Origin: Massalongia carnosa
Taxonomy: Eukaryota
Length of the DNA stretch: 64,000 nucleotides
Assembly: GCA_965645245.1 (NCBI GenBank)
Contig: OZ287069.1
Coordinates: forward strand, 744,001-808,000
Direction of reading: 5' to 3'
Each line of letters opens with the position of its first letter. The first letter of the stretch is position 1. Under the pieces are notes generated by a model, which saw only the letters and a list, made by a program, of their open reading frames with translations, was not told the origin of the DNA and did no database searches. The translations under genes and the position numbers were made by a program. Shown here piece by piece: positions 1 to 64,000 of this stretch.

Positions 1-2191
1 CCTTGGACGCAGTCATAGGGGTGCTCGGGGTTCGTGTTGCGCCGAGCTTTGGAGGCGGAGTGAGATTCCCCAAGTTCATCAAACTTGGGCCGTCATATAA
101 CGCAGCAATTTTTGCAGCTGTCGGGGTGCTGAGAGGGAGAAGATTCAATGGCGGCAACCGCAAAGGCTGTAAGGTTCTTCGACTATTATTTATCCCTCCA
201 CTTGTTTTTCTGTCAACTCCAGAAGTAGCTCCAAGCGTATCGCCTCTCCTTTGCCGGGTTTCTCGATTGGATTTTGCAACGTTGATCTCGACGGAGTGAG
301 TGGATACCCCATCAGCTGTAGAACTGCTTGCCTGACTAGTATTATCAAATGGCAAGCTCGATTTTCGGACTGAGAAGAAAGACTGATCAAACTCTCCCTT
401 TGGCGATTCATACGCTTTGGGGATTGCTGGAACCGGAGGCACTTCTTCTTCTCCGCCACCAGAACCATTTTCGCCCCAAATTTTCGGGGTAGGCAATCTC
501 GAGGTTGAGATGTTTTGTGAAATGCGTAAGGGCCCCATTGATGCTAGGAAAGAACTATAACTCGTGCTCGACGAATTTGAGATACCCGAGCTGTAGGACT
601 TTCGATTGGCTTCTGGCGTGGTTCGAGAGGATGATGGGGTGATACTTTTCCGACGAAACGAGGATGGTGAGCGAGCTGAAGACTGTGCTACTAAGCAAGA
701 TTGTTCTGGCTGTGGCGTAGATGGTGTAAAGGGTATTGGTGGTGGGTTTGGCATAACTGACATTCTCTTCATTCTACGGGCATCAGTAGGACTAATCGTT
801 CGAGCGCCTAAACCTGTAGCATGAGCAGTCCCGGGCATGATAGATAACCTTTTTGCAGATGACGGAGTATTTGTGCGACGGCCCGTCGATCTTCCAGCTG
901 ATCGAGTGGCGCTGACTGTCGGTGAGTTTGTATGATCAGAATTGCTAGAAGGCGTTGATAGAAAATCTTGCACTAGCCTTGGAGGTGGCTGGAAGGACTT
1001 GGTTCTCTTATCCCGAAGAGCCTCTGGTCTTCGAACCACTTCTATCGGGGTCCCATTTTGGATGCCAGAAGGCTCTCCAATGGACATATTTTCTGGTGGA
1101 TAGATCAGGGCGCAAGCACCTGTGTTACTCTCTTGCGCAAGGCTTGGACGTTGTTTTTGAGGCCCTTGATAGGAAAATTCTGATGTTAATATCCCTGGAC
1201 CAATGGACTTCCGAGGAGGCCTACCGATAGCTTCGTTTGTGACATTTGCTGCCGGAAAATGACTTTTCCGCCTTGCCTTTGTAGATATCGGTGGTCCCAT
1301 GTTGATTAAGGTCCCTGCTGGCTTAGACAATTGACTGGTATCACTATCTTGGCGTCGTACCAGCGAATTAGCACGGCTGATACGGCATCCAGGATCTAAC
1401 GGCTCTGTTCTCTTCACCGAAATGCTTATATTTGACCTATCATCGGACACCCTTTTTCGCGGCATGATAACCCCCCCACCCCCTAGCGCAGGAAACGAGC
1501 TTAGATCAGTCTCGTCAGAATCCAGGCTGTTGTGGAAATCATCAAATCGCAACGCTGGAGCGAAATCAAAGGAATCTGTATTTTTCGTTCCCTCGTGGTT
1601 ACCGGTGAGCGCCAAAGATGCAAAGCTAAACCTTGAAGTATCATTGATTGATGTTTGCCTCGGACGCGAGTCCTTAGGGACATTGGGTGCAAACGACCGT
1701 TGGGACGTCTGGGAACTCGAGAGCCTATCGTCGAATGGGCTGCGTTAGATAAAAGCCTTCTACAAGTTCGGTTCACCTTGGTTAAGAATGCTGTGACGTA
1801 CCGCTTCGAAGGAGAATTTTGTGATGAGCCGAGCCCTGGCGGTACCTTTTGATCTCTTGTTGACTGCCTCCTTCGATTACGAGAATTCGACCGTATGTCA
1901 ACCGCAGATTTTGTCAAAGGAGCGATATCTGGCCGGGGTAGAGATATTGCCCCATCGAATGTACTTTTCTGAAACCTCTTGGGCGGCCGAGCTTCACCTA
2001 CGAGGCCTGTAAGCAGTAGACCTATTATGCAGGTACCCGTTCAACCAGGGAATGTGCATACCTCGTGCGCTGCTATCTTCAATGCAAGCAGAAGCCGGCA
2101 CTCTTGCTTGGAGCTTGTAAAGTTCTCCGCCAGCAGTATCCGTACCGTTCCCGTTCGCCATATTATGCCCAGAGCTCACTCTTGTCGACAT
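1..2191 (-). CDS. Pom1/DYRK2-family protein kinase, long Ser/Pro-rich N-terminal region only (partial; gene continues off the left edge)
   Basis: Long minus-strand frame after an intron ending ctaacgcag (~1740). Hand-translated segments include AHATGLGARTISPTDARRMKRMS, EEEVPPVPAIPKAYESPK and LRLPPLNLLPLSTPTAAKI, which I recall from filamentous-fungal PomA-like kinases. The kinase domain is not in the window and the start codon is uncertain. Confidence 0.6.
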
Positions 2192-2642
2192 AGTAAATGA
2201 TGTACTCTGTAGCGAAGAAATCAAGGTAACTATCAAGCGGCAACGCTTGCTTCGGTGCGATGCTCAAGGTCCAGGTATTTCAGGAGGTACCAAACTGGCC
2301 AAAAGTGGTGACGGAGGGAAAGTGGCATATCATCATTAATATGAAAAATTCGTCATTAGCAACATCGTAAGAGGAGTTTGACGACGAAGATCTGCTGGCC
2401 TTCCTTGCTGACCATTGAAGATCAAGATTTCGATTTTAAACAAAGAAATCCTGCTTAGATCATCCTCAGTAGTCGTCTACTCAGTCGTTAGAGCGGCCCG
2501 CCATTTGGCTGTGCTTTCACCGTGGCTGGCGTTTCCCAAAAGGGAGGTTTTGGCGTTCAGACGCAGGGAAATCAAAACCCGACATGAACGACGGAAGACA
2601 GGGGGTGACATTTCCAGTTTAGGACTTGGGTGGGGATAGAGA

Positions 2643-2650
2643 TCACGTGA
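2643..2650. promoter_or_regulatory. Palindromic E-box TCACGTGA (Cbf1/bHLH-type site) in a divergent promoter
   Basis: Motif seen directly between two divergently oriented genes; function inferred. Confidence 0.35.
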
Positions 2651-2922
2651 ACCGATACCTTGCCTACGTACTCTGTACTCCCTACACTAAAATTTAGTCC
2701 AGCTTCTCATGATGTGTTCCAAAAAGCTAGGTACTCGTCATTCGAGCTTAACAAACTATCTTCTCTACCAGGAATCTGGGTTGCAATGATATGAACAGGG
2801 TCACGCCGCACAGATACTTCCCTCAATTAGGATAACTTTTATTTAAGCCGGCTAATTATGCCCATACAACAGAGGTATCAGTTTCTTGACTGTTCGTAAT
2901 CATACACAAACATCAAACCACA

Positions 2923-4870
2923 ATGGCCGATGCTGAGGATAGAGAGAAGTCGGAGAAGCTTGCGGCTGCAAAGAAGAGAGTATGAAGCAGCCTGCGTAGC
3001 TAGGTCCTTTACTGGGCAACAGTCCGAGCTGACTCATTTTTATCATAGTTTGAGCAGTTAAAGAAACAAAAAGACAAGAAGCAAAAGACCGAAGGTGCAA
3101 AAAAGAAAGATGAGCAGCATGGCTCCAAAGAAGAATCTGGTGAAGCTGGCGCATCTGAGGAAACTGAAGTTATAGCTGAACCGTCTCCTCCACGTCTAAA
3201 GGATGAACAAGTACATGACCCTTCTGAAGCTTCAAACCTGTCGTCAGGAACTACAGAAACCATAGAGTCTGGAGGGCCAGCCCAATCACCTATCAAACAC
3301 CCACACAACCGTCAGCCGTCCCTTAGCCTGCAGTCTCAGCTACGATCCTCATCGTTTCGGCGTACCTCGGTCTCACAAGTACCACTTTCACCTCCACTAA
3401 ACGGAAGCAAATCTCCTATCCTCCCGCTATTAAGTCCAGAGGGAGACTCTCTCAACGAGATCTACCGTAAACAAACCCTGCGACTCGAGGAACTGGAAAG
3501 AGAGAATCGAAGACTCACAAAAGATGCCCGAGAGGTTGAGACGCGGTGGAAAAAGGCTGAGGAAGAACTTGAAGAGTTGCGGGAGTCCAGTGGCGAGGTT
3601 GCGGAACTTAAGCTAAAAGCTGGAAGGGTTGATGCTAAGTCGGATGAAATCGAAAAGCTGGTATGTCAGCTACCCTACAGATGTTAGACATCAATACGTA
3701 TTAACCAATTATACCAAGAAAACCGAAAATACGTCTTTACAGCGTCAAATCGCTCAAATACAATCCCAATCCTCCAAGTCTACAAGGCACGCTTCGTCAC
3801 CAAGCCAAGTACATGGATTCTCTACCCCGGTATCTAAGCTTCAAGCTCAGCTTGATTCCAAAAACTTAGCAGTTGAATCAATGGAAATGGAAATATCAAC
3901 CCTCCGGTCTCAACTTGATAAAGCTACCTCTGCATACACATCACATCTTGACCAAGTGGCTGCCCTAGAAGAGAAGCTAGACAGGGCAGAACGCGCTGCA
4001 GGAGCTGCTCAGCGCGAGCTTCTAGATGTTAAGAAGAACCTTGATCGTGCCAGCGAAAAGGCAGTGAAGGAAGGTAGCCAGCTCACATCTGCTGAGACCA
4101 AGATCCGGAGCTTAGGACGCGAAGCTGACGAGTCGAAGAAGCTCGCAGAAGAGACTTTGAAGCGGGTAGAGACGCTAGAGAAGAAGCTTGCGGCTCTGAC
4201 GACCTTACATAAGGAATCTGATGGGCGACGACAAGCAGGAGAAAGGGACCGGGAAAAGCTTGAGAGAGATACTACAGAATTAAGGAAGCAGTTGGCTAGC
4301 GCTGAAAATGAAAATTCGCGCTTTCGAGAGGATAAGGAGCACTCGAAGAAAAGAGACTTCAGCGGTATCGACGATGACGGCGTGGATGAGCTGGAGGATG
4401 AGGAGCGTCGACGACTCGAAGATAAAGTTAGAGGGCTAGAGAGCGAGGTTTTTGATCTCAGGCGCGGAGTTTGGAGAGACCGAAGGAAGAACTTAAGCGG
4501 TACCGACGTCAATGATGGTCCCTCCAGCCCTGCTTCGAAATTCGACGATGTAGATCTTACCGGCGGCTCGACTTTATTTCGGAGACAAAGCCATTCCACC
4601 AACCGAAGCCAGGGATTCACGAACGTGCTTAGCAGCGGATTCAACGCCATTACCGGTGGGGGAAGACAGGAAAGCCAAGATCTACTCGATGGGCTAGATG
4701 ACGGCTTCGACGAAGATGCGTTTCGGCTGGCGCAGGAGGAGGAGTTACGGAAGCGTGTGGAGAGGGTACGCGAAGTGAAGAGGGCCTTGAAGGATTGGGA
4801 AGGTTGGAGGATGGATGTTGTGGATGCGAGGGTTGGCGGTGGAGGTATGGGGGAAATCTTTGATGTGTGA
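2923..4870 (+). CDS. Coiled-coil golgin, Bug1/GM130-like
   Basis: Exons 2923-2979, 3049-3660, 3719-4870 with GT..AG introns. N-terminus MADAEDREKSEKLAAAKKR, long heptad coiled coil, C-terminus LKDWEGWRMDVVDARVGGGGMGEIFDV. Confidence 0.75.
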
Positions 4871-5518
4871 ATCAAAGGTTTTGGCAGGCCTTTTTGGGTA
4901 GGGGTATTGGGGCAGTAGAGATATACTTGTATTTGTCGCAGGGCGTTCAGCGCGCTAACAATGGTTGAAAGAGCTTCGGAATACACCTTCCCAATCTTAG
5001 TGAGTTTGAGCCAGGTACCTATCTACCTGCCTACCTATTCGTTTACATACTTACGAAACACCTATCCTTCTCCCTGTCCACTTCTTGTCCTTATATACCA
5101 AGCGTACCTTTCCATTCCCCCTACATTACTTCCTTTGGCCCTTCATTCCACGGACTTTCCTTTGACCTCTTGTCGCATTTCCTTCAGGCCTTTCGTTTAA
5201 CCTCCCATTTGAGCTTCATTTAGTCTCTAATTCAATCTCCAGTTTGAACTCCCATTTGATACTCCGGTTAGTTTGACTCAAGATGATGATTGTAGGCTTC
5301 TCAAATATGCCTGGCATGACCAGGTACTTTCATTTGACTTATTTAATTTAAAATCTAGTAGAGCTACTGGTTATCCGAGTCTAATTGTTTCTTTATGGCT
5401 ATGGGAGTCTTTTGGTCATCGGAGTGGAGTGGAAGGATTGGGGGAACAATAAGAGCCGCGCGCTATGAGTTCGTGTCCACTCAATAACAGATCATCCTTT
5501 CTTGCCATTCCTGTAAAT

Positions 5519-5545
5519 AACAACAACAACAACAACAACAACAAC
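5519..5545. repeat. (AAC)9 microsatellite
   Basis: Direct read. Confidence 0.95.
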
Positions 5546-5801
5546 TGGACGTAGCTCAAAACTTTGAGAGACCTTTGGCCTGGTTGAAAAGCGAAGCACT
5601 TCAATTAATTGAGGGATAAGGGGGTTTTATCCTTTACTAAAATGTAGCTACTATAAAACTTGACCCCGAAAGATCTATGAACTCTCGATAGGACCACCGC
5701 CAATTCATCAAAACTCAAGACAAAATAAGACAACTTTCATTCATGCCCGCAATAATGAATCTCTGTTCTTTCCAGGGAACGGACTCTGCCTTTTAAAAAA
5801 T

Positions 5802-5867
5802 AAAATCAAAATCAAAATCAAAATCAAAATCAAAAGCAAAATCAAAAGCAAAATCAAAATCAAAATC
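5802..5867. repeat. (AAAATC)11 hexanucleotide repeat with two AAAAGC variants
   Basis: Direct read; lies just downstream of the P450 stop codon. Confidence 0.95.
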
Positions 5868-5898
5868 ATCGAAACTTAGAAGCGCTATCTCTCGCGCA

Positions 5899-7134
5899 TC
5901 AGTATGGCGCATGGCCAACTTGCAGTTGGTCGTAAGCTTGTCGATCTGAATCCAACGGTTCTGAGGCTTTAAAGCTTATATGACCCACCAACTTCCACGA
6001 GTCTCCACGAATGGACTCTGTCAAGGCGGCCACTAAAACACCTATCATCCTTGGTCCAAAGTCTCTTCCAGCAGGACAAGTAAATCTTCTACCCCCAAAC
6101 GGTCTAAAGGTTTTGAGAGCATCTGCACTTGGATCTTTCCACCTTTTAGGCTGGAACTCAGAACTCTGGAGACCCCAGATCGTTGAGTCTCGTTGACAGC
6201 GTTCAATATCTGCTGCAACGGTTCTTCTGGCTTTGGATTTTGAGTTAAGCTGGAAAGTGCGATACACTCGTCTTGTGGGAGGATAAAGCCTTAGGGCTTC
6301 GTTAACAATGAACGAGACTGGTGCCGCATCAGCTTCCTGAGTAGGTGATCTGAATTGATGTATTGTCGGCTCGGCGAGGTATAAGCTGAGCGCATGTTGC
6401 CATGCACGAGTTTCAGTCTGATCTCGAAATGTCACCTCCAGAAAACAACGGAGAACAACGCGCCAAAGGGTCTCGTATGCTGGAATGATAAAGTTCATTG
6501 GCGTTTCATTGGGCTTGAAGTATTCTCTATGAAAAAGTTTGGAAAGTGCTTTAGATTGCTTGCACTGCCAAAATGCAATTTGTGTACAGTTCGGGTTACG
6601 TGACTTGGAATACATCCAGAGCTTGTTGATGCTAGACGCCAGGTCCGACAAAGCTCCACCGTCTTGCTCCAATGGATCTCGATCAAACAAGACATATAGC
6701 GAAATTGCCATTGAAAGCGACTGGACGAGGGGTGTAAGGGGTATGCGGCCTAAGCTTCCTTCTGCCATATCAACGTGCCTGCTAACCAGTGTCTGCGCAA
6801 ATTTCGAAATATGACGCCATTTGTCGTCGCCAAGTCTAGAAATTTTTTGAGCGGCACCTGTCCGAAAGGCTTTGCAAAAAGCTTCATCGCTTGAGGTAAA
6901 AGCGTTGTTGATCCCAAATGCTTCAACAAGTCTCTTGTTTGGCAGGGCTCTGGATTCAAATGAGCTGATCAAGTTGTGGTCCCCTATATTGATCCCATCG
7001 CAATCAAGAATTCTGCCACAGATTTCTGGATCAGCATAATGCTGCTGCTCGTGCTCTTCGGCAGACTCAGCAGAAAGGAAGAGGAAGGCAAATAGCAGCC
7101 GAACCGCACTGCAAAGGTGTTCAAGAAGGTACAT
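5899..7134 (-). CDS. Short, divergent, intronless cytochrome P450
   Basis: 411-aa ORF with N-terminal hydrophobic anchor, I-helix-like PAYET, ExxR (NEALRLYPP), PxRW and heme loop FGGRRFTCPAG. Confidence 0.85.
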   Translation of the reverse strand: MYLLEHLCSAVRLLFAFLFLSAESAEEHEQQHYADPEICGRILDCDGINIGDHNLISSFESRALPNKRLVEAFGINNAFTSSDEAFCKAFRTGAAQKISRLGDDKWRHISKFAQTLVSRHVDMAEGSLGRIPLTPLVQSLSMAISLYVLFDRDPLEQDGGALSDLASSINKLWMYSKSRNPNCTQIAFWQCKQSKALSKLFHREYFKPNETPMNFIIPAYETLWRVVLRCFLEVTFRDQTETRAWQHALSLYLAEPTIHQFRSPTQEADAAPVSFIVNEALRLYPPTRRVYRTFQLNSKSKARRTVAADIERCQRDSTIWGLQSSEFQPKRWKDPSADALKTFRPFGGRRFTCPAGRDFGPRMIGVLVAALTESIRGDSWKLVGHISFKASEPLDSDRQAYDQLQVGHAPY

Positions 7135-8747
7135 TTCTAATTTATTTCGACGTATTTGGAGAACTATGTGCCAAGAGATTTACTCTACATCTACAGAGGA
7201 AATTCAACAATATCTTATACCCCGAACCGAACACCAATAAGAGCTTTTCATCCTTAGAGTCATGCATGGCTTGTGAGAGACGGCAATACACAGATGTCTC
7301 GGCATTCGTTTATTTGAAAATCATTCACTTAGCATCATAGTCATTGTTATCTTGTCTGCTTTCAATCGTCATTTTTAATGCCTATAGTTTGGTACCTAGC
7401 CTCACGGCTGACTCATAATCACAGTCACTTCAGTGTATATTTCTAGTTTACTAACCGTAGGCGTAAATGCTCAAGCTACTAAGGATATAATTAAAAAGAT
7501 TAATTTCAAAGACCTCTACAGGGTTCTTTTCGCTATCCGGATTCTTCAGTTCAAAACATACACCTGAGAGCGGTGGATGTAGACTTCTCCTATAGAATTG
7601 TCTTATCTTACTTTATTTTTGCAACCATCACCCTCGAAAGAGCGTGTCCCTATCAATGCCAAAGGATTTGTGTAACAAACTTCTTCAGTGTTCTATAAAC
7701 TAACAACTAAATATGGTTTCAGTCGGAATTTTCAGCCATATTCCACCAACGTCTTACAAATCCTTACCAAGCTTAGCAAGGATAAGAGCTACCCAGCGAA
7801 TCTAGGATAGGAAGATCCCTTATGATTCAGAATACAAGCCCAAGGAGTATAAAGAGTGGTCCTACATCATCTTTCCGGCCGCATGATAGATTAAAGTGTT
7901 CCAGGAGGATGTTATTTCGGTGAGCATTAGTTTCAGTCACTGGCTGTGCCGAAAAGGTGAACCACCGGAGAGGGTTGGTGCAGGCGCACAACTCTTGGTT
8001 GACATTTTCTTTGTTCTTTCTTGGTGATGTATGGACGCTAAGTGTTGAACCCCTCGTTCAGTTATGGGAACTATGCGTAGGTCGATTGATTGTTCTGCTT
8101 CTTTATGTTTCGCGGAGTATAGCCTAGAAAACATCTTGTGCATAGTATTGTCTCAGCATCCAGGGACCAGGCCCAGCTCTGGATCCACATATCTTCTGTT
8201 GGCACTTCGATCCGCTTCCTGGCCCATCCAGGTCTCTGGAACCCGATACAGCGCATAATCGTACGAACAAGGCGGTACTATAGATAGCTTGCCAAGCGGC
8301 GGCTATCCAGCTTAAACTATAGCTCTGGGTTTGAAAGATTTTGAGATTGGTTTCAAACATATCTACTCCGTTTGTGAAGGATTTCTTTGAAAAGAATGAT
8401 TTTTCACCGACTGGGCTGATCAAGTTGTAAGAAAAGTGAAAGAGACTACGTAAGAGGCAGGAGTAGATGGTGCATAGATAGGTTGAAGTAGGTTGAAGGG
8501 TAGGTAAATAGGCACCTAAGGAAGACAGGTAGATAGGGAGATAGTACAAAGTACTCATAGCCTCGTTCTCTGCCTGTAGGACCAGTCGGGCATAGGAATC
8601 ATTTACTCCGTACTTATAAGCTCTGAAGTTATTCAAAAGCCGGTAATCTTGTACCTCCCTAGATATCTAAACACTAAGCGACTAAACTCATTCAAGAAAA
8701 TTGCAGATAATCCCCTCTACCCAAGTCTCCACCCCACCAAACCCCAA

Positions 8748-9530
8748 ATGGCAACCGCCCCCACCCCCACCCCCACCCCCGACCCCGCCGCCAGCCTCGT
8801 TACAGCTCACATTCCCCTCCCCCCCCCTTTCACCAATACCGATCCGCCCCCCACGCTCCTTACCCAAGGAGCCGAAGCCCTCATCTACCGCACGCACTTC
8901 CTGCTCCCCAGCCACCCGTGCGCGCTCAAACACCGCCCCCCAAAACCCTACCGGCACCCGACCCTCGACGGGCGGCTGACGCGCCACCGGGTGCTAGGCG
9001 AGGCGCGCGCGCTGGTCAAGTGTCGCCGGGAGGGAGTGCCGGTGCCTGGGGTCTTGGGGGTAGGGTGGGAGGTTGTGGGGGGCGGGGGGTGGATGCTGAT
9101 GGAGTGGGTGGAGGGGAAAAGCGTGAGGGAGTTTTTAATGGAGAAGAAGGGGAGAGGGAAGGGGATGGAGGAGGAGAACGCTGGGGAGGTAAGAGGGTTG
9201 ATGGGGAGGATTGGGAGGGCGGTGGGGAAGTTGCATGAGATTGGGGTGGTGCATGGGGATTTGACGACGAGTAACCTGATGGTGAGGGAGCATGGGGGGG
9301 AGATTGTGCTGATTGATTTCGGGCTAGCGGTGCAGAGCGTGCAGGAGGAGGACAAGGCGGTTGACCTGTACGTGTTGGAGAGGGCGTTTGGGAGCACGCA
9401 TCCGGAGGCTGAAGCCGGGTTCAGGGAGGTACTGGAGGCGTATGAGGAGAGTTACAGGGGGGGCAGGTTGGTTTTGAAGAGGCTGGAGGAGGTGCGGATG
9501 CGCGGACGGAAGCGGAGTATGCTGGGATGA
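8748..9530 (+). CDS. BUD32: EKC/KEOPS complex kinase Bud32
   Basis: QGAEA, KPYRHPTLD..LTRHR, HGDLTTSN, IDFGL, EDKAVDLYVLERAF and the C-terminal VRMRGRKRSMLG. Confidence 0.95.
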   Translation: MATAPTPTPTPDPAASLVTAHIPLPPPFTNTDPPPTLLTQGAEALIYRTHFLLPSHPCALKHRPPKPYRHPTLDGRLTRHRVLGEARALVKCRREGVPVPGVLGVGWEVVGGGGWMLMEWVEGKSVREFLMEKKGRGKGMEEENAGEVRGLMGRIGRAVGKLHEIGVVHGDLTTSNLMVREHGGEIVLIDFGLAVQSVQEEDKAVDLYVLERAFGSTHPEAEAGFREVLEAYEESYRGGRLVLKRLEEVRMRGRKRSMLG

Positions 9531-9598
9531 AAGAGACGGTTTCGGGGATACATTGTGATGCACAGCTGGCCGCCAAACGTAAAGCTTATACATATATG

Positions 9599-10627
9599 CT
9601 ACAGGCCAACGGCGGACGCTGAGTCCAGAAGCTCTGCTGCTGCAAAGTAGCCCTTGTTCTCAATCACTCCTCGGTCACGAACGACTGCCGTGTATTTGAT
9701 CACCCATTGCGGCTCGACCTCCCCCTTTAGTCCTCCGGAGTCTTCCTCTGGCCCAGACAGCACACCAGCCCCTTCGGCATCGGATCCCAGAAGCTCTCTC
9801 ACCGCTCCCTTGGGCAGGATGTTGGTGCAGTCGTTGTGGGTCAACAGCTCGATATTCTCCTGTTTGGCATACAGTATCAACGATTTCGGCACGACGCAGC
9901 AATCTCGTACATTGATCTGGTCTACTGAGGGTCGGATTTTGGTTCTTGGTAAGAACTTTTCCAGTCGTTCGCTTCCGAACTCCGAGACTCCGATTTGCAA
10001 AACCAGGCGCTCGGAATGAAGCTGCTCAATTGCCCACCATGTCTCCACCATCGCATCGACATCCTCTACCTCACCGTTATTACTGCATTCTGATCCTTCG
10101 ACGTTCTCTTCGTCGTCCGCATCAAACGATACCCCTGGAAATGATACAATCAGGAGATCGATGGACAGTATATGTAACTCTTGCAGCACCAAACCTAATG
10201 CTTCCTTAGCATGCCTGCATCTCTCCAACGCGGAATTATTTGGCAGAAAAAACAATTTAGCCGTTATATCATATTGCGATCTCTCTTCCGCAAGTCCTGA
10301 CTGCGAGAAGTCGATGTAAGGTATGTAGAGCACATCACCCTCCCGGGCTGTCCACGCAACGTATGGAACGCTTTGTAACTTCTCGCCGTATTCTTGCACA
10401 TCTTTTGGATGATCGAATCCGTTGGTCATAGGCTGAAAGGCTTGTTTGGATGCTTCGCAATTTGATCTCAACGAATGAATCAGTTCGACATTGGATTTCT
10501 CTGTAGGCGGCCGTCGTATTATTGAGGGCTCGCCATTCATAATATTTCTTTACATTTAGCGCCTGTAAACTTATCCCGAAGGCCAAGAAGCGTAAACTCA
10601 CGAGGTGGAAAGGATCAATTTCGTCAT
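9599..10627 (-). CDS. Glutamate-cysteine ligase regulatory (modifier) subunit, aldo-keto reductase fold
   Basis: Exon 1 10627-10602 (MTKLILSTS), intron 10601-10548, exon 2 with YDITAKLFFL, IGVSEF, DQINVRDCCVVP, ELLTHND, WVIKYTAVVRDRGVIENKGY. Confidence 0.85.
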
Positions 10628-11075
10628 GGTAACTCTGAGAATGGCTAAGTGCCGGCGTGGCTTCTACGACCCAAAAGAGCTTGAGGAAAGTATCTTGTTT
10701 CCCAGGTACTCTAGTTAATGGCCGCCGGCGAGCTTTGATCAGCAAATAATCACAAATCGATACTCCTCCGGTGGAGATTGTTTGTTAGAAAATAGTTGAT
10801 ATTAGTGGTGAATCGAATAGCGAATATAAGGCCTAGGATAACTAGTCAAAATTACAGAGATTGAAACCAACACTATGATCAGGCAGCATAACTGAGAACA
10901 TTTTACTGTTGCATGTGAACCGGTAAAGATTTTTGCTTTCTTGAAAGTAGGCGGGGGTGGGGCAGATTGATTCCCCGGAAGAGTTTCAGGGTTTAGACCC
11001 TTACATTTTTTGCCTAAATTCATCGAATGTTTTTTCCCGTTAAATCTCTGTATGTAAAGCTACTGTTCCTTCAGC

Positions 11076-11867
11076 ATGGCCATCAAGTAAGTCCGAACGT
11101 CCATTCTCTCGGGTTGTTGCAAAAGATTTTACTGACAGGAACTCAGCTATCTCATCTTGTTGTCAAGACAAGGCAAAGTGGTATGCAACTTGTCACCCAC
11201 CACGTTAACAGACAGAAACTGATAAGAAGTGAAAAAAAGCGTCTCGCAAAATGGTTCACCACACTTTCTCCCAAAGACAAGGCCAAAATCATCAAAGATG
11301 TCTCTCAGCTGGTCCTCTCAAGGAGAACCCGCATGTGCAATTTCCTTGAATATAAAGGTGAGTATTATAGACCCTTCGTTGGGCAGGCATGTTCTGATTT
11401 TCCTTGTCTGCTAGATACCAAAGTTGTCTACCGACGCTATGCCTCCCTCTTCTTCATTGCAGGTTGTTCGTCGACCGACAATGAACTCATCACTCTTGAG
11501 ATTGTTCATCGTTATGTGGAGCAGATGGACAAGTACTACGGCAATGTTTGTGAATTAGACATTATCTTCAATTTCCAAAAGGCATACTTCATCTTGGATG
11601 AGCTACTATTAGCGGGAGAAATGCAAGAGAGCAGCAAGAAGAGCGTCTTGCGGTGCATTAGCCAACAAGACAGCCTTGAAGACATGGAGGTGAGTGGTCA
11701 GAGTGAAGCTGATCGTAAAGACCGCCACAATCATGGCCTATTCATAGCAAATTTGCAGCTAGTGTCTTTCTTACCAGTCCTTTAATACCTATTTCATTCA
11801 AGAGTCTCTGACTGACACAGTTCTACGTTTTCAGGTTGATGATGACACCATTACCAAGATCATGTGA
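11076..11867 (+). CDS. APS1: AP-1 adaptor complex sigma subunit
   Basis: Multi-exon gene: [11 protein letters not shown] / RLAKWF...[12 protein letters not shown] / [11 protein letters not shown]...[28 protein letters not shown]; stop TGA at 11865-11867. Confidence 0.92.
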
Positions 11868-12916
11868 CGACGTATATTTTTGATGTCCTGCTGCGTTTTT
11901 TTGTACTAGCTTTCGGAGTCAGGGCATTTTAGCAAAATTCTTTGTATGAGTTAGGATTATAGCCTTATGCTGATTCGGTTCGCTACATTCATAACAGACA
12001 CAAGATGAGGTTGTCGATCGGCTACGTCGTGCTGGTTTTGCTTGAACCTACCCAACTACTGGACGGCAGGCCTACAAGATTTGCGTCCAGTCTCAAGGAT
12101 GTTGTATCTCACCAACAAAGACTTCTTTCAGTTTATAGTTCTGATTCCAATCCACTCGATTGGATGCTTTATCAGTCTTTCTGGAGCATCACATCCTCTA
12201 GGATTAGCCAACTTGAGGCAGCAACCCTCCCTGGGGCTTTTTTGACTTGGGAAGGCCACGATAGAATTCATAGGTATTAGCTTCCATTTCTGGTTTCCAG
12301 CGAATACTGTACTCTAGATGCATGTCATCGAAGAATGCTGAGTTTTCAGGATTTCTCGCGAAGAAAGGCATATTCTATGGCTCTCTGTGGCATTTGGAAT
12401 GAGGTTGCTCCAGTCTATGTTCACTTTTACAATCAGATGCCCCGACTGCAAAAGATCTATGCTGACTAACCAAATAATCGATCTAACCTAATCCGTACCT
12501 CGGTCGCAATCTCGTCCAGATTCTGACCCCCTCATCATCGTCCTCATCGCGGTGCCAATCCATACAGACGCCGTCCATCCACCATGTCCCAAATCTATGT
12601 GAACCCGCTTGGCTGCTAGACGTTATACGTCTGGCAGACATCTCGTGAGGCCGAAGAGGCTCGGGCAGCGATTGAAAGTTTGATTAAACAACGTATCGTC
12701 TTTAGCATTCTCATCCTACCATACGGGTTCGCTCGCAGCGCCACAACGCAACCGTAACAAAAGCCAGCGTAAGAATAACAAGTGCTTGTTGTGCGAGTGT
12801 CAGTATAAGTGTAACCACGTTTTACATATTCAAAGTAAAGCTGCCCTCTGTCTAACAACTCGTCTACGATCATCACTGTTAATACCTTTCCAAGTGGCTA
12901 TCTAAGGCGATCGATC

Positions 12917-14134
12917 ATGAAGGTAAGCCGTCAAATATCTAATTTCATTCATCATGTTCAACTTGGCCTGAAAAATGAAAAATCAGCTTCATAGCGTAAA
13001 GTTGTTAACCTGGGGCTACCGCAGTACCTTCCCCTTCGCGACTTTGACGACGTAACGAACACCCTCAACTTTGACACGGCTGATTGTCACGTTGTTGGTG
13101 GATGCGATCTCTATACAACTAAAGCTGCGGGTGGTGATAAGAAACTGTATAAGAATATTGAGCAATCTTTAGAGTCGCAATATGCATCGCTTCTCAGTTT
13201 CTCCGCTGCCCTATCACCGCCTCAAGCAAGCGCGGCTGCAGCAGCTCTGAATCTCTCTAGATCTAGCCCATTTGGTAATTTAAGTCAAACTTCCAGCCGT
13301 CGAACCTTTGCCTATCTCATTGCAACTCTCAACGCAAGTCATCCTGATTATGACTTCTCGCACCTTCTGCGCCCGTCCGACTTTCGCCGGGAGAAGAGCT
13401 TGAAGCTAGTCATGAATACATTAGACACGACCTTGTACAACCTTCACCCAAAGCCTAGCAGTTCTTTCTTAAGTGTGCCTTCACATTGGTCCTCGAATGT
13501 TACTTCGACTGTCCCGCTTGTGTCAAATGGGTCAGAAGCCTGGGGTCCTCGGATGTGGAGGCTGATAGATAAAGAAATGAGTTTGAAGGAATGCAGCATT
13601 TATTGCTACTCGCCGGAAGAAGATCCCTACGATGGAGAAGAAGGTGCAATTTGGAGCTTTAACTATTTCTTCTTCAATAAAGCAAGAAAGAGGGTTTGTT
13701 ATATCTATCTCCGTGGCCTGAGCATCATAAGCCACAGTCCTGCCCGAAAAACACCCATAAAATCCAAGCGTGGAGTGGATGGCGATTGGAGCTTAGGAGA
13801 GTCATCAAGCTCGAAAAGAGCCAGATATTGGTTAGGTGATCGGGCCTTAGATGAGATCAGTTGTGGATGGGGCGAAGACGAAGACGAGGATGTTGTCGAA
13901 CCCTGGGAGAATGAAGGTGTGAATAGTACAGAAATGCCCGAGGATGCGTATGAGCCTAGGTATGTAACTGTTGCTGATGAGCCCGGAAACCCTTCGTCGA
14001 GAGGTCCTTCAGTACAAGTGGAATGCTCCTTTGCAAATAGCCCATCTATAGGTAGTCCGTCTACTACGCGAGGTAGGAGCAAAAGCACTGTTCGAGGAAT
14101 TAGCGAAGATATCGCTGAACTGATGGAGGTCTGA
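12917..14134 (+). CDS. MAF1: RNA polymerase III repressor Maf1
   Basis: ATG AAG, intron 12923-13024, then YLPLRDF..GGCDLYTTKAAGGDKKLYK, SRRTFAYLIATLNASHPDYDFS, WSFNYFFFNKARKRV. Confidence 0.93.
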
Positions 14135-15816
14135 CCGTTCAGCGATAGTAGCTTAGATGCTTTGGACTACCACCTTTAATATTGGGTGTCGGTCGTTTTT
14201 TGGCGTTAGCAGGTTTGTTACTTTTCTCCGTCAGTGCCTCCGGTGTTTCGCGGTTAAGGATCTTTCACCGTACCCACTATAGTATTTTCTTTCGTTCCAG
14301 ATACCAGGTACCAGATACCAGCGCGCAGAACATAGCACATTCTTGGCGAGTGGCTTCGGCTTGGATGTGTGTTCTTTGCATTGCTGGGCTCATCATCGAG
14401 ACCGCGCACATGTTGATTTTTAGGTCATACTTTTAAATCGGATTAATCAGTCAATCGAATGCTAAATTGTGCTTTAGTCTTGTGCGGTTTGCTTGAAATT
14501 TATTATATTGCTTTCAACTCTTATGTATAACTGGTATAAAAACGCCAGTACATCCTCAAGAAGCTATAGAATAATCTCCTCTACATATTTAGATTTGGGC
14601 TTTGTTCCGCCTGTATGAATGAGGGCTTTGAAATGATTAGCGGTTGTCCTCCGGCGGCAGCGATACGCTTGAGTGTATTAGCTCCTGGCCAGGTTTCGTA
14701 GCCTATTCGAGCAAGTAGCAACCCATGATCCTCCGAGGAGAATAATGACTCTACACAGTTCCCCGTTCAAAGCAACCGCGGCGTGGGCCCTCGAGATTAT
14801 CTTCCTTACAGAAATCTTTCTTCATTATCACCACGAGGTAATTGAATCCTGTTGCAGCAATTACAACTACTATACTTTCGATACCCTGGATCAAGCACGC
14901 TTGGTTGCAGTAGAATCGCTTTTCGAAGAGGACAGTAAACGAGAGGTTGTGGGGACAGGTAATAGGTGCAATTAAGCCATATACAATTATGATATATACA
15001 TTAGTCTAAGCTCCTTCAGCTTCAGTGAAACAACTGCTGCATCTATGCTCAAATGGATTCTAACGCTCTCCGACTCTAAAGTTTTGCACAGAGTTCCGCT
15101 ATCCCTTTTCAAACTCCATACAACTGGTGCCACAACTTTGATAATTTTCGGCCGGTTCCTTCTTGTTTTGTGAGATTGGCTCTCTTGACTAGTCTTCTGA
15201 AAGAAAGTTGTTCAAGGATTTGGACCGAGATGTGAACATGGCTGAGCCATTCTAACCTCATAAGAGACTATTTTTAGGGGATGCTACTTGCTTTTCCGAT
15301 CTACACATTTTCCTTGGAAATTCTTTCATATTACGACAATGAAGACGCTAGAAGGATGGAAGCTTTTGTTAATACTCATTCCACTACACCTCAGTCGATT
15401 AAATTTGAACCCTCAAAATCTCATAACGTCGTATAATTAGCGTCTTCGTGTAATTTCTAAAGAATAACTCCTCAGTAAAACGATAGATAAAGGAAGTTCT
15501 TGTTATCACAACGCTCTCCTTAACCATCATGTCGCTATTCAACGTTGTTTCTTTTTTCCTCAAGCTGAAATGTAGATTTTGCAACTAAAGTAGCAAAAGA
15601 GTTAGAAGAGAGAGCTTCACCTCGATTGATAGGGAATAAAAAAACCATTGAGTACGAAAAAAATTCCCATGCTTTACTGGTAGAGTTTTCAATTCAACTA
15701 GTAAGAACACGTGGGTGTGGAAATATTTAAGGATCAATTTTCATGTTGGAGTATCTGCACTAGTAGAGCGTGTCGTATGTGTACAATTGAAGGTTGTCCT
15801 CTATTCAGTATCTTCT

Positions 15817-17097
15817 ATGAAGACTTCTCGTATTGCTAGAGAGACGGCAAGAATAGCTGAGAGAGTCTCTCAAATTGATAACGTTGGTCCACGGCAAACG
15901 CGATCATTGGCTTCACTGCATAGATTCGCAGCAAATGGTGTAGCTCTTTTCTCAGAGACTGATATCTCAACGGTCAAGCAAGAAGAGTGCAGCGATGATG
16001 ATTCATCTCTGTCATCCCTAAGTACTTCAGCAACTGTTGACATTGAAGATCTACCAACTTTAAATCCTCCTTCCCAAAAGCGCAAACGAGGGATTGAGAC
16101 AAGCATATCTACTCGCCCAACCGCAGGTTCTTCACCCTGTAAAACTGAAATCCAGGCCGAAGATGGAAAGGTCAGGAAATCTTCGAGCAAACGTTCACAG
16201 AAAGCTTCCAATAACGCAGGAGAAGTGGAGATTCATTCACCTGCTAATTGGGAGGAAATCTATGATTCCGTGAAGGAGATGCGCAAGAAAGTCCTAGCAC
16301 CGGTCGACACCATGGGCTGTGAGACCCTTGCTGAAGAAAACATCACTCCTCGTGTAAGCACTACTGTTTCTCGTATTCCTTGCGGATAGTTATCTCATCA
16401 TTCATAGGATAAGCGCTTCCAAACGCTGATTGCTCTAATGCTCTCATCCCAGACCAAGGATACCACAAACGCAATTGCTATGCGCCGCCTTCAGACCGAG
16501 TTACCTCCTCCGGGGCTGACCCTTGAGAACATTCTCGAGGTTGACCCAGTCCGTCTTAACGAGCTGATATATGTTGTTGGGTTTCATAACAACAAGACAC
16601 GATACATCAAAGCAACGGCACTCATCTTAAAAGATAGGTTTGCTGGGGACATTCCCGATACCATTGAAGGCCTTATCAGCCTCCCAGGAGTAGGGCCCAA
16701 GATGGCATATCTCTGTTTGAGCGCTGCATGGGGACGGACAGAGGGCATTGGCGTTGATGTACATGTGCACCGGATCACAAACTTGTGGCGTTGGCATAAG
16801 ACTAAGGCACCAGAGGAAACTAGGGCGGCGTTGCAGGCTTGGCTCCCAAGGGAGAAGTGGCATGAAATTAACCACTTGTTGGTTGGGTTCGGGCAGACCA
16901 TATGTCTACCGATAGGAAGGAAGTGCGAGAGCTGTACCTTGAGTTCTGGAGGCCTCTGTCCAAGCGCAGTATTAGGAAGGAAACAGATCACTAAAAAAAT
17001 GAAAAGGGAGGATCAGATCGAGGACAAAGGGGCCTATCTACAACACTTAAAAACAGAGACGAGTTTCACAATCAAGGAAGAGTCAATGCGAAACTAA
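15817..17097 (+). CDS. NTH1: Endonuclease III homologue (Nth1/Ntg1 DNA glycosylase/AP lyase)
   Basis: Intron 16354-16407. [24 protein letters not shown], HhH motif [20 protein letters not shown], Fe-S cluster motif C-x6-C-x2-C-x7-C. Confidence 0.92.
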
Positions 17098-18086
17098 GAC
17101 AAACCATCCTAAGTATCTCTTAAACCGCGTGCTCAAGATCGAGGAGTCCTACCGTATAGATTCCAAGTGCTTTCAGTCGAATACCCATTGGGCTGATTCT
17201 AAAAATATATGCCACGTACCTAAAACACACATGAGATCCATATGCATCATCTTCGAAGAAATTAATCAATCGTTAAACCACCTTGAAAAATGCTCGAAAA
17301 GGCAAGTATTACTAATCGCCGACATCAGACCTTTGAAGGCTACATAGGCGTATATAATGACAAAGGGCTTTGGCACTAGAGAAGACGGAAGCTTTAATGA
17401 AGATCTCATAGATTTAATATACGTATATAGGCTCCTTTTGGCCGTTTCCTGTTTTTAATTTTCTCCCCGGTTTGATATGTAGACTCTTTGTTTTGGAGAA
17501 AAAGGCGAAGCGATTAGCTGAACGAAAATGCTGATAGGAAGAGGGATTTCACGTTGAGAATACTATCTTAATAATTGCCGTTTAAAAAAAGGAAGGTGGG
17601 AAAGCCAGAGAGTATTTGAACGGTAGGTCACCGGGTTGGAGCGATGGGAGAACCAATTAAGGGAAATAGTCGATACGGTAGCGTTGAGACAGAAGAGATG
17701 GATTTCGGAGGAAGAATGGATACGGTGGGGATAGGTAGGAGTTGGGAAGAGCTGAGAAATTTCCGCCGGCGCCCCCGGGGGGGGGGGTGGGAACCAAGGA
17801 GGCGGCATGGAATGAGCACCGTTGCTGCTTACATAGGCTGAGTTCAGGTACTGTGCATGGAGAGCAGTTACTGCGGCCCGGAGATTCAATCCAATGCTTG
17901 GACTATTGAAAAATCGATTCTTCATACATGCTTGAAGGTAGAGAACTGATCCATACAGACCACAGCAGAAAAACCGGCAGAGGCGCAAAGGACTACAAAT
18001 AACAAGCAGTGGTTCCAGTAGTTAGATCGAGGAAGGAAAAGCCTAGCTGCAAACCATATCTTGTTTGGCTCCCCCCTTATCTTTAC

Positions 18087-20609
18087 TCAGGCGCTCATAC
18101 TCTCATACCCAGTACCGTTTGATCCGTCAGAAAGCCTTCGTTTAGCGTTGTCCATTGCCAATTTCTGCGCTGGAGCTATGGGAACTGTCTCTTGCATTTG
18201 ATATTCGAGCTTGGTATCCTCTGATGCCAATGCGGCCCCCCATTTGTTCAACCTTGACTTGATATAGCGTAGACAAGCTTCAAACACTCCGCTCTTCGGA
18301 TCCTTCTCAAGCGTCGATAGCAATCGGCATGCAGCGGCAAATCCTAGTAAGCTCACATCATTTATGTTGATGTCAACAGAAGTAAGGAGGTCCACCGCAT
18401 TAGCCATAGCTACTAGCTCGCTATTTAATGAACCTAGGGTAGCAGCGCACTGAACAGCAAATCTGACGTCCTTCCGGATACGTTCGGGGATGGATGAGTC
18501 GAAAAATACAGACGCGGTTGCCCGAGACGAAACGCTGCTAGTGCTAGATAATGGGAAGCGAGATAGGTCTTGCGAAAGTTTAGCGATATTAGCCTCACGA
18601 TCAGTCTCCAAGAATATAGCCTTTGCAGCTAAAGCTCGAGTGTATGCGCTAAATGCAGGAGGTGCGACTTGAAGAGCAAACTCCAAGTTCCTTTCGTCGC
18701 AGGGACCGAGCATTGCACCATGCTGGTACCAGTCGAGCAGTGCCTGGTGAAGAGAGAGACTTGATGCCCATGCTGCCAGGGCATCCAGAGGAGACCGGAT
18801 GGCATAATCCTCTACGATAATATCAGTTCCAAGATCTTCGCCTTTGGTATCCTCACGAGTCGGTCTATTCCAGGCTAATTGTAGGCGCGCTGCACAAGGA
18901 GATCAGTAAAAAGCTCATCAGAATCAAGCTGCAGGAGAGCGGTTAGATGCTGCAGTAAAGACTCTCTGTCGTCAGGCAAGAAGGAAACTATAGGCTTTGA
19001 CAGCCGATGCATTTCCTGTGCCTGCAACCACTGATGACGTGCAAGTCGAGCAGCGGCTTTGTGCAGCATGCACCAGATACTCTAACCTGATTTTGATGCC
19101 TCCCATAGTAGAATTCGAATGTGTAATGCCTTCAACATGAGCCGGGTTGGTGTGCTTGGTAGAGTTCCAGAAGCAAAGATAGTTAGCACAAGTCTGCTCT
19201 TGCTAACTTCAGAATCACCTCCGGTAAGTTGGGCATCAATAGCGATATCCCAGGCCCTAACTCTTGCAACCTCGTCCTCCTCGGTCTGATTCAATAGCCA
19301 TGCAAAACTCGACCAGCCGATGAACTGTCTCCCAATGTACCTCATAGCCTCCAGGTGCAGTGCTATAAGTTCAGGAAACATTCTGTGCCTTGGAAACCCA
19401 ACTGTTTGGATCGCTGTCAGCCATGCTTTTCGACGAACCTCGATTGGTGACGCTAATGATGGAGCTGCTGCAAGCATACTGTCTTTGCAACTTGTGGATG
19501 ATTTTGGCTTGGAACTGAAAAGGTACAGAAAAATTGCATATGCCAGTAACGAAAATACTAGGAGAATCTTTACCAAAAATGTGAAGGGAATTCCAGGAGT
19601 AAAAATGTTCCCCTTTAAACTCCTAATGGCATTTGCCACATTCAAAGTCGGCGGAGTAGATAGCGCAAAAAGACCTCGACCATCTGGATGGTCTCCATTT
19701 CCCCCTCTTTCACCAAAACCTTCCATAACTAGTAGTCCGGCTAAAGATCCTAGCATGAGCCTACCAAAAAGCTTACTGCGCCCAACCCCATGTTCTTTTG
19801 GGGATATTGAATCAGTCGAGTTAATATGTAACTGACCGTTATTATAAAGGTCTCCAGCGTAATGCTCATGGGGAATAGACGCTCGAAGAGCTTTCATGGC
19901 ATCGGGGACGCGAATCATTCCTTCGAGGTGAGTGGCAGCACGTGGAGAGTTGATTGTTGTAAGCAGGGTGTTTTCTGCTTGCTTTGATGATACTTCATCT
20001 GTTCGATCTTGCAACACCTTTCTTATAGCTCTTCCCGCTTCTCTGATGTTTTTCGAGAGCGGCGTACAACTTCGAAGATTGGCATTCTCCTCCTCTAAAC
20101 AAAGCGTTGCGGGTTTCAAGATATTGAATGTACTCAATAGCTTTTGTCATAATGGTGGCCTTATTGAGTTTAAAGGCGACCGATAGCCCTCCGAGATTAG
20201 CAGGCTCCTGGTAGTCACTGCGTAGACTTGGTACGCTCTCTCGCAGTGCAGCAATTTTCTCGTTTAAGTTCGTGCGATAACGCCGCTCGATCATAGTATG
20301 GCTTCGATTCGTTGTGGGTGGCTCTGTTGAATAGCGAATCTCCTTAGTAGATTCTTGATTTGTTCCAAGTGACAACTTTCGCTTCTTAGATGGTCCTTGA
20401 ACCTCGACAAACTCTGGCGGTAAGCGGTCTGAGATGCTTCTGGCCCTGCTAGTTAAAACAGAACCTTGCTTCGTGTATGTCTTACAAGGGGAATGTAATG
20501 ACTGCTGAGGGGCGAGCGCCTCAGCTGCTCCGTCCCATTCTTCGTTGGAAACCGGGCTTTCTCCGAACTTTGAGGCGAGAGCTGCTCCTAAGGGAACTAT
20601 CTGCTCCAT
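18087..20609 (-). pseudogene. srbA: SREBP (SrbA/Sre1-like) bHLH transcription factor, disrupted as assembled
   Basis: bHLH HTMIERRYRTNLNEKIAALRESVPSLR with the SREBP-specific Tyr, two transmembrane segments and a DUF2014-type C-terminus (AWDIAIDAQLTGGD..SKSRLVLT). Split by a +1 frameshift (~20100), an in-frame TAG (19082-19084) and a -1 frameshift (~18877). Confidence 0.8.
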
Positions 20610-20778
20610 TATCCAAAAGATGTGCGAATCAAAGCGTCAAAGACCAGATACGCACATCAATTGCGTGCGAGGAATAATTGAGATGGTTCTATGTCACGTG
20701 AGGCCCCTGAGTCAAAGTAAATTAAGAATCACCCTCTGAAAATTCTTTCCTCATCCACTTCTTCTCACTCGGCCTCAT

Positions 20779-20924
20779 CCATCTCACTGACTCGTCGTCG
20801 ACCCCACGTTGTCTCGGTGCCCCTACCTCGCTGTCAGTGCTTGCTGCTTTTCCCATCTCACTGACTCGTCGTCGACCTCACGTTGTCCTCGGTGCCCCTA
20901 CCTCGCTGTCGGTGCTTTTTCCCA
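20779..20924 (+). repeat. Tandem duplication (period 74 bp, two copies) in the retroelement 5' leader
   Basis: ccatctcactgactcgtcgtcgacc.cacgttgtc..ggtgcccctacctcgctgtc.gtgctt at 20779 and 20853; ends immediately before the gag ATG. Confidence 0.95.
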
Positions 20925-21938
20925 ATGACGAACACCCGTTCCCAAAGCACCCCGATGGACGACATAGTCCCCGACTCCCAGGAGATTGTCGGATTGACGC
21001 AGGCCCAGTCCAATCAAATCTTCGCCCTACAAAAGAAGAAAGCCGAGGCAGAAGCGAAGGCGGCCGAGGCTGAGGCCAGAATTGCCGAGTCCAAGGCATT
21101 GGTCGCCGAGAAGGAGGTGGAAAAAATGCAGCTAGAAATCGACTGCATGCGCCGAGAATCTGACGCCCGAATAGCGGCCGTCATTCCTGCTGGCAAGCCG
21201 AGTCGTGTCGTCGGCGATGACGACGAGGACCTAGGTGAGATCCCTCTCGAAGTAAGAAGTATAGCACCCCGTTTCGCGGGCCTACCACAGGACGAGATCA
21301 TCAAGATCTTTTCAAATAAATTCAAAGCCATCAACCTCTCCCGCCTCCGACACATGCACGGCATGCAATACGAGTCCTACAAGGATCAGGACCGCATCGG
21401 CATCGAAGACGGCGCCTTGAGGTTGAGAAAGGCATCCGGGACCTACAAAGATTTCGGAAAGACAGTTCATGACGTCTGGACCGAGAGCTTCATCAACTAC
21501 ACCTCGATCATGGTCAGTCTTTTCGGGAAATCGAGTCAACAGCTTCACGCCACCATGTCGGCATTCCACGGAAAAATCCTCACGCTGGCCAAGGTGTACG
21601 AGTGGCAGGAAGCAGTCCTCCCCCTCGCCATCGAAACCCACACTCACATCATCGCGTCTCAGCCATCCGACGCATCCCAATGGAAAATGCCCGACGAATT
21701 CCAAGCTCGATTCTGCACCCCCCTCACAGTCCTACGCCGTCGCCGCTCACGATCCCCGCCGTCCCGGCGACCGACCCCGAGAGGAGACAGGGCCGATAGG
21801 GCCGAGAAGGCAGCGGGGGAAATCTGCGACAAGTACAACAGCGGCACCTGCACCTGGCCGTCGTGCTACCGACAGCACAAATGTAAATCGTGCGGCGCGG
21901 CTGGGCATGGCCAGAAGACATGCCCAACGAAGAAATAG
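20925..21938 (+). CDS. Gag-like protein of the YR retrotransposon
   Basis: ATG at 20925, N-terminal coiled coil (KKKAEAEAKAAEAEARIAE), C-terminal zinc fingers CDKYNSGTCTWPSCYRQH and CKSCGAAGHGQKTC, ends TAG. Confidence 0.85.
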   Translation: MTNTRSQSTPMDDIVPDSQEIVGLTQAQSNQIFALQKKKAEAEAKAAEAEARIAESKALVAEKEVEKMQLEIDCMRRESDARIAAVIPAGKPSRVVGDDDEDLGEIPLEVRSIAPRFAGLPQDEIIKIFSNKFKAINLSRLRHMHGMQYESYKDQDRIGIEDGALRLRKASGTYKDFGKTVHDVWTESFINYTSIMVSLFGKSSQQLHATMSAFHGKILTLAKVYEWQEAVLPLAIETHTHIIASQPSDASQWKMPDEFQARFCTPLTVLRRRRSRSPPSRRPTPRGDRADRAEKAAGEICDKYNSGTCTWPSCYRQHKCKSCGAAGHGQKTCPTKK

Positions 21939-21983
21939 GGGGTTGGTGCAGGAGGCAGTAGAATAGCTTCAATAGCTGAATTC

Positions 21984-23691
21984 ATGACGTCCCATCCCTG
22001 CTTACCTGCACCAATCAGACCAAATACAATCCCTTCGTTTCAACTCGTAGACGCATCTCGTCAGCGTTTGAAAGACAGCCCATCTCCCCTCGTACCGTCC
22101 GCATGGGCAACTCTACTTCAAGAGTATCCGGGCCCCCTCCGAGTCCATCTGCCCATGATCCTTCGTTTCGGAGTACAAATCGGATACGAAGGCCCCACAG
22201 ACATCCTTCGGATCGAAAAAAATCTGACATCAGCGAATGAGGACCCGGAAACGATCGAGAATAAGCTCCAAGAGGACCTCAGGAAGGGCCGAGTCAGACG
22301 AATAGCCGCCCCGAGTCAGCCATTTGTGGCCTCCCCCCTCGGCTTGGTCCCGAAACATGACGGAGGATGGCGACGCATTCATCATCTGTCTCATCCCAAT
22401 CAAACATCAGTCAACGACAACATTCCAGAAGAGGCATCCAAATTACAATACGCCAGACTCGACGACATTATTCAATTGATTCTGTCAGCGGGCAAAGGTG
22501 CTGTCATAGTGAAAAGAGACGTCAAAGACGCCTTTCGAAACGTTCCCGTCGCACCTCATCATCAATGGCTTCTGGGTTTCGGATGGAATGACGAATTCTA
22601 CACCGAGACATGCCTTTCGTTCGGACTGTCGACGGCCCCGTTCATCTTCAATCTTTTTGCGGAAGGCTTTCATTGGATTTTGGAATCCTTTCTACAATGG
22701 AGATTACATCACTATCTAGACGACTTCGTTGCAATTTTCCCATCCGAGACATCGTCAGAACGATTGCACCAAGAAACAAAAGCCTACAACATTCTCACCG
22801 ACATTCTTGGCATCCCGAGAAACGACTCAAAAGACGCCGAGGGAACGACAGCGACAGTCTTCGGACTCGAGGTCGACACCATCAACAGTCTTATTCGTCT
22901 GCCAGCGGACAAGCTGGAAAAAGCGAGAATCATCACTACAAAGGCACTAAACGAGACGACAATCAGCCTCGGCGACATGCAGTCAATAGCGGGCTTCCTA
23001 AGCTTCTGCGCACAGGCAGTCAAATTGGGCCGAGTCTTCTTACGATTATTCTGGAATTTTATAGCCTCATTTCCCTCGGGCAGTCATCGTCGGGTCAAAA
23101 GAAGAATTCCCACATGGGTCAGACAGGATCTCATCTGGTGGAACAAACTTCTAGTGGACTTCAACGGTATTGTCTTCTTCGAGACGTCAACACGAGACAC
23201 GATCAAGGTGCATACGGATGCATGCCTCACGGGTCTCGGAGGCTATTTTCAACAAGACAACGAGCTCGTGAATCAAAAAAAAAAACGCATGTAGGGCCCG
23301 AGTCCTAGTCCTCAATCAGGAAGGATCACCGAGCATAAACGTCCGAGAAGTCGAAGCTATCCTTCTAATCCTTCAGAAATGGGCGCCGACATGGCGACAT
23401 CGACAGATCCTTGTCTTTACCGACAGCAACACAGCATACACAGGATTCACGAATCTAACCCTCAAGGGACCGGCCAACGCGCCTCTACGAGAAATACTGT
23501 CCATAGCTGCAAAGTGGGACATCGTACTACGTTGTCAATGGATCAGTGGCACTTCCAATGGACTAGCAGATGCCCTGTCACGTTTTGATGATGAAAGATT
23601 GGCTAACTTTTGCCCTCATTGGCAGAACCCATACAATTCGATGAACCTCCCTCCACCTACCTATCCTCCACACCAGGGTCAGCCCTGGTAA
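21984..23691 (+). CDS. Reverse transcriptase-RNase H (Pol), with a one-base frame break in an A11 run at 23275-23285
   Basis: SPLGLVPKHDGGWRRIHHLS, KRDVKDAFR, LSFGLSTAP, HYLDDF, then RNase H VHTDAC. It continues in the +1 frame as INVREVEAI..VFTDSN..WISGTSNGLADALSR to TAA 23689-23691. Confidence 0.9.
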
Positions 23692-24773
23692 AACGTCTCG
23701 TCTGGCACGGACACTCGGCGGACACGAGAAAAGGGTACGGGACGGCGATCGACTCATACGAGGCATTCTGCGCGACGACGGGACGCACGTCGTGGCCTGC
23801 AACAACCGAGTCCCTCGAGGAATGGCTAGCCGGTCGACTATACGGGGGCGGCACACCCAAGCAGGGAAAGATAAAACCAGAGACGGCAGCGAGCTACCTC
23901 GCCGGCCTCAGATCATACCATGTAGACCGAGGATACGGCCTCACCCCATTCGAGGGGCCGAGACTTCAATTGATGCTGAAAGGGGGAAAAAGGATCTTTT
24001 CTCAGACAAAAAGAAGACGCCTACCCATTTCAAAAGAATTACTGACAAAAATCACCAGTATTCCCGCTCATTCGGCCGAAGACCTCAACATCGACGCGAC
24101 ATTCAAAGTTGCATGGGCAGGGTTCCTCAGACTCGGGGAAATCACCTACACTGTCGCCGATCGTAAGAAGACATCTTTTCAGAGATTGAAACCTACACGA
24201 GGTGACATCTCATTCGCCGAGAACGATCAATACGCGACATTACGTCTCAAAAGAAGCAAAACAGACACAAATCACTCAGGAGTTCAGATAGTGCTGGCAG
24301 CGACCAATGAGAGCACTTGCCCCGTGACAGCACTACGGCGTCTTTTCAGAAATGATCCTCAGCCATCTACATCCCCGCTTTTTCGTCTCGGCACCGCATT
24401 CACCAGAGCCTCCGTCATAGCATCCCTGAAAAAGAGACTGATAGCCGTCGGCATCAACGACTCGGCATACTCGGGACACAGCTTCAGAAAAGGAGCAGCA
24501 CAACACGCCGCCGACCACGGGATGCTGGATGAGAGTATTCAGAGACTCGGAAGATGGTCATCAAACGCGTTTCAGCTATACTTTCAGACGTCCCAGGCCT
24601 CACTATTCAATTTGAACCTCAGTTTTCAAAAAGGCATCCCTCTAGCAGTCCCACGTGCTGTCGTCGCCGAGACGAATCCTACAAACTCCTACCCCTACTC
24701 AATTGGGCATTCCATTGGGCGTACAGGTCAACCAGGGCATCGATCCGGAGCGCCGCCGGGCACCTCCATCTAG
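23610..24773 (+). CDS. Tyrosine recombinase (phage-integrase family) of the retroelement
   Basis: Catalytic motifs GFLRLGE (R), LKRSKTD (K), SGHSFRKGAA (HxxR), LGRW and FQLY (Y). No ATG upstream of the N-terminal domain; the ORF-track start is TTG. Confidence 0.92.
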   Translation: MPSLAEPIQFDEPPSTYLSSTPGSALVKRLVWHGHSADTRKGYGTAIDSYEAFCATTGRTSWPATTESLEEWLAGRLYGGGTPKQGKIKPETAASYLAGLRSYHVDRGYGLTPFEGPRLQLMLKGGKRIFSQTKRRRLPISKELLTKITSIPAHSAEDLNIDATFKVAWAGFLRLGEITYTVADRKKTSFQRLKPTRGDISFAENDQYATLRLKRSKTDTNHSGVQIVLAATNESTCPVTALRRLFRNDPQPSTSPLFRLGTAFTRASVIASLKKRLIAVGINDSAYSGHSFRKGAAQHAADHGMLDESIQRLGRWSSNAFQLYFQTSQASLFNLNLSFQKGIPLAVPRAVVAETNPTNSYPYSIGHSIGRTGQPGHRSGAPPGTSI

Positions 24774-24931
24774 ATCATCGCCGTCGGGCACTGCCGTCGG
24801 GCATCATCTATCGGATCGTTGAGCGTCAGCAGACGCCTCGGGCCTAGAAGATGAGGTTCTCACCTCAGCACCGACCCCGAGTCACGTGCCTAGGCCTGCC
24901 CGGGCTGACCTGTGTCGTTCCCATGCCCAAT
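24702..24931 (+). other. Predicted multibranched secondary structure at the retroelement 3' end
   Basis: Nested complementary segments read by hand: 24702-24710/24923-24931, 24717-24739/24897-24920, 24741-24747/24812-24818, 24823-24827/24832-24836, 24841-24847/24890-24896, 24852-24857/24862-24867, 24868-24871/24886-24889. Confidence 0.7.
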
Positions 24932-25306
24932 CAAATTCAAGCATTCAAATCAATTCATCCAATTAAAAGCCCCCCCAGCGCAAGCGAAGGTAACGGCACC
25001 GATAAGGGTCATAGAACGTAGCGTTATTGACTAATGCAGGAGACACTCTTCATTACACCCCATCTTTAATATTCTTCATATACCTCTAGTAGTCGAAAGA
25101 AATGTCCTTGAAACTGCGAGGTTCATACTTCAGCAATTTACCCTTCTTTCAAATCCCACTCTGATAAAGTATCTGTAGATATATGTTGACTCTCATAATC
25201 CGCAGCAGGTGATCCAAGGCCCAACATTAAATCGAGTTACGTACCTCAAATTAGATGGTTTTTAGGTGTAGAGATGTATCGAAACATCAACCTCGACATT
25301 CCTGGG

Positions 25307-27645
25307 CTAATTCCATTTCTCGTCCAAGTCTGGTCTTTTCCTTACTAAGACCTCCCCCACTGGGTCACCCTTTCCTTTCAAAACCTCCCATTGCCCAATT
25401 CCCAATTCTTTCGGCGCCTTTTTGACGCCTCGACCCCCACCGCCAATGATCAGATTACCTGGCCTGTAGGTTTCGTCCGCTTCCATACGTCTGATGGCGG
25501 AGTTATGAATCTTAGCGTTGTGGGGAATATCTCTCGGCTCGCCCATCGGTAGTCTACACAGCGTGGCGTTTCAGGGTCAGCTAGCATACTTGAAAGGTGT
25601 GATCATAGCCTCTGGTCAAGATCAGCAGAGGCTCTCCACTTACGGGAAGGTAATAGCCCGCCAGGAGCCATCAGGTTGGAGATCCATTCTACGGAAAGGT
25701 AAATATTCCATCGTCTTCCAGGAGAGGACTGACATCGCTGGCAGTCCGTTTTTAAATTCCAGACAGTCGTGGAGCATCCCTTTAGTTGCCGACTTGTACA
25801 TGCATCTGTGGAATTCGGATTGCTTTGGCTCTTCGGGCTTCATTCCAGGTGCCCATCCTGGTTGTGGGGTTTCGGACTTAGGGCTTTCGTAGATGTTGGG
25901 GTTAGAAGAGCTCGTAACCTGAACTTCTGGGATCCCGGGATCCCGTGCTCGGGTCGATTCATAGGAATCAGACCAATCGTTGTATTTGTCATCGCAGCAT
26001 TTGAGCCGGATCATCTTTTCACGATCAAAGTCAAGGCCTGCTCTTTGAGCTTCTCTTACCATCCACACCAAAGGTGCATGGCTCAGAGCGAATTCCTCAT
26101 TTGTGGATAAAGGCCATCCTCCACCCAAGTCCGCATGACATCCGGGGAACCAAAGTTCCTCAATATCTTGCTCGGCGGCCTCATCGGCATCGGCTTCATC
26201 CTCCAGGGGCCTTGGAGGTGCGATAGAAAGTTGTGAGGTGTCAGAGTTGATGGAAGACGCATCTCCATCTTCCCCGTATGCTAGACTCAACGTTCTCTCT
26301 CGACTCTTCGCTGGAGAGCTCTGACGAGGCGCCAGCCGGCCTTCTTCATCTGGAACACTCAATCGAGAGTTGAGCGGTTTGTTTTTTTCCGGAGTAGGCC
26401 GAGCCTGGCTTGGTCTACGAAAGCGATCAGTAGTGCTGGTAGCATTTCCACGGTCTGGGGTTCGACCGCCATTTCTCTGGTGCTGTTCCTGGTTTCCATC
26501 CTGATGGTGCTTATGATGGTGACGATGAGTCTTGGTCGGTTTCGATTCTCCAAGCAAATCTTGTCGGAATTTCGCTCTGCGCTCGTCGATGCTCACAGCA
26601 TGCCGGATCACCCGTGCTGAGCTCCTCACGCTATATGGAAATTTGCTCCTCTGCATCCAGGCATTTTCAAATCGAGGAACGCTGTTGACTGATCTGACGG
26701 TTAGGTGGACCTGGTGCTACGAAAGAACATGGCATACCAGTATCAAAAAGCCCTATGAATCGAATTCTCCTAACAGGGCGAGAAAATGTATCACCTTTAG
26801 GTATCAGATTAGTCTTTTAAGTTGATGCAGTGGCCTTGAAAGATGCTTACGGAACGCCTGCATGAAAGTAAACATAGTCTTTTTCTTCTTCGCTTCCTCT
26901 TCCGTTCCGTCTTGTCTTTCCTGCCACTGAGAGAAAGCCTTCCACGCAAATCTCGCCATTTCTTCATTTCCGGCGCTGAGCAAACCGACATGATCCAGCA
27001 TCTCTGCCAGAAACCGCGCTACATAAGCACCTCGGCTGAATCCAAATAAAAAGATATCATCATCGTGGTAAGTCGCCATCAAAAATTTATACGCTGTTCC
27101 TTGCTCAGCTCAAGGGCTTCCCCAACTCTCGATCGCGGCATCATACCTCCCATCACATGTTCATCTAAAGATGTTCCGACGGCCGAATCTTTGGCTTTCT
27201 GATACCATGAGTTGAATCGTGCGGCCACACTCGTGTGGGAGATGGACCTTGTGTTAACGTAGGTCCCAATGCCCGGCTGTAAGAATGAGATGCAATGCTG
27301 GTCAATAAAGCGTCATTATATTTACCTGGTAGTAATGCTTATCGAAGCCGTTGTTTCTATCTAGCATTCGATATATCTTTAGTATATTGCTATCCGCATC
27401 GGTCCCTATTCAACTGTTTAGAACCGCTCCATAATGTTTGTTTTTTTATACAAGATCGCTAATACCTTGGAACTTGTTGCCTGTCCCATCGAAGCAGAGA
27501 ATAATCTTTATCACTGGATCAGTCTTTGCTCGCGATGAAACCCGTCCTGTGACCGATATACCTTTTTGCGAGGGCGAAACGGCCCATAAGCTTGGTTCGT
27601 TGCCCCTCCCCCAAGGTTCTCATGGCTCTCGCGTTGGGCTTGCAT
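25307..27645 (-). CDS. DUF2235 (Tle1-like alpha/beta hydrolase) protein
   Basis: Multi-exon: RPRKK / IILCFDGTGNKF, IFLFGFSRGAYVARFLAEML, RHAVSIDERRAKF, ELWFPGCHADLGGG, IHNSAIRRM. Confidence 0.88.
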
Positions 27646-29486
27646 CGTAAGCTATATAAAGGTAGACTTTTGCGTAGAAATCTAAGCATTCAAAACGTCG
27701 GCTGTGAGGATGGAGGAAAAGCTAGTGCATAGGTATAGAGTAGATAAGACGCTTCGGCTCATCTCGACCGGAACGACGAGATAGCTTCACTTCGCTGTAG
27801 TGAATGTGCATGCCATTGTGCGCTCTCCGAGGAGAGACATCCAAATCTGCAGTCTCCTACGCTAGCCATCATGACCTACCTACATGCATGCATTAAGGGT
27901 CTTAAAGTTCGTGAGTCGAGCGGGTTGGGGGAGCAAAGAAGACACATTGCACCACAAGTCCAGAGTACGAGTACTCTGTCCCGAGCGCCTTGGCGGGGTC
28001 TAGATCATCTGGCTTATTCGTCGAATATGAACGATGACCTCAGATTTGCCATGGGTTGGGGCTAAGCGGCGTAAAGCCCCATGTCTTCCATCGTCCACTC
28101 GCCAATGAATCGGACTGGAGATATGAAATGGGATTGAGCTTAGTGTCAATTAGATTGGGGACTGGCATGTGATTAGTTTCCAGATCGATTGCCTTGCATC
28201 TTGATGCCAGGTTTGCCAGGCGTCGAAGAAAATATCAGATAGGCTGGTAGGGTGTGATTCGATAAGGGTTTCAGAACTATCAAACCACAAGGGTCAGCCG
28301 GATAAGGGAAGGCTAGGGGAATTCAGCGGGTCGTGAGATGCTTTAGGTAAATGATATCAAGGTTTAAGGGGATTGTCCACTCACCGTTGGATGTTAAGAT
28401 TGATGGCGTTATTAGCTGGATGCTACGATAGAATGAATGCCCGCTACCTAGCCGTGCTAGCGTGCTAGCCTTTTCAGATTCATCGCCGGCGGTCCAATGC
28501 GTAACTTTCGCTGGTCGTAACGGGACGGAACGCTAGTGAATAAGCTCAACGACACTTGCACCTCGATTGTAACCTTGCATTTATTTTGCTCTCCTAGTCT
28601 CCAAAAGTTAACGCAGTGTGAGTTCATTTACCCCGCTTTGATAGTTGAGTTCAAAGGCCGTAGCTGAGGTTCAGAGTACAGAGTCTATAACTTACCTGTC
28701 ACCCATGTTGCTTTCAGTCTGCAGCACAAGCTGCGGGTCTGCATCAATGACCGCTGAGTTCGGCCGAGTTTTTTGTCTAGCAGTACTCCGTACTCCGTAC
28801 TTGATACTCTGTAGAGTAGCGGAACAGGATCAAACGCAAGAATCATGTACCGAAAGAAACCAATAGCACTCCCGCCCTTCCAAGATTTCCCCATCCTCAA
28901 AGCGCACAAATGGCGGGCACTAAAAGACTCTTGAGAGCACGGAGTAACGAAGTACGACAACTTTCAACCTTCACCACCAAAGCCCCTCCTCCACCCCTGC
29001 CAATTTAGCTGGCCGCTGTAGGCTCCATCATCAAAATCCAGTACCCCATTGGTTGGAGCTGAAATTCTCAAATGGAATGTTTCCTAACGTGTAGAAATCG
29101 CGTCCAGACTCCAGCCAGCCATGGCCAGCGCGGCGGACGCCTTCAAGCATGGCGATCATTATTTACCATCCAATCATCCTAGATGGAAACTCCAATCGGA
29201 TTCAATTTATGCGAGAAAGGCGCTTTTGAATGCGCATTAGCATCATCACTAGCGTCTCGAGAAGCTTCAGTCGTACATTTTAGACATGTTTTAGCCCGAA
29301 GTTTCCATGCCACTTGTTAAGAAGCTACAATTGCATCACTCTATCTCTCTTCTCCGAGTTACCCCGTCATGAGCTGAAGCAGTACAGAGAGTATCTGCCT
29401 TAAGTTTCTCTACGTTCGATCACATTTTCGTCTCTAACTATTGTCTCCTTTCCCATACCTTTCCTTCATAGTTCCGTGTTGAAATC

Positions 29487-32400
29487 ATGCTCCGAAAAAT
29501 TTCTTCTAAATTCAACAAGGGAAAGAAGGAAGGGACCAATGAGCAAACCAATGGCCAAAGTAATGGGCAAACCAACGGTCAGGACAATAATGCTGGAAGA
29601 GTCGAACTCGGACGAAAGAGAAGCTCCTTCATTCCACAGAAGAAGGAGAAGGAGAAGGAGAAGGAGCAGGTAGACCACTCTGCGAGTCGAGGTGACGTGG
29701 AAAGTTCCTTTCACAAATTTGCTCAATTGATTCATGCTTCGCGGCGCCCACTGCCCTCACAATCTGGCGATGGCGCATATCTTGATCATGCTGTCCCTAG
29801 CGGTCTTATGCAGGATCTTAAGAGCATTGGGTTCAAGGATGTTGGGACCCTCATGGAGGTCATAAAGAGTAAGGCAAGTGGGCAGCTTCAGGACGATAAG
29901 ACCTACATGATGGAGCGCGTCATACAGGTAAGTAGGTTCAAGGACTCGTTCATTATCGATTTATAACCTGCAATAGCTTGTCAGCGGCCTTCCTCCATTA
30001 TCCAAGACTAGGGTAGACCTGACAAACTCTTTCATCGACGAGCTTTGGAATTCCCTTCAGCATCCGCCACTGAGCTACCTTGGAGACAAACATGCCTATC
30101 GTTCAGCCGATGGCTCATTCAACGTAAGGCGACATCAGAAAAATGATGACTCACTTCTAATACTTCCAGAATATCATGTACCCACACTTGGGAGCTGCAA
30201 ATACTCCTTATGCTCGTTCTGTGCAACCCAATCTTCTCACTCGGGGCGCGCTGCCAGACCCAGGCCTAATATTCGATAGCGTTATGAATCGAGATGTTTT
30301 TACGCCGCATCCTAATAAAGTCTCAAGTGTATTTTTCTACTGGGCTTCGTTGATCATCCACGATCTCTTTCAAACCGATCATCGAGATTTCAACAATTCT
30401 CAAACCTCCTCTTATCTCGATTTGTCAACACTCTATGGCGATGTTCAAGAAGACCAGGATAACGTAAGGACATTCAAGGATGGTAAACTAAAGCCAGACT
30501 GTTTTTCCGAAGCAAGGCTCTTGAGTTTCCCTCCCGGGTGTGGAGTCCTACTGATTATGCTTAATCGGTGAGTAACGTGTCACTTCTCACATGATATCAT
30601 CTAAGTTGCATTAGCTTCCATAATTATGTTGTCGAACAGCTCGCTATTGTCAATGAAAATGGGCGATTCACCAAACCCTCCAATGTGCTACCGCAGGAGA
30701 TGGCAGACAAGGCCTGGGCTAAGTATGATAATGATTTATTCCAAACCGGAAGGCTTGTCACTTGTGGATTATACATCGTAAGAGTTTTTGCCATGCTTTG
30801 AATTAGTCTATATGCTTATTGATTTAGAACATCACTTTGTACGATTACTTAAGAACAATTATAAACCTCAATCGCAGGTGAGTACTTCCGAATGGATTAC
30901 TGAAGATCAAATCTTAACCCCTAATCTGTCAGCAATACTACATGGACTTTGGTAATCGCTCCCTATGAGTGTTCTGGCCTCAGCTAATATCTTCAAGGAT
31001 CCGCGCGTAGCAATGGATAAATCATTCGGTACGTACGCTGGCAATATTAGATTTCATAAGGTCTGACGGAACTGTTAGCCCATGATGGGACACCCAGAGG
31101 TGTCGGTAACCAGGTCTCTGCAGAATTTGCGATTGCATATCGCTGGCACTCTTGCATTAGTGATAAGGACGATAAGTGGACCCAAAATTTGTACAGAGAG
31201 TTATTTGGCAAGAACGCAGAAGAGGTATCAATGACGGAGCTCCTTCAAGGATTGGGGAAATGGGAACACAGTTTAAACAAAGACCCTCAAAAGCGACCTT
31301 TTGCGAGATTGCAAAGGGACGCAAACGGAAAATTCTCCGATGATGACCTCGCTCGCATTCTGACCGAGTCCGTCGAGGATACAGCTGGTAAGTTCTCACC
31401 AGTACTTCGTATTAGGGTGAGACTTGGGAGCTGATGATCGTAAAGGCGCCTTTGGCGCGAATAACATTCCCACCTGTCTCAAAGCTGTCACTATACTTGG
31501 TATGCAGCAAGCCAGAAGTAAGTCCTCAGGATGACCATTGACTAAAACATGTTCTCGAGCTCCAGCTGATAATATGAACAGAATGGGGTCTGGGTTCTTT
31601 GAATGAGTTTCGAAAATTTTTCCAATTGAAGACTTACGATACGTTTGAAGAAATAAATCCTAACCAGGTGGATATCTGCGTTTATGCTCCTCAAACTTCA
31701 AAGCTTACGAGTTTACGCAGGATGTGGCTGATCAACTCCGCCACCTATACGAGCATCCGGATTTTGTCGAGTTATACCCAGGCCTGGTTGCCGAAGAGGC
31801 CAAAAAACCCATGGTTCCTGGCGTGGGCATTGCTCCCACATTTACAATTTCAAGAGCTGTGCTATCGGACGCAGTGGCTCTCGTCCGTGGCGACAGGTTT
31901 TACACAGTAAGCAGTTTAGCTAGAATATCTGGCCTATCAACCTAATGTCTCATAGATCGACTATCATCCTAAAGGTTTGACCAATTGGGGCTATTCTGAA
32001 GTGCAGTACGATCTGAACATTAACCAAGGCTGGTAAATCACTTTCTGATCTAGAAGCTTCATACCCTCAACGAAAACTAATTGGCTTTTAGCGTTTTTTA
32101 CAAACTCGCCTTGAGAACTCTTCCCAACCATTTCAAGCCAAACTCTATATATGTGCATTATCCGATGACAATTCCGAGCGAGAATCGAAAGATTATGCAG
32201 GACTTGGGACGAGAGGATCAGTATTCTTGGGACAAGCCTGCCCCGATCCCACCAAGAGTGGATCTGATGTCTTACGTTGGAGCTAAGTACATATTAGAGC
32301 ACGGCCAGGAATTTAACGTGACGTGGGGTGAGGCTACGGCGTTGTTTATGGGGAAAGAAGGTTGGAATTTCATGCTCAGCGGTGACAAACCTCTCCATGC

Positions 32401-33686
32401 GAAGCAAAGACAGATTATGGGCGCATCTCTCTACAGGGAAAACTGGCATCAACATGTCAAGGAATTTTATGAGCACATCACGCTCAAGCTGTTGAGAGAT
32501 CACTCCTGTAAGATTGCTGGAATCAATCAAGTCGATATAACGCGAGAGTGAGTTCCTCTATTTCACTTCATGTCCTACGGCTAACAAGACCAAAAGCGTC
32601 GGTAATATTGCTCATGTCCATTTCGCCGCCGCCATGTTCTCTCTTCCATTGAAAACGGAGGACAACCCTCGGGGTGTCTACTCGGAGCAGGAACTGTACA
32701 TGGTGCTTGCCATTCTCTTTGTCGGGATCTTTTTCGACCTCGACCCGGTGAAATCCTTTCCCTTGCGCATGGCGGCAAAAGCTGTAACCCAGCAACTTGG
32801 AAAGCTCGTGGAGATGAACGTAAGTTCCGTGAACATGACAGGTTGGATTTCTGGCATTGTGGATGGGATGCGGGAAGAACATGGTGCCCTGGCAGACTAC
32901 GGCGTCCACATGATTAGACGACTACTCGACAGCGGAATGGGAGTGAGCGAGGCCACTTGGTCGCAGATTGTGCCTACTGCAGGAGCTATGGTTGCTAACC
33001 AAGCGGAGGTGGTATGGTCATGGATAACCCGAAATCCTCCTTATCGCTGACCGTTTCTAGTTCACTCAACTACTCGACTACTATCTCACCGAGGAAGGAA
33101 AGGTTCATCTGCCAGAGATCAACCGCCTTGCCAAGCTGGATACCCCCGAGGCTGATGAGAAGATACTTCGCTACGCTATGGAAGGTATTCGACTCAATGG
33201 GACCTTTGGCTCTTACCGCGAATCCACCGTTGAGACAACTGTCGATGATGGAGGCCGCTCAGTCAAAGTCAAGCCTGGAGACAAAGTCTTCGTCAGCTTC
33301 GTCGGTGCCAACCGGGAAGCTAAGTATTTCCCCGACCCGGATAGAGTTCGGATCGATCGACCCATGGAGAACTATATCCACTATGGCCTCGGACCGCATG
33401 CATGTCTCGGCGGAGAAGCCAGCCGAGTCGCATTGACAGTCATGCTCAAGGTCGTGGGTCGGCTTGACAATTTGCGACGAGCACCTGGACCGTCGGGCCA
33501 ACTCAAGAAAATCCCCCGGCCTGGAGGATTCTACATTTACATGCGAGCTGATCACGGAAGTTATTTTCCATTCCCAACCAGTATGTAGATATCTTCATCG
33601 GAAAAGGCTGGAAGCAATGCTGACTTGGTATTATAGCCATGAAAGTCAACTGGGATGGGGAGTTGCCGCCATTGAAGACAAAGTGA
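29487..33686 (+). CDS. ppoC: Fatty-acid dioxygenase-cytochrome P450 fusion, PpoC/10R-dioxygenase clade
   Basis: Many introns. Heme-peroxidase domain (HPPLSYLG, KVSSVFFYWASLIIHDLFQTD, YRWH, ELYPGL, LVRGDRF) plus P450 domain (EGIR, HYGLGPHACLG). N-terminus MLRKISSKF..HASRRPLPSQSGDGAYL resembles PpoC rather than PpoA. Confidence 0.85.
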
Positions 33687-34843
33687 TTGGCGTTCCTGTA
33701 TTACTGAATGAGGGATCTTCAAATGAATGGGAGGAGGTTGCTTTTATATCGTTCACCATGTCCTCGTCCATGGTAATATTGTTCGGCTACGACCGATATC
33801 TGACTGTCTTTACTACCGCATTGGGCTGATTTTGTTGGATAGCTATACCCCCGAGCTTAGCTTAGCTTACTTAGCAGCGAGTTAAATAACCTTTACGTCG
33901 TAACCGACAGGCCTGTGACGGAATCGTCGCTTTGCTATGATGTGGCTCTCAGGAGATAGGTAAGTAGGTTGGTTGAGTCGATAATGACTGTTTTGGGTCG
34001 GGACGACGCGGTAATTCTTCCCTCACCCACACTTTGTTGAGGTAGATTTAGCGTTAGCACGGAGGAGGTATAGTATTGGTCAACACGAGGGTTACTAGGA
34101 TGACGTAGTTCATATAGTCATGGGTATCCTTGAAGGTCTGCGTACTGAAACGATCCTTTCATTGTCTAGGTATTTTGTTTCAATAGATTAAACAACGCAA
34201 TACATACATCGTGACGACTGAATGAAATGGTTGATATTTGCTTTCCTCGAAAGAAGGAAGGCGCCGCCTTCGAAAAAAGAAAATAAAAAAGACTGAAGGA
34301 ATTGAATCTTTAAAATACCCTATAAATACCCGTAAATACCCACAAATACCCATACGTAAGTATCTCCTACGCGGCCTCACAAAACAGTTTGAAACCAACA
34401 AATCATCCCACTCTCATGTTATTTGACGCCAACTCATCATCCTCATCCTCGTTAACTTTCCTTCATCCTCTTTCTCTTCTCTACAATACGACAATTTTAA
34501 CTGATCAACCGATTGAAGGTTCTCATTGCCATTATCAGAAGTCGTTCGGTAGTTTTAGATCGAACGGCATCGGCGATCATAAGATTGACACTCACCCGGT
34601 TTAAGTTAGGTCTCCGTTGTGCTTGGTTCACGCCTCACCCGCCGTCGCCCCACGAAAGGACGAAGGCCAACCAGTGACAGCCGCGTATTTCGATCATCCT
34701 TAATCTATTCCGCCAATCACACGCTTCTGACTGGTGCTGAACTGCGGAAGGGGATAATCACTTACTAGAGACTTTGCATCCAAAGGCAGCCACACATCGG
34801 CTGATGCAAGCCACATTTCGGTCAAGCCCGGCTTTCAACCACG

Positions 34844-35995
34844 ATGGCATCGTCATCGTCATCATTGCCGTCCCGGTTTCTTTCTTGCGATAATCCCACC
34901 CGTCTATCGGAAACATCCAGGCTACATGTCGTTGCGGAATCCAACAGTTCTCCCACAGTGCTTACAAGTTCGGGAAACCGTCGACATACCCTTGAGCAAA
35001 AAATCGCAAAACCCATACCCTTGGCCTTAGCGAGAAAGAGTGTTGGAGATCGGCGTGCACATGCCCCACTTCGGATTGATTTGAAGGTGCACCTAACGAC
35101 TACCAAGGAGCCCAATGACGACAACGAAAATCCTTCACCAACAGGTGCACCAGAAGGTTTTCACTCGTGTTCAGCTCCTATTCCCATCCCACTCCCGAGT
35201 CGCCAGAACCATCCAAAAGTGACCACTCCATTAACCGCACGAGAACCAAAAGGCGGACATTTCCCCTTTGTCGCACTCTCTCCGACTGAGCCTCAGATCA
35301 ACCAATCAGTCCAGTCAAATGAAAGCGAATATCTTGGATCTTCTTGTCGAATCGAACATTTTCCCAGCACGCAAACCTCAAAGATAACGAGTTTCCCCAA
35401 GAGACCAATGAGCATGCATGATCAGCCATCACCTTTCCATAAGCCGTCGCCACACATCCAGCCTCCCTTACCTCTATCGCCTCCGCAACCTATGAATCAT
35501 AACCCTCACCTTCCGCAGCGGGCGGGACGAGACTTGCAACTGAAGGCGCTTCCCCGATTCCACCCCGCCAATTACCAATCATCCGACTCCAGCTCCTTCA
35601 ATTCTCGGGGCTCGCGGCTAAGTTTATCTCAGCGCCAAGTCTCCGAAGCTCGGGAAAAGCTTCACCAGTACCAACGCGACCTTATTACCAATGCCACGAA
35701 GACCTCTGGCTCTCTCATCTCACAAAGCCTAGCAGGAAAGCCAAGCCCTCCTCGCTTATATCCGCGGGAAAGCCCTGGACCAGTGACGCCAATGATGTTG
35801 GAAGCGCCGGCCGATTATTTAATGGCTGGGTCTACACCTTTTCCGCAAGCCTTGTCGCCTGGTGAAGGGAGGGAATTTGTGGAAAGGCTTGTCCGAGAGG
35901 AAAATGAGCGGATGAGTCACCCAGGAAAGCGCAGCGGGAACAAATCTCCTGCTGTGAGTCCCGCCGGGGGACATGGACAAGGCATTGTGTCTTGA
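34844..35995 (+). CDS. Pro/Ser-rich hypothetical protein (start uncertain)
   Basis: 383-aa ORF; C-terminal half (LPRFHPANY, KPSPPRL..SPGPVTPMMLE..DYL) looks like a conserved fungal protein of unknown function. Confidence 0.6.
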   Translation: MASSSSSLPSRFLSCDNPTRLSETSRLHVVAESNSSPTVLTSSGNRRHTLEQKIAKPIPLALARKSVGDRRAHAPLRIDLKVHLTTTKEPNDDNENPSPTGAPEGFHSCSAPIPIPLPSRQNHPKVTTPLTAREPKGGHFPFVALSPTEPQINQSVQSNESEYLGSSCRIEHFPSTQTSKITSFPKRPMSMHDQPSPFHKPSPHIQPPLPLSPPQPMNHNPHLPQRAGRDLQLKALPRFHPANYQSSDSSSFNSRGSRLSLSQRQVSEAREKLHQYQRDLITNATKTSGSLISQSLAGKPSPPRLYPRESPGPVTPMMLEAPADYLMAGSTPFPQALSPGEGREFVERLVREENERMSHPGKRSGNKSPAVSPAGGHGQGIVS

Positions 35996-37825
35996 TTCAT
36001 CATGACCTGAGGATAACAACTGGTTCCAAAATATTTTTAGACTTGCAACTCATCTTGCTTTGCATTTTATCGGTCTTCCCATGGCGCTTTATTACGGCAG
36101 GCGAACATTAGTTCGGCGGTGCCTTCGTTTTCTTTCCTCTCCCATCAGCATTTTATGACTAGGATACCCGTTGAGCGATTTTCTTTGAAAACGTTTCTTT
36201 GTAGGCCCTTCTTGTGACGTTCGTTTAACATGATTACACTCCAATGGTATATCGTGCTCTGGCTAGATGGGTATCCGCGTTATTTGCATTAGGTTTTGGG
36301 ATACAGTATAGTTATCTCCGGGCGTTCGAGTTGCACGTTCGACGTGCAATGGTTTAAGAAAGCACTAACATTGCAGTTCGATATCTGTGTTTGCTGATCA
36401 ATTTCCAGACCCGCCTTCGCTAAAAGTCTCAAGCCTCTACCGGCGAGCTCGAGCACTTTTCTTGGGATATGGACCAACGGCGCTCAAAAAACTCATAGCG
36501 CCCCATACCTTGTGGCCGTTTTCCGATTCGGGGTGTACACACTGCATCGCCAGCTCCTTTCGGCCTCATAGTTTTCCACATCAACATCACCCTCAAGCTA
36601 TCCTCGTCCACAATCTGTCTCTGTTCGGCAAAAGGGAGACTCTTATCTGTTGTTTTCCCTTGGTCAGCACAGCGGTGATAGTCGTCGTCTGGGTTTTGCT
36701 GCTTCTTGATTGTTGCCGGTAGTTCGGTAGTCGTTCGATACGGCCTGTGCAAGACGGAAAAATGTTTTGTTATTGGGCAAGACTGGAAAAAGATTAGATA
36801 TGTACTTACTTAGAAATCAAAAGAGGCAACTCATTCCAACTAGCCGTCTCGTTTCCCACCCTTCCTCTTCCTCCTTTTAAACACTCAATTCCCCCCCGGC
36901 CCTTGTCTTTAACCCGCTTTCTTCATTTCCTCATGCCTTCCTCATCCCATTTCCCTCCTCGCACATCCCTATCCTATCCCCGCAACTCCCATCCCATCCT
37001 ACATATACATACACCACACCAGGTATACATACAACATATTCCAACCCTAAACTTGAGAAAAAAGGAGAAAAAAGCCAGCTCACTTCCAATTCCCATAATC
37101 TTTCAAAGCCTTTTAGCCATGCATGCTTGCCTGCACGACTGATTGACTGGCTATACTCATAAAATTATTTATTTAATTTTAGTTTTTTTTAGGAGAGGGA
37201 AAGGAGGGGAGGGAAGGGTCCGCCAAGAACTGAGGGGGAAAAAAGCCTCGAATCGGAAATGGAATGCACGAAACAGCTACGTCCCACGTCGGGTTTCCGA
37301 GGGAAGGTAATACAATACATACGCGACTGATCAATCAATCAGCCAATCCCACCCACCTACTCTAGGATGGGGGAAACAACGTCAAAGACGAAAGCCGGGA
37401 ACGGAAAGAATCGGGAAAAGGTCCCAGAAGAGACAAGAAAGGCGAGAGATGGGAGAAGAGGGAAGAGAGGGAAGGAAGGCGAGAGATGGGAGAGGAGGGA
37501 AGAACGGGAATTTGGGGTTTTGGGGGAAGGGGTCGGGGGGTTCGTGATGGACCCTAGCTAGCTATGCAGAACCACGTCTATTATCCCTAATTACTCAACC
37601 TCCGGCATTGGGTCGTGTTTGTTCCGTTTATACCAGTACTATGATACTTGAATCCTCCCCTCCTCCCCCACCCAAACAAAAAGGGAACCCGACTGATCAG
37701 GTTTGAAGGGGGGGGGAGGTATTATGCAGGACGATAAGGGGTATAGTATAATTGCTGCTTTGGTCAGAGGCTTTGGTAACGCTAAATGGAGATATAACGG
37801 CATCACTAGTGGTTGGGGGATGGGT

Positions 37826-39682
37826 TCAGTAGTTCTGGATCGTGCTGGCGTCCTTTTTGCTGTTGCCGAAGAAAATCACTTGGACGGTAATGTCATCTCT
37901 GCATCGCGGGTGTCAGTCTATGGGGCCTTTTTCCCCTCTGAGTTGGAGACTTGAGTAAAATTAGGGGTTTTCGGCGGTTCCTTATAGGACAAAACGGTAG
38001 GATGATAGGATTTAGATGGATGGGAAGATAACGGGGAAAGGGAATATGGGAATGGGAAGGTGGAAGGAAGAAAGACACGCACCTCAAATCCCTCGAAAAC
38101 GAAGGTGGCGCCGTCATGACCCCGCAAAGTCGGTCTTCGTCCCCACCACCTAGTGCATTACGTGCAAGGTGAGTCGCGGCGTTTTCATCCTTGACAACAA
38201 AGTTCGCGGAAGATGACTGGGGGAGGGAGCTATAGGAAATCTTCTCGGCTGGGTCCCCTCTTTCCGGTCGTTGCGATGGGTTGGGAGTGGCGTTCAGGTC
38301 GTATTCCAAGCGTTTGATCCGTTTGGCGGGATTGTGAGTCTGAAGCCATCGCCCCACCAGATCCACGGCCTGCTCGCTAGTGAGGCTGTCCCACAGGCCG
38401 TCCGTAGCCATGATGACAAAGTCCCCGTTCTCGGGATGAATCTTAGTTGTGGTGACGATAGGCTCAGCGGTGAGATAAGGTGGGGTGCGAGAACCTGCCA
38501 GAGGCCTCCGGCCAAAGAATCGATTCTGCGCCGCTTCTTGGATCTCCCGCGGCCATTTCCAGCGCGCGTCGCCAAAGGCGCGTGTAATGGCCATACCCAG
38601 CACCCGACCGTTTTGGACAGCGTCGGGCTCGTCAGGGTGTTCCAGCCGCAGCCTCTCCACCTCATCGGGATTGAAGCCGGTTTGGTCCACCGAAAGCGCA
38701 ATCGCTTCCCACTCCCCTGCGGGATTCCGGCGTCCAAGAACGGCTCTTGAGTCCCCCACGCACGCGACTCGCAGCTGCTGAGACCCCTTGTCGTAGATCG
38801 ACACCAGAGCGCAGGAACCAGCGTAGCATGCTCCAAGCTCGGAAATGGCGTCGTTGAGATATCTTTTGCCCATGGCTGCTTCTCTACCTGTCTCGATGAT
38901 ATCACGGTCCAGCCGCACAAATGCGTCCTTGATGGCCCGATCCACTACAAAGGAAGGTGCATCGGTCAAAAACGAAGCCCCCTCCGTAAGTCCGGTAGCT
39001 GCTTGATTAAACTCATCGATGAGGTAGGAAACGATCCATTGTCGTACCGCCAGCGCTGTTTCGGATCCGCTGCACGCCTTAAATTCTTAGCACCCAGCGC
39101 TTCCACCACACTATGGCTCACTCACACATGGCCATCAAAGACACCCCACATCATCCATTCCAGATTGCCCGTAGTGTATGTGGAACTGTCATATCTAAAG
39201 CCGCGGGACCGATGAAAGTATTCATCCTCGCAAGGGAGGTTGCTAGGAACACGCACGGCATCAGTACGAAGAACTCCGGTACCGTCCCCTGTCGTGTCAG
39301 AAACTTCCTCCCATCTCAAAAGTGCGTTGACTTGCTCCATATCGAACGGCATAACGCTACGGCCATTTTTAGAACGGAAGCCGTCGTCGTTTCGCTTGGG
39401 TTGCGCAAGAGACCCACTCTCCAGCGATAGAGGAACATTGCTGGAGCAGAAATAGATGGAGCAGCACAGTCCAGCTAGCGAAGCTGCAGCAACGGTTTGG
39501 AACGAGATGCTTTGCTTCTCGCTTCGGGGGGAATGCAGAATTTCCGGACCAGAGTGATAGCGAGATTGTGGTTGTTTGGTAAAACGGGAAATGGCCGCAT
39601 CGAAGGCTCTGCGCATATCAGTGGGCTGCCTTGTCCATACCTTTAGGCGATATATCGAAGCCAATGAGTTCAATCGAGCCAT
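37826..39682 (-). CDS. PP2C phosphatase, mitochondrial pyruvate dehydrogenase phosphatase (Ptc5-like)
   Basis: PSNLPCED, WGVFDGH, VACVGDSRAVLG, TRAFGD, TPPYLTAEP, IMATDGLWD, NAATHLARNALGG, last exon RDDITVQVIFF ending TGA at 37826-37828. Start at 39682 or 39616. Confidence 0.88.
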
Positions 39683-39908
39683 TTGGGCTGTCTACGGCAT
39701 CTGCTGGGGTTCGGGTATGCTTGGAGTTTCTGAACAGAGCTAAGAATAGCAAATCAACTCCCAAATGAAACGGATGACAATTTATGTTTAAGGCAGAATG
39801 AGGATTGAAGCGTAGCGGTGATTGTTCCTAGACCAAACCCCTTGGTTCGATGACCATTAAGACATCCCCATAGTGGACGTTTCTAGAAGGTGACGTAGCA
39901 AGGTCTTA

Positions 39909-41850
39909 ATCGTGCTAGACCACTTTCGGAATGCAGAGAGCACCCCTTAGTGCTTACCGGCTCAAAGACGCTACCGGCTCAAAGACGCATTTTCAACATT
40001 TTACACCTCAACTTCGACACGTCAACAATCAACAACATAATGGTCAATTCATATTCAGCTATCGAGGATCGAATTGACAGTGCAATTGACGCGTTACATG
40101 ATGGTTTGTATACTAATTGTCGAGCTGCAGCTATAGCTTTTGACGTTGCCCCTCGTACGGTTCAAAAACGATGGAATGGAGGCAACTCCAAAAGCAGTCG
40201 ACCTAGTACCAACAAAGCTCTGACGGATGAGCAAGAACAAGCTGTTCGTGACTACATCGAGCGATTGGACAAGGCCAACATGTGTGCGCGACCCAAATTG
40301 ATCGTGGGGGCTGCAAATTATCTGATTCGTTTTGAGAATCGTACTCTTGGTCATCAGTGGCTGAAGCGATTTCTTGATCGAAATCCCGAGCTTCATGTAC
40401 GAAAACAGAAGCCTCTCGCAGTCGATCGAAAAAATAGTCACGACGTTAACGATATGGTTGAATATTTCAGCAAATTAGAAAGGGTGATGAGGGAAAAGGG
40501 AATAACGGAGCTGGATGTATGGAATATGGACGAAACAGGCTTTCGAATTGGATGCGGACGAGCTCAAATAGTAATCACCTTGGACCCACGAAAGCCTCTT
40601 CGTATGACTGATCCGGATAATCGTGACTACATTACTTCTGTAGAGTGTATCAGCTCGGCCGGTGACGTTATTCCACCATTACTTATTCTTTCGGGTATTC
40701 ATATTCTTCATAAATGGTGTCAACACAACGATCTCGACGGAGAGACGTTGATTGGGACCAGCGAGACCGGCTATTCAAATGACGATTTAGCCATGGATTG
40801 GCTTCGTCATTTCATCGAGCATACACGGACTAAAAGACGTGGAGCTTGGCTACTTCTAGTCATCGACGGGTTTGGGTCTCATTCAACCATTCCGTTTTTG
40901 AAGCTGGCCACTGAAAATCAGATCGTTCTATTTCGTCTTCCAGCACATTCTACTCATTTGACTCAGCCGTTAGATGTAGGTGTTTTTCAGCCGTACAAAC
41001 ACTATCATGCTGAGGCCATTGATCATGCGATACGAATGGGAGACACGGAATTTGGAAAATTGGAATTTTTAGCCGCATTCCAGGAATTTCGCAACAAGAC
41101 ATTCAAATCATCTACTATTCGTCATGCATTCAGGACCACCGGCATCGTCCCATTCAATCCGAACATGGTACTCGACGTCATTCGTCAGAAGCAAGCTGCA
41201 GCCTTGGAAATTAGGAATGAACCCCGCACCCCGAGCCCCCTACCTCTTCAATTTCATGAGCGCACCCCTCGAGGCCCCGAATCAATCAGAAAATTCGGTC
41301 ACAAATTGCAAAGGGCATTGACCGCGGCCGGGCCGATCGGTGGATGGATGGATAAAAAAACAGTGGACGGTTTTCAGAAATTTATTAGGGCCTCCATCAC
41401 CTCCGCCAACACCCTAGATTTGACTACGCGGGACCTTCAGCAAGTGCAAAAAGCCACCACATCGCGTAAAAGTCGGGCCGCTCTCGGGGGTCAGGTAGCT
41501 GCAAAGGGTGGAGTCATAAAAGTCAGTCAATGTAGAGAATTATGTTCAATTCGTCAAAAAAAAGAGGAAGAAAAGGCTAGACGAAAGGAACAAAGGGAGG
41601 CTAATAAGGGGAAAAAGGCCTCATCAACCCAGTTAGACAACGTCCGATTTTTACTAGGGCAGGGCCTGTTAGTAGAACAGACTGAGCAGTAGATTTTAAA
41701 CCCGAAATGAAGCTATTTGGACGTCTTTTCATGAAGGTCTGATTTTTTTAATGTTGAGGTGTTGAAAAATGCGTCTTTGAGCCGGTAGCGTCTTTGAGCC
41801 GGTAAGCACTAAGGGGTGCTCTCTGCATTCCGAAAGTGGTCTAGCACGAT
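39909..41850 (+). mobile_element. pogo/Fot1-family DNA transposon, apparently intact
   Basis: 85-bp perfect terminal inverted repeats (39909-39993 / 41766-41850), TA on both sides (39907-39908, 41851-41852), single transposase ORF. Confidence 0.96.
40040..41692 (+). CDS. pogo/Fot1 DDE transposase (HTH + CENP-B-type HTH + DDE_1)
   Basis: WNMDETG, IDGFGSH and LTQPLDVG catalytic motifs; uninterrupted ORF from ATG 40040. Confidence 0.95.
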   Translation: MVNSYSAIEDRIDSAIDALHDGLYTNCRAAAIAFDVAPRTVQKRWNGGNSKSSRPSTNKALTDEQEQAVRDYIERLDKANMCARPKLIVGAANYLIRFENRTLGHQWLKRFLDRNPELHVRKQKPLAVDRKNSHDVNDMVEYFSKLERVMREKGITELDVWNMDETGFRIGCGRAQIVITLDPRKPLRMTDPDNRDYITSVECISSAGDVIPPLLILSGIHILHKWCQHNDLDGETLIGTSETGYSNDDLAMDWLRHFIEHTRTKRRGAWLLLVIDGFGSHSTIPFLKLATENQIVLFRLPAHSTHLTQPLDVGVFQPYKHYHAEAIDHAIRMGDTEFGKLEFLAAFQEFRNKTFKSSTIRHAFRTTGIVPFNPNMVLDVIRQKQAAALEIRNEPRTPSPLPLQFHERTPRGPESIRKFGHKLQRALTAAGPIGGWMDKKTVDGFQKFIRASITSANTLDLTTRDLQQVQKATTSRKSRAALGGQVAAKGGVIKVSQCRELCSIRQKKEEEKARRKEQREANKGKKASSTQLDNVRFLLGQGLLVEQTEQ

Positions 41851-41936
41851 TACGGGAACCTTATACCTTAGGACGACGCGAGAGAAAGCAAAACAAAACG
41901 TTAAAGCGTATGGCTCAAAATAGAGTACATAAGTTA

Positions 41937-42226
41937 CAGTCCACCTTGGCTATAACGATTTTGTTTTCCATACGGTCAAATCGTTACAAGCAGAGTCTCG
42001 TTACAGCCAAAACACACCAATACAAAATGAGAGATAACAGTTTAGCTAGCAGCCGATTTACCCAATCAGAACCACTTTAGTCAGCAGCTGTTATACCGTA
42101 TGAGTATTAGCTTGTCTTCGAACTCGGCTTAATACACTTTCTTGCTATAACGATTACACAGTACTTCGTACATTCAAAAGACCAGAATATTGTTACAGCC
42201 AAAACCGTTAAAGCCAAGGTTGACTG
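41937..42226. mobile_element. 290-bp MITE, Tc1/mariner-pogo type
   Basis: TA|cagtccaccttggctataacgattttg ... caaaaccgttaaagccaaggttgactg|TA: 27-bp TIR with 3 mismatches, CAGT ends, TA duplication, no ORF. Confidence 0.88.
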
Positions 42227-45200
42227 TAAGTTAACTTACTAGTTACGTTGGGCGGTGGCTGAATGGTCTGATTGGCTGGCTCAAAGTTTAGCACTATCAA
42301 TCCAACCTGGGACTACTCGCCACAGCGTCTTGCACATAGAGAGTACCGATTCTCTTCACGCAGGTTGTCTCAATCTCCATCGACTTTGCAGCTCAAGGAG
42401 ATTGTAATAGCAGTGTCTTGCGCGACAGACACACCTTCGGTACATGCGTGCGATTGTGCTCGGATCTGTAATACTCGACGGTTGTTCCTGGGATTGATGG
42501 AGAACTCGTGTGCACGCTACACACGAACCTGAACCTTTCCCCGTCAGCCGGGTAATTGCGTCCCACGGCAGATGAGGCAAGGCTACCTTCATGCAAGCCA
42601 TAAAGGTTTCAAATGAGGAATTTATAGCGCTCCTTTACCCGTCGGGGCAACTGAAATGAGTTGATGTATTTGCGCAAGCCATAAGGGTCACTCCTTTCTG
42701 CCAAACGATTCTCAGTAGAAGCACAATGGATTTGCACATTAGGCTGCGAAGGCATTTATAGGAACATAGCAACTAGCTGTGTTAGCTGACGTCTCAAGAC
42801 CTTGGCGGGCTGGAGTCGTGGATCAACACTTTCAAGGAGTTGTGAAAGGATCTAAATCCCGATTTAATAGTCTCCTGACGTGGAATACAAGCATAGCTTC
42901 TAACTTAATATAGATCCAGCCGGCAGCGAAGACACCAAAGGCCTATGAGTTGCTTGAGCACCCGGCACATCATAGCATTTGTAAAGGAAGGCCCAGCGTA
43001 AGCTATTGCCTTGCGTGTGGATTTGACATTTTATTCGGGAAAGACTCTCAATGTTCCAAAGAATCGTCTCGTCATCCTTTCTAAATCATACTTGAACTAG
43101 TATCAACGCACCCGACGCATTTGTTTCTAGCATTTTGCTTCACATTCAAGGTCTGAGGAGTTCCAAGAGTAAGCGATATACAAGCAGGGTGCGCAGCCAA
43201 GGCGTGTTGCCAGTGTTGCTAAAGCTTCCAGGGGAATGTGCGCGCTGACGAAAGAGTAGGATAGTATACTGATAAATTTTGTGACATGCTTAACAAGAAA
43301 GAGTTCAGGGAAGCATTCTAAGTATGCTCAGAGGAGGCATGGAACAATCCAAGCAGCCTTTCGACGACGGCAAACGTCTATCAACAGTGAGACAAACAGA
43401 ATCATCATACACCTCCGAGATAATACAATACCTTCAAGACGTTAATCTTGCCGAGGCCTTGGTTATCGGAAGCGGAGACTTGATGACGGCGTCCAACAAA
43501 GAGAGCGTAATGAAAGCATACATCGGAGCTTGGAATGTCCACTATGAAAAGCTAGTGGAAAAGCAACGTTCGAAATAGATGAAGATTAGCCCTATGGTTT
43601 TGCAAAGAGATCCATAACCCCCCCTCTCCGGCTAAGGTGGAGATAGCATTAGTTCTCGGCCCAAACCCATTTTCATGCGGTTGTCTGGGGCTTCATTTAG
43701 GTTCTGCCAAAATTGCAGGCGGCGATTGCGGAATCGGAAGATCTGCGATAGGAGGATTTTCTGGTTTATTCGGACGGCCCATCCATTGTCTTTTTGAGCA
43801 GGTGGAATGTGTCCATCTGATTCATGGCGTTAATCGGACGTATTAATCAAAAGCTCCCACAACCTATAGCCCTTGTCATCCGATTTTTATTCGCATGGTT
43901 GTCGCAAGTTCTTTTTGCTGTAGCCCTTACAAATGATTAGTGGTTCCCTTAAGTAGTTTATGTTGGTATAAGAATGGAAACCGCACGGCTCAACAAGGGG
44001 AGCACGAAGCATAGCATATTGAACCATCAAGCCACAATTACTTACTTGGTCAACAAATTTTGAGGAGAGTGCCATCTGGGTTTTCTTACACCTCCCCATC
44101 CGAGCCAATACGGAGTATATCCTGCCGAATCCTCCGGTGCAAAGATATCTTCTCTATGCATACAATGCCATAATTGTAAAATCCAGAATCAAGAATAGGT
44201 TGCAAGCCTTAACCAGTATACGGTATTCACCAACGCTGCTGCCATCAGCAAGGGCTAGAAAGTAAATTCAGAGCACACCAGAGTCTACGCGTGCATCAAC
44301 ACACCATGGAGTCAGAATGTCCGCGAATCTGTTGAGTCAGCATTATCAAATGCTGCACAAGACACTAATGCCATAGTGATGGCCAGGGGGCTGTCGTGGT
44401 TGTCATAGACCTGGTGAGGATGCTCAACAGTTGAACAGCATTCCCAGCGATACCCCTCAGGTGCCCCTCACTGGTGATGCATGGTGTAGCGCAAGCCAAC
44501 ACACGAGCATATACACAACGCTTGGTAAGGATATATTTCAAAGTTAGATGTGGGTGCCGTCTCCTTTTTGATCTCATCAATCTACATGTTTGCCGTGGTT
44601 TTCGGAGGTGAGGATCCATGAAAATTTGGAGATTCCAAGGCCAGTCTTTTTCGTGGTCATTGCTAAAGCTGAATGGGATGTACAACCCCTCTACCCAAGG
44701 ACGATTGAAGGGGGTGGTCCATTGGTTTTACCCAACTTCAGTTCCGCCCCACACCGTACCCCCTCGCGCGATTATGAGGTAGCCTTCCTGTTTGATATGG
44801 TAGTGGCGCCGTTTGTTTTCGGGAAATTATCAAGGGCTTGATGCAAAAGCCGTAAGGCTTTGGGTGACAGGTAGATTGGCGAGCTGGTAATAACGTGTAG
44901 CGAGACCCCTAAAGTGGTTATGACATGTTTCACCTCGTTCAAGAGTCAAAGAGCCGGTTTGTGGTTTCTTGGCTGATATTTTTTTGGGGAATTTCTGTGG
45001 CTGAATCAGTTCCAATTTAAGTGCCGCTTGCCTTGACCGAGAACTCCAGCAGACCTGCCGGGAAGGTGCAGTTATACTCTGTACGTGCTTTCTTGACTTT
45101 CTCCTGTATGCACGAAGGGAAGTCAATGTTGAGACCTCGGCAAACCGATATGTCGGCAAACCGATACATCGCTAACGGAGAGGGATACTCTGTACTTGTC

Positions 45201-45580
45201 ATTCGTTCTCGACCTGCTTGATGACGATTCAAACACCTTGGGGCCATTCTCTGGCGTGTCGCCCAGGATCCAAGCAGTTAGGTCGTAGGCTGCTAGGTTT
45301 GAAAGCAGGGATCTGGCGCAGGCAAAATTGGAATGTTCTGGCGAGTCTAGCCTTAAACTAGCGCCGGTTGCCAAATGGGGTAAACGTCGCCAAAAGATGA
45401 CTTCATCCCCTTTAATTCCTTCTTGGGGTGCAAAAGAAGAGCGTAGGGCGTTCAGATGCGGAATCGGTCATCCATCTGCAGGCTTATCTGAGCTCGGAGG
45501 GGGCTCTGGGAGTACAGACTACTCGCAGCTGATGTACGAACGACGTAAATAAGATAGTTGACGTACAGAGTACTCACTCC

Positions 45581-45620
45581 GTATAGAGCACCGAGTACAG
45601 AGCACCGAGTACAGAGCACC
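45581..45620. repeat. 14-bp tandem repeat (GTACAGAGCACCGA), about 3 copies
   Basis: Direct read. Confidence 0.9.
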
Positions 45621-45829
45621 AAACACCTTACCCACTACCCATCGTCCACCTCTCACCGATCAACCATCTATGTATCAGGGGCAGGCCCCGTCAAGCTTAC
45701 CACCCTCCCTGAAACCTGAACAATACTTTGGATTGGCCTCGACGCACAACAAGGAAGGGTGTGTCCCGGCTTACACATTCAAAAAGTTTCATAGATCCCG
45801 ACAAGCCAAAAGGAAGCGCTATGCCATGG

Positions 45830-45864
45830 GTACTATTCACGTACTATTCACGTACTATTCACGT
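45830..45864. repeat. 11-bp tandem repeat (GTACTATTCAC) x3
   Basis: Direct read. Confidence 0.92.
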
Positions 45865-46405
45865 TCTGCACCTTGAAACCTCGCTAGTTGGCACTCTGTA
45901 AATTTCATTAAACTCATCCGGAACCGAAACCCCCATTCTTACGAGACTGTGTGACCTGGCAAGCCTCCTAAGAACAACACACTCTCGACATGCAACCCAC
46001 GGTACTCGGTAGACATGAGACTGGCGTCGTGGCTGTGATGATAAATGATAATATCGGTTTGTGACATACTCAACCCGTAATGTATCTTTGTCCTGTCATA
46101 TTGCTTGTTCTTCAGCGTCGCTAGCGTGTACTCCGTATATCATAGTCGTCCAAATGGGTCTCCATCTCCCTTCCTTTTCCTTTTTCTTCACTGCTTCTGT
46201 TGATATAAATTCCACCTTCTTTCTTTTGCGTAACAGAGTCTGAGACCTATACGCCCACGATCTTTAAACACTCTCTTGGACCCCGTTCAACTCAAAGGTT
46301 CCCTTGGTGATCGTTACGTTCTCTGTTCCTATATTGTTGCATTTGCCCCTTCGATTCGATTCTCACCTTAAACTTGACTTTCTTCCTTGCAGAAATTAGC
46401 ACAAC

Positions 46406-48088
46406 ATGCATCACAATCTTTTTCATATGCTCGGCCTGCTGGCTGCACTCGCTGTACCTTCCATGGCTCAACACGGTCCTTATTTCGTCCTAGGCGCTGG
46501 CCAGCCGGTGTGTATTCAACGGCTTGACCCTCTTCTAGCTCCAGGCGCGGTGGCTGGCCATGTGCATTCGGTCGTTGGAGGCAACGCTTTTGCTGCTACC
46601 ATGGACTTTGCTACAACCCAAAAGGCAACATGCAGCACCATAAGAGTCAAAGCGGATAAGAGCAACTACTGGATGCCTGCTCTATACTTCCATGCCAAGA
46701 ACGGTAGTTTCATCCGGGTCCCGGAAAAACCTGATCATCGGATTTACTACAAGTTTGGTCGAGGAGACAACACCCCTGACATGGAGCGGAGCGAATTCCC
46801 TCCTGGCTTCCGTATGATCAGCGGCAATGCCAACCTACGACAAGACGACGGTTCAATGGGTGTTGGAGGGAATCAGCTGAACTGGGTTTGCCATGATGGT
46901 GGAAACAATCCTAAGGCGACCGGTTTCCCCACAGGATTTGACAACTGCAACGCCTACGGCTTTGCTGCCTCGATGAGGTTTCCGTCATGTTGGAACGGAA
47001 ATGATTTTGACAAGGCGAATCCATTGGCTCACATGGATTTTCCTATTAACAGAGATGGATTGGCCGGTTGTAGAGCCCCATTCAACGTCAAGCGCTTCCC
47101 CGAGATATTTGTCGAATATTATCTCAATACAATCAGCTTCAACGGTGAATATGGCGCTGAAGACACCCCATGGGTCCTTGCGCAAGGTGATCCTACGGGC
47201 TACGGGTTTCACATGGACTTTGTAAGGTCTTCCCCTCTATTCATCATGTGTAGCTGTTCTGATTTTTGATAGATCAATGGCTGGGAGACTGGCGTTCTAG
47301 CCAAGGCTATGAAAGGGTGCGATATTGGCAACACGGGCTCTCCTCTTGACTCTCCCCAATGCTTTGGCGCTGGATCGCTACGCTCCAATGACGAAGCGGA
47401 CAACTGTCGCGTGGCCCCTTCTGTTAAAGAGGACGTTGGCTTGCTGGATCCGCTTGCCGCAGATAACCAGCATACGCTCGGTGGCATTCTCGATGCTCTA
47501 CCAGGATGCAATCCCATTCAAGCTGGGCCACAACTCGCGATCAAACAGTCAGGATGCGGTGCCACCGAGATTCTTATTGGTCAACCTGTAATCCGTGCGC
47601 CTCTACCAGCATCCACCAACTCCGCTAGGTCCGCTTCCACCAAGACCACCTCTTCTCCATCCATTTTAAACAAAGCGACCTCTACTAAAGGGTCTCCCAG
47701 CCAGACCCCGTCTCCGGTATCGGGAGTAAAGCTCCCTTCCGGGTGGACGTCGGCGGGCTGCTTCTCGGATCAAGTCAACCCTCGTTCACTGGGCACCCAA
47801 CCGGAGTGGTGGGGCTTACCAATCACATCGAGCAGATGTATCGAACACTGCGACGCTATGGGGGAAATAATTGCTGGTACGGAGAACGGCGGTCAATGCT
47901 TCTGCGGCAACAAACTTACCAATAGCGTGGCCACCCCTCACAAATGCAACTTACCTTGCGTTGGCAACGCCAAAGAAACGTGCGGTGGAATTGGGACGTT
48001 GAGTATCTTCAAGAAAAGTGGCGGTTCCAAGGCGAGGCGTGCTTACAGACGCCATCTCGCTGCGCATGGCGTTACAGCTGCTTCTTAG
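46406..48088 (+). CDS. Secreted DUF1996 + WSC domain protein
   Basis: Signal peptide, RLDPLLAPG..HVHSVVGG, DKSNYWMP, FPSCWNG, GDPTGYGFHMDF / INGW (intron 47222-47272), Ser/Thr linker, WSC domain (GCFSD..C...C..AGTENGGQCFCGN). Confidence 0.9.
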
Positions 48089-51000
48089 ATCTAATATAAC
48101 CTCCAGCGTTCGTCCGGGCGCCTGGTGTTCCCGGAGCATTGACGTGATGTCTAGCGGGTATGGAGTGGGGCACGTGAAAAACTGCTGGGGGGTGGTGGGC
48201 ATGAAGATTGTAATTTTGGAAGTTTGCGCCTCCCTTCGCTTCAAGGACTGCCGTACGATGGGCAGTCTGACTGACATTTGGATGACATGCATTTGTTTTG
48301 ATTATGTTCGTTTAGATGTTTGATGAGTGGAAACGGTGGATACGATGTACGGAGTTATACATGTGAATTGGATGGGTAGATGGACATCAACCTCAATCGT
48401 CGGGACGTCCTCCGCACAGGTACTTGTACTCGTGCCATTCTCGATACGTTATCAGCATGCAGTCTGGACCACGATTGACATGCCACGATGATGCACGCAG
48501 TTGTTCCTTCGGCCTGACATGAGGCGTCCGTGAAGAGTACATACCGAGTTCTCGTCGCTGATGTTGAGTTTCGTCACTCCGTTGTTGATCTATCGACTCT
48601 GCCCCTGCTCGCACCGCACAACACGCAGAGTAACTCGATAGGCTATGCAAGCGACCACAGAGGATAACATGGCAGATAGTTATGGGAGGTCTAGGCTAGC
48701 TAACTGAGGGATATATCTAATAGGGGTTCGTGGGTCATGTGACCCCTAATCGCCTGACAGTTCTATCATTCATTTGCTACGAATGCCTCCCTATCATTGT
48801 GCCTCATCTTCATTTCTCAAGTTCAGGAGGTACCGAGTGGCCAGATGACAGAATAGCTGAAAGAATAGCTTAATGGATAAGCGGCTAGAGAGTAGGTAGG
48901 AATACGTGGGTGTTTTCATGATTATTTCCTTTCGCCTACTACCCTTTATAGGCCAAGTATGAGCCTTTTTCTGCCCATCGTCCAAACATTGTCTTAAGCT
49001 ACAAGTAGCACTCTTTCACTCTCACAATACTTCAGCAAGCGCTTATGCCTCGAGGTCTATATTTTCAACAGAGCATATACTGCTAGCTAGAGACCCATGC
49101 ATATAAGCTCCATTTTTTCTATTATTCAGCAATTCATTGCTGGGCAAATAAAAAGCTATTGTATATTAACACGAAAGATCTTCAGGCCAAAAAGAATCAA
49201 ACCCTCTGGAAGAAATCACCCTCAGATGCATAAATTTATATTGGCACATGCTGATGGGACTCAGAACTGTGGCGCTGTTTACCTATGGATGGCTTTTTCT
49301 AAGCTGGGTAAGCCACAAGAGGAGAGGAAAAGGGCAGCAAAATCTGCTTTTCAGAGAGAACGTATGATGCTGACTGAAGGAAAGTCTCTAGATATCGCTC
49401 TCGCTGGTGAATTGGCACCTCCCTTCCAGGCTAATCAAATCAGGCTTGATATCAGATTTAGAGTTACTAACAATAACGATCTGATGCTATCAAAAGAAGA
49501 TATCAAACTGTATTTGATTAGCCTGGGAGGAAGGTGCCAGTTCACCAGCGAGAGAGATAGTACACGCGGACGCGGTACTGATTACATGATTGCATAACAG
49601 CATTTAAGTTTCAACGACGCATTAAGTATTCCGTCATGGTCCAAGGACGGCTGGGTTTTTTTCTCATGCAGTCTTTGGTGGCATAATATTTGTGGTGGCT
49701 AGAATATCCGCATCGACAAATAGAGCGGTAGCGAGGACGGCGGTCATGGTAAAAGGAAGGCTGGAGATCAATTGCATTCTCACGGAACAGATAGGCCTTC
49801 TTCTTAATTGGGCAGAAGGCTGCTGACGTTTCACAAGCAAGGGGTTGTTCCAGGACTGCAACGATAGAACAATAGGCAAAATACCAGACAACTTGGGGAA
49901 TAAGGGAAGAGGTTTAACTAACACGATCAGAGTATGACGATTACAAATACTCCCTTATAACCTCAGGTACCAAGCGTCTTTAATCACACGTACGTCAAGC
50001 TTGTTTATAATCATATCCCAAAGCTCGTAGACTCTATGGCTGGCTAAGAAATTTATTGGCTATTTCTGGGACCGCCGCTGGAAGAATTTAGGAGACCAGA
50101 CATAAATGGGACGCTCTTGCTCCACGGCTTTTGTTCTGTGTTCCAGCGCTGCAAACAAGGCATTGAGATTGTCGAGAGGAAAGCAAGGGACCGTAGGTCT
50201 GTAAATCCATCCTGGAAGAAATGTAACATCAGCGAAAGATCAGCTGGTCGAGTGTGACTTCTGTGATCAACTACATGTACCATTGGATGTTTCACTTTTG
50301 TACAACCTGGTTGGAAGCCGTCCACTCTGGACTATCAGAAAAATAGGCCAGGAGGCGAATAAAGAATGAACATGAACAGCAGACTATGCCACATCGAATC
50401 ATCCTCAGAAATAACAATATGGAATCCTCAGCCGTGCATCTACTTCGCACGAGTTAAGACGTTTTCTAATTTTTTGTTGCAAGCGTATACAGTTTATATG
50501 GCGTATTTTACTTTCTTGTGTAGATCATATTGTGTTCGGCTTTGCCCTTCGTTCTTCTCCTTTTCATATGCACCTCCAGAGTCGTTAGGAGTAGCACAAA
50601 GACTGCTTTGATAGCACTAACATCCTGTGATAAGACGCCCCGGAGAGACAGCGTTTCTGGCCTATTCTATCTACCAGAGCAGACAAGAGAACCAAGACGA
50701 CCCTCTAAAACGAAAACGAATGCTAAGACTTTGCATGAAGGCTACAGTCTTCTTTTTTTCTATTTATACTTCGCAGGGTCTGCTTGTTAGTCCTCGAGTA
50801 AATGAATGAATGGATCTACTACCCTCGGTTCTCCGTTATATGTATTTTTATTCCACTTGATTCTTTGTCTAAGGATATAGGTAAACTACTTTATAGCTCC
50901 TCATCCAATTAACCACTTAGCTACTGGTTCAGCCATCCAGCCACTTTAGACACCTACTTAGCTATTCATTCAGCCATTCAGTATCATTCCTACACTGCTA

Positions 51001-51090
51001 GCAATCAATGCATGTTTCCAGTGAGGATGGATGAACTTCTCCGGTAAATATCCAACTGAGTATCCTCAGTTAACTGCTGGGGTGGTGAAT

Positions 51091-51162
51091 GAATAGATAG
51101 TTGGCTAAGTAACTGGGTGCTTAAGGAATAGATAGTAAGCTAAGTAACTGGGTGCTTAAGGA
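51091..51162. repeat. 35-bp direct repeat x2 within a degenerate fold-back region
   Basis: gaatagatagt..gctaagtaactgggtgcttaag at 51091 and 51126. Confidence 0.85.
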
Positions 51163-51717
51163 CTTGATGGCTGGACTGTTGAAGGACCGAAGGACTAAGT
51201 CTCTAAGGGTGAATGGCTAGATTCATAAATAGTGGAACAGTTAGGTGGTTGAACCATAGGACGAGTGATTGTTTGAATAGCCAGATGCATAGTTGACTAA
51301 CGCAGATTCGAAGGAGAGAAAGAAAGTGTAGTAATACACATAGGGGTATAAAATCTTGACTAACAAGATATCTCGATTTTCAAGCAGAAATGATACAGTA
51401 CAAACAAATCTCTCCTGTATAGCTTCCCATATGTGACACTGGGAACCATGGTTATGAGGGACAGTCACCGGCGCTGGATGATGATGCTTCATGACGATGG
51501 CGAAAATCGAGCTGAATGCTTCCAACGAAGACCGACGCAGGGAGTGTCTCTCACAGCCTGGAGCTATTGCCCAACTCTCCCCATCACAGTCTGAACCAAT
51601 GTTCCTCGCCAGCCGGCATGCATGCCCAAGTCCCTTTACTCCCTTGCGCTTCTTCAAGATACCTTCGATTGCCTATACCCACAAACAAGTAACTCAACCC
51701 CTCAAAGGTCCATCTAG

Positions 51718-52236
51718 TTACTCATCACTTCCTCCCACCCTTCGGATTCCCCTTCTTCCCCCCTCGCTCCCCTCGCTCCCTCGCTCCCCTCGCTCCCCTT
51801 CCCCCACTTCTCCCTCATTCCCAAACCGACTAATCAAATCCATCAAATTATCCTCCCCACCCCCTTCCCCATCTTCCCCTTCCTCCCCATTATGCTCCAC
51901 CTCCTCATCCATTTTCTCCGCGTCCCACCCCCGCCCGAACCTCTCCCGAAAGGCGCGCAACCGACCGGCCTCATCCGCCTCGACATTGAGCAGCCTCTGG
52001 CTCGACGGGTTCCATAACATCGTATTGCGCGTGTCTTTGTTGCTTTTGTAAACAGGGGCCGGGGATGTGGTGCGGTGCGTGTAGCTGCTGCCGTCGCTCA
52101 GCGTGACCAGTTGCGTGAAGGTGTAGGGGCGTTTGGGGCGGCGGAGGAGGGAGGCGTGTCGGGTTTGGAGGTGGGTGGTGGAGACAGGGAGTTGGGGTGT
52201 TAGGGGGCGGCGGATAATGGGGGAGAGGAGGGACAT
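51718..52236 (-). CDS. MRPL36: Mitochondrial large-subunit ribosomal protein L36 (bL31m)
   Basis: Presequence-like N-terminus, RRPKRPYTFTQLVTLSDGSS..RTTSP, KDTRN..LWNPS, EAGRL.AFRERFGRG. Confidence 0.88.
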   Translation of the reverse strand: MSLLSPIIRRPLTPQLPVSTTHLQTRHASLLRRPKRPYTFTQLVTLSDGSSYTHRTTSPAPVYKSNKDTRNTMLWNPSSQRLLNVEADEAGRLRAFRERFGRGWDAEKMDEEVEHNGEEGEDGEGGGEDNLMDLISRFGNEGEVGEGERGERGSEGSEGGRRGIRRVGGSDE

Positions 52237-52586
52237 CTGGTTTTTTTCTGTTGAAATGATGGAGGTGGTGGTGGGTAGTGTTGAGTTGCGGGTTTTGATA
52301 TGTGGTAGATGGGGGTAGTATAGGTTTTCGGGGATGCAAGTAAGGATTTTCAAGCTGGCGGAACTCGAACTTTCCCCGCCGTAACGTACTTGTCAACATA
52401 TGTACTCCCTCCCACCAATTCCATGGCCCATACGTTGGGCTCCAATTAGCTACTCTATATCAATTGATCTTGACTACATCTCCAAAACCCACCCTGTGGG
52501 CGGCGAATTCTCCCTCGACCGAAAGAATTCTCATTCTCAACCTACATGGATTGAATAAAAAAGTCTCCCTCCTTACAAGCAGAGGC

Positions 52587-53941
52587 ATGATCCGCCGCCA
52601 TGCCCTCTCTTCCACACTACGTTCTGCTCCCCCCGTGGGCCGGCATGCTGTCCTTCTCAGCACTGTCCAATTCCCGGCCTCAACCACGCCGGCAGACCCC
52701 CAAGATAGCACCTCCTTAGACCCAGGTATCTATCAATTTCTTCCGCAAACTCCCTCTATGTACAAATTCTCAACTTCGGCTGATTCGAAGGTATAGAACC
52801 CTCTACCAACTCCTCATCTCATTTAAGTGCTCAAGTCCGCACCATAATGCGCCTAGTCCCCCACCCCCTAACTATTATCCTCGCTACTCCTTTGCCTTCT
52901 TCCTCCTCCTCTACCCCCGGACCCCCCCCCCAACCAAACGAACCAACCGGCCTCCTAGTCTCAAGCTTCAACACCGTAACCCTTACCCCGGACCCCTACG
53001 TCTCCTTTAACATAAAACTCCCATCCGCCACGCACGCTGCCATCCTCGCGTCGGGCACGTTCACCGCGTCCGGCATCAACAAGTCCTGGCTGGCCCGTAA
53101 ATTTTTGCTACCGGCTGGGGAGGAGAAATCGAACGCTTTGCGGGAAGTGTGCCAGATAGGCTTGAGCGCGAAGAGCGAGACGATCGAGAGCGGCAAGAAG
53201 GCTGATGAGTGTACAAGCATGGATAGCACGCGGATCGACAGCGAGAATATTGAGGGCACAACTGTAGAAGAAGTAGAAATGGGCAAGGCAAATCTAGAAC
53301 CCACCAACCCCTCAGCTGCGCTCCTCCCGAGCCCAGAACCCCCCCCCACAGCCCCTTTACTAAATCCCACCACTCTCGGCCCTCTCTGGTGGATGCACTG
53401 CGCCTTCGTCCCATCGCTCAGCACCCTAGTCGGCGATCACGCGATCCTCGTCGGCCGCGTGCTCAGCACGGGCAAATACCCGTCAAGGGACGAGCGGAAG
53501 CTGATTATGTATATAAACGGCTGGTATCGCGATTTTTGGACTCCGGTCGGGAAAGGAACGCAGGACACATGGGTGGGGGAAGAAGGGTTGGGTGGGTTGA
53601 AGAAGGAGAGAGAGAAGCTCAAGAAAGCCATCCAGCCCGAGAAGCCCGAGAAGCCCGAGAAGGTCGAGAAGACCGAGAAGGCCGTTGAGAAGAATGGAGA
53701 CGCTAGCAAGAGTGAGTTGAAGACGACGACACCCTTGCTTATAAAGGGAAAAGGCCCGGACGCCGAAGGCTTGACGGATATCGTACCCTCCACGAACAAG
53801 ACCCGGTTGCTGAATACGGCGAGCATTAGCGCCTTGGTTTTCATGGCCGGGTATCGTGTGCGGGCTCTATGTAGGGATTTCACGATGGGAGTATGGATGG
53901 GAGCTGAGAGGGGAGCGGAGGGTGGTGGGAAAAGGTGGTAA
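52587..53941 (+). CDS. Flavin reductase-like (FMN split-barrel) protein, probably mitochondrial
   Basis: Exon 1 MIRRHALSS.., intron ~52725-52796, then VRTIMRLVPHPL, VSSFNTVTL.P.PYVSFNI, VGDHAILVGRV. 3' structure uncertain. Confidence 0.7.
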
Positions 53942-54347
53942 GGGGAAGGGCGGGAGGGAAAGGGAGGGGAGGAGAAGGTCGATAGGGTTGATTGATAGGG
54001 GAAAGGGGGAAAGGGGGGAGGGGAGACGAGGGTAAACGAGAAGTGACGGCGCGGATTCGGTGGGTTTGATTGCTTGGTGACTTGATCCATGAGTGGATGG
54101 ATGGAGGGTCACGATGTTTTTTGGATGGATGGGTAGGTGAGGAATGAGATTCCTTCTGGACGGGGAGAGAAAAGTCTTTGCGGATCAAGCTTAAAAGGCA
54201 AAAAATAGAATACTTCTCAAATACACTGACTGATACAACCTCATAAAATGCTACGCTCGCTCATGCATATCCATCATATCCATCACAAAAAAAATTCCTC
54301 CATTTGTCCATCCATCAACAATCAACCCCTTCCCCCTGCCTATCCTT

Positions 54348-56895
54348 TCACGTAAAGCCCCCCCCATTCCCCTCCCTCCCCTCTCTAGCCAGCTTTGCCT
54401 GTGCCCGCTCTGCCCTTCGCCGCCGTCGATTGTTCGAGTAATTCGCGCTCGCGTCGGTAGCTGTGCCATCGTATGTGCCAGGGGAACCCACACTGCCCGT
54501 CGTTCCCGGCCGCAGCCCAAGCGAGCTCTCGTGGATCGGCGGCGGCGGCGGCGGAGGCGGCAATGGTATAGGAAGGGGCTGGTAGGGATGGGGCTGAGGC
54601 TGGAGCTGAGGTTGGAAGGGTAGATTTTGGCTTTGACCTCGTGCTGCGGCAAGGTTTTCGCTTTCAATCCTCATGGCATCGGCTTGTTGACGCTCTAGTG
54701 CCTCCGTGCGCCGATAGCGATTTCCACTGCTACCGCCGCCACCGTCAGAACCGCTGAGGGAACTAATGCTCCCGCGTCGGCGTCGTCCATGCCGGTCTTT
54801 CGATCGTCGAGTTCGATCTGCAGCGGCTTCTTCTTCAGGCAGCCGCCGGAGGGTAACGTGGCGGCCGTCCGGGTGCATTTTGACTTTAACGCTCACGGGT
54901 GGAGTCGCGGCACTGCCTTCGCCTCCACTGGCAGAGTGACGATGATCACGCCGGCTGGAGCTCGCTTCGGCGACGGCCACGCCTGCGGTTGCTCCTGCTG
55001 CTACTGCGGCCGCAATCACGGAATTATGGCGGGAGTGGTGGCGACGATGTTGTCGGCCACCGGCCGAGACGTATGCTTCGGAGCCAGAAGATTCAGGGTG
55101 GAAGATGCCATACGGGTCAGGGGGGATTGGGGGCATCAAGACGGGCCCGGTGGGAGGAACAGCGCCAAGAGTCGGATTGCTGAGAATTGATGCATTGTGA
55201 TGTCGGTCTCTACTCAGATCATGCCCGGCTACGGCAGCGCTGGCAACAGCAGGGGGGAATACTCCAGCGGGGAGAGGCGGGGGCGCGCTGACGTTGGGAC
55301 GCGAGCGGTCGTCAGTCGAGGCAGAATAGTCCGTACTCGTTGTAGCCGAACCTCGGCGGGCAGCGCGGCGAGGTAATCCGTCACCAGTAAAGCGCTGATT
55401 GTTTGTTCGGGCGTTCCGTTCTTCGTCAATTTCACGTTGGCGTATGGTTTTGAGTCGGCGTTGCCTTTTCCGCTCTCGGCTATTCTTAAAAATATTCCTT
55501 GCAAGGCCAATCACACCCAATCCTGCAACGGTGTTTCGCAGACCGTGACCCCGGCGGCGTTCCCCAGTGGCGCTCATATAAGTGTGGTATGAGAGAGAAC
55601 TTGTGCTTCTTTGGAAGTTGGTGGTTTGGTTCAGAGGGTGCTGACCACTTGGCAAGGGTCGGCCTTCCTCCATACTCTCCACGACATCCGGGTTAATTGG
55701 TGTGGCACCTCCCAGAGGGGGGCCGTACTCTCCAACGTCACTATCTCGGTCTCGGTCTGGATCTTGGTTGCGATTTCTTCGATCCATTAGACGTTTTCCA
55801 ATCGCGAGGCCGCCAGCAATGGCTCCGTATTTCAAGAATCTGTCCTTCCACCCATTTCCTCGTGCCTCATCTCTTTCGTGACGAGAATACTTCTCTTCTT
55901 CAATATATGAACCTGATTGCCTCCGAGAGCCAACTACTTCCGGATGACTTCCTCTGCTTCTAGACCGGTGCCGGAAGCGACTGGAAAGGGCGGCTAGCCC
56001 AATGCCGGCTATGCCGGCTTTGGCCAAACCACCAAGTCCGCTACTGCGGCGCCGTTCTTCAACAGCACTCCCAGCCCCATAACTATACCGACCATCATAA
56101 TCGCTACCACCACGGCGCCCCTCAAGATAATTGAGGATGAAATAAATTAGAAGGAGCAGAAATACAGCAAGAGCATAGAGGACAAATAATGTAAGAGGAG
56201 ATCCATAGAGTGTAAGACCTAATGGTATCTGGGCAATCCCAAGTAGAGCTATCGTACGGCCAAACCAACGATGTATCTTATGCAAAATTAGCCGCTTCTC
56301 CTTAAGTTTTCTCAAAGGACCACCTTACCATAGCGGTTAAGGTATCGTGTATCCTCTGTTTTCGTCCTTTACTATGAACGAATGATCCGCCAATAGCTTG
56401 GGCGAGAACTAGGACAAAAATCGCGAGTCCAATGCCATGGTGAGGGTTGCTCAAGCTTCTCGTCGGGCCTACAGCAAACCAACCCAACGTGAACACAACT
56501 GTGGTTAAGAGGACCGTCAAGACTTGAAGCCAGATATGTATTCTCGTAGCGCGCACTGGGTCACGGTGATTAAACCGTCGTATGAGGATTGCTGAAGGTA
56601 CGAGTAGGAGAAAGGTAACGGCGGCAACTACACCATGACCGCGAATAAGAAGATGATATTGGGGCAATTCTTTGAAGCGATTTCCCATTCCTAATTGCAA
56701 CTATTAGTTCCAAGGAATACAGCCAAGGAGAATGAATGTAGCTTTACCATTAACGCGCATGGTATTAAAATTTAATCCCACCAGATTTGGGAGTAGGAAT
56801 GTGTTTCGCTCCATGTCCCATGTCCCATCTCCCACGAACATTGTTTTTGAGGTATATTGACTGCTCCCTGCTGGAGCTAGCTGTGAATCGGACAT
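54348..56895 (-). CDS. Membrane protein with N-terminal cytochrome b561-like domain and long disordered tail
   Basis: Three exons; transmembrane helices with His ligands (HGVVAA, IHIWLQ, NPHHGIG, HRWFGR) followed by an Arg/Ser/Pro-rich C-terminus. Confidence 0.8.
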
Positions 56896-57565
56896 GGCTG
56901 GAATTCTGTGACTACCTGCGACTCGGTGAGATGCTGGTCCAGATCTCAGGAGATGCTCAGATCTCCGGTCAAAATGGGCTTCCCATGCGACAGCTCAAAA
57001 GGATTATTTCGTCGAGAAAAGGTTTCAGGTAGCTGTAATGCTTGTCGTTGATACCTGGAGTTGGAGTTTGCTAGTATATGATTATCTCGAGAGCTCTACG
57101 GGCCAGTGTTAGCTGAGGGCTGTTTTGCAACAATTGGTCCAACAGTTCGGAAAGCGAAAAGAAAAGCGCACCCCTAGTAACAGATATAGATGAATTTCAC
57201 TTGACTTGGCTTTGCAAAGATACGTTAGGTATTCAGGGTGATCAAGATTGTTAGATCACTGCTCTGGCCCAATATGAGTACTGTAGTATTGCTTCAATCA
57301 AGTTCTGAGGTGGCACGGAGCTCGCTTCGGTAACGAGATCAATACCGTTGCCGAGGGCAACAAGCTCGTGAAAGCTCCATCATCATCATCGATTAACATT
57401 ATTTTGACACTAGAAGGCGTAAGGGCAGTTTACTAACCTGGACATCAGGATATGAATGGTTATCAAATCCGACGGCAGGTGTCTAAGAAGCACATATATC
57501 ATAAGACGAACTAGCGATTCCATTCAACTCAAATCACTTTGAACAGTATTCCCCCATAGCATAGC

Positions 57566-58237
57566 ATGCATCCACCACAGACTCCATCCCTCTTGGGTCT
57601 GCCGCGCGAGATACGTGATCAGATCTACTCAAATCTTTTCCGTTGCAATGCTCCCCTTCAATTGCCTACAGAGTGTGAGACAGGTCTGAGGAGCACCTGC
57701 CACCAATTACGGGCTGAATCTTCGGAGTTTCTCTTTGGCAAAAACCAAATCACGCTGAGGGAAGACATCCGAGTGATCGAGCGATGTCTTATTGCGATCT
57801 TGGATCACCAGGCGCAATACATCCGAACTCTGCAACTTCAGCTTCATTTCCTGGAGTCGAGCAGGGACTTGGAGGACCCCAACAAGCAGGCATCTAACCC
57901 AATGTATCATTCCGTACAGCCACGTGAGAAGGAGGTACGGCAGGTCTTACGCCTTCTGCAAAGGCTTCCCCTGCTCCGCGTCCTGGAGATTGAACCGTAT
58001 GGGCCCGACTACTTCATCGACATGCTAGAGCCGATGCATAATCTCTATCAGGGCCTGATGTTTTTGTCCAAGAAGCCAAGTCTCAAAGGGGCTCGAATCA
58101 CATTGAAGATCCAAGTATCGGGCATTTACAAGGTCTACTACACAAGAGCTCTATGCTACATACTCGGTCGCCAGCCTTTGGCGGAAGAATACCCATGCGC
58201 AGAGAAAGACTACTTGATCATTCGGAACTTCGATTGA
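57566..58237 (+). CDS. F-box-like hypothetical protein
   Basis: N-terminal SLLGLPREIRDQIYSNL and later L.STCHQLRAES.EFLFGKN, typical of fungal F-box-like families. Confidence 0.65.
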   Translation: MHPPQTPSLLGLPREIRDQIYSNLFRCNAPLQLPTECETGLRSTCHQLRAESSEFLFGKNQITLREDIRVIERCLIAILDHQAQYIRTLQLQLHFLESSRDLEDPNKQASNPMYHSVQPREKEVRQVLRLLQRLPLLRVLEIEPYGPDYFIDMLEPMHNLYQGLMFLSKKPSLKGARITLKIQVSGIYKVYYTRALCYILGRQPLAEEYPCAEKDYLIIRNFD

Positions 58238-59999
58238 CACTTTCACCTTACTATCGGTTGAACGAAGTGTGGTCGCATTACCTAAGGTTGCGTGGTAAGA
58301 GCTCGGTTTCGTAGTTGGTGGTTAGCTAGAGGACTGAGTAAAACAGATCATTACTTGCAGTAGCAAAAGCCTTCACGCGCTGACTAGCCTTTACTACCTA
58401 TCACCAGTTAGAGAAGTATTTGCTCGGGTCCTTCCAATGTACATAAATATCAAAGTCACTTACTAGGCTTTAGTCACTCATAGTTTTCTAGAAATCGATT
58501 CGGTATCATAAGTCGATATAATCATACTACGACCACCTTCGGAATGGGTGAGTATCAAAAATGGTCATAGCACGCTTACTTTCAAATCATGAGGAATAGC
58601 CAAGATATGCTTCTTCTCATAGCCATAGAACAGAGCCTGTAACAAAAACATTAATCGTCGTCCCGCAGTTTGAAAGGTGTGATTCATCCAACGTGGTCTC
58701 TTGGGCTACTCTTTACTCTTGAGGCCTACGCCACTCTGCTCCTAACCTTGTGAACATTTACATACTCGCTAGACCCGTGCTTCCCAGAGGTCTTCTTAAG
58801 CGCGAGGGAAGCCTCTCGTTCCTTCTCACCGGAGTATGGCCACCACGTCGTTTCACCCGTCCCATAGAGATGCATGGCACACACAGAAATGAAACCGAGC
58901 TTATCTTTTCGGTACTAGGTGGTTACGGTGGTATTCATTTTCTACGTCAAGATAAAGCGTGATCCCCTTCGTTGTTCATGTTAGCTGTGCTTTGAAGGAT
59001 GGAGGGTGGAGCCTATAAATAGGAAATGTGCATCAATACCGACGTACCTGGCTTCGATTTGTGTAATGGGATGATGTTGATTTCAGAGAAATATACTTTA
59101 AAGATAAATTGAAGCGAAAAGATATCTAGAAAGTGAGTGCTTGCACCTTGCTTGGTGAGGCCTTCCATCCCTTGCCGCCTCTTCTGGGACCCCCCCTTGT
59201 ACTCGTACTCACTGCCCCTGACTGTCCGTGATTTGTTCTATATCGTACCTTGGTCCCTTTGTGCCTCATCTAAATTCGAGTCAAGTATCAGGATATACGT
59301 TCAGATTACGAAAAGCCGTCCGCACTTTTGAACCATGGCCGTTCAAATTTTGCCTCGAGAGACTCATTCCGCTAGTTCGATCCCTGACCTTTGGCATTTC
59401 TAAATACTGGTCGTTCTTCCATATAAGAAGCGCTACAAAAGCAAAGCACCTGCTTTTTCAGCGGGTATTCCATCCTTTCGATGATCCGCTGTAGTGATTC
59501 TCCTGAACGCAGACCTGCGCTTACATCACTTGAGCGCCTGAGGGCAAAGACAGAAACGACAGGAGCTACGCGTCTTTCAGCCTCGATTCTGTCGTTAGTG
59601 GAAATACTGGAGCTTATAAACACTGCCATCTAATCGCTTACTCTTATTGTGATACGAAAAATGTGAAAACTCGGAACGCTATTAGCATTCTTCACACTTG
59701 TTCACGAACAGCTTTTGAAACAATGTTCTTCTCAATTAAATATAGTGCCCGGCATTTACAACTGTGGCGCTGATCCAAATAGAGTGAACGTGAAAGACCG
59801 TCTCCGTGCTTTTTTTGCAGGCAAATCCAAAGTGAATCTTCATCTTTAATGAACTTGATGAGTGTGATGTCAATTTGAGAACAAAAATATGTCTATGCCT
59901 GATCTCAATCCTCAACGAAGCGAATGCACTGATATTTAGCCGCGAGATTACAAAAAGGTTTGAGAGTTTTAAGCAAAGCCTTAGGTTCTTGGCAATCCG

Positions 60000-61240
60000 T
60001 ACAGTTAAGAATCACCGAAGAGGACACCAAGCTCGATTATCAAGGGCTTCATAAAGAGGGAGACAAAACTGCTCAGTTTCCCTGGCGAGGATGTTGAACA
60101 AGTCGTGATTTTCGCTCTCCAAAAATGGGCGCAAGGAATGTTCCAGTGGGCCAAATGATAAATACCTTGCAGAACCCGGAAGAATCTTTGTAGAGGAACA
60201 TCTGGAGGCGATATTGGGTTTTGCTGCACGCAGGAGGAGGTTTTAATGCTGCAGGATGGGGCGACAACACAGCACTTTCCTGGGGAGTTGATGTGGAATG
60301 TTGGACGAATCATAAAAGACCAGGATTTTTCAAGGTAGTGTCGATGCTGCTAGGAGGAAAGGCCGACCTCAACATGGCTCATGGCGCAGAAATCCCTCTT
60401 TACCAGGCATGTAAAAATCCGTTTTTCGGATGACCTGTTCATGCTGAGCATGATGACTTTGCTGTTACAGCATGACTCCACAAAGTATATTGATGGACAT
60501 CCTAAAGTAACCCCGCCACTGGGTTGTGCCGGCGAGATAGGGCTCCTCAGCTTGCCCGGCTATTTCTGAAGAACGGCGCCAACGTCGACGGGAAATGTTG
60601 AGAGATACAGCTCAGACATCCAAGCGTTGTCCTCTGATATTGATTTTTGCAAAACAAACTTCACTGCGGTACGACTCTTGCTTGAAGCTGGGGGAAATCC
60701 AATTGCTTGATGAATGGGTGGTTTTGTATTTTCGACTCATGGAAATGTAAAACTAACAGAGCTACTTATTAAATACAATGCAAACGTAAACCTTGTTGCG
60801 ATTGATGACTCGCTGCTGTTGCACACTGCAGTATCAAGGAGAACATCCCAGTTATCAACACCCTCCTCGGTCATGGCAGCAATCTTGATTTTGAGAATGA
60901 CACTGACCTAACACTGCTTGTTGTGGCAATTGATAATAGAAAACTTGCAGCAGGAACGCTCCTAGTCGATGCCGAATCTTGTTGCAAGGATAAGCACTGG
61001 TAGGTTTTCTATATGAACGAGATTCGATAAGACGTAGCGAGCGCATTCACTGGCCTCAAGATGCTTCGGGCCTGCTCAAAGTGTTCGAATTGCTCCGACT
61101 TCGGATTGCGCGGACAGGTCTGCCTCGAACCGTCGCACTCGAGATCTTGGAACTAGCTGGATACTGGCTGAAAAGTACTTCGTGGAATACGGAAAACATC
61201 AATATTGATAGCAAACGGAACTTCTCTATATTTACCTAAT
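60000..61240 (+). pseudogene. Decayed ankyrin-repeat gene (approximate limits)
   Basis: Ankyrin fragments in different frames, interrupted by stops: VVSMLLGGKADLN..IPLYQAC, LKNGANVD, VRLLLEAGGNP, HGNVKLTELLIKYNANVN..LLHTAV. Confidence 0.65.
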
Positions 61241-62970
61241 GAGCTAACCCGTGCAAGGTCGCCCGAATTCGCCGATTAAGATGTTCAAATTCATCATCCA
61301 TAGCCATGATCAGGGTTTAAGCGACTAGCCGCACCAACACAGAACTTACGAAGTATCTTGCACTTGGTTTAAGGTTGCCATTCAGAAACCCAATGGAGAA
61401 TCAGTGGGTCTTGGTCGAGAGAGTAAACAGTTAATTGCAAGCGTCCAAGCTAGCCTCCGAATACAAGAGCATTGCATTGTGTACGGACGGCGGCCCTCAA
61501 ACGGCCATCTAAGTGGATCGATTAGATCGAACCTGGCGATAGGGTTGGTGTCGCCGCCAAAGCTGTATATTGTGATTGGATCAACTATGTGGAGGGCGCC
61601 GCGGTTGAGATAATGACAACATACCTATGAGATTGATTCTGGCTTCTCGTGTAGAGCAACCAAGGAACATGCTTGGGTTTTGTTATCCTTGTACGTCCTG
61701 GTAACAGGAGCCCTTTCCTGCTGCTATGGCGGTTTGACTGAACCATTGAGATGCCATTTTCTGAGATCGAACCCCACTCGGATGTGCAAAACGAGCTTGT
61801 GATGATCTTTTCGAGAATTGAGGCATGCTGTGTAAAGCAACAAGAAGATGAAGGGCGAAAGCAGGGAGATAAGAACGCTTTGACGAGTGCCTTTGAGCAT
61901 TCAAGCTTTCTAGTGTACGGCGATGAACTCATGGCTTTGGTAACCGCATTGACTTCCAACAGCTTGAACAATTCAAGCAAATCCACAATGTATTGCCATG
62001 GCGTGATGTTGACAAATGGTATGATCCGAAACATAGGCATTGCTTGTTTCACTCCTATCTGCCGGCTAGTTAAGAATTTGACTTGAGCCAGCTGTGTTGA
62101 AGCAGCTCTTTCGCTGATCGGCGCTCCTTCTAGAACCTATCGCAACATCGACTTGATGAAATCAATAAACCGAGGTAGCTCCATCCCTTTCCTTCATAAT
62201 CCCTAAATCGAGATCCTTTCAGCGGACGAAGACCCTCGACGCTCCCTATACTCTATACCACATACATCAGAAACCTATCAGGAAAGAACTTTCATGTGGG
62301 GGCTTTCGTACCGTCAGCATTGAAATTATTTTCACCAATTCTAGAGCGCTGAATGAGCTGAAATTGAGTCTGATGTATCATCTCTTGTAGATGCTCTTTG
62401 GCAGCCGCAGGACGTATCCTCTGCTCAGCAAACCGAGTAGGGCAGGATTACCCGACCCTACCCATGCTTTCAACTTTTACCGATGTTTCTATTATGGACT
62501 AGCGGGATATAAGCAAAGGCATGTACATGCAAATCAACGGCCACCATCACACTTAGACTGGAAAGTGACCAATCAACGTGCTGAAGATAGAGTAAGAATT
62601 ATCGTAGCGGCACAAGGTAGCGAACTACAAGTGCTACATGTATGTGCTTATTTCTCCCATACAGCCATACAGATGGCCGTCCACGCTTCTTCATCTGCAT
62701 CTTCGCGGGCGGTTAGGCACACTGCACCTATAGGCGCTCGTTCCATGCCTCAAGAAAAAGCACTCTGCGTCGAGGCCTAGAACATTTTGTCGCCCCCAAC
62801 GGAATCGCAAAGTCTGCTGTGCCTCATTGCGAACGACCTCCTCTCTTTGCTTATTGCCAGCTGACTAGTATCTCGAGTACGACTTCGACGACCCACGACA
62901 TCCCTGGAAGATCTGGATAACGGGTATCGTGCGATAGCAAGCAGAAAAGAGCAGCCTCCAACTATTCAAA

Positions 62971-64000
62971 ATGAAGGTGCCCTCCTTCCTCCGAGCCATC
63001 CCACGGAAGTGGCGGACCCCAAAAATAATCATAGCCTTGTTCGTGCTGGAGCTCTTCCTCACCGTCCCCGCTCTCGCGCTCTATGGGATTGCATCGCCGG
63101 ATTTGTATCGCACCAGTTTGTGGCAGGAAGGGTCGGACCATGGGTGGAACAGCAATCCAAACGAGATCCTTTACGCATATGCCAACCACAGGCCCATCCA
63201 CTACCCTCTACCATGGAGCAATTTGTAAAACCTTTCAAATTCCTCGACTAGCCCCGTACTTTCGAATGATAGGGCTGATATATGTTGAACAGCGTCACGT
63301 ACTACAATGTCATTATTGCCGTGCTCTCCGTCTTCCTCCTCTTGACCAAAGGAATCATGTTCATCACCCACGTCTTTGATCCAATCGTGTCTGCAATCAT
63401 TCATTCCGCCCTCATCGCTATCTTCGCCGTCAGCCTCCACGCCCAGGCAGCATCTGATATGAGTGATCCCAAGCATCCTCAGCCCGGAGCGCCATGGTAC
63501 ATCACCAAATCATGCGGAGCCCCGGTCAACCCGGCTCTTAAAGGCTACTGCCAGCAAGCGAAAGGAGTATTCGCAATAACGATTTTGCTCATGTAAGTTT
63601 TTCCAACTCAACGTTTCATTCCCCAAACTTGCCTATAATAGGCTAACCTACCCGTCTAAAGCATACTCTTTTTCACCTACCTTGTCCTCTCCCTTATCTC
63701 CCTCTACCCAACCAAATCCCACCGCGCTTCCCACACTTCTCACAGTACAGATCCTGAGTCCCTCCAACTCGCGCGGCCCTGGGAAACAGAGGACGCAGAT
63801 ACTTTAGAAGGCGGCGGTGGTGCGCTGAAAAGTCCCGCCACCCCGCGTACCATGGCCTTCAACACCCTCTCCAGAAACGGAAAGAACAAAAATAAGAAGA
63901 TCAATAATGGGAAGGCACCGGTGAGGCAGCCACAGCCGGGCAGCAGCCCGTTACCCTTGCGACATCATATCAGCATGGGAGACGAAACGTATAACGGACC
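62971..64000 (+). CDS. Four-TM MARVEL-like membrane protein (partial, runs off the right edge)
   Basis: Three exons; ALALYGIASPDLYRTSLWQEG..GWNSNP, QAASDMSDPKHPQPGAPWYITKSC, SPATPRTMAFNTL; no stop before the window end. Confidence 0.8.

Follow-up and report, generated by a model that had tools for sequence, protein, structure and literature searches.

A fungal tyrosine-recombinase (YR) retrotransposon with its genes in the order gag, reverse transcriptase (RT)/RNase H and YR lies on the forward strand of the analysed DNA of Massalongia carnosa (contig OZ287069.1, positions 744,001 to 808,000; this whole stretch of 64,000 nucleotides is called the window here). The features of the element and of its gag-pol junction are, in coordinates of the window:

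20865..21938, + strand: gag ORF, open from stop to stop from 20865, with a TTG at 20883 and the first ATG at about 20925 (counted from the translation)
21936..21938, + strand: gag stop TAG, the proposed readthrough site, standing between AAG AAA and G (21939)
21939..21983, + strand: spacer of 15 codons, GVGAGGSRIASIAEF, with the gag/pol frame uninterrupted up to the ATG at 21984
21941..21958, + strand: 5' arm of a stem, GGTTGGTGCAGG followed by AGGCAG, starting 2 nt past the stop
21984..21986, + strand: ATG in the loop of the stem, taken as Pol start by gene callers (protein P0001) and not conserved in relatives
21998..22016, + strand: 3' arm of the stem, CTGCTT, a bulged A and CCTGCACCAATC, on the codons of the Pol motif C-L-P-A-P-I directly before RPNT
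21939/21984..23294, + strand: RT and first part of RNase H, sharing the frame of gag, the ORF being shortened by a frameshift
23275..23285, + strand: run of 11 A's, with 4 letters fewer in the contigs of runs X7 and X9
23272..23691, + strand: remainder of RNase H, shifted to the +1 frame in the window copy; 39 homologues align with it over their RNase H part
23607..24773, + strand: tyrosine recombinase ORF with FLRLGEI (Arg of box I), HSFRKG, and the catalytic Tyr in LGRWSSNAFQLY

The Gag protein ends with a zinc knuckle of the form C-x2-C-x4-H-x4-C (CKSCGAAGHGQKTC), followed by PTKK and then the TAG. A Pfam scan of the gag ORF gave no family and its nearest Atlas clusters are fungal hypothetical proteins, while an HMM built from the gags of 36 relatives matches it over positions 59-385 of 394 (E 3e-91). 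The RT domain was identified by RVT_1 (E 1.4e-12, 48.2 bits at a cut-off of 29.6), and the RT ORF has 425 homologues at E <= 1e-10. For RNase H the RVT_3 match is weak and under the cut-off (E 0.003); PF17917 was found on 2 of the 39 aligned homologues, and on 7 of 120 among the matches listed. The window copy is frameshifted inside RNase H because its A-run is 4 nt longer than in X7 and X9; the version present in these runs (reading NQKNACRARV) yields the uninterrupted RT-RNase H protein P0001 of 567 aa, which ends about 40 residues past RNase H and whose end is overlapped by the YR ORF. In the YR ORF, the Pfam Phage_integrase match is also under its cut-off (E 0.0054); the residues R..H-x-x-R..Y are present, in place of a DDE integrase, and a YR homologue was found downstream of pol on the same strand in 66/86 loci.

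RT and RNase H are of the Ty3/gypsy-related type, as in Ngaro-like YR retrotransposons (order DIRS). The Pfam scan of four ORFs revealed no integrase or protease families and no methyltransferase family, the latter being the feature that separates Ngaro from DIRS1 and PAT elements, so that the element resembles Ngaro elements by its domain content. Split direct repeats (A1 ... B1 A2 B2) were searched for, and no long direct or inverted repeat was detected between 20500-21000 and 24600-25800 or inside 19500-27000; the only repeat found is a tandem duplication of 64-65 nt units spaced 74-75 nt apart at 20779-20917. Self-comparison gave no second copy of the element within the window.

The gag ORF (20865/20883) and the RT ORF (21939/21984) share one frame, both starts being 0 mod 3. 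The initial annotation had described a gag ending in AAA TAG, an open in-frame run from there into the RT ORF at 21984 and an adjacent stem of about 18 bp with one bulge and two G-U pairs, and all three descriptions hold: AAA TAG occupies 21933-21938, the frame can be read through GVGAGGSRIASIAEF without interruption, and the stem was recovered by hand pairing as well as by RNAfold. The stop context reads TAG GGG GTT, and the end of the spacer, IAEF, aligns with a conserved L-x-x-F motif in the Pol N-termini of relatives. Contigs from four other runs, belonging to four studies, span 21725-22136 with no difference listed within 21884-22112; the TAG and both stem arms are unchanged in them, and two also have an uninterrupted RNase H frame, but as the divergence of these near-identical copies is about 1-1.4%, so that roughly one change would be expected, the constancy of the 81-nt signal among them is uninformative.

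Within the stem, GGTTGGTGCAGG (21941-21952) pairs with CCTGCACCAATC (22005-22016) including one G-U pair, and AGGCAG (21953-21958) pairs with CTGCTT (21998-22003) including another, with A22004 bulged. RNAfold, run on positions 21936-22025, gave the stem as centroid and as minimum-energy structure (-34.5 kcal/mol, z -4.20), with 20 closing pairs in the minimum-energy fold of the junction, and the stem was retained in a 221-nt context. None of 200 dinucleotide shuffles folded as well, and of 1776 windows of the element it is the 33 nt past the stop that form the single best duplex with the 3' arm (rank 0), so that the stem exceeds chance expectation. A candidate pseudoknot formed between the loop and downstream sequence (21967-21992 with 22049-22073, -20.6 kcal/mol, z -3.5) is seen in the window only, the corresponding pairing being not conserved in L016, L027, L006 and L023 (z -0.65 to +1.38). 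In MuLV the readthrough signal is a pseudoknot about 8 nt past the stop; the structure at the window junction differs from this, the stem starting at 2 nt. No Rfam covariance model matched either strand of 20600-25700 at E <= 1.

The junction was compared with those of 79 metagenome loci at 36-55% RT identity and of six loci on MAG contigs. The gag ORFs of these relatives were identified by HMM, and a junction was scored as single-stop if gag ends exactly at the sole in-frame stop before Pol. This is the case in 48/64 assessable junctions of the first set, the window's own included, in 4/4 of the MAG set and in two second junctions, giving 54/70 assessable junctions with gag and pol in one frame and exactly one stop between them; a binomial test against one-third, in which kinship is ignored, gives p ~4e-13 for 52/68. 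A fused gag-pol with a sense codon at the stop site occurs in none of the 70 assessable junctions in the DNA examined. The initial annotation had taken overlapping frames to be usual in such elements, which does not apply here, as in this fungal family the single in-frame stop is the rule. Among the other 16 junctions, eight have gag and pol in the same frame with more than one stop and eight have them in different frames. Some of these 16 appear decayed, and the group of L025, L026, L033 and L034 may have another arrangement. The 48 single-stop loci form 37 clusters at 80% identity. The identity of the stop switches between close relatives, with TAA in L001 and TAG in L002, TAA in L013 and TAG in L012 and L015, TAA in L054 and TGA in L063, TGA in L005 and TAG in L009, and TAA in L044 and TGA in L057; the commonest stop is TGA (19/37 clusters). 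The recurrence of this arrangement indicates that the single in-frame stop is not a one-off mutation.

As for the contexts of these stops, 27 of the 37 clusters have C directly past the stop, eight have G, two have T and none has A, and AA stands at positions -2 and -1 in 13. TGA CTA was found in seven of the 37 clusters, TAG CAA in five and TGA CGG in one, L009 for example reading TAG CAATTA. Readthrough signals of types I, II and III and the effect of upstream adenines are reviewed in PMC4615788, and 'UGA CU' is described as core readthrough element in fungi in PMC4207609. Judged by sequence, the relatives' putative signals match three known readthrough classes, namely TAG-CAA-TTx, TGA-CTA or TGA-CGG, and stop-G with a 3' structure. 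Relatives with TAG-CAA-TTx or TGA-CTA/CGG contexts are without a comparable stem. The stem, proposed as readthrough signal in the initial annotation, would thus be only one of three alternative signal types in the family.

Closing stems equivalent to that of the window are found in L016, L027, L006-8, L023/L081 and L004, the comparison covering about seven lineages. Their arm sequences differ and still pair in per-sequence folds, the 3' strands AAUC, CACCC, GCUC and CCCCC facing the 5' strands GGUU, GGGUG, GA-GU and GGGGG, respectively, so that a stop-adjacent stem recurs in several lineages. In the window, L016, L006, L008 and L023, no other segment of the locus pairs better with the Pol-motif region than the post-stop segment (rank 0 among 942-1820 windows); L081 ranks 0 of 1488 and L027 14 of 869, and the CAA-type loci lie close to or under the median. 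The 10 stop-G loci have 7-27 closing pairs, compared with 0-19 for 20 other loci (Mann-Whitney p 1.3e-4, kinship ignored), and the long stem that closes the spacer is nearly confined to the stop-G class. Strict column-by-column homology does not hold for the helices, the 3' arm of L023 lying two codons further on and L036 using another partner. A MAFFT alignment of five junctions brings the 3' arms together, misplaces the 5' arms of L006 and L008 and shifts the outer helix of L016 by 2 nt; as a column-wise count of covariation on this alignment would mislead, the statements on pairing were drawn from per-sequence folds. Both features that characterise type III signals, UAG followed by G (TAG 21936-21938, G 21939) and a stable 3' structure conserved in relatives (z -4.2; equivalent closing stems), are present at the window junction.

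The best reading of these data is programmed readthrough that gives a Gag-Pol fusion, and it is probably correct. The proposal of the initial annotation that Pol is made as a readthrough fusion gains support from the DNA of the relatives, and we infer that the stop is bypassed by ribosomal readthrough with the stem as stimulator. Pol would most likely be made only as Gag-Pol fusion, a minority of ribosomes decoding the gag UAG (21936-21938) by a near-cognate tRNA rather than terminating. The signal would consist of UAG-G after AAG AAA and of the stem of 18-20 bp that starts 2 nt past the stop and encloses the whole spacer, with a 3' arm made of the codons of the conserved Pol motif C-x-P-A-P. 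A ribosome with the UAG in its A site would have melted a few base pairs at the foot of the stem, and the remaining helix would be placed at the mRNA entry channel, which is where readthrough-stimulating structures of retroviruses act. A wider proposition has about even chances of being right: the whole fungal YR family would express Pol only via readthrough, its lineages having swapped among all three classical eukaryotic signals (UAG-CAA-UYA; UGA-CUA/UGA-CGG; stop-G with a 3' helix), and the 3' arm of the helix class would be the C-x-P-A-P codons. As that arm is built from codons of a protein motif, RNA signal and protein motif would constrain each other.

Alternatively, the stop could be a true terminator and Pol could be translated separately from the ATG at 21984, by reinitiation after gag, through internal ribosome entry, or from a subgenomic RNA or internal promoter of the kind proposed for Tca2, with the stem governing access to the ATG. 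This is unlikely, although the ATG lies only 15 codons past the stop and within the loop of the stem, gene callers begin the 567-aa P0001 there, and a Met is found somewhere within the spacer in most loci of the long-spacer clade. The location of this ATG and its use by gene callers were also counted against readthrough. Furthermore, the gag-pol junction of the retroelement Tca2 showed promoter activity and no readthrough in yeast, according to PMC2194720, and the yeast result was likewise counted against the readthrough reading here. Against a separate start, the ATG is not conserved: 20/48 single-stop loci, including the stem-bearing L016, L004 and L036, have no in-frame Met until past the RPNT motif (for example, first Met at residue 192 versus 39 for RPNT in L016 and 439 versus 22 in L030). 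In the window itself homology reaches upstream of the ATG, with the conserved Pol residues L-x-x-F. A separate start needs neither a shared frame with exactly one stop nor stop-free spacers, which reach up to 151 codons in the relatives, and it would not favour leaky stop contexts.

Programmed readthrough also has to be weighed against removal of the stop in the RNA, either by A-to-I editing of UAG to UGG or by splicing of a small intron across the stop, with Gag-Pol made from the modified transcript. Such editing, already named as an alternative in the initial annotation, is a feature of some filamentous ascomycetes during their sexual stage. That UAG would be a favourable editing triplet in fungi was counted for this explanation, as were five gene models (P0137, P0139, P0141, P0148 and P0149) that look as if an intron had been predicted at the stop. 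These models join gag to pol minus all or part of the segment with the zinc knuckle and the stop, and as this segment is wholly or partly missing, the NCBI gene models probably carry predicted introns; they are predictions known as proteins, and only 19 long gag-pol proteins were found versus 425 of normal length, which was counted against removal in the RNA. P0020 and P0024 continue from gag into pol without a stop; they are known as proteins only, and P0020 was counted against readthrough. Sister elements switch among TAA, TAG and TGA, and TAA would need two edits, while in the commonest stop, TGA, the editable A is preceded by G. The window UAG lies just 5' of the stem, outside any hairpin loop. 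Moreover, removal at the RNA level would favour neither CAA-TTx or CTA after the stop nor the C at +4 in 27/37 clusters with A never occurring there, and is accordingly quite unlikely.

A further possibility is that readthrough is real and the stem is not its stimulator but serves packaging, dimerisation or a step of reverse transcription, or is a by-product of a G-rich linker standing opposite the C-rich P-A-P codons. With its start 2 nt past the stop, the stem lies nearer than the classical spacing; registers and loop lengths vary widely, the stems enclosing 15 to 112 nt, and weaker closing stems also occur in L003 (TGA CGG) and L005 (TGA CAA), all of which would fit this explanation. Yet the stems always begin 0-2 nt past the stop, a constancy that is hard to square with an unrelated function, and they are concentrated in loci without a leaky hexamer, which makes this explanation quite improbable. 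As UAG-G alone terminates efficiently in yeast, the stop-G class would need a stimulator. The distance of 2 nt, the non-conserved pseudoknot and the 16 of 70 junctions that do not fit were counted against readthrough.

The explanation of the TAG as a nonsense mutation that arose by chance in a decaying copy, next to a coincidental stem, was rejected as extremely improbable, since, for all the damage of the window copy elsewhere (A-run +4 nt, RNase H frameshift), the TAG and both arms are unchanged in contigs of four other studies, two of them with an uninterrupted RNase H frame, the same single stop is found in 54/70 junctions of distant relatives and the stem folds at z -4.2 and comes first (rank 0) among 1776 windows.

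If the family-wide proposition is correct, this would be the first recoding signal described for YR retrotransposons, and the family would provide a natural fungal series in which short-context and structured signals replace one another. YR retrotransposons would gain a defined translational control point from a conserved readthrough site, and a third order of retroelements would join the retroviruses and the few LTR elements with programmed readthrough. For annotation it is of relevance that gene callers use a non-conserved ATG or predicted introns that skip the stop, and several public fungal models look affected. For studies of termination in filamentous fungi the family would offer dozens of natural short-context and structure-assisted variants.

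Extended 3' stem-loops were reportedly shown by Firth and colleagues in 2011 to stimulate readthrough in alphaviruses, coltiviruses and some plant viruses. These are likewise long and phylogenetically recurrent, lie 3' of a leaky stop with their arms in coding sequence and have a variable loop; they are mainly combined with UGA-CGG or UGA-CUA, whereas the strongest stems in the fungal family go with stop-G. Among fungal retroelements, Tca2 of Candida albicans is a Ty1/copia-type LTR element. Its gag-UGA-pol junction with a predicted pseudoknot was reported not to drive readthrough when assayed in yeast and to contain a minor internal promoter (PMC2194720). An in-frame stop between gag and pol and a predicted 3' structure are features in which the two systems resemble each other, and Pol of Tca2 is made from the gag-pol RNA (PMC2194720); they differ in that Tca2 is a single element, while family-wide comparative data were used here.

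In the parts of the Ngaro/DIRS1-like literature searched, overlapping or frameshifted ORFs are mentioned, and a gag stop, readthrough or control of the Gag:Pol ratio is not; likewise, no earlier description of readthrough in YR retrotransposons was found in the literature searched, outside which the founding Ngaro papers stand (Goodwin and Poulter 2004; Poulter and Butler 2015). The Ngaro pattern, with gag-like, RT/RNase H and YR ORFs and without a methyltransferase (PMC3783388), is shared by the window element. The short-context signals, UGA CU(A G) as in peroxisomal isoforms (PMC4207609) and UAG CAA UYA of the TMV type (PMC4615788), stand at the gag stop of relatives and are absent from the window element itself, which has TAG GGG GTT and the stem instead. 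A close comparison is with the gammaretrovirus MuLV, where, following the type III definition in PMC4615788, gag and pol are likewise in one frame and UAG is followed by G and by a stable structure just 3' of it. In contrast to MuLV, the element described here is a YR retrotransposon in which no protease or integrase was found, and its structure is a long stem-loop that starts 2 nt past the stop and encloses the whole spacer.

The gag gene in the window ends with AAG AAA TAG (21930-21938) followed by G, and past the TAG its frame, open across GVGAGGSRIASIAEF, reaches the ATG at 21984 and continues into an ORF of 451 codons, in which Pfam identified a reverse transcriptase (RVT_1, E 1.4e-12). 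The gag TAG, the open spacer and the 3' stem described in the initial annotation were confirmed by sequence, translation and fold. The two stem arms pair as proposed (12 + 6 bp with a bulged A at 22004 and two G-U pairs), and the stem is the minimum-energy as well as the centroid structure of 21936-22025 (RNAfold, -34.5 kcal/mol, z -4.20), matched in stability by none of 200 dinucleotide shuffles of this segment. It persists when folded in a 221-nt context, and of 1776 windows taken from the element, the 33 nt 3' of the stop pair best with the 3' arm. In the window's element, the stem loop (21967-21992) and a segment 3' of the stem (22049-22073) can furthermore pair with each other at -20.6 kcal/mol (z -3.5) to give a candidate pseudoknot; an equivalent loop-downstream pairing was not seen in the related loci L016, L027, L006 and L023.

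The coding regions of the element are arranged as follows:
20865-21938: gag, with a zinc knuckle at its end
21939-23691: reverse transcriptase (RT) and RNase H, downstream of gag
23607-24773: tyrosine recombinase (YR) ORF, with the motifs FLRLGEI, HSFRKG and LGRWSSNAFQLY in its translation

A methyltransferase domain would not fit into the element, and neither protease nor integrase was found among the Pfam matches of its ORFs. By domain content it is classified as Ngaro-like, a membership that is incomplete as to split direct repeats, of which none were found in the element. Named homologues are from Penicillium, Fusarium, Lyophyllum, Pleurotus and Tricholomella, and the nearest Atlas clusters of gag are fungal. 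Host-like ORFs on either side (19995-20636, minus strand, with an apparent basic helix-loop-helix segment, RRYRTNLNEKIAALRESVP; 25640-26716, minus strand) bound the insertion to about 20640-25640. Within RNase H an A-run (23275-23285) has 11 A's in the window and four letters fewer in contigs of the sequencing runs X7 and X9, and the shorter form yields the uninterrupted 567-aa RT-RNase H protein P0001. The window copy thus appears either to be damaged by a frameshift in RNase H or to contain a homopolymer error of the assembly. Upstream of gag, a tandem duplication (20779-20917) comprises two units of 64-65 nt that are ~95% alike and start 74-75 nt apart; this region varies between copies, as shown by the absence of 1 and 17 letters (at 20887 and 20903) from the contigs of runs X7 and X8. 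The YR ORF shows no ATG in about its first 113 codons, as read from the translation, and, in the -1 frame with respect to intact pol, shares its first 85 nt (23607-23691) with the end of pol. Expression of YR may thus require a second recoding or RNA-processing event; no obvious slippery heptamer was seen by eye.

In most distant relatives the stop is retained. An alignment of 40 RT proteins, used to scan metagenome contigs, yielded 79 loci (36-55% identity), and a gag HMM built from 36 long upstream ORFs was run against all plus-strand ORFs. From the resulting 80 junctions, including that of the window, 16 were set aside because of a contig end or because no gag was found. The gag ORF ends exactly at a single in-frame stop before Pol in 48 of the 64 assessable junctions; eight have more than one stop in the same frame, most with stops inside gag too, and in another eight gag and pol lie in different frames. 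A stop-less gag-pol fusion, i.e., a relative with a sense codon at this position, was found in none of the 64. Independently, prokaryote genome bins were scanned and gave six fungal contigs, with a single stop in 4/4 assessable junctions, and the second junctions on two head-to-tail contigs add 2/2. Over all sets, gag and pol share a frame with a single stop between them in 54/70 junctions. A YR homologue follows pol in 66/86 loci, which identifies these as the same kind of element as in the window. Contigs L011 (1-5333) and L075 (1-4320) carry a gag ORF after pol and YR and then a second gag-stop-pol junction, which in L011 differs by one residue from the start of the contig; this speaks for tandem copies in head-to-tail order rather than an artefact of circular assembly. 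Contigs L080-L085, which carry such fungal-type retrotransposons, are filed in public MAGs labelled Kribbellaceae, Solirubrobacteraceae and Bacteroidetes, probably reflecting eukaryotic contamination of the bins. In five gene models from Penicillium, Pleurotus and Tricholomella, known from their proteins alone (P0137, P0139, P0141, P0148, P0149), gag is joined to pol and the segment with zinc knuckle and stop is missing in part or in full; here, the in-frame stop was probably bypassed by an intron that the gene predictors introduced.

The stop is also not private to the window copy. Contigs of four runs from four other studies cover the junction with no difference listed for 21884-22112, so that the TAG is unchanged and not a one-off mutation; as these copies differ by only ~1%, this says little about selection. 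At least half of the sampled words of 21400-22600 occur in nine runs (seven organism codes, seven studies), and the four runs compared in detail are ~99% identical to this segment, meaning that the element is either young or common to closely related hosts.

The identity of the stop codon differs between close relatives, with a stop kept in all: TAA/TAG in L001/L002 and in L013/L012 and L015, TAA/TGA in L054/L063 and L044/L057, and TGA/TAG in L005/L009. Clustering of the 48 single-stop loci at 80% identity gave 37 clusters, in which the stop is directly followed by C (27 clusters), G (8) or T (2) and never by A. The most frequent contexts are TGA CTA (seven clusters) and TAG CAA (five clusters; L009 reads TAG CAATTA), TGA CGG is also present, and AA directly precedes the stop in 13/37 clusters. 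Published leaky contexts comprise type I, UAG-CAAUYA, type II, either UGA-CGG or UGA-CUA, and type III, UAG-G with a downstream structure, with adenines at -1 and -2 also promoting readthrough (PMC4615788); for fungi 'UGA CU' is described as a core readthrough element (PMC4207609). By sequence, the contexts of the relatives match these classes, and together with the switches in stop identity they suggest that both the stop and its context are under selection.

For comparison of the stem, the 33 nt that follow the stop were folded for each locus against 39 nt around the conserved C-x-P-A-P-x-RPNT coding motif. Strong duplexes (-27 to -34 kcal/mol) were found only with stop-G, i.e., in the window, L016, L027, L006/L007 and L023; loci of the CAA and CTA types gave -2 to -12 kcal/mol. 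The post-stop segment was ranked as partner of the motif region against all windows of its own locus: its rank is 0 in the window (0/1776), L016 (0/1510), L006 (0/1119), L008 (0/942), L023 (0/1820) and L081 (0/1488), 14/869 in L027, and 1209/1499 and 1079/1099 in the CAA-type loci L009 and L022. In folds of the whole spacer, a closing helix with its start 0-2 nt 3' of the stop is present in the window, L016, L027, L006/L008, L023/L081 and L004, with weaker closing stems in L003 and L005 too. Closing pairs number 7-27 in ten stop-G loci versus 0-19 in 20 others (Mann-Whitney p 1.3e-4, ignoring the relatedness of the loci); L036 and L030 fit the pattern poorly. The arms differ in sequence between loci: 3' of P-A-P, the 3' strand is AAUC in the window, CACCC in L016, GCUC in L027 and CCCCC in L006, with GGUU, GGGUG, GA-GU and GGGGG as matching 5' strands, and the inner helix is AGGCAG/CUGCUU in the window versus GAUAC/GUGUU in L016; this comparison covers about seven lineages, with pairing from per-sequence folds and registers that are not strictly homologous. 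The stop-G class needs five changes on the RT tree, and stem lineages have sisters with CAA or CGG context (e.g., L017 beside L006-8, L003 beside L004).

The comparative evidence supports the proposed production of Pol as a Gag-Pol fusion, and programmed readthrough of the gag UAG is the best reading, which we consider fairly probable. One rival is internal initiation of Pol. Across the family a separate conserved AUG is unlikely, because 20/48 single-stop loci have their first post-stop in-frame Met only past the conserved RPNT motif, often deep in RT (residue 182 versus RPNT at 31 in L003, 192 versus 39 in L016, 439 versus 22 in L030), because the window's IAEF directly before Met21984 aligns with an L-x-x-F conserved at the Pol N-termini of relatives, and because open spacers in relatives reach 151 codons. 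For the window's own element, a Pol start at a separate AUG is possible. Other rivals are removal of the stop by RNA editing or splicing, another role of the stem, and chance; all are held to be unlikely, chance very much so.

In the readthrough reading, the stem would stimulate decoding of the UAG in the window's lineage. If the mRNA channel spans about 5-7 nt past the A-site codon, the few lowest pairs of a helix from +3 would be melted while the UAG is decoded, and some 12-15 bp would be left at the channel entrance. Caution comes from Tca2, in which an in-frame UGA with a predicted pseudoknot gave no readthrough in a yeast reporter (PMC2194720).

Readthrough in YR retrotransposons was not described in the literature searched, the original Ngaro papers lying outside its scope; it did not appear in passages of the fungal DIRS/Ngaro survey (PMC3783388), the DIRS1 overview (PMC3266345), the Cafeteria Ngaro paper (PMC8547959) and a recoding review (PMC5009743). 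What makes the system of interest is how broad the family is and that three signal types are interchanged. Gag-pol readthrough as such has long been known in gammaretroviruses and was proposed for some LTR retrotransposons.

Follow-up and report, generated by a model that had tools for sequence, protein, structure and literature searches.

In retroviruses of the avian sarcoma/leukosis type, the env mRNA is spliced from a donor that lies a few codons inside gag, and Env starts at the gag AUG. For retrotransposons that carry a tyrosine recombinase (YR), the mode of recombinase expression is unsettled. In the fungal Ngaro group (order DIRS), the YR open reading frame (ORF) is described as either sharing the frame of RT-RNase H or being shifted against it, with a possible overlap, according to the parts of the two sources available to us (PMC3783388, PMC13465315). 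Splicing and introns have no occurrence in the accessible part of PMC3783388, and no account of a natural splice leading to the recombinase turned up in the literature searched. Splicing has been described elsewhere among retrotransposons. The proteins of Dictyostelium DIRS-1 act in trans and spliced forms of its RNA are reverse-transcribable, as stated, on the basis of an artificial marker intron, in the consulted portion of PMC7192593. For human L1, the excerpt at hand of PMC5860796 describes spliced integrated retrotransposed elements, in which internal RNA splice sites give rise to shortened insertable copies.

The element described here lies on the forward strand of a 64,000-nt stretch of Massalongia carnosa DNA (the window; contig OZ287069.1, positions 744,001 to 808,000) and is a Ngaro-like YR retrotransposon, comprising gag, reverse transcriptase (RT)-RNase H (RH) and then a Cre-fold recombinase. 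A 5' leader (20710..20924; its 5' end is approximate, with the contigs of runs X2 and X6 diverging from the window before 20705/20710) contains a 75-nt tandem duplication (20779-20842 and 20853-20917). It is followed by a gag ORF of 337 codons with a CCHC-like C-terminus (20925..21938; ATG at 20925), of which the TAG stop (21936-21938) is in frame with the RT. Gag and RT share one frame in 25 of 28 relatives, and RT and RH do so in 55 of 57. The RT part of pol (21939..23294) carries a YLDD motif and an RVT_1 domain (PF00078, E 1.4e-12, 21939-23291). The RNase H part (23272..23691) matches RVT_3 under the Pfam cut-off (E 0.003, 23272-23688), and its DxxE...D...ADALSR-type motifs line up with those of relatives. 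The conserved motif at its C-terminus, LANFCPHWQ, extends to 23625; beyond it, the tail (23626-23688) is unconserved among relatives, and RNase H leads straight into the YR frame, which closes at 24773. Neither protease nor integrase domains are present in the element, and Pfam detects no methyltransferase domain in its four ORFs, an absence that sets Ngaro apart from DIRS1-like and PAT-like elements. In the X2 and X3 contigs, position 20854 is joined to 24716 with 54 other letters in between (A-to-B adjacency). Neither segment is repeated in the window copy: the 5'-terminal one (20600-20960) and 24716-24960 each occur only once in the 64,000 nt. An A11 run (23275..23285) exceeds its counterpart in the contigs of each of the four runs compared (X1, X2, X3 and X6) by 4 bases; because of this expansion, RNase H is out of frame with the RT in this copy, while the gag and YR frames are intact.

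The recombinase model (pLDDT 81) adopts a Cre-like two-domain fold, and each of its top 16 fold matches in the PDB is to Cre or a Cre derivative (best E 7.8e-11). A sequence profile search of the PDB with the YR alignment returned no matches at E 0.01. PF00589 is matched by nine of the 18 aligned YR members, the window protein alone scoring under the Pfam cut-off, and R175, K218, H291, R294, W317 and Y325 are invariant in the alignment. The YR frame is closed upstream by a TAA (23604-23606) and is open from 23607 to 24773. Its first Met is residue 123 of 388 (window 23973), behind the whole N-terminal domain, and a start at this Met would remove that domain from the Cre-like fold. An earlier note on this DNA had drawn attention to this missing start codon and had interpreted it as a sign of splicing from gag to YR, an interpretation that is supported by the sequence comparisons reported below. 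Most probably, the recombinase is expressed by splicing of a gag donor at 21235 to an acceptor at 23625, as a fusion with the Gag N-terminus (GagN).

The splice signals that had been read in this copy were all recovered. The donor reads CCTAG|GTGAGA (GT at 21235; 5' splice site 21235..21240). At the other end, GCTAAC (23602-23607) is followed by 15 bases without AG and then by the 3' splice site CAG (23623..23625). The branch-point consensus CTAAC spans 23603..23607 with the branch A at 23606, and its TAA doubles as the stop that bounds the YR frame on the upstream side. Together, these signals agree with the fungal type of intron in each element (GTRAGN donor, CTRAY 5-35 nt before YAG, no AG in between). 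Against the intron reading, fungal introns are usually far shorter than 2.4 kb. Both sites are in phase 1, as positions 21234 (gag frame) and 23625 (YR frame) are first codon bases. The first exon would contribute 20925..21234, i.e., the gag ATG plus 103 codons plus one base. This GagN is rich in E, A, K and R and ends in an acidic patch (DDDEDL), a composition that suggests a coiled coil. The second exon would contribute 23626..24773, the recombinase with its stop at 24771-24773. Joining the two gives 1458 nt with a lone stop at the end (485 codons), which read VGDDDEDL-E-PIQFDEPPSTYL across the joint; the junction peptide of the predicted GagN::YR fusion is DEDLEPIQFDEPP. From the gag ATG to the acceptor there are only two GTRAG sites, at 21235 (phase 1) and 21252 (phase 0). 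Combined with the same acceptor, the phase-0 donor would lead into the RH-frame tail that is not conserved, and translation would end after about 22 codons (worked by hand). Also rejected was a short intron whose donor would lie close upstream in RNase H: no GTRAG is present there, and the ADALSR motif would be lost.

The proposed mechanism would start from a full-length RNA that is translated into Gag and, when the in-frame gag stop is passed, into Gag-RT-RNase H. Part of this RNA would be spliced by the host spliceosome, removing the predicted intron of 2391 nt (21235..23625) with the gag core, the gag stop, the RT and almost the entire RNase H. The resulting subgenomic mRNA would be translated from the gag ATG, bringing the first 103 Gag residues in phase with the start-codon-less recombinase in a protein of 485 residues and about 53 kDa. 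We infer that this splicing does occur in this host and that it is partial. The contigs of X1, X2, X3 and X6, which are of unspecified kind, do not contain the 21234/23626 joint and are neutral as to splicing. The earlier note had proposed that a single transcript yields Gag, Gag-Pol and GagN-YR. The reading of GagN-YR stands in the light of the comparison, but Gag-Pol would be truncated in this particular copy, since its RT and RNase H frames are broken.

Conservation of the donor, branch point, acceptor and phase across the family had been named as a check on the splicing reading, and all four are conserved. In 69 of 74 testable metagenome relatives, a phase-1 CTRAY-N5-35-YAG marks the homologous start of YR; its G opens a codon and lies at most 16 nt from the aligned junction. 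The other two phases account for one relative each. The 69 positive relatives form 36 clusters at 70% identity, all of them positive. Their branch points are CTAAC (43), CTAAT (16), CTGAC (9) and CTGAT (1), and their acceptor triplets CAG (49) and TAG (20). The motif tracks the YR start rather than RNase H, and is also present where RH and YR are non-overlapping or co-framed (e.g., L004, L009 and the L046 group). The bases stay constant where the residues vary. At loci anchored at the YR frame opening, the position before N/D holds A, T or S, and in some cases P or V, yet its codon ends in CT in 37 out of 38. Likewise, the Q codon at the acceptor can be replaced by the stop TAG with preservation of YAG (L039, L080). 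Protein constraint accounts for some of the base conservation at the acceptor in the largest group, where the same stretch codes for a conserved RNase H motif, (I/L)ANLCPHWQ.

At the gag end, a phase-1 GTRAG occurs within 75 nt of the aligned place in 20 of the 24 relatives with a gag N-terminus, as opposed to one in phase 0 and none in phase 2. Over the whole gag, the corresponding counts are 21, 7 and 1 (phases 1, 0 and 2). The residues encoded at the donor vary (GE, GK, RE, SK), and the constraint thus acts on the bases. The introns predicted in 18 relatives measure 2351-2691 nt. In 14 relatives with the gag start on the contig, the borrowed Gag part ranges from 57 to 219 codons, compared to 103 in this copy.

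Contiguous GagN::YR ORFs with the junction at the predicted place occur in public protein data, namely P0222 and P0287. P0222 (324 aa) is nearly identical to P0078 from '...G LLLFNPPAAFHAW' onward and leaves it at the junction codon. Upstream of the junction, P0222 has an E/R-rich stretch ending in ADEDDE, where its unspliced twin P0078 has VPPLA; from its composition, the N-terminus of P0222 may be Gag. Against the loci L016 and L014, the match of P0222 begins at residues 62/63, which corresponds to the acceptor G (189) or to one codon later (775 versus 772). P0287 aligns with window Gag residues 52-103 and then, gap-free, with the window YR frame from residue 5. P0222 comes from a contig of 2222 nt and P0287 from one of 9926 nt, and a further candidate for a contiguous GagN::YR ORF (P0291/P0323) from contigs of 3850 and 28229 nt. 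P0222, P0287 and P0291, the junctions of which are read at the residue level, may represent RNA, a processed copy or a chimera. The N-terminal extensions without RNase H of P0291, P0261 and P0242 give a weak hint of fusion. Two gene models of Panaeolus cyanescens (P0233 and P0256; 1252 and 1222 aa) comprise gag-RT-RH-YR in one protein; being annotators' models, they count neither way. A search among longer proteins for fusions, with this element's GagN (103 aa) as query, yielded two matches, both Gag. A similar search with the GagN of the abundant L022 family (81 aa) yielded 20 matches, none of fusion length, and the six short ones that were read are Gag.

Alternatively, YR would be translated from unspliced RNA. 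Ribosomes would then enter internally, use a non-AUG start or re-initiate at an NTG two codons past the TAA (TTG at 23610; GTG, ATG, TTG or CTG in relatives). Prokaryote-style gene callers indeed begin many relatives at this NTG column, and an in-frame ATG lies near the YR frame start in 12 of 69 relatives. However, the NTG consists of the TG of a conserved RH-frame Cys codon together with a free third base, and is therefore not independent evidence, while the nearby ATG is absent from the other 57 relatives. A start 2.7 kb into a eukaryotic mRNA, behind many ATGs, would moreover need an internal ribosome entry site, to which nothing points, and the gag donor and the fusion ORFs would be left unexplained. 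We consider this route highly unlikely.

We give very little credence to a programmed -1 ribosomal frameshift from RNase H into the YR frame within their 85-nt overlap (23607-23691), which would produce a Gag-RT-RH-YR polyprotein. The frame relation is as such a shift would need in 54 out of 68 relatives, where YR lies at -1 relative to RNase H, and the frames overlap in most relatives. Nonetheless, as the earlier note had stated, the RH/YR overlap of this copy contains no canonical X_XXY_YYZ slippery heptamer, and across relatives only six of 55 overlaps have a canonical heptamer, at three places that are not homologous. In 14 of the 68 loci, no -1 shift could lead into YR, because YR is either in the RNase H frame behind a stop (10) or at +1 (4), and the splice signals are still present in all three arrangements. 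As a rule, relatives thus have neither an ATG nor a frameshift site to start YR, either of which had been named as counting against splicing. The mean pairwise identity in the RH frame also drops at the CAG, from 0.90-1.00 at codons -2 and -1 to 0.10 at codon 0; this conservation stops abruptly at TGG CAG, which is not slippery. Similarly, frameshifting leaves the conserved phase-1 gag donor and the fusion ORFs unexplained. That the signals are functionless, i.e., that this is a dead relic with donor and acceptor matches from protein conservation and chance, is already disfavoured and almost certainly wrong: the broken RT/RH frame and the lack of second segment copies in the window would suit it, but the phase-specific enrichment (69 versus 1 and 1 for the acceptor, 20 versus 1 and 0 for the donor), the constant bases under variable residues at both sites, the intact gag and YR frames and a YR protein cluster of 54 members at ≥90% identity, with megabase contigs among those listed, all speak against it.

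With splicing from gag as the preferred reading, the conserved gag donor and the acceptor at the YR start offer a concrete mechanism, and they recur in 36 sequence clusters and under each of the three frame arrangements. If true, it would explain many 'start-less' YR ORFs of fungal genomes, and annotation should change, because the recombinase would be a two-exon gene with its first exon common to gag. A Gag-recombinase fusion protein would then be predicted, the Gag part of which may matter for assembly. The shared N-terminus may do more than supply a start codon, e.g., bring the recombinase to Gag assemblies or to the cDNA complex. A bolder and rather unlikely extension is that an entire clade of fungal Ngaro-like elements uses a retrovirus-like subgenomic splice with a functional GagN that tethers the recombinase to Gag assemblies, akin to Gag-Pol packaging. 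The spliced RNA would retain both element ends and could therefore at times be copied and inserted, giving intron-less GagN::YR elements (candidates P0287 and P0291/P0323) and a route to recombinase-only, Crypton-like elements.

Compared with the Ngaro group as covered by the available parts of its descriptions (PMC3783388, PMC13465315), the element shares the order of gag, RT-RNase H and YR, the lack of methyltransferase, protease and DDE integrase, and a YR that is often frameshifted relative to RT-RH. The A...B adjacency of other copies may reflect the split direct repeats of Ngaro elements (A1 ... B1 A2 B2), with the window copy devoid of second segment copies. In contrast to those descriptions, the recombinase would here be reached via a conserved 2.4-kb intron, as a predicted Gag-N fusion. 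DIRS-1, as far as the consulted portion of PMC7192593 goes, is likewise a YR retrotransposon, but differs in ORF order and in its termini (inverted repeats plus ICR), and its splicing concerns an engineered reporter intron rather than a natural recombinase route. The spliced copies of L1, as presented in the excerpt of PMC5860796, offer a possible explanation for the contiguous GagN::YR ORFs on the 9.9-kb and 28-kb contigs; splicing is a defect in L1, however, while here it would be the normal route to an essential protein.

The env splicing of avian sarcoma/leukosis viruses resembles the predicted scheme in its single primary transcript, its partial splice, which links a gag donor with an acceptor where pol ends, and its borrowed gag start. 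The differences are that the downstream gene encodes a recombinase instead of an envelope protein, that the borrowed Gag part is long, and that the host is of fungal type with a CTRAY branch point. If confirmed, partial splicing of a genomic RNA with reuse of the gag AUG would form a new parallel between these retrotransposons and retroviruses.

A single retrotransposon copy lies on the + strand of the window. Its gag gene (20925-21938, 337 codons) ends in a TAG (21936-21938), behind which the reverse transcriptase (RT; 21939-23294; PF00078, E = 1.4e-12) continues in the frame of gag. It is followed by an RNase H (RH; 23272-23691; RVT_3, E = 0.003, under Pfam's cut-off) and a frame of 388 codons (23607-24773) that encodes a tyrosine recombinase (YR). 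A structure model of the latter (mean pLDDT of 81; input of an 18-sequence alignment) was compared with PDB folds, and each of the top 16 matches is Cre or a Cre derivative (~330 aligned columns, best E = 7.8e-11). Among the 18 aligned members, 9 match PF00589 and 4 match an N-terminal SAM-like domain, while R175, K218, H291, R294, W317 and Y325 are invariant. Pfam detects neither a protease nor a DDE integrase nor a methyltransferase domain in the ORFs of the element. With the gene order gag, RT-RH, YR, the element follows the Ngaro pattern within the DIRS order (summarised in PMC13465315 and PMC3783388). The named relatives of the recombinase belong to the Agaricomycetes (Collybiopsis confluens, Panaeolus cyanescens).

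The YR frame is limited upstream by a TAA (23604-23606), and its first methionine is residue 123. As the N-terminal domain of the Cre-like fold lies entirely before this residue, the frame is unusable from its own ATG. An earlier note proposed that the recombinase is instead expressed by splicing, as a fusion to the N-terminal part of Gag, and all its coordinates proved exact when the sequence was re-checked. The putative acceptor comprises GCTAAC (23602-23607), 15 AG-free bases and CAG (23623-23625); the putative donor inside gag reads TAG|GTGAGA, with GT at 21235. Both are phase 1, i.e., a single codon base stays in the upstream exon. Joining 20925-21234 to 23626-24773 gives a single 485-codon open frame that reads VGDDDEDL-E-PIQFDEPP across the junction, and the predicted intron spans 2391 nt. 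Only two GTRAG sites occur from the gag ATG to the acceptor, at 21235 (phase 1) and 21252 (phase 0). The second (GTAAGA, 21252-21257) lies 17 nt 3' of the first; it was rejected as a donor for the same acceptor, as this combination reads the unconserved tail of the RNase H frame and meets a stop after ~22 codons.

The window copy retains an intact gag, an intact YR frame and both predicted splice sites. An A11 run (23275-23285) takes its RNase H out of the reading frame of RT, whereas the two share a frame in relatives. Contigs of all four sequencing runs compared have four letters fewer at 23275, so that the run represents a 4-base expansion of the homopolymer, whether genuine or introduced in assembly. 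The 5' end of the element is placed at about 20705/20710, because other copies diverge from the window upstream of this point. The 5' leader contains a 75-nt tandem duplication (20779-20917) immediately before the gag ATG, within which a contig of run X6 misses 1 and 17 letters. In a contig form from runs X2 and X3, 20854 is joined to 24716 via 54 other letters, which would fit either split direct repeats, as an A-to-B adjacency, or a solo form; neither joined segment has a second copy in the 64-kb window. Elsewhere in the window, perfect 87-nt inverted repeats (39907-39993 and 41766-41852, 1772 nt apart) may bound a small DNA transposon, and a 70-nt inverted repeat (49393-49462 and 49490-49559) is 83% complementary with 27 nt between its arms.

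A protein search with the YR frame returned 339 relatives. Scanning metagenome contigs with an alignment of 18 relatives yielded 116 confirmed stretches, from which 80 loci were kept (32-54% identity) and the four window proteins were placed on them by tblastn. RT is in frame with RNase H in 55 of 57 loci and with gag in 25 of 28, gag and RT being separated by a TAG, TAA or TGA stop. The retention of a stop between two genes in the same frame suggests a conserved stop-codon readthrough that would produce Gag-Pol. Three loci (L005, L023, L043) carry another gag/RT ~600-950 nt 3' of the recombinase gene, which indicates head-to-tail copies or contigs assembled around a circular or tandem form. 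Locus L008 (1449-3334) is a deletion derivative in which RT stops at ~residue 315 and joins the recombinase at ~residue 30, without RNase H and without the acceptor.

Judged from the aligned sequences, the putative acceptor is conserved at the base level and tracks the YR start. The YR N-terminus is present in 78 sequences (77 loci and the window), and in 74 of them the expected junction is 45 nt or more away from the end of the contig. CTRAY-N5-35-YAG, at most 16 nt from the aligned junction and with G as the first base of a YR codon, occurs in 69 of these 74; the same pattern with G at the second or third codon position occurs once each. It is absent in five: the deletion copy L008, the frameshifted L030, L047, L065 and L069. 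The 69 sequences form 36 single-linkage clusters at 70% identity, and the motif is present in all 36. Branch motifs are CTAAC (43), CTAAT (16), CTGAC (9) and CTGAT (1), and acceptors are CAG (49) or TAG (20). The spacer between them measures 15 nt in 36 loci and 5-12 nt in 32, and contains an AG in six. In the largest group, the acceptor region doubles as the end of RNase H, coding for (I/L)AN(L)CPHWQ. When 38 loci are anchored where the YR frame opens, the codon preceding N/D ends in CT in 37 (all but L080), although the residue that it encodes varies (A, T, S, also P and V). In L039 and L080, a TAG stop replaces Q with YAG preserved. Over the last two codons, the RNase H frame is conserved at 0.90-1.00, with a drop to 0.10 at the next codon, beyond which an unconserved tail of 22 to 667 nt follows. 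Because of the CT-ending codons, the TAG in place of Q and this drop, the protein alone is insufficient to explain the acceptor bases. In families whose RNase H terminates well upstream or in frame (L004, L009, the L046 group, L002/L003 and the L031 group), a separate CTAAC-N5-12-YAG stands immediately 5' of the conserved YR start; in L009, the CPYW motif lies ~200 nt 5' of it.

The predicted donor is likewise conserved at the base level. Twenty of the 24 sequences containing the N-terminal part of gag have a phase-1 GTRAG at most 75 nt from the place aligned to window codon 104, compared to 1 and 0 for the other phases; across the entire gag, the counts are 21 for phase 1 versus 7 and 1. Its position is always 3' of an acidic patch and 5' of the conserved gag core. 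The exon ends vary (AAG|, CAG|, CCG|, ACG|, CTG|, TAG|, ACC|, CTA|, TTA|) and the residues across the site are GE, GK, RE or SK, a charge reversal in the protein, yet the bases are always N|GTRAG. The four sequences without a phase-1 donor near this place are L028 (with one further upstream), L046, L048 and L076. The N-terminus of P0256, a Panaeolus cyanescens gene model, resembles the family's donor site in having this acidic patch with G directly after it (…DDDEG|IPAFV). In the 18 relatives and the window with both sites on one contig, the predicted intron measures 2351-2691 nt. This length of about 2.4 kb, very long for a fungus, argues against splicing.

Fusion ORFs were sought exhaustively among 1.84 billion representatives by a profile-free search; it lists proteins with a YR match that begins ~60-130 residues from the N-terminus, preceded by an extension other than RNase H. 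P0222 (324 aa, 2222-nt ENA contig) is near-identical to P0078 from G LLLFNPPAAFHAW... onward; preceding this point, P0078 reads VPPLA, in the RH-overlap frame, and P0222 has 61 E/R-rich residues ending in ADEDDE. By tblastn, P0222 matches L016 from residue 62, precisely at the independently located acceptor G (189), and L014 from residue 63, one codon past it (775 vs 772). P0287 (255 aa, 9926-nt Logan contig) aligns with residues 52-103 of the window Gag, at the end of which ...EDDL faces ...DEDL (pair E = 0.002), and then without gaps with the YR frame from its residue 5 (48% identity, 158 residues, E = 2e-51). P0291/P0323 (513 aa) come from contigs of 3850 and 28229 nt and are built in the same way, with no parent element among the relatives collected here. 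These ORFs, known at residue level, may be mRNAs or inserted copies of spliced RNA, either of which would be a product of the splice. Against the proposal, searches for fusion proteins of the window element's own family (2 hits) and of the abundant L022 family (20 hits, none with the length of a fusion, of which the 6 short ones were inspected) matched Gag only. Of the sequencing runs that contain the element, none is recorded as RNA. Conserved donor, acceptor and phase, along with the fusion ORFs, support the proposal that the recombinase is reached by a splice from the gag donor to the acceptor at the YR start.

A -1 frameshift from the RNase H frame would agree with the commonest relation of the two frames (-1 in 54 of 68 loci), but it cannot serve the other 14, in which YR lies in the same frame behind a stop (10) or at +1 (4). 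As the earlier note also reported, the RH/YR overlap of the window copy holds no canonical -1 slippery heptamer; a slippery site occurs in only 6 of 55 relatives, at three unrelated places, and a frameshift leaves both the gag donor and the fusion ORFs unexplained. Initiation at an NTG two codons 3' of the TAA, the start picked by prokaryote-style gene callers, is also unlikely, as this NTG is the TG of an RH-frame Cys codon plus one free base, and only 12 of 69 loci have an in-frame ATG between the YR-frame opening and 20 codons beyond the acceptor.

In PMC3783388, a survey of fungal DIRS-order elements, the YR ORF is described as in the same frame or frameshifted, and the terms 'splic' and 'intron' do not occur. 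Splicing in PMC7192593 concerns an engineered marker intron. A full-text literature search turned up no DIRS-order element described as reaching its recombinase through a natural splice; its scope ended short of Goodwin and Poulter's original Ngaro paper and the 2005 and 2015 reviews by Poulter and co-workers.

The Gag part of the predicted fusion may have a role of its own. The closest analogy to the proposed splice is a retroviral env mRNA of the type in which the donor lies inside gag, so that the gag AUG is reused.

Follow-up and report, generated by a model that had tools for sequence, protein, structure and literature searches.

A stem-closed folded domain beside a putative palindromic recombination core in a unit-length Ngaro-type retrotransposon from the Massalongia carnosa assembly

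Gene content and coding potential of the element

The window (the whole stretch of 64,000 nt that was analyzed, positions 744,001 to 808,000 of contig OZ287069.1, Massalongia carnosa assembly GCA_965645245.1) carries at 20679-25016 an element that, judged by its order of gag, reverse transcriptase (RT)-RNase H and tyrosine recombinase and by the lack of a methyltransferase, is a Ngaro-type retrotransposon. It occurs once in the window (self-BLAST) and is a single unit-length copy of the A-ORFs-B form, with the following features.

20679..25016, + strand: whole unit-length Ngaro-type copy, A-ORFs-B form, 4338 bp, bounded by the match limits of other organisms' contigs
20679..20693, + strand: putative right half of the palindromic recombination core (spacer TGAGATGG, 20679-20686; right arm TTCTATG, 20687-20693)
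20694..20701, + strand: TCACGTGA palindrome immediately after the core, with a TA-rich AGTAAATTAAG about 15 nt further on
20779..20917, + strand: 5'-UTR tandem repeat in units of 74-75 nt (20779-20842 and 20853-20917; 95-97% identity)
20925..21938, + strand: gag-like ORF with a coiled-coil region and a CCHC zinc knuckle (by eye in the translation) and a TAG stop
21939..23294, + strand: reverse transcriptase ORF in the same frame as gag (RVT_1, E = 1.4e-12, 48.2 bits)
23281..23658, + strand: RNase H-like part, read in the +1 frame with respect to RT (frame translations)
23607..24773, + strand: tyrosine recombinase ORF, a conserved protein to about residue 345 (~24640), with a tail that enters the fold
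24702..24931, no strand assigned: stem-closed folded domain with three arms (base helices 24702-24709/24924-24931 and ~24716-24739/24897-24922)
24932..25009, + strand: A-rich spacer CAAATTCAAGC...AATTAAAAG (AATTAAAAG at 24963-24971) between fold and core
25010..25016, + strand: putative left core arm CATAGAA, the element's final bases (reverse complement of 20687-20693)

The gag-like ORF had no Pfam match, and its TAG (21936-21938) is in frame with pol. Matches of the RNase H-like part to RVT_3 and RNase_H were weak (E = 0.0026 and 0.2, below cut-off), and the window copy is frameshifted near 23275, where the consensus of organism D lacks 4 nt; the same consensus lacks 1 + 17 nt within the region of the 5'-UTR tandem repeat. 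The recombinase matched Pfam Phage_integrase weakly (E = 0.0054, 17 bits, cut-off 27.1) and had 339 homologues at E ≤ 1e-3, with identities of 55-67% for P0003-P0013. R175, R316, W317 and Y325 were present in 32/32 recombinases of alignment A1 and the HSFR box (H291, R294) in at least 90%; we take R175, H291, R294, R316, W317 and Y325 to be the catalytic residues of the window recombinase. Between RNase H and recombinase there was no Pfam match to a methyltransferase and there is no room for such a domain, with the RNase H frame running to 23658 and the recombinase ORF starting at 23607. A promoter is a candidate role for the TCACGTGA palindrome and the TA-rich stretch behind it, and CACGTG-type motifs stand in the same relative place in five families (L007, L009, L013, L017 and L078). 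Likewise, the A-rich spacer could act as a polyadenylation signal or CCAAT box; most families have a CAAT-A-rich motif downstream of the 3' arm of the fold. Poly(A) contig ends were found in 0/79 metagenome loci, none of the 24 runs listed is on record as RNA, and a scan of IMG/VR for relatives returned 54 pattern matches, 0 of them confirmed.

Element ends and a candidate recombination core

Three other organisms' contigs end on the same bases as the window element. Pieces X9 and X10 begin at 20679, the sequence before that point being unlike the window, an X10 piece stops at 25016, and X4, whose depth is ~200-500 inside the element and 1-5 in the flanks, shows a loose end at 25017. The seven bases at 20687-20693 are the exact reverse complement of 25010-25016, so that the joined element ends read CATAGAA-TGAGATGG-TTCTATG (22 bp). 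Sites of the type ATAGA-N8/9-TCTAT lie at B/A junctions or element ends in three families besides the window: in the related family 0 the B/A junction is ATAGAT/GGACATG-TCTAT (slash at the junction) and both element ends fall at that point; in the L007 family the matches of L050 and L034 both cease at L007 position 2956, directly after AATAGAT; and the match of L040 to L078 ceases at the left-arm end of GTGATCAAA-N9-TTTGATCAC. Inverted arms, a short spacer and ends at the arm/spacer boundary, as would be expected of a tyrosine-recombinase core, were thus seen in the sequences of four families.

These ends are best explained by insertion through recombination inside a short palindromic core, the first 15 and last 7 bases of the element probably representing the two halves of the site. 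The cores of loxP, FRT and lambda att resemble the candidate core in having two short inverted arms that flank a spacer of 6-9 bp; strands are exchanged where arm meets spacer, the place at which the element ends appear to lie here. Unlike those cores, the putative core has arms of only 5-9 bp. A spacer matching TGAGATGG was not found in the target sequence of the window.

The folded domain of the window copy

The original prediction described a large fold at the 3' end of the element, and this observation is confirmed: the fold is real, exceeds chance and is situated in the 3' UTR of a retrotransposon that encodes a tyrosine recombinase. Every helix listed was present in the minimum-free-energy folds of both 24702-24995 and 24702-24931, comprising the outer helix ATTGGGCA/TGCCCAAT (24702-24709/24924-24931), a second long helix (~24716-24739/24897-24922) and three arms, namely CGATCC/GGATCG with a tandem GCCGTCGGGCA, a GCGTC/GACGC hairpin and a GGCCTAG/CTAGGCC three-way junction. 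A GC-GCAA-GC tetraloop placed after these arms does appear in the fold as a 2-bp hairpin, but nothing beyond the fold supports it. That the 5' arm overlaps the end of the recombinase gene holds for the ORF, which reaches 24773, inside the arm, but the overlapping tail is not conserved as protein. The interior arms of the window copy are predicted from the fold; four runs were identical across them, and no metagenome locus could be aligned to them.

Folding energy was better than that of all dinucleotide shuffles for 24702-24995 (-112.5 versus -91.85 ± 4.86 kcal/mol, z = -4.25, 0/200) and for 24702-24931 as plus-strand RNA (-109 versus -85.14 ± 4.64 kcal/mol, z = -5.14, 0/200 as good). In a phase-blind scan with 25 shuffles, in which windows of 230 nt were moved in steps of 50, the best window overlapping the fold reached only z = -3.46; scores were similar for 20579-20908 at the 5' end (z = -3.8 to -5.2) and for 21829-22158 at the junction of gag and pol (z = -3.1 to -3.6). 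Among four runs, 24650-25016 held 0 variants versus 22 variable places in 20854-24644; as that density predicts only ~2 variants for 24650-25016, their absence carries no weight.

Several G-U pairs had been taken to favor folding of the plus strand, which the counts do not support: the plus fold has 2 G-U pairs among 83, and the minus strand folds at least as well, scoring -116.5 (z = -5.72) as reverse complement with RNA parameters and z = -5.19 as complementary-strand DNA, about equal to plus RNA. Domain coordinates for the reverse-complement comparison with RNA parameters and for the arm-swap test below were picked from the folds, which inflates z-scores. Across domains, G-U pairs numbered 66/765 on the plus and 68/777 on the minus strand, and the ratios of internal G-U pairs to A-C mismatches were 33:12 and 32:11. 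Because these counts show no strand asymmetry, a palindrome at the DNA level fits as well as an RNA structure.

ARAGORN found 0 tRNA or tmRNA genes in 20500-25200, a search that a larger tRNA mimic would escape. Reading TGGGCACAGG as a tRNA primer-binding site was rejected, as the implied tRNA 3' end would lack a discriminator base. Cyclization through pairing of the 5' UTR with the fold was also rejected, the complementarity (9 nt with E = 0.28, or 15 nt at 87%) being at chance level.

Conservation of the base helix across families

A base helix of the type TTGGGCACAGG/CCTGTGCCCAA recurs immediately downstream of the recombinase gene in many distantly related families, the window version being ATTGGGCAT/ATGCCCAAT plus TGGGCGTACAGG/CCTGTGTCGTTCCCA. 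Unconstrained folds of 13 family representatives were closed by a helix whose arms resemble GGGCACAG/CTGTGCCC; in family 0 the closing helix differs in sequence from that of the other families. Within 260 nt after the recombinase, TGGGCACAG (≤1 mismatch) was found in 8/27 metagenome families, each time with CTGTGCCC 50-330 nt downstream, and its density was 0.82/kb in the post-recombinase region versus 0.047/kb in the remainder of the loci. A strict GGGCA/TGCCC helix finder was too stringent, registering 14/79 loci, mostly as chance pairs. Tandem-repeat arrays occupy the post-recombinase region of L005, L014, L016 and L061. With an automatic domain picker, post-recombinase regions had a median z of -2.74 (10/21 below -3) versus -1.42 for coding controls (6/38 below -3; one-sided Mann-Whitney P = 0.0098).

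In a MAFFT alignment of 21 whole domains the consensus opens with TTGGGCACAG and the 5' arms align, but the 3' arms do not; arm-swap energies were therefore used instead of pair counts. On fold-picked coordinates, duplexes of each domain's own 5' and 3' arms had a mean of -21.65 kcal/mol versus -17.35 ± 0.86 kcal/mol for permuted partners, with 0/20000 permutations as good. The own partner ranked first in L040, L044, L062, L071 and L074; poor ranks, out of 16, were those of L007 (14th) and the window (8th). Compensating double changes within two subfamilies affected 4/27 and 3/30 predicted pairs. Hairpin interiors between the arms are non-homologous across families, only the base helix being kept. 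Instead of forming a helix, the strongly conserved arm sequence could bind a protein.

Direct repeats, the B module and the unit-length form

As the original prediction had it, the window copy possesses neither the inverted terminal repeats (ITRs) and internal complementary region (ICR) of DIRS elements nor split direct repeats (self-BLAST and short-word BLAST). Self-BLAST of 20600-25100 returned the 5'-UTR tandem repeat only, and matches of 20679-20935 to 24640-25016 in short-word BLAST did not exceed 9 nt (best E = 0.28). Of the DIRS1-like set (ITRs, ICR and methyltransferase) the element has just a terminal inverted match of 7 nt, and the Ngaro arrangement A1-[ORFs]-B1-A2-B2, absent here, was found in textbook form in the relative L029.

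The fold does not, however, stand in place of the classical repeats, as had been proposed, since three related families, L007, L020 and L002, combine the closing helix with a direct repeat that spans at least 98 nt downstream of the recombinase gene. The distance from the 5' arm to the first base of this B-type repeat, on the 3' side of the arm, is 9-20 nt in all three (3/3 families); the fold is therefore a component of the B module that occurs alongside the repeats. The sequence upstream of B1 in L020 pairs with B1 to an extent equalled by 1/500 shuffles. Pairing of sequence upstream of the second B was weak in L020 (B2, 20/500 shuffles as good) and L007 (X2, 10/500), and none was found in L002 and L029.

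It had also been considered that full-length relatives with split direct repeats would reveal the window copy as merely truncated. Related families do carry such repeats, but the window copy is not a random truncation, because it ends in the palindromic core, other organisms' contigs share its ends, and 6/16 copies of family 0 end after B1 in the same repeat-less unit-length form. Repeat-less unit-length copies are thus a regular form.

Comparison with known elements

The gene order of the window element is shared with Ngaro elements (DrNgaro1, fungal clades and Cafeteria), and both lack methyltransferase, protease and DDE integrase. Described Ngaro elements have split direct repeats, in contrast to the window copy, and the available text of PMC3783388, PMC4157794 and PMC8547959 gives the layout A1-ORFs-B1-A2-B2 as found in L029. 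Judged by titles and the opening lines of abstracts, the open literature yielded no description of a conserved stem-closed B domain in Ngaro or of a palindromic core at the Ngaro B/A junction. Isolated AB repeats are mentioned for Cafeteria Ngaro in the accessible part of PMC8547959. Like solo LTRs, solo AB repeats are reduced-repeat forms that occur beside full forms, as do the repeat-less copies of family 0; the window form is the complement of a solo AB, with all ORFs, one A and one B kept.

DIRS-1 of Dictyostelium is also a tyrosine-recombinase retroelement, and its 3' non-coding part contains sequence required for rebuilding of the circle junction (PMC7192593). Malicki et al. (2020, PMC7192593) give the reverse-transcription primer of DIRS-1 as unknown, describe its intermediates as single-stranded cDNA, and cite Poulter and Goodwin for a 3' hairpin able to prime reverse transcription. 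The DIRS-1 hairpin measures ~14 nt versus 230 nt for the window domain, and the window element lacks ITRs, an ICR complementary to the ends and a methyltransferase. Extended or branched hairpins near a genome end also occur in the MPMV CTE, the T-shaped AAV ITR (which folds on both strands) and the Tf1 self-primer, where they serve export, priming or hairpin transfer; these are analogous candidates only, with no sequence or family relation to the window fold.

Interpretation and alternatives

The fold and the fact that it is conserved across families, the palindrome of the core and a unit-length form without repeats are observed; our best guess as to function is a cis-acting role on the single-stranded replication intermediate. 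We give a probability of about one half to the reading of the element as a unit-length Ngaro copy in which the fold at 24702-24931 is the body of a B module acting in this way. The B module would be the non-coding block from the recombinase gene to the core, comparable in position to the U3 of an LTR, in which a shared base helix closes a family-specific set of hairpins. Because both strands fold equally, the fold may act in genomic RNA, in first-strand cDNA or in both. It would serve proteins encoded by the element as a landmark of the 3' module, perhaps when reverse transcription is initiated (by fold-back or by recognition), perhaps when strands are transferred and the circle is closed so that the core is re-formed. 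The fold may serve priming, packaging or circularization, as originally proposed.

It is conceivable, although rather unlikely, that the conserved arms are instead inverted sites at the DNA level for an element-encoded or host protein, forming an attP-like accessory or promoter-proximal block beside the core. The block would then work as double-stranded DNA, either circular or integrated, with a part in synapsis, directionality or upstream activation, rather than through folding of one strand. Equal folding of both strands without G-U bias, arm sequence far more conserved than the rest of the non-coding region, a 3' arm 23-79 nt from the core, and CAAT, CACGTG and TA-rich motifs flanking the core are all consistent with such sites. 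However, protein sites need neither the long imperfect, non-homologous hairpins present between the arms in every family nor the interior compensating changes in two subfamilies; L017, L028, L044 and L073 have 26-38 paired positions, and the arms are unlike the core arms of the same element.

Less probable still is a role in 3'-end choice, with the fold governing use of the A-rich processing signal downstream. As the B repeat does not include the 5' arm (3/3 families tested), only B1 would close the helix, and identical B copies would be treated differently, one being read through and the transcript ending in the other. This asymmetry is weakened by the possible upstream pairing of the second B in L020 and L007, and the window copy has a single B, even if a CAAT-A-rich motif (CAATACAAAAG, CAAATACAAAAAC, CAATATAAAG; in the window CAATCAAATTC...AATTAAAAG) stands directly 3' of the 3' arm in most families and a pyrimidine-rich tract precedes the 5' arm.

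We regard it as improbable that the domain has no selected function and consists of tolerated hairpin-forming duplications in the UTR, arising for instance by snap-back during reverse transcription, with an inherited arm motif. The base helix and its co-varying arms are kept between recombinases that are only 30-50% identical, and structure is stronger after the recombinase gene than in coding controls; nonetheless, interior length varies freely (~80-300 nt), small hairpins occur in tandem (L040 versus L078; two copies of GCCGTCGGGCA in the window), several families have plain tandem arrays, and strand bias is absent, as neutral duplication would allow.

An equally improbable extension is that repeat-less unit-length copies are the working form, the recombinase excising and re-inserting double-stranded circles via the core in a Crypton-like manner, and the circle being transcribed into redundant RNA. 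Only a circle or tandem would put the fold and the CAAT motif upstream of the CACGTG and TA-rich start region, more than one round of circle transcription would give terminally redundant RNA as in pararetroviruses, and the fold, able to form on either strand, would give the cue for reverse transcription to begin or to close. If true, split direct repeats would be dispensable and Ngaro would be linked mechanistically to Cryptons.

Self-cleavage, also suggested originally, is very unlikely: a ribozyme trimming the transcript at the element end is recommended by the multi-helix junction shape alone, but none of 4227 Rfam families matched either strand of 20000-26000 at E ≤ 1, no interior nucleotides are conserved between families in the alignment of 21 domains, nor is any interior core, and the fold finishes 85 nt before the element end.

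Implications for tyrosine-recombinase retrotransposons

The findings bear on priming, end rebuilding and the choice of recombination site in tyrosine-recombinase retrotransposons; no experimental work on Ngaro elements was found in the open literature searched. The element described here and its relatives add three concrete pieces: a short palindromic core at which elements appear to be cut and joined, a conserved base helix that adjoins this core and closes a variable hairpin domain, and a regular start of the B repeat directly after the 5' arm of that helix. There is also a consequence for annotation. In the available text of PMC3783388, one Aspergillus-group element is labelled truncated for want of split direct repeats, and pipelines that demand such repeats will label unit-length repeat-less copies in the same way.

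Gene content and termini of the element

Judged by its gene content, the retrotransposon copy is a Ngaro-type element, with no room for a methyltransferase. Its open reading frames are as follows.

Ends at 21938, plus strand: gag-like ORF with a CCHC knuckle
21939-23294, plus strand: reverse transcriptase ORF (RVT_1, E 1.4e-12), in the gag frame after one TAG
23607-24773, plus strand: tyrosine recombinase ORF

The recombinase had 339 homologues at E ≤ 1e-3, mostly 45-67% identical, every one of them unnamed or labelled "integrase" or "hypothetical". The reverse transcriptase ORF stops at 23294 and an RNase H-like part goes on in the +1 frame; since 4 nt at 23275 are missing from another organism's consensus, the window copy appears to carry a frameshift near 23275-23294, and it probably does not supply its own RNase H. 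At 21936-21990, gag and pol share a frame with a single TAG between them, followed by GGGGTTGGTGCAGGAGGC, and windows across this junction (21829-22158) fold with z of -3.1 to -3.6. Gammaretroviruses use stop-codon readthrough with structure downstream, and the gag-pol arrangement looks like readthrough of that type. The 5' UTR holds a tandem 74-75-nt repeat (20779-20917, 95-97% identical), which is shorter by 1 + 17 nt in the consensus of another organism.

Element ends were mapped by aligning contigs from four public runs, each of a different organism, to 20300-25500. Pieces from two of these (X9 and X10) start at 20679, the sequence before it being unlike; one X10 piece stops at 25016, and contigs of a third (X4) continue as unlike sequence from 25017, placing the element at 20679-25016. 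It is a single copy within the window, and summed X4 contig depth (about 200-500 inside and 1-5 outside, which is not copy number) shows by its contrast that the element is repeated. Its final seven bases (CATAGAA) and TTCTATG at 20687-20693 are exact reverse complements of each other, and the joined ends read CATAGAA-TGAGATGG-TTCTATG. As the original prediction had it, the window copy contains neither inverted terminal repeats with an internal complementary region nor split direct repeats at length: short-word BLAST of the end regions against each other gave nothing longer than 9 nt.

Relatives were collected by scanning metagenome contigs with the recombinase alignment, giving 79 loci (29-52% protein identity) in 31 families by post-recombinase DNA. 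Many families carry the same type of palindrome, here called the core, 23-70 nt past the fold described below.

L007, L009 and L023: ATAGA-N9-TCTAT
L002: CATAGA-N9-TCTATG
L020: GCATTAGA-N9-TCTAATGC
L053: as L020, with 9-nt arms
L078: GTGATCAAA-N9-TTTGATCAC
L029: ATAGA-N8-TCTAT

Five-base arms by themselves are at chance level within 200 nt; arms of 8-9 bases, with recurrent position and motif, are not. Elements end at the boundary of left arm and spacer in three families beyond the window's own: in family 0, the B1/A2 junction and the outer ends both read ...AATAGAT/GGACATGTCTAT...; matching of L050 and L034 to L007 stops at L007 position 2956, directly past AATAGAT; and L040 ceases to match L078 at position 984, where the left arm finishes. 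Right after the core, a CACGTG-type palindrome occurs in the window (20694-20701, TCACGTGA), L007, L009, L013, L017 and L078, followed by a TA-rich box, and the two may form a promoter straddling the recombination site. An ORF for a bHLH-type transcription factor (HTMIERRYRTNLNEKIAALRESVPSL) lies at 19995-20636 on the minus strand, its start about 40-70 nt from the 5' end of the element, which sits upstream of that gene.

A folded domain past the recombinase gene

The helices and three arms drawn in the original prediction were present in the computed fold of 24702-24995.

24702-24709 with 24924-24931: outer helix
About 24716-24739 with 24897-24922: second long helix
Arm 1: CGATCC/GGATCG, containing tandem GCCGTCGGGCA
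Arm 2: GCGTC/GACGC hairpin
Arm 3: GGCCTAG/CTAGGCC three-way junction

Against the proposed shuffled controls, the fold stood at -112.5 kcal/mol versus -91.85 ± 4.86 in 200 dinucleotide-preserving shuffles (z -4.25, 0/200 as good), and the closed domain by itself (24702-24931) reached z -5.14. A phase-blind sliding scan gave a weaker result (z -3.46 for the best 230-nt window overlapping the fold), and two further regions of the element were about as structured, one at its 5' end (20579-20908) and one where gag meets pol (21829-22158). The proposal that G-U pairs favour the plus strand did not hold: only 2 of 83 pairs are G-U, and the reverse complement folds at least equally well (-116.5, z -5.72 with RNA parameters; z -5.19 as single-stranded DNA).

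The 450 nt past the recombinase gene were folded without constraint. A helix closing the domain over a long range, its arms resembling GGGCACAG/CTGTGCCC, was found in the window copy, L053, L040, L002, L011, L013, L028, L038, L044, L062, L067, L071 and L073 and, judged by eye, also in L007, L017, L025 and L057; in family 0 the closing helix differs in sequence, and L005, L014, L016 and L061 carry 25-90-nt tandem arrays where others have the hairpin domain. Interiors are non-homologous between families: several have long imperfect hairpins in which 26-38 positions pair, and others have groups of small hairpins. Of the 27 families with at least 250 nt past the recombinase, 8 have TGGGCACAG (≤1 mismatch) within the first 260 nt, at a density 17 times that elsewhere in the loci, and in 8/8 it is followed 50-330 nt later by CTGTGCCC. 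Automatic picking without hand selection gave a median z of -2.74 past the gene versus -1.42 in coding segments (p = 0.0098), with z below -3 in 10/21 and 6/38, respectively.

Arms that differ do so together. Among 16 representatives, two of them from the same family group, duplexes of arms with their own partners averaged -21.65 kcal/mol versus -17.35 ± 0.86 for permuted partners (0/20000 permutations as good). When arms were swapped, L007 (14th) and the window copy (8th of 16) ranked poorly, which is expected where arms are the shared consensus but lends no support. Double changes kept 3/30 pairs in the L071/L065/L070/L074 alignment, where two pairs break in one sequence each, and 4/27 in L053/L020/L022/L038. 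The interior arms of the window fold draw no support from these comparisons. Recombinase C-terminal tails (alignment columns 400-482) read LG/IG..S..(L/F)G(Q/R)TGQ in several relatives; this is the translated TTGGGC...GGGC..ACAGG arm, so shared nucleotides mimic peptide conservation.

The fold and the split direct repeats

Split direct repeats (A1-ORFs-B1-A2-B2) do occur in relatives. In L029, A1 (2916-3023) equals A2 (7324-7431) and B1 (7178-7330) equals B2 (7506-7658). With a filter of at least 150 nt, 10 of 16 family-0 copies compared have a second B copy, and six (L033, L036, L041, L046, L063 and L075) end directly past B1. Direct repeats occur in L007, L020 and L002 as well, where copies of 98-110 nt lie about 330-380 nt from each other. 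In these three the B-type repeat starts 9-20 nt past the 5' arm of the fold; that arm and a pyrimidine-rich tract preceding it are single-copy, and the fold interior, 3' arm and CAAT-A-rich motif lie inside B. The fold is B plus one arm from outside B and, contrary to the original prediction, is no substitute for the repeats.

The first and last 1234 nt of the L007 contig (1-5750) are 99.9% identical (period 4515 nt), which makes it a head-to-tail tandem or circular form. Its X2/Y2 junction equals the X1-core-Y1 region without about 61 nt, the core among them, and the 5' UTR of the L007 family holds a second B-A block copy with the core deleted.

The original prediction named split direct repeats in full-length copies as a sign that the window copy might be merely truncated. 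Random truncation does not describe it, because both its ends lie in the core, contigs of other organisms end at the same bases, and 6 of 16 family-0 copies are likewise repeat-less; it is the unit-length A-ORFs-B form, which could have been resolved from a circle or a B-A-B copy with two core sites. It complements the isolated (solo) AB repeats of Cafeteria Ngaro elements reported by Hackl et al. (PMC8547959).

Possible roles of the fold

Across domains, G-U pairs make up 66/765 on the plus strand and 68/777 on the minus strand, and internal G-U versus A-C mismatches stand at 33:12 and 32:11. Neither strand is favoured by these counts, and the form that acts may be the RNA, the first-strand cDNA or a palindrome at the DNA level. 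We favour a putative cis-acting structure in a single-stranded intermediate, because complementarity spans the whole non-homologous interior with compensating changes, and because the repeat begins right next to the 5' arm, as if synthesis started, stopped or transferred there, by analogy with LTR boundaries. In addition, tyrosine-recombinase elements make single-stranded cDNA, and for DIRS-1, whose primer is unknown, a 3' hairpin has been proposed as primer (PMC7192593).

A DNA-level accessory or promoter block in an attP-like region, which the lack of strand bias would also allow, is unlikely, and a role in selecting B1 or B2 for the 3' end somewhat less likely still. A fold without function is improbable alongside arms that differ together. 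A ribozyme is the most doubtful by far; the suggested Rfam scan gave no matches to the element at E ≤ 1. ARAGORN found no tRNA-like gene in the element.

Conserved B fold, palindromic B/A core and regular unit-length form were not found in passages of PMC3783388, PMC4157794, PMC7192593, PMC8547959, PMC13465315 and PMC2632668 or in the titles and abstract openings from a wider literature search, and the original descriptions of these elements (Goodwin & Poulter 2004; Poulter & Goodwin 2005) may cover some of them. The window element joins a known group, Ngaro, as a new member in which a conserved stem-closed module adjoins the recombination core.
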